Positions 1 to 36,058 of a stretch of DNA of 36,058 nucleotides are shown piece after piece. The notes below the pieces were generated by a model. That model made no database searches. It saw only the letters and a list, made by a program, of their open reading frames with translations, and was not told the origin of the DNA. The first letter of the stretch is position 1. Every line of letters starts with the position of its first letter. Position numbers and translations under genes: made by a program. Source of the DNA: a virus (lineage: Duplodnaviria > Caudoviricetes); the IMG/VR virus record IMGVR_UViG_3300026825_000020, positions 1-36,058 of that record; one strand, 5' to 3'.

Positions 1-537
1 TCAGAGCGCAGAGCCGTCGAGGACGGCGGCCAGGACAGCCTCCAGCGGGGGACCACCCGTCAGGCGGAAGGCGACCGGGATCGCCGCCGGCTTGGGCGCG
101 AGCCTGTCAGGTCCGCCGCCGAGGCGGCGCGCCCCAGCTTCGTCACGGGCGCCCACAACATAGCAGCTGCAGTCCCAGTCGTTGGGCGGAAACGCATCGC
201 GCCAGAACGGGTCGCACGGCGGAAGAGTGACGCCGTCCAGGTAGCGATGCGCCTCGGCGCATTGGAGCGACGTTCCGGTCCTGTAGACCCACAACGAGAA
301 CCCCCCCGCCACCAGCTGGTGTAGTCGCTCTCGCGAATAGAGGCCGGCGGAGATCGCCCGGTAGAGCACGGTGATCCGGTCGCGACGGAGCCCACCGTCA
401 GCCGGCAGGAGGTGGAGCCAGCCCCGCGCCTCGGCAAGGGCGAGGAAGTCGCGCTCGAAGCGGTCGAGCGACTGGCCTGACAGATAGAGGCGTTGCGCCC
501 ACTCCGTAAAGCCTGTGCCGTCGATCGCCTGAGCCAC
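1..537 (-). CDS. Truncated MuF (gpF-like minor head) domain protein, paralog of 18639..19832, 178 aa
   Basis: Likely GTG start at 537, 10 nt after the repressor stop, with AGGGG upstream (track ORF 1..642 overlaps the repressor). Has the MuF motifs WVYR, H..LDG..LPP.DPFW...PPNDWDCSCYV. Confidence 0.8.
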   Translation of the reverse strand: MAQAIDGTGFTEWAQRLYLSGQSLDRFERDFLALAEARGWLHLLPADGGLRRDRITVLYRAISAGLYSRERLHQLVAGGFSLWVYRTGTSLQCAEAHRYLDGVTLPPCDPFWRDAFPPNDWDCSCYVVGARDEAGARRLGGGPDRLAPKPAAIPVAFRLTGGPPLEAVLAAVLDGSAL

Positions 538-547
538 CGCCGAACCC

Positions 548-1219
548 CTACCGCTGCCGCCAGGTATGGGCCGACCATACCACCTCGCCGTGCACGACGA
601 CGCGTGCGGCGTCCTCGCCGCGGCGGACCTCGGTCGGGGCATCGGCGTTGTCGGAGCGCAGCAGCAGCTCCGGCTCCTCGCCGGGCACGAGGACAGGCTC
701 GAGCCGCTTCACGCGCACCTGGCCGTCGACGTCGGTAAAGGCGTAGACCCGGCGCGGCCGGATCGAGGTCCGCTTGCCGTCGACGAGGACGAGGTCCCCG
801 TCGAGGAGCCCAGGTGCCATGCTGTCGCCGCGGACGGCGACAACCGCGGCCCTGGCGGGGTCGATCCCCAGGCGATAGAGCCAGTCGCGCCGGAAGGCGT
901 GCCGCTCTAGCACGACATTCGATCCCTCGGCCCCCGGACCGGCCGAGAGCTGCACCTCGAGCCGTGGAATGGTCGCGTAGTCCTCGTCGGGCAGAGGCGC
1001 GGCATCCGGCGGCGGCCTTCGGGGACCGATGTAGAGCTCGAGGCCGAGGGCGTCGGCGATCCTGGCGGCCTTGTCGACGCTTGGCGAAGCGCGCTTGTCG
1101 TCGTCGCGCACCACGCCGCGAATGTATCCGGTCGGAAATCCCGCCCTCGTCTCCGCCTGGTGCACGTTCAGGCCGAGCTCCGCAAGGCGGTCGGTAACGA
1201 TCTCCGCGAATGGCTTCAT
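548..1219 (-). CDS. CI-like phage repressor: N-terminal HTH plus S24 autopeptidase domain
   Basis: SAGPG cleavage-site motif, VRGDSM (catalytic Ser) and VKRL (catalytic Lys); divergent from the early operon. ATG at 1219 (TTG at 1222 also possible). Confidence 0.92.
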   Translation of the reverse strand: MKPFAEIVTDRLAELGLNVHQAETRAGFPTGYIRGVVRDDDKRASPSVDKAARIADALGLELYIGPRRPPPDAAPLPDEDYATIPRLEVQLSAGPGAEGSNVVLERHAFRRDWLYRLGIDPARAAVVAVRGDSMAPGLLDGDLVLVDGKRTSIRPRRVYAFTDVDGQVRVKRLEPVLVPGEEPELLLRSDNADAPTEVRRGEDAARVVVHGEVVWSAHTWRQR

Positions 1220-1239
1220 CAAGAAACTTGCCCCCGTAA

Positions 1240-1314
1240 TTGGGGAAAATCCTAGAACACAACCCGCTTGACAATTGGGTTATCGCCTAAGCATGATGTT
1301 AGGGGATAGCCAAA
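1240..1314. promoter_or_regulatory. Three putative repressor operators, consensus TTRGG-N6-CCWAR
   Basis: TTGGGGAAAATCCTAG (1240-1255), TTGGGTTATCGCCTAA (1275-1290) and TTAGGGGATAGCCAAA (1299-1314): imperfect 16-bp palindromes in the AT-rich gap between divergent regulators. Confidence 0.75.
1268..1297 (+). promoter_or_regulatory. Early lytic sigma70-type promoter
   Basis: Perfect TTGACA at 1268-1273, 18-nt spacer, CATGAT at 1292-1297; operator 2 fills the spacer. Confidence 0.7.
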
Positions 1315-1327
1315 ACAAGCGGAATCC

Positions 1328-1570
1328 ATGTTCGGCACTCAAGTCATCGAAGTGGCGGAAGCCTACAGCAAGCACACCGGGCTGATGCTTTCGACGCTCG
1401 GGGCCTATGCCGTCAACGATGGCAGGTTTCTGACCAACCTGAAGGAGACGGGCCGCGGGGGCCTCCGGACCGCCGAACGCGCCCTCCAATGGTTCTCCGA
1501 CCACTGGCCCGCCGACCTCGAATGGCCGCGGCATATCCCTCGTCCCCCCAGGAGCAAGGAGGCCGCGTGA
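1328..1570 (+). CDS. Cro/Ner-like small DNA-binding regulator
   Basis: 80 aa, first gene divergent from the repressor; HTH-like STLGAYAVNDGRFL segment and WFSDHWPADLEWP tail. Confidence 0.75.
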   Translation: MFGTQVIEVAEAYSKHTGLMLSTLGAYAVNDGRFLTNLKETGRGGLRTAERALQWFSDHWPADLEWPRHIPRPPRSKEAA

Positions 1571-1806
1571 TGGCACCCGATCCGCATCCCCATTCCGGGA
1601 ACCCCGACGGCCGCCGACAGGCCGAGGGGAGCCGCCCCGCCCTGCGCCGGACCTCCCTCCCACGCGCAGGGCGGGGCACCTTCGCGCGCTGGCTCGCGCG
1701 GATCGACGACAGCCTGGTCGGAGACGCGATCGGGCTCGCCTGCCTCGTCGGCATCCTGGTGCTCGGCCTCCACGCCGCGCCCGTCATCGAGGAGCTGCTG
1801 AAATGA
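1570..1806 (+). CDS. Small membrane protein (78 aa)
   Basis: ATG overlaps the previous TGA, AAGGAGG upstream; C-terminal hydrophobic helix AIGLACLVGILVLGL. Confidence 0.65.
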   Translation: MAPDPHPHSGNPDGRRQAEGSRPALRRTSLPRAGRGTFARWLARIDDSLVGDAIGLACLVGILVLGLHAAPVIEELLK

Positions 1807-2057
1807 GCGAGATCCCCGCGCGCTGGCGCGCCGTGAACGCCCTGCTGTGCTCGGCCCGCGCGAACGCAAGCGCGATGCGCCGGACGGACCTTCCGGGGGA
1901 TCTGCGCGACGAGGCGACGCGCGGCTACTGCCGCGACGTGGACGCCCTCGTCGCCGAACTGGGCGCGATTCGCGATGCCGGCGCGCTCCCCGAGGGCATT
2001 TCGTGGGCCGAGACGTGCGGTCACGGCGCCGTGCATTACGGTCGCGAGGGGCAGTGA
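1803..2057 (+). CDS. Hypothetical phage protein
   Basis: ATGA overlap, GAGGAG upstream, typical codon usage. Confidence 0.65.
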   Translation: MSEIPARWRAVNALLCSARANASAMRRTDLPGDLRDEATRGYCRDVDALVAELGAIRDAGALPEGISWAETCGHGAVHYGREGQ

Positions 2058-2164
2058 TGCGCCCCGGTTCGCCCCCGCCCGTCGTGGGCATCGTCATCCT
2101 CGGGACTGCCGTGTTCTACGCAGTCCTGGGCGCGGCCCTGCTGGCCGCCTGGGTGCTGCCGTGA
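2057..2164 (+). CDS. Very small single-TM protein (35 aa)
   Basis: TGATG overlap, GAGGGG upstream; MRPGSPPPVVGIVILGTAVFYAVLGAALLAAWVLP. Confidence 0.55.
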   Translation: MRPGSPPPVVGIVILGTAVFYAVLGAALLAAWVLP

Positions 2165-2397
2165 ACGCTGCACGGCTCACCTCGCCGCGCCTGCAGCGCG
2201 TCCTGCACGTCCTGCGCGACGGCCGCCCTCTGACCACGCGGGCGATCATCCGCAAGGCCGGCGTCTGCGCGGTGAACGCGATCGTCGCCGAGCTTCGCCA
2301 GCACGGTGCCGTGATCCGCGTCGAGCAGCGCCGCGACGTGCGCACCGGGCGGCGGCGCTGGTTCTACACCCTGATCGAAGAGCCGAGGACAGAATGA
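2161..2397 (+). CDS. Winged-HTH-like protein (78 aa)
   Basis: GTGA overlap; RLQRVLHVLRDGRPLTTRAI...VNAIVAELRQHG pattern followed by a beta-hairpin ending WFYTL. Confidence 0.65.
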   Translation: MNAARLTSPRLQRVLHVLRDGRPLTTRAIIRKAGVCAVNAIVAELRQHGAVIRVEQRRDVRTGRRRWFYTLIEEPRTE

Positions 2398-3326
2398 GCG
2401 GACCCGTCTCGCGCGAGATCCTCCTCAAGCCGTCGGAGATCGAGATCGGCGAGCGGCTGCGGCCGCTGACCGAGGCCGGGGTCGAAAGCCTGATCGCGTC
2501 GATCGCCGAGATCGGCTTCATCAAGGATCCGATCCACGTCCGTGCGCTCAAGGGCGGGCGGCACCGGCTGATCGCCGGGGCGCACCGGCTGGAGGCGGCC
2601 AGGCGCCTGAACTGGCACATGGTCACCTGCCGGGTGTGGTCCGGCACCGGCGTGACCGACGACTGGTGCCGCCTGATGGAGGTGGACGACAACCTCGCGG
2701 GCGCCGAGATGGACGCGCTCGACACTGCGGTCTTCCTTGCCGAGCGCAAGCGGCTCTACCTGAAGCTGCACCCGGAAACCGCGCAGGCCACGGGGGGCGC
2801 CCTCGTGGCGAAGCGGTGGCACCGCGATACGAGCGACATCGAGTCGTTCGTATCGGCGACGGCCGCGAAGTTCGGGCTCTCGCGGCGTCACGTAGAGCGG
2901 CTGGTGAAGGCGGGCGAAGCCGTCCTGGGTGACGACGCCGGGCGCCTCCGCAACGCACCGGTGCGCCCAAGGCTGAACGACCTGCTGGCGCTGGCGAAGG
3001 CCGACCCGGCGCGTCGCAGCGCCGCCATCGACGCCTTCGCCTCCGGTGCGGTGCGCCGGATCGGCGATGCGCTGCGGGCGCCTGAGGCCGCGCCCAAGGA
3101 TCCCGTCGAGGAAGCCTTCAAGGCGCTCAGGCTCGCCTGGGAGCGTGCACCGGAGCCTGCGCGCCGGCGCTTCGTCGGCGAGTTCTATGCCGCGCTGTCG
3201 GTGCGCACGCGGGAGGAAGCGGAGCGGCGCATCATCGGCGAGAAGCTGGGGGTGGACCCTGAAGACCCGGCCGTCGGCCGGGTGAAGGCGCGCTTCGGGC
3301 CGCGCGCCGGAAAGGCCGCGTCGTGA
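2394..3326 (+). CDS. ParB/Srx N-terminal domain protein
   Basis: PIHV...LIAGAHRLEAARRL ParB box, EVDDNL, HTH-like TAAKFGLSRRHVER. Confidence 0.85.
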   Translation: MSGPVSREILLKPSEIEIGERLRPLTEAGVESLIASIAEIGFIKDPIHVRALKGGRHRLIAGAHRLEAARRLNWHMVTCRVWSGTGVTDDWCRLMEVDDNLAGAEMDALDTAVFLAERKRLYLKLHPETAQATGGALVAKRWHRDTSDIESFVSATAAKFGLSRRHVERLVKAGEAVLGDDAGRLRNAPVRPRLNDLLALAKADPARRSAAIDAFASGAVRRIGDALRAPEAAPKDPVEEAFKALRLAWERAPEPARRRFVGEFYAALSVRTREEAERRIIGEKLGVDPEDPAVGRVKARFGPRAGKAAS

Positions 3327-5461
3327 GCGCCGGGCCGGACCGCGTGTGGTGGACCGCCGCCGAGATCGCGGCGGCGGGGCTTGCCGACCTGCCGCGCACA
3401 ACCCGGGGCGTCGACGCCATGGCCAAGCGCCTGGGCTGGCGCGGCCGGACCGGCCTCGCCCGCCGCCGGTCGGGCCGCGGCGGCGGCTGGGAATATCACT
3501 GGCATCTCTTCCCCGCCCGGGCGCAGAAGCAGGTCGCCGCGAGCGTCGCGCCGCTCCCGGCCCCGGGTCGGGACGAGGCCGGGCGGGACGAGCTCTGGGT
3601 GTGGTTCGACGGGCTCCCGGAGAAGGCAAAGGCCAGGGCACGGGCCCGTCTTGCCGTTCTCGACCGCGTCGATGCCCTGCACGCCGCCGGCAGCGGGCGC
3701 TTCCTCGCGGTCGCCGATGCGGCACGGCTCGCCGGCGTGTCGCCGCGCAGCGTCTGGAACTGGATCGGGCTGGTCGACGGCGTCGCCCGCGACGACCGGC
3801 TGCCGTACCTGGCCCCCAGGCACCGGGACGCCCGGCGGGAAGTGCGGCGGGCCGAGTGCAGCCCCGAGTTCCTCGATGCGATCAAGTCTGACTACCTCCG
3901 CCTGTCGCAGCCATCGTTCAGCGCCTGCTACAGACGGGCGCTGCGGCTCGCGGAGGCGAACGGCTGGGACACCCTGCCCGAGCGCACCATGCGGCGCATC
4001 TACCGCCGGCAGGTGAGCCGTGCGACCGAGGTTCTCGCCCGCCGCGGCGTGGAGACGCTGAAGCGCCTCCAGCCCGCCCAGGTCCGCGACAAGACCGCGC
4101 TCCGCGCGCTCGAGATCGTGAATGCCGACTTCCACAAGTTCGACGTGTTCGTCCGCTTCCCGGCCGAGCCGGGGGAGGACCGCCCCTGCATCGGCCGCCC
4201 GCAGATGGTGGCGTTCCAGGACGTCTTCTCGGGGCGCATCCTGAGCTGGCGCGTGGACCGCGAGCCGAACGCCGTTGCCGTCCAGCTCGCCGCCGGAGAC
4301 ATGATCGAGGCCTGGGGAATCCCGGACGCGGTGCTCCTCGACAACGGGCGGGAGTTCGCGGCCAAGGCCATAACCGGCGGCGCACCCACGCGCTACCGCT
4401 TCAAGGTCCGGGAAGACGACATTCCCGGTCTCTTCGTCGCGCTCGGCTGCGAGGTCCTGTGGGCCACGCCCTACAGCGGGCAGTCGAAGCCGGTCGAGCG
4501 CGCCTTCCGCGACCTCTGCGACAGCGTCGCCAAGGATCCGCGGTTCGACGGCGCATGGACCGGGAACAGACCGGACGCGAAACCGGAGGACTACGGCAGC
4601 CGGGCGGTGGATCTCGACGCCTTCCTCGCGGTGCTCGCCGAGGGCATCGCCGAGCACAACACCCGCACCGGGCGCCGGTCCGAGGTGGCAATGGGGCGCT
4701 CCTTCGCCGAGGTCTTCGACGAGAGCTACGCGAGCGCGCCGATCCGCAAGGCCACGGAGGCCCAGAGGCGCCTCTGGCTTCTGGGCGCGGAGGGCGTCAG
4801 GGCGGACGCGCGGACCGGCGCGGTCTCCTTCCAGGGCAATACCTACCACGCGGACTGGATGCTGGCGCTGGCCGGCCGGCGGGTCATCGTGCGGTTCGAT
4901 CCGGCCGACCTGTGGTCGGGGATCCACGTCTACTCGGCCGAGAACGAGTACCTCGGCCACGCCCCGTGCAAGCTGAAGGTCGGCTTCCGCGACTCGGCCG
5001 AGGCGCGGCAGCTCGCAAGGGCACGGCGCGCCGCGCTGGCCGCGGAACGGCGTGCGGAGGCCGCCCACCGCCGCTACAGCGCGGCCGAGCTCGGCCGGAT
5101 GCTCGATGCCGCCGCCCCCGCCGTCTCCGAGGGCAGCCCGCCGGAAGCGAAGGTCGTGCGCCCGGCGTTCGGCGCCGGGCCGCTGCGCCGGCCGCCGCGG
5201 GACGAGACCTTCGAGGCGGCCGTCGAGGCCGAGCACAGGGTTCTTGTGGCCGACATGGCCGCAAGGCGCGGCGCCGCACCGGCGCCGGAGGAGGACGAGC
5301 TCGGGCGGTTTCGCCGCGCGCTCGACCTCGAGCAGCGGCTTGCCCGCGGGGAGGCCGTCACGGCCGACCAGCAGCGCTGGCTCGCCGTCTACCAGCAGCA
5401 GCCCGAGTACCAGGGCCAGCTCCTGCTCTGGCGGGAGTACGGCGACGCGATGTTCGGGTGA
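3323..5461 (+). CDS. Mu-type DDE transposase (MuA-like)
   Basis: N-terminal Mu DNA-binding domain (WTAAEIA..LADLP...GGGWEYH); DDE candidates NADFHKFD, LLDNGREF, KPVERAF; C-terminal VRFDPADL. Confidence 0.95.
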   Translation: MSAGPDRVWWTAAEIAAAGLADLPRTTRGVDAMAKRLGWRGRTGLARRRSGRGGGWEYHWHLFPARAQKQVAASVAPLPAPGRDEAGRDELWVWFDGLPEKAKARARARLAVLDRVDALHAAGSGRFLAVADAARLAGVSPRSVWNWIGLVDGVARDDRLPYLAPRHRDARREVRRAECSPEFLDAIKSDYLRLSQPSFSACYRRALRLAEANGWDTLPERTMRRIYRRQVSRATEVLARRGVETLKRLQPAQVRDKTALRALEIVNADFHKFDVFVRFPAEPGEDRPCIGRPQMVAFQDVFSGRILSWRVDREPNAVAVQLAAGDMIEAWGIPDAVLLDNGREFAAKAITGGAPTRYRFKVREDDIPGLFVALGCEVLWATPYSGQSKPVERAFRDLCDSVAKDPRFDGAWTGNRPDAKPEDYGSRAVDLDAFLAVLAEGIAEHNTRTGRRSEVAMGRSFAEVFDESYASAPIRKATEAQRRLWLLGAEGVRADARTGAVSFQGNTYHADWMLALAGRRVIVRFDPADLWSGIHVYSAENEYLGHAPCKLKVGFRDSAEARQLARARRAALAAERRAEAAHRRYSAAELGRMLDAAAPAVSEGSPPEAKVVRPAFGAGPLRRPPRDETFEAAVEAEHRVLVADMAARRGAAPAPEEDELGRFRRALDLEQRLARGEAVTADQQRWLAVYQQQPEYQGQLLLWREYGDAMFG

Positions 5462-5466
5462 GAGGC

Positions 5467-5499
5467 GCCGCCGGGGGCGGTGGGACGCCCGCCGGCGGC
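5467..5499 (+). other. GC-rich hairpin between transposase and MuB
   Basis: GCCGCCGG/CCGGCGGC plus GGGCG/CGCCC (13 bp, one bulge); no U-tract. Confidence 0.5.
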
Positions 5500-5520
5500 A
5501 GTTACGGAAACGGGGATACC

Positions 5521-6288
5521 ATGACGCAGAAACTCACGGCGAGCAACGGGAGGGCGGTGCTGAAGAACGTCAGCCGCCTCGTCACGCTCGTGAAGCGGGT
5601 GCAGAACCGCAACATCGACCTGCCGGGGATGGGGGTCTTCTACGGTCCGGCGGGGTTCGGGAAGACCATCGCCTCGCTGCAGTGCGCCACGACCTTCGGG
5701 GCGGTCGTGGTGCAGGTGAAGTCGGTCTGGACCGCCAAGACGCTCTGCCAGGCGATCCTGGCCGAGATCGGCATCCGCCCGGCGCCGACCATCTCGCAGA
5801 TGCTCGGCCAGATCTGCGACCACCTCGCCCAGCTGGACGTGCCGCTCATCATCGACGAGGCCGACTTCCTCGTGCAGCGCAAGATGATCGAGCTCGTCCG
5901 CGACATCTACGAGGGCTCAGGCGCGCCGGTGATCCTGATCGGCAACGAGCAGCTGCCCCAGCTGCTGCAGCGTTGGGAACGCTTCCACAGCAGGATCATG
6001 AGCTGGGTTCCCGCGGAGCCCGGAGACCTCGCGGACGCCCGCCTCCTGGCCCCTCTCTACGCCCCCGGCGTCGAGATCGAGCCCGCGCTCCTCGAGCGGC
6101 TGGTCGCGGCCTCGCACGGCTCGATCCGGCGGATCTGCACCAACCTCGACCTGCTGCGCGAGTTCGCCTCGACGCGGGGTCTCGCGCGGATCGGCGGAGA
6201 CGACTGGAAGGGTCAGCGGTTCAACACCGGAGAGCCGCCGGCGATCCGCCGCTTCGCGGGAGCGATCGGACGGGAGGCCGCGGCATGA
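5521..6288 (+). CDS. MuB-like AAA+ transposition ATPase
   Basis: ATG 5521 with GGGGA upstream; Walker A GPAGFGKT, Walker B LIIDEAD, SRI arginine-finger region; directly follows the transposase. Confidence 0.93.
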   Translation: MTQKLTASNGRAVLKNVSRLVTLVKRVQNRNIDLPGMGVFYGPAGFGKTIASLQCATTFGAVVVQVKSVWTAKTLCQAILAEIGIRPAPTISQMLGQICDHLAQLDVPLIIDEADFLVQRKMIELVRDIYEGSGAPVILIGNEQLPQLLQRWERFHSRIMSWVPAEPGDLADARLLAPLYAPGVEIEPALLERLVAASHGSIRRICTNLDLLREFASTRGLARIGGDDWKGQRFNTGEPPAIRRFAGAIGREAAA

Positions 6289-6866
6289 GCGGGTTCCCGA
6301 GCCCCCCGCCGCGTTTGCTGGCCGGCCACGCAGCCGCCTGGGCGGACGTCCGCGAGCGCGGCGAGTTCACCTACCGCGACGTCTGCTCCGCCGCCGGGAT
6401 CTCCTACACCGCCGCGTTCCGGCTGGTCGCCGAGTGGGAACGGGTCGGCGCCGTCGAACTGGCGCGCAGCGAGGGCCGCGTCCGGGTCTTCGCGGTGCGC
6501 GACGCCACGGCCTTCGACGCGCTTGCGGCGGCGGCCGAGGAGCCGCGCGCGCCCTCGCGCGGGCAGAGCCCCGAGCGCAACATGTGGACCGCCATCCGGA
6601 CGCTCGCCAACTTCTCGGCCCGCGATGTCGCGATCCACGGCTCGACCGAGAGCGTGCGGCTCAGCGAGAGCGAGGCGCAGGCCTACTGCCGGGCGCTTCT
6701 GCGGTTCGGCTATCTGCGCGTCGTGCGCAAGGCGGTTCCCGGCCGCAGCCCGGCGACCTACCGGCTGATCCGGAACACCGGCCCCCAGGCGCCGCGCCTG
6801 CGCCGCGTCACCGGACTTCAGGACCCGAACACGGGAGCCTTCCTGCACGCGGAGGGCGGCGCATGA
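6285..6866 (+). CDS. Conserved Mu-like early protein with two winged-HTH-like halves
   Basis: ATGA overlap, GGAGG upstream; NMWTAIRTL...YCRALLRFGYL...YRLIRNTGPQAP motif typical of the gene after MuB. Confidence 0.8.
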   Translation: MSGFPSPPPRLLAGHAAAWADVRERGEFTYRDVCSAAGISYTAAFRLVAEWERVGAVELARSEGRVRVFAVRDATAFDALAAAAEEPRAPSRGQSPERNMWTAIRTLANFSARDVAIHGSTESVRLSESEAQAYCRALLRFGYLRVVRKAVPGRSPATYRLIRNTGPQAPRLRRVTGLQDPNTGAFLHAEGGA

Positions 6867-7243
6867 GCGAGCTGCTCGACGCTGTGCGCGAGGCCTGGAA
6901 CGGCAGCCCGCCCGACTGGGTCGAGACGCTCGCCCGTGCCTGCGCGGGGTCCAGCCAGGCGGCCGTCGCGAAGGAGCTCGGCAGGTCGGGCTCGCTCGTC
7001 AGCCAGGTTCTGCGCGCCCGCTATCCCGGCGATCTCGGGGCGGTCGAGGAGCTGGTCCGCGGCCGCTACATGAACGCCACGGTGGACTGCCCCGCGCAGG
7101 GTGCGCTGCCCGTCCACATCTGCCGGCTCTGGCGCGACCGGAGCCGCAACTTCTCGGGCCACAACGCGGAATGGGTGCGGATGCACCGCGCCTGCACCCG
7201 CTGCCCGCGCAATCGCAAGGAGCAAGGCAATGGAAGGTCGTGA
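6863..7243 (+). CDS. XRE-like HTH protein with C-terminal Cys cluster
   Basis: SQAAVAKELGRSGSLVSQVL HTH; CPAQG..C..CTRCP. Confidence 0.8.
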   Translation: MSELLDAVREAWNGSPPDWVETLARACAGSSQAAVAKELGRSGSLVSQVLRARYPGDLGAVEELVRGRYMNATVDCPAQGALPVHICRLWRDRSRNFSGHNAEWVRMHRACTRCPRNRKEQGNGRS

Positions 7244-7475
7244 CATCCATACCGTCGGCGAGGGCGCGGTCTCGCCGCTCGTCCGGGAGACGGTCGTCGA
7301 GCTCTTGACCCTCGGGCTCGACAACTCCCAGGTCTACGTCGCCGTGGCCCTGGCGGCCGGCAACCTCGTCGGCAACCTCGCCGACGGCCCCGAGGACATC
7401 GAGAATGCCGTTGCCGTGATCCGGAAGGTCGCGCACCGCGCCTGGCTGGCGCAGGCGCAGGGAGGCGAGGCATGA
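7230..7475 (+). CDS. Hypothetical phage protein
   Basis: AAGGAG upstream of ATG 7230; fills the operon gap. Confidence 0.7.
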   Translation: MEGRDIHTVGEGAVSPLVRETVVELLTLGLDNSQVYVAVALAAGNLVGNLADGPEDIENAVAVIRKVAHRAWLAQAQGGEA

Positions 7476-7945
7476 CCGCCGCGCCTCGCGGCATTCCCGT
7501 GTCGCGCGGGCAGCGGACGCTCGTGCTGATGACGCGCATCGCGGCGCATCGCGGGGTCCGGACCAGCGACCTCGTTCACCCGACCTCCAGGACCGCACCG
7601 GTCGCCTGGGCGCGGCACGAACTGCGCTGGGCCCTGCGGCAGCTCGAGCCGGGCTACAGCAACGCGCAGATCGGCCGCATCACCGGCGACGCCGACCCCA
7701 CCACGGTCCTCAACTCGATCAACCGGGTCGAGGAGCGCATGAAGGCGGACCCGGATTATGCCGCCGAGATGCGGCTGCTGCTCGACGAGAACCTCAGCGC
7801 CGAGCCCGAGACCGGGCACACCGAGCTGCCCGTCGCCCCGATCCTGGCCGCGCTGCGGGTGGTGCTCGGCGGGCGTCTCAAGGACCGCGAGGCGCGGATC
7901 GCGGCGCTCGCGCTCCTGGATGCCGTGGGGGTGCCGCATGACTGA
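7472..7945 (+). CDS. DnaA C-terminal (domain IV)-like HTH protein
   Basis: ARHELRWALRQL...SNAQIGRITGDADPTTVLNSINRVEE matches the DnaA domain IV pattern (R..AMYL...SL..IG..FGGRDHTTV). Confidence 0.75.
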   Translation: MTAAPRGIPVSRGQRTLVLMTRIAAHRGVRTSDLVHPTSRTAPVAWARHELRWALRQLEPGYSNAQIGRITGDADPTTVLNSINRVEERMKADPDYAAEMRLLLDENLSAEPETGHTELPVAPILAALRVVLGGRLKDREARIAALALLDAVGVPHD

Positions 7946-8195
7946 GCCCGCACGTCACGACCTCAACGAGCTGATCGTCCTCGCGGCAGCCGCCGTCGGC
8001 AAGGTCGACCGCTTCGGCCCGCGCGGCGCGACGCTGGTCAGCAGGGACGAGATCGAGGCCATGGCCGTCCTGCTGGCCTGCCTGGGCCTGACGCCGATCC
8101 TTCCGGGCACGACGAGAGCCGAGGCCGAGGCGCTCGGTCGCGCCCTCACCGACTTCTTCAACACCCACTTCAACGGAGGGTCAGATGGCCTCTGA
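7938..8195 (+). CDS. Hypothetical phage protein
   Basis: Overlapping ATG at 7938, typical codon usage. Confidence 0.7.
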   Translation: MTEPARHDLNELIVLAAAAVGKVDRFGPRGATLVSRDEIEAMAVLLACLGLTPILPGTTRAEAEALGRALTDFFNTHFNGGSDGL

Positions 8196-8838
8196 ACACG
8201 AATCCGCGCCGCTCCTGCCGAACAGACACGAGGCGGGCGGCGCCTGGCACTACCTCGACGCCAAGGGCCGTCTCGTTCCCGAGGCGCTCGTCCGGCCGCA
8301 GGACCAGCTGCGGGACGAGACCGTGCGCCGCATCATGGGCTACGCCGTCGCGCTCAGCGAACAGATGGCGCGCTTCAAGCAGCACACCTTCGACGACATC
8401 GGCGCGCTCGAGGCGGTCCTCGCCCAGGAGTACGGCGCGACGCTCGGCGGCGAGAAGGGCAACATGACGCTGACGAGCTTCGACGGCCGCTACAAGGTTC
8501 AGGTGCAGGTCGCCGACCGGATCGACTTCGGGCCCGAGCTGCAGATCGCCAAGGCGCTGGTGGACGAGTGCCTGAACGAGTGGGCCGCCGACGCGCGGCC
8601 CGAGATCCGCGCCATCGTCACCCGCGCCTTCAACACCGACAAGGCCGGTCAGATCAATCGCGCCGAGATCTTCATGCTGCTGCGCCTCGACATCGAGGAC
8701 GAGCGCTGGAAGCGCGCCATGAGCGCCGTGCGCGACGCGATGCAGGTCGTCGGCAGCCGGACCTACGTCCGCTGCTACCGCCGCGACACCCACGACGGCG
8801 CCTGGACGCCGGTCGTCCTCGATCTCGCCACCCTGTGA
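8185..8838 (+). CDS. DUF3164 family protein
   Basis: DAKGRLVP, GGEKGNMTLTSFDG, AKALVDECL..W, AF..DK.G motifs; usual in Mu-like early regions. Confidence 0.88.
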   Translation: MASEHESAPLLPNRHEAGGAWHYLDAKGRLVPEALVRPQDQLRDETVRRIMGYAVALSEQMARFKQHTFDDIGALEAVLAQEYGATLGGEKGNMTLTSFDGRYKVQVQVADRIDFGPELQIAKALVDECLNEWAADARPEIRAIVTRAFNTDKAGQINRAEIFMLLRLDIEDERWKRAMSAVRDAMQVVGSRTYVRCYRRDTHDGAWTPVVLDLATL

Positions 8839-8849
8839 GGAGTTCCCCG

Positions 8850-9164
8850 ATGCGACCCACGATGTTCGTTCTCTTCCTGCCGCTCGTCGCCGCGGCCTGC
8901 GGCGACGGCACCCTGCCGCCCCATCGCTGCCAGCCGGTGCGGGAGAGCGGCCAGCTCGTCCTGCCGGACGTGTGCGCGATCGAGATGCGGGGAGAAGACC
9001 CCGCCGTGCCGCGCGCGACGCCCTCGAAGCCGCCGGAGCCGGAGCCGGAGCCGGCACCGGAGCCAGGGCCGGACCCCGAGGTGCCGAAACCGGACCCCAA
9101 GCCCGAGCCGAAGCCCGAACCGCACCCGAAGCCGCCGGGCAAGGGCTGCGGGCGCGCGATCTGA
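8850..9164 (+). CDS. Putative lipoprotein with (EP)n/(KP)n proline-rich tail
   Basis: GAGGAG upstream; MRPTMFVLFLPLVAAA-C lipobox; PEPEPEPAPEP...KPDPKPEPKP. Confidence 0.7.
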   Translation: MRPTMFVLFLPLVAAACGDGTLPPHRCQPVRESGQLVLPDVCAIEMRGEDPAVPRATPSKPPEPEPEPAPEPGPDPEVPKPDPKPEPKPEPHPKPPGKGCGRAI

Positions 9165-9179
9165 CGCCGGCCGGTGCGA

Positions 9180-9202
9180 CCGGGGCGGCATGTCCGCCCC
9201 GG
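9180..9202 (+). other. Intergenic hairpin
   Basis: CCGGGGCGG-CATGT-CCGCCCCGG, perfect 9-bp stem. Confidence 0.5.
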
Positions 9203-9252
9203 GACGCCCCTTCACCGACCCGACCCGAACCCGTCTCGAAAGGAGCCTTCCC

Positions 9253-9471
9253 ATGAAGACCGTCATCGTCCTGCTCGTCTGCACCGCGAGCCCGCAGCCC
9301 TTCTGCACCGAGTACGCCATGGCGACCCCGGGCTGGGCCCAGTGCGTCGAGGCGCTCGAACAGCACGCCGTGCGCGTTCCGGAAGCCGGATGGTTGCAGC
9401 AGGTCGTCCTCGTCACCTGCGCCGAGGGGGAGCCCGGAGTCCGGGGCGTGTCTCTCCCGGAGCGTCCGTGA
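9253..9471 (+). CDS. Small Cys-containing hypothetical protein
   Basis: AAGGAG upstream; hydrophobic N-terminus MKTVIVLLVC; four Cys. Confidence 0.65.
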   Translation: MKTVIVLLVCTASPQPFCTEYAMATPGWAQCVEALEQHAVRVPEAGWLQQVVLVTCAEGEPGVRGVSLPERP

Positions 9472-9689
9472 GCGAGATGCACGAACGGCTGCGACGCCGG
9501 CTGCGCGACGCCTGCGACGAATGTATCGGCGCGGCGTCGCTGCTCGCGGCCGAGGTGGAGGCGGTCATTTCCGAGGGCGAGGCGCTCGGGGCAGAGCGCG
9601 CTGCCCTCGAGCGGCTGGTCGACGAGGAGATCGCGGCGATGCAGCGGCTGATCGGAGGATTGCAATGCGGTCGACCCTCCGGAGACTGA
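9468..9689 (+). CDS. Hypothetical helical protein
   Basis: GTGA overlap, GGAG upstream; coiled-coil-like composition. Confidence 0.55.
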   Translation: MSEMHERLRRRLRDACDECIGAASLLAAEVEAVISEGEALGAERAALERLVDEEIAAMQRLIGGLQCGRPSGD

Positions 9690-10117
9690 TCCACGTCGGC
9701 TGCCGCGATCTCGGTCTAGACGAGGACACGCGGCGGGATCTCCAGCGCGCCGTCACCGGCAAGGACAGCATGGCCGAGATGACCGAGGCCGAACTCGAGC
9801 GCGTGGTGGAAGAGCTCAAGCGCCGCGGGTTCCGGCCTCGTCGCAGGCAAGGCTTCGCGGGCCGCGCGCCGAGGGCGGACCTTCGCTACATCCATGTCCT
9901 CTGGCGTCTGCTGAACGAGGCGGGCGTCATCCACAAGCCCGGCCGGGACAGTCTGAACGCCTTCGTGCGGCTCCAGTTCGCCTCGAAGTGGAAGTCGGCA
10001 CCGATCGACGTGGACGCCTTGCGGGACCACGCTCAGATCGACGACGTGCTGCAGGCGCTCAAGGCCATGTGCCGCCGCGCGGGGATAGATCCGGCCGGCG
10101 GGAAGGTCGAGGAATGA
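9665..10117 (+). CDS. gemA: GemA / Mu gp16 (DUF1018) family protein
   Basis: IHVGCRDLGLDEDTRR...TGKDS..MTEAEL..V..EL..RGF signature; GGAGG upstream. Confidence 0.88.
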   Translation: MRSTLRRLIHVGCRDLGLDEDTRRDLQRAVTGKDSMAEMTEAELERVVEELKRRGFRPRRRQGFAGRAPRADLRYIHVLWRLLNEAGVIHKPGRDSLNAFVRLQFASKWKSAPIDVDALRDHAQIDDVLQALKAMCRRAGIDPAGGKVEE

Positions 10118-10509
10118 AGCGCCCGCGCGTCCATGTCACGGAACACGCGCTGCTCCGGTATCTCGAGCGCGTCCTGGGCCTCGACGTCGCGGCGCTGCGA
10201 CTCGAGATCGCGCGGACGGTCGACCGCGCGACCGAAGCCGGCGCCAGGGCCGTCACCGTCGCCGGCCACCGCTACGTGCTCGACTTCCGCGCCGACGGCG
10301 CGCCGATCGTCGTGACCGTGGAGCCCGCCGCCGAATGGGCGAACAAGCGCCGGTGCGGCCTGAGAACGGGCGGCGGGACGGAGGCCGAACCGGACACGTG
10401 CGCGGTGCCGGGCTGCGGCAACGCGGTCAGCGATCGTAACGAGACGGGCCTCTGCCAGATCCACGGCGGCCGCAGCCGCGGGCCGCAAAAGATGCGGCGC
10501 GCCGAATGA
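10114..10509 (+). CDS. Hypothetical protein with HALLRYLER motif and C-terminal C-x4-C...C-x2-H finger
   Basis: VTEHALLRYLERVLGLDV; CAVPGC...LCQIHGG. Confidence 0.7.
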   Translation: MKRPRVHVTEHALLRYLERVLGLDVAALRLEIARTVDRATEAGARAVTVAGHRYVLDFRADGAPIVVTVEPAAEWANKRRCGLRTGGGTEAEPDTCAVPGCGNAVSDRNETGLCQIHGGRSRGPQKMRRAE

Positions 10510-11072
10510 CCTGGCCGTTCGGACATCTCCGTCCCGGCCACTACGGCGCGATCCTGGCGGATCCGCCCTGGGCTACCGCGCTCTGGTCGGAGAGGGGTTA
10601 CGGTCGCGCGCCGGAGGCGCACTACCGGACGATGAGCGCCGAGGAGATCGCCGCGCTGCCGGTGGGAGAGCTGGCTGCCCGCGACTGCCTCCTCGTCCTG
10701 TGGGCGACATGGCCGTCGCTTGAGGTCGCTCTCCGCGTCATCGCGGCATGGGGCTTCGAGTACAAGACGGGTGGCGCCTGGGCGAAGCGGACGTCGGCCG
10801 GCACTGCCGCGATGGGTACCGGCTTCATCCTGCGGTCCGCGAGCGAGCCGTTCCTTCTCGCGACGCGCGGCCGCCCCGCGGTCGGCTCGCGCAGGCAGCG
10901 CAACCTGATCGACGCCCCGCGCCGCGAGCATTCGCGCAAGCCGGCCGAGATGCGCGACCTCCTGATGGCGCTGCGACCCGGCGTTCCCGTGGCCGAGCTC
11001 TTCGCGCGCGAGCCCTGGCCCGGCGCGGACGTGTGGGGCGACCAGACCGGCCGCTTCGGGCAGCGGGCATGA
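10506..11072 (+). CDS. MT-A70 family N6-adenine methyltransferase
   Basis: ILADPPW catalytic motif, HYRTM, WGFEYKT, EHSRKP, ELFAR, WGDQ. Confidence 0.92.
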   Translation: MTWPFGHLRPGHYGAILADPPWATALWSERGYGRAPEAHYRTMSAEEIAALPVGELAARDCLLVLWATWPSLEVALRVIAAWGFEYKTGGAWAKRTSAGTAAMGTGFILRSASEPFLLATRGRPAVGSRRQRNLIDAPRREHSRKPAEMRDLLMALRPGVPVAELFAREPWPGADVWGDQTGRFGQRA

Positions 11073-11464
11073 CCGGCGGCGACCTCCCCAAACCCCCGGC
11101 GCACCTGGAACCCTACGTCCGGGTACTCGGCCACGACGGCGCGGTCGAGTTCCTGCTCGAGTTCGGCGGAGCGGAACTCTACCTCTCGCGCAGCCCCTCC
11201 GGCCGGTCGCGGCTCGCCCGCCGGTTCGGCAAGCGCAAGGCAGCCGAACTGGCGGCCGCCGCGGAGCTGCTGCCCGCCCGAGTCCCGACCGGGAAGCCGT
11301 TCATCGCCCGCGTGCTACGGGCGCGGGGCTTGCCGGTCGCCGAAATCGCGCGCAGACTGCACGTCAGCGACGTCCAGGTACGCAAGTACCTCTCCGGTTC
11401 GGGCGAGAAGGGCGGGAGCGGCTGCGGCCGCTCCGAGGATCCCCGGCAGAAGTCCCTGTTCTGA
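11069..11464 (+). CDS. Mor/C-like late transcription activator
   Basis: FLLEFGGAELY dimerisation motif and C-terminal HTH (VAEIARRLHVSDVQVRKYL); last gene before lysis. Confidence 0.8.
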   Translation: MTGGDLPKPPAHLEPYVRVLGHDGAVEFLLEFGGAELYLSRSPSGRSRLARRFGKRKAAELAAAAELLPARVPTGKPFIARVLRARGLPVAEIARRLHVSDVQVRKYLSGSGEKGGSGCGRSEDPRQKSLF

Positions 11465-11473
11465 AGCGCACCG

Positions 11474-11496
11474 CCCCGCAATCCCTTGCGGGTGTT
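11474..11496 (+). promoter_or_regulatory. Putative late-activator binding site 1 (lysis promoter)
   Basis: CCCCGCAATCCCTTGCGGGTGTT containing dyad CCCGCAA-N4-TTGCGGG; 22/23 identical to 20551-20573. Confidence 0.75.
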
Positions 11497-11555
11497 ATGG
11501 CGCGCTGCGGCGGCGCACTCTGGGGCTATCCGCCTTGCCGCCTGGGACATCACGC

Positions 11556-12470
11556 ATGACCGCCGCCACCTCCACCAGCCCGATGGGCGTGGATTTCCTC
11601 GAACGCCACGAAGGCGTGGTGCTGAAGGCCTATCGCTGCCCGGCCGGCGTATGGACGATCGGCGCCGGGCTCACGAAGGCGTCAGGGGTCGTCGTCCCCG
11701 GCCCGGGGATGCGCATCACCAGGGACGAGGCCTCCCGACTCCTGAAGGCCGCGCTCGCGCGCAACTACGAGCCGAGGGTGCGTGCCGCGATGCCCGGCGC
11801 GAGCCAGCGGGAGTTCGACGGAGCCGTCAGCTTCGACTTCAACACCGGCGCGATCCACAGGGCGAGCTGGGTGGCGTCGTGGAAGGCGCGCGACTGGGTC
11901 GAGGTGCGCCGCAGGCTCCTTCTCTGGACGAAGGGCGGCGGCAAGGTTCTGCCGGGGCTGGTGCGCCGGCGCCAGGAGGAGTTCGAGCTGATGCACCTCG
12001 GCCGCTACGGCGGCCAGCTCGCCCGTCCCGTGCGGGAGGGATCGGTTGCCGCCCGGCTGGCGCTCGACCTGAGCCCTGCCGAGATCGAGGAGGTCCGCCG
12101 CGGCCTTTCGGCGCTCGGCTACCAGCCGGGCGAGCGCGCGGGGGAGATCGCGGCCGACGCTGTGCGCCGGTTCCAGCGCGACCACGATCTTACGATCGAC
12201 GGAGTGCTCGGCCGCGCCACGCTGTCGACGCTGCAGCGCCGGCTCGACGTTCGCCGCAAGGCGGCAGCTCCTGCCGCGGCCGCGGCCGGCGGCGCGGCGG
12301 GGGCCGCCGTACCCGAGGCCTCTGGCCTGCCGGACTGGGCCGCAACGCTCGTCCTGGCCGTCGCGGCCCTCTGGGCCCTCCGGCTGGCCTGGGTCTACCG
12401 CGACGTCATCGCCGCCAAGGTGCAGGGCGCGTTCCCGGCCGTCGCGGCCAGGCTGAGGAGTATCAGATGA
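11556..12470 (+). CDS. Endolysin: GH24 lysozyme plus peptidoglycan-binding domain plus C-terminal TM segment
   Basis: HEG...AYRCPAGVWTIG (E-x8-C-x5-T triad), FNTGA, GLVRRRQEE; AVRRFQRDHDLTIDGVLGRAT PG-binding motif; hydrophobic C-terminus. Confidence 0.9.
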   Translation: MTAATSTSPMGVDFLERHEGVVLKAYRCPAGVWTIGAGLTKASGVVVPGPGMRITRDEASRLLKAALARNYEPRVRAAMPGASQREFDGAVSFDFNTGAIHRASWVASWKARDWVEVRRRLLLWTKGGGKVLPGLVRRRQEEFELMHLGRYGGQLARPVREGSVAARLALDLSPAEIEEVRRGLSALGYQPGERAGEIAADAVRRFQRDHDLTIDGVLGRATLSTLQRRLDVRRKAAAPAAAAAGGAAGAAVPEASGLPDWAATLVLAVAALWALRLAWVYRDVIAAKVQGAFPAVAARLRSIR

Positions 12471-12766
12471 GACTGCAGATCGCCGCGGCGCTTGCCGCGA
12501 TCCACGCCGCATGGCCGGCCGCGGCGCAGGCGCCCTGCGCGCCGCACGCGGATGTCCTCGCCTTCCTCCACGAACGCTGGAGCGAGGGGCGGGTCGGCCT
12601 GGGACTGGGCAACAACGGGCGGGTCGTCGAGCTCTTCGTCTCCGAGGCGAGCGGAACCTGGACCATCGTCGCCACCGACGCGGAGGGGCAGGCCTGCCTC
12701 CTTGCCGCCGGGCAGGGGTGGGAGGCGCTAGACGACGGCCTGCCGCCTTCGGGCAAGGACGGCTGA
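12467..12766 (+). CDS. Secreted two-Cys protein in lysis cassette
   Basis: GAGGAG upstream; signal peptide ending AAA; C...SGTWTI...G.ACLLAAG..W. Confidence 0.75.
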   Translation: MRLQIAAALAAIHAAWPAAAQAPCAPHADVLAFLHERWSEGRVGLGLGNNGRVVELFVSEASGTWTIVATDAEGQACLLAAGQGWEALDDGLPPSGKDG

Positions 12767-12767
12767 C

Positions 12768-13283
12768 ATGAGCGCCGCACTCATCTCCGTCGCCACGCAG
12801 ATCGGGGCGCCGCTCGTGCGCGACATCCTCGCCCGGAAGATCGGCCGCGAGAACGCGCAGCTCGCCGAGACGGTCGTCAAGGCGGTGGCCGACCGCGCCG
12901 GACTCTCGCCAGATGCGCTCGATGCGGCTTCGCGGGACGAACGCGCCCGCCAGGTGGAGGACGCGGTCCGCGAGGTCGAAGGCAGCCTCGCCCCCGAGCT
13001 CGTCGCCCTCTACGAGGCCGAGATCGACGCCCGCCTGAGGGTGTTCGAGTTGGAGGGACGCGAGCCGGCCTTCGCGAGACTGTGGCGGCCGATGGGCATG
13101 TACTTCACCTTCCTGCTCTGGGGCTGGAACGTGATGCTGCTCCACGTCGCGAACGCCTTCTGGCGCATCGCGCTGCCGCCCGCGCCCTGGGACGTGCTGC
13201 TCGCCTGGACGGGGCTCTACCTGTCGCTCTACATGGGCGGCCACACCGTCAAGGCCGTGGCAGAGACCTGGAGCCGCAAGTGA
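12768..13283 (+). CDS. Holin-like membrane protein (3TM/GTA-type)
   Basis: WRPMGMY followed by two hydrophobic helices and YMGGHTVK; lies in the lysis cassette. Confidence 0.65.
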   Translation: MSAALISVATQIGAPLVRDILARKIGRENAQLAETVVKAVADRAGLSPDALDAASRDERARQVEDAVREVEGSLAPELVALYEAEIDARLRVFELEGREPAFARLWRPMGMYFTFLLWGWNVMLLHVANAFWRIALPPAPWDVLLAWTGLYLSLYMGGHTVKAVAETWSRK

Positions 13284-13636
13284 CGCCGGAGCAGGTCACC
13301 GTCGACGCGATCGTCGCCTGGGTGGCGGCGCTCGCGCTGCTCCTGTCCTTCGGGTCGACGCTCTGGACGCTGCTCAACTCCGGCGCGCGCCGGAACGCCT
13401 CGCGGCTCGACGAGCACACCGGCCGGCTCGACCGGCACGAGGCACGCCTCCAGGGCGTGGAACAGACGCTCCGGAGCCTGCCGGGATCGGCCGACATCCA
13501 CAAGCTGGAACTCGCGTTGGCGGAGATGAACGGCAAGCTCGGGATCATCGCAGCCCAGCAGGAAGGCTCGAACCAGATCATGCGGCGGCTGGAGACGATG
13601 GTCGGGCGCCACGACGAACACCTGAAGAGCAAGTGA
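13280..13636 (+). CDS. DUF2730-like protein (Mu gp25-like): N-terminal TM plus coiled coil
   Basis: GTGA overlap; TM helix then RLQGVEQTLRSLP...IHKLEL. Confidence 0.75.
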   Translation: MTPEQVTVDAIVAWVAALALLLSFGSTLWTLLNSGARRNASRLDEHTGRLDRHEARLQGVEQTLRSLPGSADIHKLELALAEMNGKLGIIAAQQEGSNQIMRRLETMVGRHDEHLKSK

Positions 13637-13935
13637 TGAGCGACTACCTCGAGCGCCTCAGGCGCGACGCCCGCATCCTGATCCTGCAGCTGCTCGAGGA
13701 CGCGCCGCGCTACACCTCGAACGGCCATATGCTGCGTGCGCTCCTCGACGAGTGGGGGATCGTGTTCACGACCGACCAGGTCGAGGGCGAGATCGCCTGG
13801 CTCGCCGAGCAGGGCCTCGTCGTTGCGGAGCGGCACGGGACGCTGACGGTGCTGACGGCGACGGCCCGCGGCCTGGAAGTCGCCCAGGGCATCGCCCGGC
13901 ATCCCGGGATCGAGCGTCCAAAGCCGAGGATCTGA
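13636..13935 (+). CDS. Mu gp26-like winged-helix protein
   Basis: RILILQLL...YTSN...WLAEQGLV...TARGLEVAQG...PGIERP; position before gp27. Confidence 0.8.
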   Translation: MSDYLERLRRDARILILQLLEDAPRYTSNGHMLRALLDEWGIVFTTDQVEGEIAWLAEQGLVVAERHGTLTVLTATARGLEVAQGIARHPGIERPKPRI

Positions 13936-13937
13936 CC

Positions 13938-14474
13938 ATGCCGCCCGTGAGGAAGATCGACCTCGTGCCCGGTGAGCTTCGCGACCGTCTGCGCAGGGCG
14001 CTCGAGGAGCGCGGGTTCGGAGACATCGTCGCGGTCACGGAGGAGCTCAATGCCTGGCTTGCGGCGGACGGGCTCGAGCTGAGGATCGGCAAGAGCGCCG
14101 TCGGGGAGTTCTCGAAGCTGCTCAAGGACCAGCGCGAGGCGTTCTCGATCGCGTCGGCGGTCCTGGCCGAGACGGACATCGACGCCGAAAGCGAGCTGCA
14201 CAGGGTGCTCATGCAGATGATCGGCGCCTCGGCCGTCCATCTCATCCGCGCGATCCGGGAGGACGAAGGGCAGATCGACGCGAAGGACCTGCACTTCCTG
14301 AGCCGGATGCTGAAGGACCTGATGAGCTCTGCGGGCATTCGGGAGAAGCTCCTCGAGGATGAGCGCAGGCGACTCGAGAAGGCGCAGGCGGCGCGCCTCG
14401 AGGCGGCTGTGGCGAAAGGCGATCTCGATGCCGAGGCGGCGGATCGCGCCCGGCGCATCCTGGGCTTCGCATGA
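13938..14474 (+). CDS. DUF3486 / Mu gp27-like protein (probable small terminase)
   Basis: KIDLVP.ELR..L, IGKSAVG, C-terminal RRILGFA; GAGGA upstream. Confidence 0.8.
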   Translation: MPPVRKIDLVPGELRDRLRRALEERGFGDIVAVTEELNAWLAADGLELRIGKSAVGEFSKLLKDQREAFSIASAVLAETDIDAESELHRVLMQMIGASAVHLIRAIREDEGQIDAKDLHFLSRMLKDLMSSAGIREKLLEDERRRLEKAQAARLEAAVAKGDLDAEAADRARRILGFA

Positions 14475-14665
14475 CCGGCGCTGCGTCCGGCATCGAGACC
14501 GGCCGGCGCGTCCTCCTCGCCGATCGCTGCTCGCGCGAGCGGCGCCTCGGCCATCTCGCCGCCTGGCTCCTCGGCCGGCGCGAGCGCCTCGAGCACCTCG
14601 GCTGGCGCTTCACGCTCGCCCGCTTCCTCGGGCGCGACTACCTCGTGAGGATCGAACCCCCGTGA
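14471..14665 (+). CDS. Hypothetical protein (64 aa)
   Basis: ATGA and GTGA overlaps on both sides. Confidence 0.55.
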   Translation: MTGAASGIETGRRVLLADRCSRERRLGHLAAWLLGRRERLEHLGWRFTLARFLGRDYLVRIEPP

Positions 14666-15150
14666 CGGAGCAGAGACAGATCCCCCTTCCCGAGGCGGAG
14701 CGGCAGCGCATCGCGGCCGCCTACGGCGCGGTCTCCGTTCCTGCGACGGTGACGCTTGTGCCGCGCGGACGCTCCGGAATCGGCTGGGGCGCCGGGGCCG
14801 ATCCAGGCGCCCCGGCCGCGAAGAAGCGGTTCACCTTCGGCCGGAAGCCCTCGCGCGCGGTCGAGGTGCGCCGGAACAAGGTGGCCGAGCTCGCGCATTC
14901 GGGCCTCGGTCCGACCGCGATCGCGCGCCGGCTGGACCTGCCGCTCCACATCGTTTCTGCCGACTACCTGAGGCTCGGCCTGCCCAGGCGCAAGAACGCC
15001 GCCCCGCCGGAGCTCGCCGCGCGCCGCGCGCGCGTGCTGGAGCTTCTCCGGGAAGGGCGGTCCCAGGCCCAGATCGCGGCCGAGCTCGGAGTACCCGCGA
15101 CGACCGTGCTGAGCGACCTGCGGGCGCTGAAACGCGAGGGGCTGACGTGA
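14662..15150 (+). CDS. Tandem-HTH protein
   Basis: GTG start with GAGGA upstream; GLGPTAIARRLDLPLHIVSAD and GRSQAQIAAELGVPATTVLSDL. Confidence 0.7.
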   Translation: MTEQRQIPLPEAERQRIAAAYGAVSVPATVTLVPRGRSGIGWGAGADPGAPAAKKRFTFGRKPSRAVEVRRNKVAELAHSGLGPTAIARRLDLPLHIVSADYLRLGLPRRKNAAPPELAARRARVLELLREGRSQAQIAAELGVPATTVLSDLRALKREGLT

Positions 15151-16583
15151 TCGCGCCGGTCGTCAGCTTCCTGCCCTATCAGCGCGCCTGGATCGAGGAC
15201 AGAAGCCGCTTCAAGATCGGGATGTTCGCCCGGCAGACGGGCAAGACCTTCACGACCTGCGGAGAGTGCGTCGACGACTGCTTCCGCGCCTGGGCCGAGG
15301 ACCGGCGCGTGCGCTGGGTGATCCTGTCGCGCGGGGAACGCCAGGCCGCCGAGGCGATGACCGAGGTCGTCAAGCCGTTCACGAAGGCGTTCTACGAGGT
15401 CTACAACACCCTCGTTAAGGGCGGCGAACCGCGCTTCGAGGAGGCCGAGTTCAGATCGCCGCGGGAACGGGGACCGGACGCCGCCTACAAGGCGCTCGAG
15501 GTCGCCTTTCCGAACGGCAGCCGGATCACCGCGCTTCCGGCCAACCCCGACACGGCGCGCGGCTTTTCGGCCAACGTGATCCTCGACGAGTTCGCGTTCC
15601 ACCAGCAGAGCCGCCAGATCTGGGCCGCGCTCTTCCCGGTGATCTCGAAGGGCGACCAGAAGCTGAGGGTGATCTCGACCCCGAACGGCAAGGGCAACAA
15701 GTTCTATGAGCTCATGACGGCGGAGCGCTCGGTCTGGTCGCGCCACGTCGTCGACATCCACGAGGCGGTCCGGCAGGGCCTGGACAGGGACATCGAGATG
15801 CTGCGCGCCGGCATGGCGGACGAGGACGCCTGGGCGCAGGAATACGAGCTCAGGTGGCTCGACGAGGCTGCGGCCTGGCTCGACTACGACCTGATCGGCG
15901 CCGTCGAGAGCCCGGAAGCGGGCGACCCCGGCGGCTACCAGGGCGGGCATTGCTTCGTCGGCGTCGACATCGCCGCGCGCAACGACCTCTTCGTCATCTG
16001 GGTTCTGGAGCTCGTGGGCGACGTGCTCTGGACCCGCGAGATCGTCGCACGCCGCAGGATCAGCTTCGCCGAGCAGGACGCCCTGCTCGACGAGGTCTTC
16101 GCGCGCTACCGGGTCGTCCGCTGCGCCATGGACCAGACCGGCATGGGCGAGAAGCCGGTCGAGGACACGCGACGGCGCCACGGCACCGCGAGGGTGGAGG
16201 GCGTCCTGTTCTCGCCGGCGGCGAAACTCGACCTCGCGACCGAGCTCAAGGAGCGGTTCCAGGACAGACGGATCCGCATTCCGGCCGGCGATCCCGTGTT
16301 GCGTGCCGACCTCCATGCGGTGCGGAGCCGCGTCGGCCCGACGGGACAGCGCCGCCTCGTGGCCGACGGCGACACCGACGGCCACGCGGACCGGTTCTGG
16401 GCTGCGGCCCTCGCCGCCTCGGCCGCCCGCACGGCCTATCAGCCCTACGAGTACCGCGGCGCCGCGCCCTTCGGGGCCGCCCGGGAGCCGGGCCGGTTAT
16501 CGATGACGCCCGCGCGCGAGGGGCCTGGCCTCTATCGTCCGCCGCTCGGTGCGGCAATCAGGGGGGGGGCTCTAGATGGGTAG
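15147..16583 (+). CDS. Terminase large subunit (Mu gp28-like)
   Basis: LPYQ, Walker A ARQTGKT, Walker B VILDEFA, ISTPNG, nuclease motifs GVDIA and HADRFWA. Confidence 0.95.
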   Translation: MIAPVVSFLPYQRAWIEDRSRFKIGMFARQTGKTFTTCGECVDDCFRAWAEDRRVRWVILSRGERQAAEAMTEVVKPFTKAFYEVYNTLVKGGEPRFEEAEFRSPRERGPDAAYKALEVAFPNGSRITALPANPDTARGFSANVILDEFAFHQQSRQIWAALFPVISKGDQKLRVISTPNGKGNKFYELMTAERSVWSRHVVDIHEAVRQGLDRDIEMLRAGMADEDAWAQEYELRWLDEAAAWLDYDLIGAVESPEAGDPGGYQGGHCFVGVDIAARNDLFVIWVLELVGDVLWTREIVARRRISFAEQDALLDEVFARYRVVRCAMDQTGMGEKPVEDTRRRHGTARVEGVLFSPAAKLDLATELKERFQDRRIRIPAGDPVLRADLHAVRSRVGPTGQRRLVADGDTDGHADRFWAAALAASAARTAYQPYEYRGAAPFGAAREPGRLSMTPAREGPGLYRPPLGAAIRGGALDG

Positions 16584-18243
16584 CCAAACCGCGCTCCTCG
16601 ACCGCTGGGGCAACCCGATCCGCCGCCAGACCCTGACGGAGGAGATCGCGCGCCCCTCGGTCACGGGCATCCGGTCGCCGCTGACGGGCTACCCGGCCGA
16701 CGGCCTGACGCCGGTCCGCCTTGCCGCGATCCTGCGCGAGGCGGACGCGGGCGATCCCGTACGATACCTCGAACTGGCGGAAACCATCGAGGAGCGCGAC
16801 CTGCACTATCTGGGCGTGCTCGGGACGCGAAAGCGCAACGTCAGCCAGCTCGAGATCACCGTGGAGGCGGCGACCGACGACCAGCGGGGCGAGGACCACG
16901 CCGAGCAGGTCCGTGAATGGCTCATGCGCGGCGAGCTGGCCGAGGAGCTCTTCGACATCCTCGACGCCATCGGGAAGGGCTACAGCTTCACCGAGATCGT
17001 GTGGGACACGTCGTCTGGCCAGTGGCTGCCGGAGCGCCTGGAATGGCGCGATCCCCGCTGGTTCCGCTTCGACCGCGCCGACCTCAGGACCCCGCGGCTC
17101 CTCGACGACAACGGCGCGGAAATTCCCCTGCCGGGGGGCAAGTTCATCTTCGCGGAGATGAAGGCGAAGTCCGGGCTCGGGCTGCGTTCCGGCCTCGCAC
17201 GGGCCGCAGCATGGGCCTGGATGTTCAAGGCCTACACCCAGCGCGACTGGGCGATCTTCACCCAGACCTACGGCCAGCCGCTGCGCGTCGGCAAGTACGG
17301 ACCCGAGGCGAGCGAGGCCGACAAGGACACGCTCTTCACCGCGGTCGCCAACATCGCCGGCGACTGCGCAGCGATCATCCCGCAGTCGATGATGATCGAG
17401 TTCGTGGAGGCGCGTTCGGCCGGGGCGACGACCGAGCTCTACGAGAAGCGGGCCGACTGGCTCGACCGGCAGGTATCGAAGGCCGTGCTCGGGCAGACCG
17501 CGACGACCGACGCCGAGGTGGGGGGGCTGGGGTCGGCCCGCGAGCACCGGCAGGTCCAGGAGGACATCGAGCGCGCCGACGCGCGGCGTCTCGAAGCGAT
17601 CCTGAACCGCGACCTGATCTCCGTCTGGATGCAGCTCGAGCACGGACCTGGCGTGAAGCCGCCGCGCCTGCGGATCGGCAGACCGCAGGAGGAGGACGTC
17701 ACGGCGACCGTCGACGCCGTGGCCCGTCTCGTGCCGCTCGGCCTGCGGGTCTCGCAGGCCGAACTGCGCGACAAGCTGGGTCTGGCGCGACCCGACGGAG
17801 AGGACGAGATCCTGACCGGCTCGGCTCCCGTCGCGGCCGCAGGAGCCCCGGACGATACGTCTCGGACCGAGGGCGTGGCTCCCAACCCGTCCATTAAACG
17901 GGTTTCCGGCGATTTTAAACGGGGTCCGGGCTCCGGACGGGTCGAGGGTGCCCCCCCGGCCGAGTCGGCCCTCCTGAGCGAAAAAACCCGGGGGTCCGGT
18001 CCGGCCGACGCGACCGACGCGCTGACGGACCGTCTCGAGCGCGAGGCGGCGCCCGCCGTCGAGGAGCTGATCGGGCGTATCGAGGCGATGGTGGACGCCG
18101 CGCGGGACTTCGACGAACTCGCCGCGCTCATCCGCGAAGGGTTCCCGGCGCTCGACGCCCGATCGCTCGGCCAGGTGTTCGCCATGGCCCTTCTGGCGGC
18201 CCATGCGGGCGGGCGCGCGGCCGCCGAGGAGGACAGCGCATGA
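16576..18243 (+). CDS. Portal protein (DUF935 / Mu gp29-like)
   Basis: LDAIGKGYS..EIVW, YGQPLRVGKY, SKAVLGQT; follows terminase. Confidence 0.93.
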   Translation: MGSQTALLDRWGNPIRRQTLTEEIARPSVTGIRSPLTGYPADGLTPVRLAAILREADAGDPVRYLELAETIEERDLHYLGVLGTRKRNVSQLEITVEAATDDQRGEDHAEQVREWLMRGELAEELFDILDAIGKGYSFTEIVWDTSSGQWLPERLEWRDPRWFRFDRADLRTPRLLDDNGAEIPLPGGKFIFAEMKAKSGLGLRSGLARAAAWAWMFKAYTQRDWAIFTQTYGQPLRVGKYGPEASEADKDTLFTAVANIAGDCAAIIPQSMMIEFVEARSAGATTELYEKRADWLDRQVSKAVLGQTATTDAEVGGLGSAREHRQVQEDIERADARRLEAILNRDLISVWMQLEHGPGVKPPRLRIGRPQEEDVTATVDAVARLVPLGLRVSQAELRDKLGLARPDGEDEILTGSAPVAAAGAPDDTSRTEGVAPNPSIKRVSGDFKRGPGSGRVEGAPPAESALLSEKTRGSGPADATDALTDRLEREAAPAVEELIGRIEAMVDAARDFDELAALIREGFPALDARSLGQVFAMALLAAHAGGRAAAEEDSA

Positions 18244-18629
18244 ACGCCAGACCGATCGTCGCCGCCGTTCTCGGCATCGCCCTGGCCGCGCCGCCTGCCG
18301 CCGGCAGCGACACCGTCAGGTGGGGCAGGGACGACGCCGCCTTCGCCCGGCTCGGTCCGACGGACGCCCCCGGCGCCGTGGCCGAGCTCGTCTTCCGCAA
18401 CGACGAGCGGCACAGCAGCTACCACGAGGCGACGCTCGAGATCGCCGGGCTTTCGGTCCGCATCGAGCTCTTCGTCAACGTCCCAGGACCGATCCGCGGC
18501 GGCAGCTCGCCGGACCGGATCGTCGTCCACGTTCCCGACGGTCTGATCGCCGAGCCGCCGGAGGCGATCGTGCCCGAGGGCGAGACCCTGCGGGTGCTGA
18601 TCTACCCCCTCGAGGCCGTCGGCATGTGA
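18240..18629 (+). CDS. Predicted secreted beta-rich protein inserted between portal and MuF
   Basis: GAGGAGG upstream, ATGA overlap; signal peptide MNARPIVAAVLGIALAAPPAAG. Confidence 0.75.
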   Translation: MNARPIVAAVLGIALAAPPAAGSDTVRWGRDDAAFARLGPTDAPGAVAELVFRNDERHSSYHEATLEIAGLSVRIELFVNVPGPIRGGSSPDRIVVHVPDGLIAEPPEAIVPEGETLRVLIYPLEAVGM

Positions 18630-18638
18630 GCCGCCTCG

Positions 18639-19832
18639 ATGGCCGATCTCTCCGCCACCTTCCGCAAGCCCTTCGCCGAGCAGGTGGCGGCGTTCCGCCT
18701 CCGGCTCGGAAACCTCGTGCCGACGCGGCGCTGGGACGACATCAGCCGCAGCGCGCACGACCGTGCCTTCATGGTCGCCGGCGCGATGAAGGCCGACCTG
18801 CTCGCCGATCTCGCCGCAGCCGTCGACCGGGCGGTTGCCGAGGGCACGAGCCTCGAGGAGTTCCGCCGCGACTTCCGGCGGATCGTCGAGGAGCGCGGCT
18901 GGCACGGCTGGACGGGGGAAGGGACGAAGCGCGGCGAGGCCTGGCGGACCCGCGTGATCTACCGCACCAATCTCGCGACGAGCTACGCGGCCGGCCGCAT
19001 GGCGCAGCTCGTCGAGGGCAACTTCGCCTACTGGGTCTACCGACACGGCGGCTCGCGGGAGCCGCGCGAGATCCACCTGTCGTGGAACGGTCTGGTGCTT
19101 CCGCCCGACCATCCCTTCTGGCAGACCCACGCGCCGCCGAACGGCTGGGGGTGCAGCTGCTACATCGTCGGCGCGAGGAACCTCCGCACCGCGCGCCGCC
19201 TCGGCGGGGATCCGGACCGCAGGCTGCCGGAGAACTGGCAGCAGACCGATCCGCGGACGGGCGCCCCGAGGGGCATCGACCGCGGATGGGACTACGCGCC
19301 CGGCGCGACCGCAACCGACGCGATCCTGACGCTCCGGCCGAAGCTCGACCTGCTCCCGCCGAGGCCCTCGGTCGACCTGATCCAGGAGTGGCTGCGATCG
19401 AGCCTCTTCGAGGCCTGGTTGGCGGCGCCCCGGGGATCCTGGCCGCTCGTCAGGCTCCCCGAGGCCGACGCGGCCCGGATCGGGGCGACGAAGACGGTCG
19501 CGGACCTCTCGGCCGAGACCGCCGGCAAGCAGGCACGCAGTCACCCGGAGATCACCGCCGCGGAGTACGCCGAGGCGCAGCGGGTCGTCGAACAGGCAAC
19601 CGCGAGCTTCGTCGACACCGACCCCCGGACCCAGCGGCGCAGCCTGATCTACGTGCTCGACGAGACGACGGAAGCCGCCGGCGGATACGTGCTCATCGTG
19701 AAGGCGACGCTGAGCGGCAAGGGTCTCTTCGTCACGAGCTTCCGGCGGCTTTCGCGCAAGGCGGCGCTGAAGGATGCAGAGGTCGGACGTCTGCTGCGCA
19801 CGCGCCGCCGCGGCAATCCTGCCCCGGAATGA
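18639..19832 (+). CDS. MuF (gp30) minor head protein with C-terminal BECR/PBECR2-like nuclease extension
   Basis: HDRAFMVAGA, H.SWNGLVLP.DHPFW..H.PPNGWGCSC, GIDRGWDYAPG; C-terminal LSAETAGKQARSHPEITAAEY...VKAT.SGKGLFVTSFRR. Confidence 0.88.
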   Translation: MADLSATFRKPFAEQVAAFRLRLGNLVPTRRWDDISRSAHDRAFMVAGAMKADLLADLAAAVDRAVAEGTSLEEFRRDFRRIVEERGWHGWTGEGTKRGEAWRTRVIYRTNLATSYAAGRMAQLVEGNFAYWVYRHGGSREPREIHLSWNGLVLPPDHPFWQTHAPPNGWGCSCYIVGARNLRTARRLGGDPDRRLPENWQQTDPRTGAPRGIDRGWDYAPGATATDAILTLRPKLDLLPPRPSVDLIQEWLRSSLFEAWLAAPRGSWPLVRLPEADAARIGATKTVADLSAETAGKQARSHPEITAAEYAEAQRVVEQATASFVDTDPRTQRRSLIYVLDETTEAAGGYVLIVKATLSGKGLFVTSFRRLSRKAALKDAEVGRLLRTRRRGNPAPE

Positions 19833-19836
19833 AGAA

Positions 19837-19953
19837 GGGGCGGCACCTGGACCGCCCCGCGGACGCTGCGCGGTGGGCTCCCCTGACCACCGACGGAACC
19901 TTCGGACCCCAGGCCGGTCCTCAGCGAATGCCGGGAGACTTTGCCGCAGCGCC
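19837..19953 (+). ncRNA. Candidate structured RNA (multi-stem junction with pseudoknot)
   Basis: GGGGCGG/CCGCCCC (19837-43/19852-58); CGCTGCG/CGCAGCG (19864-70/19945-51); CGGTGG/CCACCG (19871-76/19887-92); GGACC/GGTCC (19904-08/19916-20); loop CTCCC (19878-82) complementary to GGGAG (19933-37). Confidence 0.45.
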
Positions 19954-19971
19954 TTCACCGGAGATATGGGC

Positions 19972-20466
19972 ATGATCACCATCGAACTCAAGGAAGACCG
20001 CGTGGGTCCCGCCCTCGACAGGCTCGCCGCACTGCTCGACGACCTGACGCCCGTGATGCGGCAGATCGGCCAGTACCTGGTCGACTCGACCAGGGAGCGG
20101 TTTCCGACCGGAACGGCGCCCGACGGCAGCCGATGGGCGTCGAAGTCGCCGACGACGCTGGCCCGCTACGGCGCGCGCAGGTCGAACCGCGTCGACCCCC
20201 GGCCGCTCTACGGTCCGTCGAGGGCGCTATCGACGCAGATCTTCGCCGAGAGCGGCCGCGACAGCGTGGCGGTCGGGTCGAACCGCATCTATGCCGCGGT
20301 CATGCAGTTCGGCGCGGCGCGCGGCGCCTTCGGGCAGACGCGCCGCGGCGCGCCGATCCCCTGGGGGCCGATCCCGGCCCGGCCGTTCCTGGGGCTCTCG
20401 GCCGAAGACGAGGCGGAGATCCTCGAAATCACCGCGGACTGGATCGCCGACATCGCCGGTTCCTGA
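19972..20466 (+). CDS. Virion morphogenesis protein (Mu gpG / gp31-like)
   Basis: RF...TAPDG..W...SP.T, VGSNRIYAAVMQFG, IPARPFLGLS; GGAG upstream (ATG 19966 also possible). Confidence 0.9.
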   Translation: MITIELKEDRVGPALDRLAALLDDLTPVMRQIGQYLVDSTRERFPTGTAPDGSRWASKSPTTLARYGARRSNRVDPRPLYGPSRALSTQIFAESGRDSVAVGSNRIYAAVMQFGAARGAFGQTRRGAPIPWGPIPARPFLGLSAEDEAEILEITADWIADIAGS

Positions 20467-20550
20467 CGGCCGGCCAGCTGCGGCCTTGACGCCGGGCGCC
20501 TGTCGCGGGCAGGCTCGGAATGTCTTCCGTCGCCCGTCCCGCTGCCGTGC

Positions 20551-20573
20551 CCCCGCAAACCCTTGCGGGTGTT
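20551..20573 (+). promoter_or_regulatory. Putative late-activator binding site 2 (head-tail promoter)
   Basis: CCCCGCAAACCCTTGCGGGTGTT upstream of the protease gene, where Mu has its PI promoter. Confidence 0.75.
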
Positions 20574-20604
20574 CGCGCGAGCCCGCCGCGGCGAGAGTGG
20601 CGGC

Positions 20605-21660
20605 ATGACGCTGCACGATGTCCCTCTCGTGGCGCTTGGCGCCGCCAATGCCCTGCCCGACGGCGCCGGGATCCCCGAGTGGATCCACCTGCTGCCGGCC
20701 GGGCGGGTCGAGACCTACGACGGCCGCGGGCCCTACGCGGCGGCCGATCTCGCGGCGATCGTGGCCGCCTCGATGGACTACAAGGCGCGCATCGTCGTCG
20801 ACGAGAACCACGCGACCGATCTTGCCGCCAAGCAGGGCCTGCCGGCTCCCGCAAAGGGCTACATCGTCGCGATGGAGGCGCGCGCAGACGGGATCTGGGC
20901 CCAGGTCGACTGGACGGCCGCCGGCCGGGCGCTGCTCGCCGACCGCGCCTACTGGGGCATCAGCCCGGTGTTCCACCACACCAAGGACGGCCGCGTCGTG
21001 CGCATCCTGCGCGCGGCGCTCACCAACGACCCCGCCCTGCGCGGGCTGACCGCACTTTCCAGCGAAACGGAGGCCTCGATGGTCGACATGAAGAAACTCG
21101 CCAGGGCGCTCGACCTGGCGGAGGACGCCGACGAGGAAGCGATCCTCGCGGCGATCGCCAGGATGAAGGAGAAGTCCGCCGAGACGATGCCCGCCGAGAC
21201 GCTGGCAGAGCTCGGGCGGATCTTCGGCGTGGAGGGCGACGCCACGGCAGTGCTGGCCGCGGCGAAGCTCGCCAAGGCGGCCGGCGGGTCGGCGCAGGAT
21301 CTCGCGACGCAGCTCGCCGCGGTGCGCAGCGAGCTCGACGCACTCAAGTCGGCCGCGCTGAGGGCCGCCTCCGAGGCCTATGTCGACCAGGCGCTGCGCG
21401 AGGGGCGCGCGGGCGTGAACGCGGGCAACCGCGACGAGCTGGTCGCGCTCCACATGGAACATCCCGCAGTGGTCGAGAAGCTGATCGGCGCCGCGCCGAG
21501 GCTTGCCGGCGATCTTGCCCGCCGCGCCGCCGCGCCGCCGCCGAAGGCCGGTGAGGTCGCCCTGACCGAAGAGCAGCTCGCGGTCGCCGCCGCGCTCGGC
21601 ATCGCCGCCAAGGACTACGCAACCACGCTCGCCGCCGAGCGCAACGGGGAGACCGCCTGA
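20605..21660 (+). CDS. Mu gpI-like prohead protease/scaffold
   Basis: WIHLLPAG, DGRGP, VDENHA, APAKGYI, VDWT..G, Y..ISPVF, ALTNDPAL. Confidence 0.92.
   Translation: MTLHDVPLVALGAANALPDGAGIPEWIHLLPAGRVETYDGRGPYAAADLAAIVAASMDYKARIVVDENHATDLAAKQGLPAPAKGYIVAMEARADGIWAQVDWTAAGRALLADRAYWGISPVFHHTKDGRVVRILRAALTNDPALRGLTALSSETEASMVDMKKLARALDLAEDADEEAILAAIARMKEKSAETMPAETLAELGRIFGVEGDATAVLAAAKLAKAAGGSAQDLATQLAAVRSELDALKSAALRAASEAYVDQALREGRAGVNAGNRDELVALHMEHPAVVEKLIGAAPRLAGDLARRAAAPPPKAGEVALTEEQLAVAAALGIAAKDYATTLAAERNGETA
21079..21660 (+). CDS. Nested in-frame scaffold protein (Mu gpZ-like)
   Basis: GGAGG at 21069-21073 before in-frame ATG 21079 (or 21088), right after the protease domain; Mu makes Z from an internal start in I. 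Confidence 0.6.
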   Translation: MVDMKKLARALDLAEDADEEAILAAIARMKEKSAETMPAETLAELGRIFGVEGDATAVLAAAKLAKAAGGSAQDLATQLAAVRSELDALKSAALRAASEAYVDQALREGRAGVNAGNRDELVALHMEHPAVVEKLIGAAPRLAGDLARRAAAPPPKAGEVALTEEQLAVAAALGIAAKDYATTLAAERNGETA

Positions 21661-22091
21661 TGCCCGCCCTGACCGCGAACCGCAACACGCCCGAGGCGCT
21701 CGGCCCGGTCCGCCAGGGCCTGCTCGGCGCCAGCCAGACGATCTTCCAGGGCGCGATCCTCATGAGGAACGCCGCGGGCCAGCTCGTGAGGGGCGCGACC
21801 GCGACCGGCGCCTTCGGCGTCGGCCGGGCCGAGGAGCCGAAGACCTCCACCGCCGCCGGGGTGACCCCGGTGACCTACAAGCCGGGGATCTTCCGCTTCG
21901 ACAACTCCGCCGCGGCCGACCAGATCACCGCCGCCGACATCGGCACGGTCTGCTTCATCGTCGACGACCAGACCGTCGCCAGGACGAACGGCAGCAGCAC
22001 GCGCTCGCCCGCCGGCGTCGTCGACAGCGTCGATGCGCAGGGCGTCTGGGTCCGTTTCGACGAGGCGCTGACCCGCGCCGTCCTCTCCTAA
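21660..22091 (+). CDS. Head decoration/cement-like protein
   Basis: Between scaffold and capsid; IFQGAI, ADIG..CFIVDDQTV, GVWV. Confidence 0.75.
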   Translation: MPALTANRNTPEALGPVRQGLLGASQTIFQGAILMRNAAGQLVRGATATGAFGVGRAEEPKTSTAAGVTPVTYKPGIFRFDNSAAADQITAADIGTVCFIVDDQTVARTNGSSTRSPAGVVDSVDAQGVWVRFDEALTRAVLS

Positions 22092-22103
22092 GGAGCTTCC
22101 GAC

Positions 22104-22997
22104 ATGATCATCTCGCAGGCCAACCTCGACGCGCTCCGCGTCGGCTTCAAGACCGAGTTCCAGCGCGGGCTCGGCATGGCCCCGCCGCTCAAGGACCGGG
22201 TGGCGATGACCGTCCGCTCGACCACGTTCGAGAACCGCTACGGCTGGCTGAAGAAGCTGACCGGGATGCGGGAGTGGATCGGGCCGCGCCTCGTCGACAA
22301 CATCTCGGAGGCGAGCTACACGATCGCGAACAAGCACTTCGAGAAGACGATCGCGGTCGACCGCAACGACATCGAGGACGACAACCTCGGCCAGTACGCG
22401 GCGATGTTCGCGGAGATGGGCGAGGTCACCGCCGCGCATCCCGAGATCCTCGTCTGGGGCCTGCTCGCGGCGGGCTTCACGACCGAGTGCTGGGACGGGC
22501 AGTTCTTCTTCGACACCGACCATCCCATCACCGACGCCGCCGGCAACGAGACCGTCTTCGCCAACACCGACGGCGGCTCGGGCACGCCCTGGTTCCTGCT
22601 CTGCACCAACCGCACGGTGAAGCCGATCATCTACCAGGAGCGCAAGGCGCCGGAGTTCGTGAACAAGGACCGGCCCACCGACGACAACGTCTTCGAGCGG
22701 CGCGAGTTCGTCTACGGCGTCGACATGCGCTGCAACGTGGGCTACGGCTTCCCGCAGATGGCCTGGGGCTCCCGGCAGACGCTCAATGCCGCCAACTACG
22801 CTGTGGGCCGGGCCGCGATCATGAACATGAAGGGCGACGGCGGGCGGCCCCTGGGCCTCATCCCGAACCTGCTGGTCGTGCCGCCCTCGCTCGAGGGCGC
22901 GGGCCGGCAGATCCTCCAGTCGCAGCTGGTGAACGGCGGCGAGAGCAACCAGTGGGCCGGCACGGCCGAGCTGCTCGTCGTTCCGTGGCTGAGCTGA
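22104..22997 (+). CDS. Major capsid protein (Mu gpT-like)
   Basis: TAAGGAG upstream; YGWL...MREWIG.R, DIEDD.LG.Y, DGQFFFDTDHP, KPIIYQER, LVVPPSLE. Confidence 0.95.
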   Translation: MIISQANLDALRVGFKTEFQRGLGMAPPLKDRVAMTVRSTTFENRYGWLKKLTGMREWIGPRLVDNISEASYTIANKHFEKTIAVDRNDIEDDNLGQYAAMFAEMGEVTAAHPEILVWGLLAAGFTTECWDGQFFFDTDHPITDAAGNETVFANTDGGSGTPWFLLCTNRTVKPIIYQERKAPEFVNKDRPTDDNVFERREFVYGVDMRCNVGYGFPQMAWGSRQTLNAANYAVGRAAIMNMKGDGGRPLGLIPNLLVVPPSLEGAGRQILQSQLVNGGESNQWAGTAELLVVPWLS

Positions 22998-23013
22998 GGC
23001 TGAGGTGCAGGCC

Positions 23014-23283
23014 ATGAGCGCGGGCAGGGTGAGGAAGAGCACGTCGGGGCCCGCTTCCCGAAAGGGCGGTCGGGCCGCCGCGGAGGGCGCCGGAGGCAAG
23101 CCCACTCCGGCCGCGGCCGGAGGGGTCGTCCGCGTGACCGGGCCGGCACGGGGCCGCTGGCGGATCGGCCGCCATTTCGGGCCCGAGGCGGTCGAGATCG
23201 CGCTCGCCGACCTGAGCGAGGAGGAGCGTGCGCGCCTCGAGGCCGATCCCGCCCTGACGATCGAGATCGTCGGCGGAGCCTGA
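23014..23283 (+). CDS. Mu gp35 / HI1506-like small protein
   Basis: RWRIGRHFG...LSEEERARLEADPALTI motif; directly after capsid. Confidence 0.7.
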   Translation: MSAGRVRKSTSGPASRKGGRAAAEGAGGKPTPAAAGGVVRVTGPARGRWRIGRHFGPEAVEIALADLSEEERARLEADPALTIEIVGGA

Positions 23284-23289
23284 CGACAG

Positions 23290-23370
23290 CGGCGCCCGGA
23301 TGGCAGACCGGGCGCCGAGCAGCCGGCGGGGCGGCCGTGCATCCCCTGTAGCCGTCCCGGCCCCGCCGGC
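23290..23370 (+). other. Tandem strong hairpins
   Basis: CGGCGCCCGG/CCGGGCGCCG (23290-99/23308-17) and GCCGGCGGGGC/GCCCCGCCGGC (23322-32/23360-70). Confidence 0.6.
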
Positions 23371-23391
23371 ACCAGCGAGAGGACTGCAGCG

Positions 23392-23574
23392 ATGACCCAC
23401 CCCGCGACCCTGACCCGCCCCGCCGCCGACCGGGAGACGGTGGCGGCCGTGCGGGCCGCCGGGCAGGCCTTCCTCGATCTGCTCGAGGATATGCCCCAGG
23501 GCCGGGAGATCTGGCGCGCGCGAACGAAGATCGAGGAGGCCGTCATGTGGGCGGTCAAGGGGATCGAGTCCTGA
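23392..23574 (+). CDS. Acb2/Tad1-like helical-hairpin protein (putative immune-signal sponge)
   Basis: GAGAGGA upstream; 60 aa; GREIWRARTKIEEAVMWAVKGI resembles the RE..A.TK.EEA.MW motif of that family. Confidence 0.55.
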   Translation: MTHPATLTRPAADRETVAAVRAAGQAFLDLLEDMPQGREIWRARTKIEEAVMWAVKGIES

Positions 23575-24005
23575 TGCCGTACTGCACGCTCCAGGATCTG
23601 ACGGACCGGTTCGGCGAACGTGCGCTCGTCGCGCTGACCGACCGCGGGCCCTTCGCCCAGGAACAGATCGACCTCGCCGTCGTGGACCGCGCGATCGCCG
23701 ACACCGACGCGACGATCGACGCCTATCTCTCGAAGCGCTACGCCCTGCCGCTCGCGCCGGCCCAGCCGCTCGTCCGCGACATCGCCCTCGCGATCGCGTT
23801 CTGGAAGCTCCATACACATGCACCCGATCCGAAGGTCGAGGCCGACTACCGCGAGGCGCTCCGGCAGCTCCAGCAGCTCGCCCAGGGCACGATGCTTCTC
23901 GCCGCGGCCGGTGTTCCGGAGGCCGCCGGCACCGGAGGCACCGGGGCACGCCTGACCGACCGGGCCAGGCCCTTCACCGAGGACAATCTGAGGGGCTTCG
24001 TCTGA
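23574..24005 (+). CDS. Head-tail adaptor (Mu gp36 / DUF1320)
   Basis: YCTLQDL..RFGE..L..LTDR, IDAYL..RY.LPL, Y.EA...L. Confidence 0.9.
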   Translation: MPYCTLQDLTDRFGERALVALTDRGPFAQEQIDLAVVDRAIADTDATIDAYLSKRYALPLAPAQPLVRDIALAIAFWKLHTHAPDPKVEADYREALRQLQQLAQGTMLLAAAGVPEAAGTGGTGARLTDRARPFTEDNLRGFV

Positions 24006-24439
24006 TGCTCGGCTTCGTCATGGAGAGGCTGGCCGAGCGCGTTCCGGAGCTGAGGGGGCGGCTCTATGCGGCTGCCGATCTGCAGGCGATCCTCTCCGGG
24101 GCGGCGACGGCACCGCAGGGCGTGTCGGCGCATGTCCTCCCCGCGGGGCTCTCGGCGCGCGGCGGCGAGTCGGCCGCGGGACTGTTCACGCAGATCGTCG
24201 ACGAGGTGGTGAGCGTGCTCGTCGTCTACCGCCACGCTGGCGCGGCCGGAGAGCGCGCCGCGCCGGAAATCCGCGACATGCGGATGCGCATCATCGCCGC
24301 CCTCGCCGGTTCGGCGCCAGAGGACATCGCGGGGGACTTCGTGTTCCGCGCGGCGCGGCTGCAGCCGCCGCTGCAGGGCGGCACGCTTCTCGACCAGATC
24401 GACTTCTCGATCCAGGACCAGCTGAGGATCACGCCATGA
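24005..24439 (+). CDS. Tail terminator / neck protein (gp37-like)
   Basis: Position after gp36; size 144 aa; IIAALAG motif. Confidence 0.7.
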   Translation: MLGFVMERLAERVPELRGRLYAAADLQAILSGAATAPQGVSAHVLPAGLSARGGESAAGLFTQIVDEVVSVLVVYRHAGAAGERAAPEIRDMRMRIIAALAGSAPEDIAGDFVFRAARLQPPLQGGTLLDQIDFSIQDQLRITP

Positions 24440-24603
24440 GCGAAACCCCGAGCGATCCGCTTCCCCAGACCGGAGGCGCCTGGGTGCGCGACCCCGACGG
24501 CAGCCTGCGCAGGGAGGGCGCGTCCGAGCCCGAGAAAACAACCCGCCGGGGCCGGGGACCCGGCCGTCAAGGCGGCGTTGAAGCGCCCGTGAAGGAGGCC
24601 TGA
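24436..24603 (+). CDS. Small hypothetical protein (55 aa, not in ORF track)
   Basis: GAGGA upstream, ATGA overlap; MSETPSDPLPQTGGAWVRDPDGSLRR...VKEA; fills the gap to the tail tube exactly. Confidence 0.6.
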   Translation: MSETPSDPLPQTGGAWVRDPDGSLRREGASEPEKTTRRGRGPGRQGGVEAPVKEA

Positions 24604-24604
24604 G

Positions 24605-25537
24605 ATGCCCGTCTTCTGGAAGAACAAGATCGTCCTCTTCAAGCTCGAGACCGCCTACGGCGTCGACCCTGTGCCCTCGGCTGCAACGGACGCGCTGCTC
24701 GTCGTCGACGTCGAGCTGACGCCGATGGAGGGCGAGGATGTCGGGCGCAACCTCGACCTGCCCTGGTTCGGCAACCAGGGCACCATCGCGGCAGCGCTGC
24801 ACGCGCGCCTGAGCTTCAAGGTCGAGCTTGCGCCCTCGGGCACCCCCGGCACGCCGCCGGCCTGGGGGCCGCTGCTCAGGGCCTGCGGACTGGCCCAGAC
24901 GATCAACGCCGGCACCTCGGTGGTCTACAACCCGGTGACCGACGGGATCGAGAGCGGGCACTTCCTGCTCTGGGTCGGCGGCACGCGCTACCGGATCCCG
25001 GGGGCGCGCGGCACCGCGACCTTCCGGGTGCCTGCGCAGGGCATCCCCTACATCGAGTTCGAGTTCTGGGGCCTGTTCCAGCCCGCGGCCGAGGCCGCCC
25101 GCGTGACGCCGGTGCTCGGCGCGTTCCGCAAGCCGCGCGTCGGCTCGACCGCCAACACGCCGACCTTCACGGTGGGTGCCCAGCCCCTGGTGCTGCGGGA
25201 GTTCGCGCTCGACATGGGCAACGCGGTCGAGCCGCGGTTCCTGATCGGCGCGGAGGCGATCCTGATCACCGGCCGCGAGGCGACGGCCGAGGCGACGGTC
25301 GAGGCGGTGCCGGTGACCACGCTCAACCCCTACACGCTGGCCCGCGACTCGACGGACGTGGCGATCCAGCTCGTCCACGGCACGGGCGCCGGCAACATCG
25401 CGACCTTCGCCATGCCGGCCGCACAGCTCCAGCGCCCGGCCGGACTCGAGAACAGCCAGAACATCGCCGAGTGGCCGCTGAAGTTCAACGTCGCGGCCGT
25501 GAGCGGGAACGACGACTTCACCCTGACGCTGACCTGA
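24605..25537 (+). CDS. Major tail tube protein
   Basis: K.E..YGVDP, LLRACGLA, GARG; no sheath gene; AAGGAGG upstream. Confidence 0.85.
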   Translation: MPVFWKNKIVLFKLETAYGVDPVPSAATDALLVVDVELTPMEGEDVGRNLDLPWFGNQGTIAAALHARLSFKVELAPSGTPGTPPAWGPLLRACGLAQTINAGTSVVYNPVTDGIESGHFLLWVGGTRYRIPGARGTATFRVPAQGIPYIEFEFWGLFQPAAEAARVTPVLGAFRKPRVGSTANTPTFTVGAQPLVLREFALDMGNAVEPRFLIGAEAILITGREATAEATVEAVPVTTLNPYTLARDSTDVAIQLVHGTGAGNIATFAMPAAQLQRPAGLENSQNIAEWPLKFNVAAVSGNDDFTLTLT

Positions 25538-25550
25538 CCGGGAGACCGCC

Positions 25551-25871
25551 ATGCTGCGCATCGTCAACGATCCCCGCTTCACCCATCCGGTCGCCGTCCA
25601 GGTGCCGGTCGACGGCGGCCACCAGGAACAGACCTTCAGCGCGACGTTCCGCGTGATCCGGTACGCCGAGGCCGAGGAGCTGGTCCGCGCGGACATCGAG
25701 GCGTTCTTCGACCGCGTCCTCGTCTCCTGCGCGGACATCGAGGACGAGAACGGCAACCCGCTGCCCTGGGACGGGGAGCTGCGCGACCGGCTGCTCGCCC
25801 TGCGCTACGTGCAGCTCGGGCTCGTCGCCGCGTACTTCGCGGGCGTCGGCAAGGCCCGCCTGGGAAACTGA
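25551..25871 (+). CDS. Tail assembly chaperone (gpG-like)
   Basis: Between tube and tape measure; ends ...RLGN at slippery G GGA AAC TGA. Confidence 0.85.
   Translation: MLRIVNDPRFTHPVAVQVPVDGGHQEQTFSATFRVIRYAEAEELVRADIEAFFDRVLVSCADIEDENGNPLPWDGELRDRLLALRYVQLGLVAAYFAGVGKARLGN
25862..25868 (+). other. Programmed -1 frameshift heptamer GGGAAAC
   Basis: X XXY YYZ in the correct phase before the stop; -1 frame is open to 26224. Confidence 0.85.
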
Positions 25872-26224
25872 GATGGGCGGCCCGCGCCTGGATCGAGGGC
25901 CGGCTGTCGGGCGCCCCTCGCCGGGACGAGGCCGAGGATGACGCCCGCCGCTTCGGGATCGACCTCGGAGACGCACTGCTGCCCGGCGAAGACGAGGGCG
26001 TCTGGCCCGAGAACCTCGCCGCGGTGGAGGCCTTCCTGGCGGTCTCCACGCAATGGCGATGGCTCGCCGGCGGGCTCGGCGGGGCGGTGCGCACCGGGCT
26101 CGACTACGCCGGTGTGGTGGCCGGTCTGGCGCTGGCGGGGATCGAGATGACCCCCGAGCTCTGGGCCGACGTGCAGACCATGGAAATCGCCGCGCGCGAC
26201 GCGGCAAACGGTGAGGGCCGATGA
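25868..26224 (+). CDS. Frameshift extension of tail chaperone (gpGT-like, DUF1799)
   Basis: -1 frame reads LRWAARAW...VWPENLAAVEAFLAVSTQWR...GLDYAGV. Confidence 0.8.
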   Translation: MRWAARAWIEGRLSGAPRRDEAEDDARRFGIDLGDALLPGEDEGVWPENLAAVEAFLAVSTQWRWLAGGLGGAVRTGLDYAGVVAGLALAGIEMTPELWADVQTMEIAARDAANGEGR

Positions 26225-28269
26225 CCCTGCGCTTCGCCTACGTGATCGACGCCAACGCCTCGGGCGCGAAGCGCGAGACGGCGGCCGCGGCTCAGGCGAC
26301 CGATCGGCTGAAAGCCTCGGTGACAGGCGCCGCAGGGGCGAGCCGGCAGGCGGAGGCAGCGACCCGGCAGCTCTCGGTCGCGCAGGGCCGCGCTGCGGCG
26401 GCAGCGCGGGATCTCGACCGGGCGATGGATGCTGCGGCCGGCCAGACCGGCAACCTCGCCGCGCAGTTCAACGACATCGGCGTGCAGCTCGCCTCCGGCT
26501 CCAGCCCGTTCCTGGTGGCAATCCAGCAGGGCACGCAGATCACGCAGGTGCTGGGCAACGCCGGCGCCGGCGGCGCGGTCCGCGCGCTCGGCGGAGCCTT
26601 CCTGAGCCTCCTCAACCCGGTGAGCCTCGCCACGATCGCGGTCATCTCGCTCGGCGGGGCGGTGGTGCAGTGGATGGCCTCGGGAGAGACGGCGACGCGG
26701 AGCTTCGCCGATGCGGTCGACGAGCTGAAGCAGAGCGTCGGCGAGGTGCGCGACGTCCAGTCGAACTACTCGACCGAGGGCATCGAGCGGCTGATCGCGA
26801 AGTACGGGGAGCTCAATTCGGAGGTCCTGCTGCTGATCGAGCGGCAGCGCCAGCTGGCCGTCGACGATGCGATGCGCCGCGCCCAGGACGCGGTGAGGGC
26901 GCTGAGCGCCGAGTTCGACGGCCTCGCCTCCAATCGCTTCGACAATATCGCCGACCTGCTGGGAGTCCGAGGGACGATCGTCGAGATCGACGAGCTGGGC
27001 AACAAGTTCCGCACGATCAATCCCGCGGTACGCGAGTTCGAGGCCGCGATGGCGGCGGTGTCGTCCGCCGGCACCTTCGAGCAGCAGGCGGACGCGATCT
27101 CCACCCTGATCGGCCTGCTTGAGGGCACCGCAGCGCAGGGCGGTGAGGTCTACCGCTCGCTTCTGGAGGCGGAAGCGGCAGCCCGCCAGCTGGCGGCATC
27201 CGCCCCCGATGCCTCCTGGATGAACGCCGCAATCTCCGGCGTGAACGCGCTGATCGGGCGCATCGGCTCTGCGATCCAGGCCACGCTGCGCCTGAGATCC
27301 CAGGCGGCGGCCGCTGCAGCCGCATCCGTCGATCCCACCGGCAACCTCGCGGCCCAGTATGCGCTTTACGGTCAGGGCCGCGTTGCGGGCGAAAGGCTGG
27401 CCCGAGAGAGCGGCGCTCTCTTCGGCGGAACCAGGGTCATCCCTCTGCCGCGGGGTGGCGGTGGCGGCGGTGGTGGAGGCGGTGGAGGCGGCGGCGGTGC
27501 GGCCGCCCGGGCGGAGGCCGATGCCGTCGAGCGCCTCGTCGAGCGGCTTCGGGGCGAGATCGACCTCTTGCGCGAAAGCGATCCGGTCAAGAAGGAGATG
27601 CTGCGCTACCGCGAGCAGCTCGCAACCGCGACCGAAGCCGAGCGCGCGAAGGTCGAGGAGCTGATCGCCGCCCGCCAGAAGGAGGAACAGCAGGTCCGGC
27701 AGATGCGCGAGCTGTCGGACTTCCTCAACCAGACGACCGCCTCGGCGATCGAAGACCTGATCGTGAAGGGCGAGAGCCTCGAGAAGGTGCTCAAGAACAT
27801 CATCTCGGCCCTGGCCCGCGCCGCCATCCAGGCCGCGATCTTCGGCTCCGGCCCGCTCGGCGGACTGTTCGGCGGCAAGCCGCTGTTCAACTTCGGCGGC
27901 AGGTTCGCGAGCGGCGGCCTGATCCGCGGACCCGGCTCCGACACCTCCGACAACATCGTGGCGCTGACGAGTCCCGGCGAATACGTCGTGAATGCCGCTG
28001 CGACGCGGCGCAACCTCGCACTCCTGGAGGCGATCAACTCCGGCAGGACGGTACCGCGCTTCGCCCGCGGCGGCCTCGTCGGCGCCGCGCCGCGCGCGCA
28101 GGCCGGCGGGCCGGTGCAGCTGACGGTCGTGGTGAACGGCGCCCGCGGCGACGCCGAGATCCGGGCGATGGCCCGCGAGGGCGCCGTGGAGGCGCTCAGG
28201 GAGTACGACCGGGCGGTGCTGCCGCAGTCGGTCAAGCGCATTTCCGGCGATCAGCGGAGGATCGGCTGA
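26221..28269 (+). CDS. Tail tape measure protein
   Basis: Ala-rich helical; AQFNDIGVQLASGSSPFLVAIQQGTQI; C-terminal FASGG.I.GPG..TSD.I...S.GEYVVNA. Confidence 0.92.
   Translation: MTLRFAYVIDANASGAKRETAAAAQATDRLKASVTGAAGASRQAEAATRQLSVAQGRAAAAARDLDRAMDAAAGQTGNLAAQFNDIGVQLASGSSPFLVAIQQGTQITQVLGNAGAGGAVRALGGAFLSLLNPVSLATIAVISLGGAVVQWMASGETATRSFADAVDELKQSVGEVRDVQSNYSTEGIERLIAKYGELNSEVLLLIERQRQLAVDDAMRRAQDAVRALSAEFDGLASNRFDNIADLLGVRGTIVEIDELGNKFRTINPAVREFEAAMAAVSSAGTFEQQADAISTLIGLLEGTAAQGGEVYRSLLEAEAAARQLAASAPDASWMNAAISGVNALIGRIGSAIQATLRLRSQAAAAAAASVDPTGNLAAQYALYGQGRVAGERLARESGALFGGTRVIPLPRGGGGGGGGGGGGGGGAAARAEADAVERLVERLRGEIDLLRESDPVKKEMLRYREQLATATEAERAKVEELIAARQKEEQQVRQMRELSDFLNQTTASAIEDLIVKGESLEKVLKNIISALARAAIQAAIFGSGPLGGLFGGKPLFNFGGRFASGGLIRGPGSDTSDNIVALTSPGEYVVNAAATRRNLALLEAINSGRTVPRFARGGLVGAAPRAQAGGPVQLTVVVNGARGDAEIRAMAREGAVEALREYDRAVLPQSVKRISGDQRRIG
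27454..27498 (+). repeat. (GGN)15 poly-glycine tract in the tape measure gene
   Basis: 15 consecutive Gly codons (GGT/GGC/GGA mixed). Confidence 0.85.
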
Positions 28270-28931
28270 TGCCACTCTCCTATCCGCTGTCCCGCGAGGT
28301 CTTCTTCGACGCCCTGCCGGCGGCTTCCGTGACCTTCGACCTCGGCGAGAACGTCGATCTGGCGGCCACGCGCGGCGGCGAGCAGCTCGCCGCAGAGGCC
28401 GGCGAGCGTCTCTGGCAGGGCGAGGTTGCGCTGGGACGGCTCCTGCGTGCCGAGACCGGCCGGCCGGAGGTGCTGGTCGATCTGATCCGCCAGCCCGGGC
28501 GCTCCTTCATGGCCTACGACCGCCGCCGGCCCGCGCCGCTGGCCGACCCGGCGGGCGCGGTCCTCGGCGCATCGACGCCCACCATCCTGGCGCTGAACGG
28601 CTCCGATGCCCGCGAGATGCGGCTCGCCGGCCTGCCGTCAGGATATGTCCTGTCGGCGGGGGACTATCTCAGCTTCGCCTACGGCAGTTCGCCCGTCCGG
28701 CAGGCGCTGCACAGGGTCGTCGATCCGTCGGTCGCGGCGAACGGATCGGGCCAGACCCCGTTCTTCGAGGTGATCCCCGCGATCCGGCCCGGCGCCACGG
28801 CGGGAACGGCCGTCCAGCTGCTGCGGGCCTGGTGCAAGGCGGTCGTCGTGTTCGGATCGGTGACGCCGATGCGGGGAACCCACACCGTCTACGACGGCCT
28901 CGCCTTCCGCTTCGTCCAGACCCTGAGGTAG
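28269..28931 (+). CDS. Distal tail (Dit)-like protein
   Basis: First gene after the tape measure; 220 aa, beta-rich. Confidence 0.7.
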   Translation: MPLSYPLSREVFFDALPAASVTFDLGENVDLAATRGGEQLAAEAGERLWQGEVALGRLLRAETGRPEVLVDLIRQPGRSFMAYDRRRPAPLADPAGAVLGASTPTILALNGSDAREMRLAGLPSGYVLSAGDYLSFAYGSSPVRQALHRVVDPSVAANGSGQTPFFEVIPAIRPGATAGTAVQLLRAWCKAVVVFGSVTPMRGTHTVYDGLAFRFVQTLR

Positions 28932-28933
28932 CG

Positions 28934-29539
28934 ATGCGCGCGCTCGGCCCGAACACGCTTGCCCATCTCCAGTCCCGCGGGGGGCTCGCGGCCTACGCGC
29001 TCGTCTGGGTCGAGGCGCGCAACCGCACGAGCGGCCTCGTCGAGACGCTCGGGCTCTGGACCGGAGCGCAGGACCGGACGTTCACGATCGCCGGGCAGCC
29101 GCGCGCCTACGTCGGCGCGGGCGGGCTCGCCGGGGTGCCGCCGATCACGATGCAGGTCGGGCTGGCGGTCCGGATGCAGCAGCTGCGGCTCGCGCCCGTG
29201 ACGGCGGAGGTCGTCCAGCTGATCCGGGGATACGACGCGCGCCACGCGCCGGTCGAGGTTCACGTCGCCTTCTTCGAGCCGCGCACGCGCGCACTGATCG
29301 AGGAGCCGACCCGCGTCTTCAAGGGCTACATCGACGCGATCAACATCTCCGAGGGCGTCTCGGGTGGCGAGAGCGCCTGCGAGGTGACGGTGGCGAGCTC
29401 GGCCCGCGCGCTGACCCGCACGCTGCCGCTCAGGCGGTCGGACGAGGTGCAGAAGCGCAAGGGCGGCGACCGATTCCGGAAGTACGCCGACATCTCCGGG
29501 TCGGTCGACGTCTGGTGGGGCCAGAGGAGGCGGACATGA
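28934..29539 (+). CDS. Tail tip / hub protein
   Basis: GAGG upstream; F.GYID, RRSDE.Q....GDRF...WWG pattern. Confidence 0.7.
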   Translation: MRALGPNTLAHLQSRGGLAAYALVWVEARNRTSGLVETLGLWTGAQDRTFTIAGQPRAYVGAGGLAGVPPITMQVGLAVRMQQLRLAPVTAEVVQLIRGYDARHAPVEVHVAFFEPRTRALIEEPTRVFKGYIDAINISEGVSGGESACEVTVASSARALTRTLPLRRSDEVQKRKGGDRFRKYADISGSVDVWWGQRRRT

Positions 29540-29955
29540 GGTTCACCGCACGCCGCGCACCCGACTGGCGCCGCAAGCTCGAGCTCTACGTCGCGGCGGC
29601 CGCCGCGCGGCGCTTCGACTTCGGCGAGCACGACTGCGCGATGTTCGCGGCCGGCGCCGTCGCCGCCATGACCGGAGCCGACCCGGCCGCCCTTTACAGG
29701 GGCCGTTACGGCACCCTGAACGAGGGTCTCGCGCTGCTGCGCGCCGACGGCTTCGGGGACCACCTCGAAATGGCCGACAGCCTCTTCGAGGAGATTTCCG
29801 TCGCGCAGGCGCGGCCCGGCGACCTTGCGGCCGTCGCGACCGGGGAGGGCGATGCGCTCGGGATCGTCCAGGGCGAGCATGTCTATCTGGTGGGGCCAGG
29901 CGGCCTTCGGCTCGTCCCTCTGACCGAGGCCGCGCGCGCCTGGAGGGTGGGCTGA
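29536..29955 (+). CDS. NlpC/P60-like tail tip protein (DUF6950-like)
   Basis: FDFGEHDCAMFAAGAVAAMTG, ARPGDLA. Confidence 0.8.
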   Translation: MRFTARRAPDWRRKLELYVAAAAARRFDFGEHDCAMFAAGAVAAMTGADPAALYRGRYGTLNEGLALLRADGFGDHLEMADSLFEEISVAQARPGDLAAVATGEGDALGIVQGEHVYLVGPGGLRLVPLTEAARAWRVG

Positions 29956-32366
29956 TGGCTGCCGTCGGCGCCGCGATCGGGGCCCTCTTCGGCGCCTTCG
30001 GGGCAAGTTCCGTCGGCGCCTTCCTGACATCGACCTTCGTCGGGCGGTTGCTCGTGTCGGTCGGCGCCTCGCTGCTGCTGCAGGCGCTGGCGCCGAAGCC
30101 GAAGATATCGGACCCCGGCATCCGCACGTCCACCACCCAGTCCGGCGGACAGACCTCCGAGGCCTTCATCCTGGGAACCTACGCGACAGGCGGGACGCTG
30201 ATCGCGCCCCCGATGAGCCACGGCACCGCCGGCCAGACGCCGAACGCCTATCTGACCTACGTGATCGAGCTGTCGTCCGTTCCCGGCTGCTCGCTCGAGG
30301 GTCTCATCATCGACGACGAGGCGGTGACGTTCGGCGGCACGCCGGATCCGTCCTTCGGGCTGCCCGTCGGCGGCCGCTATGCCGGCTTCGCCTGGGTGAA
30401 GTTCTACGACGGGACGCAGACCGCGGCGGACCCGATGCTGCTCGCGCGTTACGGCGGCTATCCGCTCCGGCCGTGGACCGCCGACATGGTGGGCACCGGA
30501 ACCTGCTATGCGATCATGACCTTCCGCTACAGCCGCGAGGTCTGGAGCGGACTGCCGCGGGTTCGCTTCGTGCTGGGCGGCATTCCGCTCTACGACCCGC
30601 GGCTCGACACGACCGTGGGCGGATCCGGTCCCCAGCGCTGGAACGACCGGACCACCTGGACGAGGTCGTCTAACCCGATGGTGCAGGCCTACAACCTGCT
30701 GCGCGGCGTGGCCCTTCCCGATGGCAGCGTCTATGGCGGCGGCTTCGCGGCGTCGGATCTGCCGCTCGCCCAGTGGTTCGCGGCCATGAACGAATGCGAC
30801 GCGGCCGTCGACGACGGCAACGGCGGCACCGAGGCGCAGTTCCGCACCGGGTTCGAGGTCCGCGTGGCCGAGGACGAGCCCGCCGATGTCCTGGCCGAGC
30901 TCCTCAAGGCGTCCGCCGCGCAGATCACCGACGTCGCGGGCGTCTGGAAGGTGCGGGTCGGGCCGCCCGGACTGCCGGTGCTGGCCTTCGCCGACAGCGA
31001 CGTGGTGGGCAGCGAACCGGAGGACTTCGCGCCGTTCCCGGGGCTCGACGCCACATACAACGCCGTTCACGCGAGCTATCCCGAGCCGTCCAGTCTCTGG
31101 GAAACCCGCGACGCCCCGCCGCGCTACAACGCCGCCTGGGAGATCGAGGACCAGGGCCGTCGCCTGGTGGCCGACCTCGCGCTGCCCGCCTGCCCCTACG
31201 GCGCGCAGGTCCAGCGCCTGATGCGTGCCTACATCCAGGACGAGCGGCGGTTCCGCCGGCACGGTCTGACGCTTCCGCCCGAGGCGATGGTGCTGGAGCC
31301 GCTCGACGCAGTGGCCTGGACGAGCGCGCGGAACGGCTATGCGGCGAAGATCTTCGAGGTGACGGAGATCACGGCCGACCTCGTCACCGGCCTGCAGCGC
31401 ATCGGTCTGCGCGAGCGCGACGCCGCCGATTTCAGCTACCCTCCCGGAACGATCCAGCCCTCCGCGCCGCCGCCGCCGGGCACGCCCGACCCGCCCGCCC
31501 AGGCGGTGCCGGGCTTCGCCGTCGCCGGCGCTTCGGTTCTGGACCAGTCCGGAACGGTGCGAGGTCCGGCGCTGCGGCTGAGCTGGTCGGCCCCGGAGGC
31601 CTCGGACGTGGAACAGCTGCGCTGGGAGGTGCGGCCCCTCGGCCAGGCCTTCGTCGTGAGCGGCACGACGGCGGTCGCCGCCGGCGAGGTGGTGGTCACG
31701 GAAGGGATCGTGCGCGCCGGCGCCTACGAGGCGCGCGCGCAGCTCATCGCCCCGCGCCCGACCGACTGGACGCCCTGGCTGCCGGCGACGGCGCCGAACG
31801 TCGGCGTGCTGGCCCTGTTCGGAGGCGATCTGCAGTCGACGAACTACGCCGCGGGCGTCCAGGGCTGGCGGATCGCCGAGAACGGCGACGCGGAGTTCAA
31901 CAACCTGGTGGCCCGCGGCTGGATCCAGGAAGGGGCGGTGACCGACAAGGAGCAGGTCGTCGTCCCCGGCCCGCTGCGACGTTCCGCCCTGCCGGACGGA
32001 ACGGTCTTCGCCTCGCTGAGCCTGACGAGCGAGATCGCGACCGGCGAGGTCACGCTTCTGGTGGTGTCGTTCGAGGCGCGACGCCCGACGTACCATGCAT
32101 CGCCGGACTGGACGATCCACTACGATTTCCGATACGCCCGCGCGGGCGGCGGGCTGGGCCCCTGGGTCCTGGACCCCAACCCTTGGGTGCCCCAGCACAT
32201 CACGGACAACGGATACGGGGCCTGGGATCTCTACGGGTTCACGGCCTTTCCCTACGGGCTGCAAACCGCCAACGAGTATCGCCTGCGCTCGGTCGGAGGC
32301 TTGTTCTCCGGCGATCCCGAGCTGATCCGGAACGTCACCATCACAAGGTTCAGGATCACGCGATGA
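29955..32366 (+). CDS. Central tail fibre / tip attachment protein (gpJ-like)
   Basis: 803 aa; LYDPRLD..GGSG.QR....TW..S.NP, AAMNECD, Fn3-like segment, QSTNY..G..GWRI..NG.AEFNN. Confidence 0.85.
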   Translation: MAAVGAAIGALFGAFGASSVGAFLTSTFVGRLLVSVGASLLLQALAPKPKISDPGIRTSTTQSGGQTSEAFILGTYATGGTLIAPPMSHGTAGQTPNAYLTYVIELSSVPGCSLEGLIIDDEAVTFGGTPDPSFGLPVGGRYAGFAWVKFYDGTQTAADPMLLARYGGYPLRPWTADMVGTGTCYAIMTFRYSREVWSGLPRVRFVLGGIPLYDPRLDTTVGGSGPQRWNDRTTWTRSSNPMVQAYNLLRGVALPDGSVYGGGFAASDLPLAQWFAAMNECDAAVDDGNGGTEAQFRTGFEVRVAEDEPADVLAELLKASAAQITDVAGVWKVRVGPPGLPVLAFADSDVVGSEPEDFAPFPGLDATYNAVHASYPEPSSLWETRDAPPRYNAAWEIEDQGRRLVADLALPACPYGAQVQRLMRAYIQDERRFRRHGLTLPPEAMVLEPLDAVAWTSARNGYAAKIFEVTEITADLVTGLQRIGLRERDAADFSYPPGTIQPSAPPPPGTPDPPAQAVPGFAVAGASVLDQSGTVRGPALRLSWSAPEASDVEQLRWEVRPLGQAFVVSGTTAVAAGEVVVTEGIVRAGAYEARAQLIAPRPTDWTPWLPATAPNVGVLALFGGDLQSTNYAAGVQGWRIAENGDAEFNNLVARGWIQEGAVTDKEQVVVPGPLRRSALPDGTVFASLSLTSEIATGEVTLLVVSFEARRPTYHASPDWTIHYDFRYARAGGGLGPWVLDPNPWVPQHITDNGYGAWDLYGFTAFPYGLQTANEYRLRSVGGLFSGDPELIRNVTITRFRITR

Positions 32367-33157
32367 CCCGCTGGGCGCTGATCGACGACGAGGGCTGCGT
32401 GGTTCGCGCAGGACAGGGTCCGGCCGCGCCGCCCGGGGCGCTGGTCCTGCCCGAGGGTGTGACGCTCGAGGGCATCATTCGGCAGCACTTCGACGGCGCG
32501 CGCTGGCGCCCGCGCCCGAAGCTGCCCGAGATCGAGCAGACGGCCTCGGGGCTGCGGGTATCCGGCCTGCCGGAAGGCGCACGCCTCGAACTGTTCGACG
32601 CCGCGACGGGCGAGGAGATTTCCGCCGGGTCGAAGGGCGGCCGGATCGAGCTGGACCTTGCCGATACCGGCGTCTGGAGCGCCACCCTGAGCGCGCCGAA
32701 ACCGTATCTGCCGCGCGAGCAGCTCGTCGTCAGGGGAGAAGGCCGGGCCGCGATCGAGACGATGAAGGCCGCCGCCGGAAGGGAGCGGGCCGTCGCGCAG
32801 GTGAACGAGGCGTCGGGACGGATCCGGCGCCGGTACGTCACCGACATTCCCGGCCAGGAGATGCTCTACCTCGAGAAGCGGTCCGAGGCGCTGCGGTATG
32901 CGGCCTTGCCGGAGGAACCGGACAGCCTCGAGGACTACCCGCTGATCGCTGCCGAGGTCGGGATCACGGCGCCGACCGCCTGGCAGGTCGCGCAGATCTG
33001 GCTGCACCAGTCGGCCTATCTCGTCTCGGTCGCCGCCGCACTCGAGTCGGCCCGGCTCGGCGCCATCGCGGCCATAGAATCCGCGCGCACGCCGGACGAG
33101 ATCGATGCAGCGCTGGAAGCGTTCCACGACCGGATTTCGAGGGGGATTGAACGGTGA
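32363..33157 (+). CDS. Tail-associated protein (fibre assembly-like)
   Basis: ATGA overlap; RRRYVTDIPGQEMLY.EK..EA...YPLIAAEVG...LESARL. Confidence 0.7.
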   Translation: MTRWALIDDEGCVVRAGQGPAAPPGALVLPEGVTLEGIIRQHFDGARWRPRPKLPEIEQTASGLRVSGLPEGARLELFDAATGEEISAGSKGGRIELDLADTGVWSATLSAPKPYLPREQLVVRGEGRAAIETMKAAAGRERAVAQVNEASGRIRRRYVTDIPGQEMLYLEKRSEALRYAALPEEPDSLEDYPLIAAEVGITAPTAWQVAQIWLHQSAYLVSVAAALESARLGAIAAIESARTPDEIDAALEAFHDRISRGIER

Positions 33158-33495
33158 GTTCCGAAGTTCCGAGGCTCAAGCGGTCGCTCCGCTTCGTCGG
33201 GCGGATCAGCCTGACCCGCAGCGACGAGGCCGGCCCGCCGCAGACCGACTTCACCGGCTGGGCGATCGCGGGATCCCGCGTGCGCGGCCGCAATCGCGCG
33301 CTGGTCGCGACCGTGGCCTGCAGCTGGGTCGATGCCGCCCAGGGCAGGCTCGCCTTCGATGGCGGCGAGATGGCCTCCTGGCCTGTCGGCGTCCTCGAAC
33401 ACGACGTGATCCTGGTTGCGCCGGACGGACGGCGGCACGTCACGCCGACCGCGCGGTTCCTCGTCGAATGGGAGGTGACCCCATGGGCATCGTGA
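33154..33495 (+). CDS. Hypothetical tail protein (BppU N-terminal-like)
   Basis: GAGGGG upstream; DFTGW.I...V, WPVG....DV pattern. Confidence 0.6.
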   Translation: MSSEVPRLKRSLRFVGRISLTRSDEAGPPQTDFTGWAIAGSRVRGRNRALVATVACSWVDAAQGRLAFDGGEMASWPVGVLEHDVILVAPDGRRHVTPTARFLVEWEVTPWAS

Positions 33496-35201
33496 TCAAC
33501 GCGACCTACGACCTCGACGGCCAGGGCAGCTTCTCGACCCTGCCGCCCGCGCCGGTGCACCAGCACGCCATTGCCGACGTCATCGGCCTTCAGGCCGCGC
33601 TCGACGCGCGGCTTCAGGAAGTGACGATCCCCGACATCGTGGCAGCCGGAACCCCCGGTCCGACGACCTTTCTCAGGGGCGACGGCGCCTGGGTGCTGCC
33701 GCCGGGTGGCGGCGGGGTGGCCGACGGAGACTACGGGCACGTCACGGTGACCGGGTCGTCCTGGACGATCAACTCGGCCGTCATCGCGCCTGGGATGCTC
33801 ACACCGGAGACAGTCGCGCTCTTCGCCGCGGCCTCTCACGGTCACGCCGCCGCGACCGGCACGACGGCGGGGTTCATGTCGGCCGCGGACAAGTCGAAGC
33901 TCGATACGGTGGCGGAAGGCGCGACCGCGAATGCAACCGACGCGCAGCTGAGGGACCGCGCGACCCACACGGGCGCTCAGGCGATCTCGACCGTCACCGG
34001 CCTCCAGGCCGCGCTCGACGGCAAGGCGGCTGCCTCGCACGGGCACGCCATTGCCGACGTGAGCGGGCTGCAGTCTGCGCTGGACGGCAAGGCGGCCGCG
34101 TCCCACGGGCACGCTCCGGCCGACATCACCGGCTTCGCCGAGGCGGTCGACGACCGCGTCGCGTCGCTTCTGGTGGCGGGGGCGAACGTAACCCTGACCT
34201 ACGACGACACCGGCAACACGCTGACCATCGCGAGTTCCGGCGGGGGCGGCGGAGGCCCCGGCGACGGCGACTACGGCGACATCGTCGTCTCGGCCGGAGG
34301 AACGCTCTGGACCGTCGACACCGGGTCGGTGGGCAACGCCAAGCTCGCCGCAATGGCATCGGGGACCATGAAGGGCCGCGCCTCGGCCGGGACCGGGGCG
34401 CCGGAGGATCTGACGCCGGCGCAGGTCCGGACAATCATCAACGTCGCCGACGGCGCGACCGCCAACGCCAGCGATGCCGACCTTCGCGACCGGTCGACCC
34501 ATACCGGAACGCAGCCGGCTGCCTCGATCACGGGTCTTGCGGCAGTGGCGACCTCGGGCAGCGCCTCCGACCTCGGGGCCGGGACGCTTCCTGCTGCGCG
34601 GCTGCCGTCCTTCGGCTCGGGCGATGTGTCGTTCGCGTCCGGTGGTGGCGCGGGGACGATCGCGAACGATGCGGTGACCAACGCCAAGCTCGCCGACATG
34701 GCCGCGAACTCGGTCAAGGTTCGCGCCGCGGCCACTTCCGGCGACCCGACCGATCTGGCGCTGGCGGCGTCGCAGCTCGTCGGCCGAGGGTCCGGCGGAG
34801 ACGTGGCCGCGATCTCCCTCGGCGCTGGCCTCGACATGTCCGGGACCACGCTGGAAGTCGACTTGGCGGCGGTTCGCCAGGCGGAGATGGAGGCGCAGTC
34901 CGCCACCGCCTACAGCCTCGTCGCGGCCGACAACGGCAAGACGAAGCGGCACACGTCCGGCAGCGCGACGACGGTCACCCTGCCGGCCAACGCAACCACC
35001 TCTCTGCCGGTGGGGCACACGTCGAACCACCTGCAGTTCGGAGCGGGCACGGTGACCATTGCCGCCGCCGCCGGCGTGACGCTGAACGGTGTGACGGCAG
35101 GGGCGGGCGCGATCCAGACGCGCTATCGGGGTCTCGTGACGGTGGTGAAGATCGCGACCGACGAATGGGTCGCGTTCGGCGACATCGCGGCCGTCGCATG
35201 A
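33483..35201 (+). CDS. Side tail fibre with internal repeats
   Basis: GGAGG upstream of ATG 33483; repeats H.HAIADV.GLQ.ALD, GATANA.DA.LRDR.THTG.Q, DGDYG, NAKLA.MA. Confidence 0.85.
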   Translation: MGIVINATYDLDGQGSFSTLPPAPVHQHAIADVIGLQAALDARLQEVTIPDIVAAGTPGPTTFLRGDGAWVLPPGGGGVADGDYGHVTVTGSSWTINSAVIAPGMLTPETVALFAAASHGHAAATGTTAGFMSAADKSKLDTVAEGATANATDAQLRDRATHTGAQAISTVTGLQAALDGKAAASHGHAIADVSGLQSALDGKAAASHGHAPADITGFAEAVDDRVASLLVAGANVTLTYDDTGNTLTIASSGGGGGGPGDGDYGDIVVSAGGTLWTVDTGSVGNAKLAAMASGTMKGRASAGTGAPEDLTPAQVRTIINVADGATANASDADLRDRSTHTGTQPAASITGLAAVATSGSASDLGAGTLPAARLPSFGSGDVSFASGGGAGTIANDAVTNAKLADMAANSVKVRAAATSGDPTDLALAASQLVGRGSGGDVAAISLGAGLDMSGTTLEVDLAAVRQAEMEAQSATAYSLVAADNGKTKRHTSGSATTVTLPANATTSLPVGHTSNHLQFGAGTVTIAAAAGVTLNGVTAGAGAIQTRYRGLVTVVKIATDEWVAFGDIAAVA

Positions 35202-36058
35202 TCCCGGTCGGCCGCCATGTATCGAGCGCGCCGGGCGGCGGCGGCGGGCCGGTCGTTTCCGGCACGACGGGCAGCCCGACGGTCGTCAGCGGCGTCACCT
35301 ACGAAGCGATGTCCGGCACGAGCTACATCTTCAACGGCTCGGGCTCGATCACCTTCTCCTCCGGCGGGACGATCTACTACCTCGTCGTCGGCGGCGGCGG
35401 CCCCGGCGGCCACGGAGGCTTCCAGGCCGGCGGCGGAGGCGGCGGCGGGCAGGTTGTAGAGGGATCGGGCAGCGTCGGCAGCGGCACGCTGACGATCGGA
35501 GTCGGCGCGGGCGGCGCCCCGGCCAGTGCGCACAGCGAGGCGCCCGGCAATGGCGGCACCTCGACGCTGAGCGGTCTGCTGAGCGTCACGGCGCACGGCG
35601 GGCGCTACGGCGGGCAGGGGCTCGATCTCGGGTCCGGTTACGGCGACGGAGGCAGCGGCAGCGGACCTGCCGGCGGCGGCGGATCGAGCGGATCTGGCGG
35701 CACCGGGCTCTACAACGGCGGCAGCGGTTCCGGGGGATCATGGGGCGGCGGCGGCGCTGGTGCGGCGGGCAACGGCGCCGACGGCGGTTCCGGCCCGAAC
35801 GGCAACGGCGGCGCTGGAGTCACCAGCGCGATCAGCGGAACGAGCACGGGCTACGGCGGGGGCGGGGGCGGAAAGAACCGGTTCGGAGCCGGTGGCGCCG
35901 GCACTCACGGCGGCGCCTCGGCACCGTCCGCAAACAACGTCGCAGGCAACGCCGGGACGGCGAACACGGGCGGCGGCGGGTCGGGCGGCGACGAGAACAA
36001 CCCCGGCGGCGCCGGCGGGTCGGGCGTGGTGGTGATCTTCGTCCCGGCGGGCGCTTGA
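35198..36058 (+). CDS. Glycine-rich tail fibre / receptor-binding-like protein
   Basis: ATGA overlap; YLVVGGGGPGG, GGGGGG.V, ANTGGGG.G, G.GGSGVVVI. Confidence 0.8.
   Translation: MIPVGRHVSSAPGGGGGPVVSGTTGSPTVVSGVTYEAMSGTSYIFNGSGSITFSSGGTIYYLVVGGGGPGGHGGFQAGGGGGGGQVVEGSGSVGSGTLTIGVGAGGAPASAHSEAPGNGGTSTLSGLLSVTAHGGRYGGQGLDLGSGYGDGGSGSGPAGGGGSSGSGGTGLYNGGSGSGGSWGGGGAGAAGNGADGGSGPNGNGGAGVTSAISGTSTGYGGGGGGKNRFGAGGAGTHGGASAPSANNVAGNAGTANTGGGGSGGDENNPGGAGGSGVVVIFVPAGA

Follow-up and report, generated by a model that had tools for sequence, protein, structure and literature searches.

A short stand-alone MuF-core gene behind the repressor of a Mu-type prophage, and its relatives in other prophages

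A short stand-alone gene for the core of the phage head protein MuF lies directly behind the cI-like repressor gene of a Mu-type prophage. The gene is intact and under purifying selection, and, as far as sequence comparison can tell, its product is a member of a separate, diverse family and no private duplicate of the prophage's own late MuF. The short stand-alone muF is real, conserved, recurrent and, apparently, new to the literature. As to its role, we tentatively favour that of a mimic, made by the lysogen, which competes with full-length MuF from rival temperate phages. About 35% of tailed phages have a MuF, nearly always a single one (614 muf genes in 611 phages in the survey by Jamet 2017; PMC5576092), and the role of MuF is still termed unknown (PMC12254948). 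SPP1 gp7 is described as a protein that binds the portal and of which the head contains a few copies; assembly proceeds without it, and virions devoid of it are about 25% infectious (PMC6316719). The late MuF of phage vB_ThpS-P1 was detected in virions by mass spectrometry (PMC5488378).

Results

The prophage and its left end

The window, i.e. the whole stretch of 36,058 nt that was analysed (IMG/VR record IMGVR_UViG_3300026825_000020), is a Mu-type prophage, with a DDE transposase, a portal of the Portal_Mu type, a terminase and a Mu I protease; it is trimmed at stop codons at both ends. Its nearest cultured relatives, for repressor and MuF, are Thiobacimonas phage vB_ThpS-P1, Rhodobacter phage RC1 and Rhodovulum phage RS1; among cultured phages 86 records match, in one place each. 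The features are collected in the table. Between the portal gene and late muF lies a gene for 129 amino acids (18240-18629, plus strand) with a signal-peptide-like start and no Pfam or PHROG match.

Features of the window and of the related loci discussed in the text
Feature	Position	Strand	Remarks
Short stand-alone MuF-core gene	1..537	-	Open frame 537..1, 178 codons (178 aa); GTG start, TGA at bases 3..1
Spacer (10 nt) and cI stop	538..550	-	cI stop at 548; AGGGG 5' of the GTG, ribosome-binding-like
cI-like repressor	548..1222	-	HTH and Peptidase_S24
Promoter-like TTGACA-18-CATGAT	1268..1297 (L003 9270..9241)	+	Faces early operon, divergent from cI
Mu-type DDE transposase	3323..5461	+	Marks a transposable prophage
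gemA	9668..10117	+	Short muF adjoins it in relatives; none there in the window prophage
Portal (Portal_Mu)	16576..18243	+	SPP1 counterpart is described as the gp7/MuF partner (PMC6316719)
Late full-length MuF, 397 aa	18639..19832	+	N-terminal arm, MuF core, C-terminal PBECR-like part (~236-397)
Gap of 133 nt after late MuF	19833-19965		Then Phage_tail_S (gpG-like) gene; no small immunity ORF
Short MuF, helical half	residues ~10-78
Short MuF, Cys/His core	C93, H97, C123, C125
Short MuF, C-terminal side	helix 165-173		GAR..RLGG motif, then closing helix
L118			Start of short muF overlaps stop of cI-like gene
L163, L164			Gap of 3 nt behind cI-like gene; upstream gene of L164 weakly cI-like
L029/157, L058, L106, L120, L154			Early-region short muF
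L140			Early-region copy, split between two frames
L065/130, L079, L082, L129, L159			Early-region minis of ~100 aa; L130 and L065 are the same protein
L158			Mini adjoining an integrase gene, non-Mu phage

Past the window the source contig, L003, continues with a convergent gene for 123 amino acids, about 500 nt of repeat-bearing non-coding sequence and host preT/preA-like genes. The terminus motif TGTTAGTTGACAGAG, common to the ends of related prophages, stands at L003 11430, and in L067 and L089 it is base 1 of the record. A contig from another sample (record 13 of X3) departs from the reference at 11431. Because the motif recurs at prophage ends and contigs diverge at 11431 and 11437, the left prophage end is placed 893 nt outward of window base 1. 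The end thus lies beyond the short muF, which is inside the prophage, and not between repressor and muF, a position that the preliminary description had considered as damaging to its proposal. In run X6 a contig lacks 6 nt exactly at the prophage end (L003:11431-11437), and 11437 is where a host-side contig in X9 diverges; a related prophage possibly lies 6 bp away, a hint of a preferred site upstream of preT. The 123-aa gene (L003:10544-10915, minus strand), which converges on short muF and lies on the prophage side of the end, has a signal-peptide-like N-terminus and neither a Pfam nor a PADLOC match; it is a possible candidate exclusion gene.

The gene behind the repressor

The preliminary description had placed a MuF paralog 10 nt behind the repressor on the same strand, and there it is, with no terminator-like site found between the two (538..550). 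Its GTG start is backed by three relatives of 177 amino acids (69-85% identical) in the same register at both ends, and C-terminal residues and length are kept across these four clusters. A longer ATG frame (642..1), which overlaps cI and is unsupported by homologs, was dropped. BLASTP aligns the product with the prophage's late MuF over 136 positions with 64 identities (47%) and a pairwise E of 6e-37, and on recount of this alignment the 48/92 and 11/20 identities formerly counted by hand are exact. The His/Cys motif is kept, as was claimed (H97, PP117-118, W121, C123-S-C125), and so is the claimed shortening: residues 1-~55 and ~200-397 of late MuF have no counterpart. The N-terminal arm and the TN and H..PR motifs, invariant in Mu-type MuF, are missing, and the protein stops about 50 residues past the CxC motif, without a C-terminal toxin domain. 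It also lies about 16 kb from the portal gene, and not beside portal and terminase in the packaging module. Profile matches are mixed: PF04233 reaches E 2.7e-6 and 28.5 bits, under its cut-off of 29.6, and NCBIfam TIGR01641 scores 17.3, under 39.65 (32 of the 75 aligned family members match it at E<=0.01), while phrog_220 matches at E 5e-20; that the protein is homologous to MuF is plain from the BLASTP alignment. None of the 75 matched a PADLOC 2.0 defence HMM at E<=0.01.

A dN/dS near 1 or frequent decay of homologs had been named as arguments against a function, and neither was found. A variant in run X6 differs from the window gene with dN 0.058, dS 0.165 and dN/dS 0.35 (Fisher p=0.002) and no stops; the estimate draws on 39 of the 44 differences (of the 40 listed, one within a compensated 1-nt shift was excluded). 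For the ~100-aa minis of L065 and L082 dN/dS is 0.10. The homologs are mostly intact, behind cI also in three other divergent prophages. In RNA-labelled run X20 one 237-nt contig (depth 2.3) covers the 3' part of the gene (L003 10332-10554); it is not counted as expression, since it may stem from DNA and may represent either strand. In runs X18 and X19, also RNA-labelled, only 32 nt match, followed by sequence unlike short muF.

A separate family

A 4-row alignment scanned directly against viral and species-genome collections found no relatives. From a profile search over 1.84 billion representatives the best 150 matches were taken, and 157 proteins were sorted by motif position into 63 short, 50 full and 44 other. 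Alignment A3 has 75 rows, 58 short (two near-duplicates and P0079, P0131 and P0153 being omitted) and 17 full-size 'other'. With nine locus proteins added it contributed 84 short rows to a tree, against 48 full rows (P0066 and P0076 were left out); one branch (SH-aLRT 100) parts the two sets, although in this quick, midpoint-drawn tree the split does not prove a single origin. The window protein is homologous to its own late MuF, as the preliminary description had it, but falls into a separate family; the own late MuF is merely fourth among the 48 full cores in likeness to it.

The short proteins retain R71, Q74, L75, W83, Y85, H97, W112, PP, C123, C125, G129 and GG, and they have gained C93, P163 and G175; a Cys 2-4 residues ahead of the His is present in 58/63 short proteins and in 0/35 full ones. 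Missing, in late MuF numbering, are the N-terminal arm, W102, T110, N111, G119, H136, P142 and R143, and the W217-G222 motif is mostly gone. The short proteins are more acidic (median charge -3 versus +2.5), and the ~100-aa minis retain solely the portion common to full MuF. Short cores are 32% alike as against 56% among full cores, a comparison that is biased because the full proteins were clustered over variable tails; fast evolution of the short family is only a lead. One member with no locus, P0066, is a membrane-anchored short MuF: its N-terminus carries a transmembrane segment of hydropathy 2.8. Among 401 family-level and 401 class-level genomes, a sample that shows no absence because only 8 candidates were scored per genome, short members were found in G001, G004 and G010, with no further new ones.

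Two sites in related prophages

Querying with the transposase yielded 112 loci, 85 of them distinct. Short muF stands behind cI in one of the 44 that extend 700 nt or more past cI (L118), and in the early region in 8 of the 68 reaching past gemA. Pattern scans contributed L154, L158, L159, L163 and L164; three of their 12 distinct loci were false (L160, L161, L165). A cI-like gene lies upstream, no more than 10 nt away, in four divergent prophages (the window, L118, L163 and L164), so that the repressor-operon location previously described recurs, but the early region near gemA is the more frequent site. Presence is thus sporadic and sites vary among related prophages, as is typical of prophage morons. 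A late MuF coexists with the short one in 12 of 15 records searched whole, and the other three are fragments, 30-46% complete.

In all ten early-region genes checked (L159 excluded) the upstream gap is at least 46 nt, versus a median of -4 for 71 neighbours, and their GC is mostly below that of their own loci. The best -35-like hexamer lies at -58/-59 in six of the ten (the -35 match of L154 is poor), and the summed promoter score is 73 versus 53.7 for dinucleotide-block shuffles, of which 0/300 reach it. Gaps, low GC and promoter-like sites together are, at the level of sequence, moron anatomy. An ORF6N-domain gene follows short muF in four loci (L029:1921, L058:9499, L106:18462, L154:6297), with a conserved upstream element, TTGACA followed by a GAAGGCGGTTACGCCCC-like part, and a gap of its own.

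In the 44 prophages the slot behind cI holds varied accessory genes, including YbjQ-like, HsdR_N, membrane and secreted proteins, and no known or clear defence gene was seen among these neighbours. YbjQ_1 (PF01906) genes lie downstream of cI in six related prophages (L050, L054, L072, L082, L140, L148), and in L044 and L073 the slot is occupied by a 332-aa HsdR_N-domain protein with a marginal PDC-S26 match.

Predicted structures and the late MuF

The AlphaFold2 model of short MuF has a mean pLDDT of 95.4 (97 in the helical half); residues 1-110 of the full MuF model score only 43-72 and behave as if needing a partner. In the short protein the extra C-terminal helix would close the helical bundle, and C93, H97, C123 and C125 would form a four-ligand metal (Zn) site. 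Its predicted fold matches head-morphogenesis models in BFVD. Among solved structures, neither Foldseek nor a sequence profile found a relative of it and the best VIA match has Z 5.5; for the full MuF model no relative was found there. Structure searches gave no DNA-binding or regulator fold match for short MuF. Prediction of a complex of portal (36-row alignment) and short MuF (75 rows) scored 0.00 in both runs and is uninformative either way.

The C-terminal extension of late MuF had been called nuclease-like. This is valid at the fold level only, because Pfam is silent (nothing at E<=0.1) and the predicted structure matches PBECR3/PBECR2 clusters (TM up to 0.72). In most related loci, too, late muF is followed by a gap of 50-140 nt, without an immunity ORF, and then by the next late gene. 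The 133-nt gap in the window could hide an RNA element.

Discussion

Our preferred explanation, which we regard as possible and no firmer than that, is that short MuF is made in the lysogen as a mimic and competes with the full-length MuF that rival temperate phages encode. The gene would probably be transcribed with cI in the lysogen, and the copies at the gemA site would be read from promoters of their own. A core lacking arm and effector tail, present before infection, could then compete with incoming or newly made rival MuF for its binding partner (candidates are the portal, MuF itself or a host factor encountered during entry), rendering DNA entry of the rival or its progeny less infectious. 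On induction, as in phage Mu, the cI transcript would be shut off, and the phage itself would thereby be spared. What speaks for a mimic is an intact, selected gene inside the prophage, belonging to a separate family, occupying two accessory sites and coexisting with late MuF. An outward-directed role also fits because minis occur beside an integrase gene (L158) and together with a distant own late MuF (L159), and the Fc02 phage provides a precedent for exclusion genes cotranscribed with cI (PMC9936078).

On the other side, the residues lost by the short family may be the portal or DNA contacts, and early-operon copies, which would be transcribed in the phage's own lytic cycle as well, would risk self-harm. 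The absence of PADLOC matches in the 75 proteins, of known defence genes among post-cI neighbours, and of short muF behind cI in all but 1 of 44 prophages also counts against a mimic. The gain may moreover be modest, because loss of gp7 leaves infectivity at about 25% according to PMC6316719. The former proposal that the decoy poisons head assembly is unlikely as worded: it is too strong, because gp7 is reported there to be dispensable for assembly and the short form misses many MuF-invariant residues. A broader claim, that temperate phages have repeatedly made the MuF core into a dominant-negative weapon against rival phages, expressed in lysogens and existing in forms of ~180 aa, of ~100 aa and with a membrane anchor, a defence by virion-protein mimicry, is conceivable, but we put it forward with more doubt than conviction. 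If the dominant-negative reading is true, the short forms in addition delimit the smallest part of the MuF surface that is needed for function. The small stand-alone core, predicted to fold well, is in itself a handle on MuF structure and for a partner search.

Short MuF could also act for its own phage, being made before the late genes and titrating away a MuF-recognising inhibitor or sensor of the host or of a rival prophage, so as to shield the phage's own head protein. Such a counter-defence decoy suits both sites, each read ahead of the late genes; self-harm is then no problem, the core surface is kept while virion-specific parts are dropped, and the family is highly diverse. Yet a defence targeting MuF was not found in the literature searched, minis are present in phages with a distant MuF of their own, and the constitutive-looking promoters fit a role in the lysogen better, so that we consider the decoy unlikely.

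We think it just as unlikely that the protein has become a metal-binding protein unrelated to virions, e.g. a lysogeny regulator that works together with cI or the ORF6N protein. Consistent with such a change are the lost MuF-invariant residues, the newly acquired fourth Cys/His ligand and closing helix, the four loci with an ORF6N gene after short muF and the four with a cI-like gene before it. But the ORF6N gene is preceded by a TTGACA-like site and a gap of its own and is not behind the other copies, no regulator fold was matched, and the minis conserve precisely the surface shared with MuF.

That short MuF confers immunity to MuF-PBECR toxins on their entry, by binding the MuF domain that it has in common with the ejected protein, appears quite improbable: known MuF-toxin immunity proteins are described as small ORFs directly behind the toxin gene (PMC5576092), the toxin domain is putative here and that of Mu is described as inactive (PMC5512222), and the short gene is missing from most related prophages; this is so even though the late MuFs of these prophages end in PBECR-like domains, mostly followed by a gpG-like gene and no immunity ORF, and P0066 carries its membrane anchor. 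That a duplicated late gene is decaying or was mis-assembled here is very improbable indeed and largely refuted. On the side of this view are the 47% local identity to the own late MuF (short and full cores average 29%) and the split frame of L140; against it stand dN/dS of 0.35 and 0.10, length and C-terminus conserved in four clusters, a junction present in contigs of other studies, and residues gained by the family.

Comparison with known systems

The short MuF core is homologous to MuF1, SPP1 gp7 and Mu gpF (PF04233, TIGR01641, phrog_220) and keeps their His/Cys motif. Unlike them, it falls below the Pfam and NCBIfam cut-offs, lacks the N-terminal arm, lies away from portal and terminase, and is encoded by a second copy within one genome. 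The 'short MuF' of Jamet, a late gene without toxin as described in PMC5576092, is a different thing. MuF-PBECR polymorphic toxins (Jamet 2017; Iyer 2017) have the same architecture, at the fold level, as the late MuF; unlike those systems, short muF has no toxin domain and is outside the downstream immunity position. That the arrangement is undescribed, as the preliminary description held, agrees with our literature searches outside subscription papers, which found no second stand-alone MuF near repressors; tables S4-S6 of Jamet (muf away from portals) may include members.

The olg1 gene of the beetrevirus Fc02, which acts in exclusion, is likewise an accessory gene of a transposable phage that shares a transcript with the repressor, as short muF would. 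It differs in encoding a 7.9-kDa product and in lying upstream of the repressor, and the abstract mentions no link to MuF (PMC9936078). Tab (JBD26) and TerI (phi10403S) are described as prophage morons that block virion assembly or packaging of rivals. Like these, short muF is a small accessory gene with an own promoter or lysogenic transcription (both putative here) inside otherwise lytic regions. Each of the two is reported to have a self-immunity partner, whereas no anti-gene candidate was noticed for short muF; Tab is said to resemble no known protein, and short MuF is a paralog of a virion protein. If rivals are indeed blocked, this would be, unlike Tab, a prophage defence derived from a virion-protein paralog.
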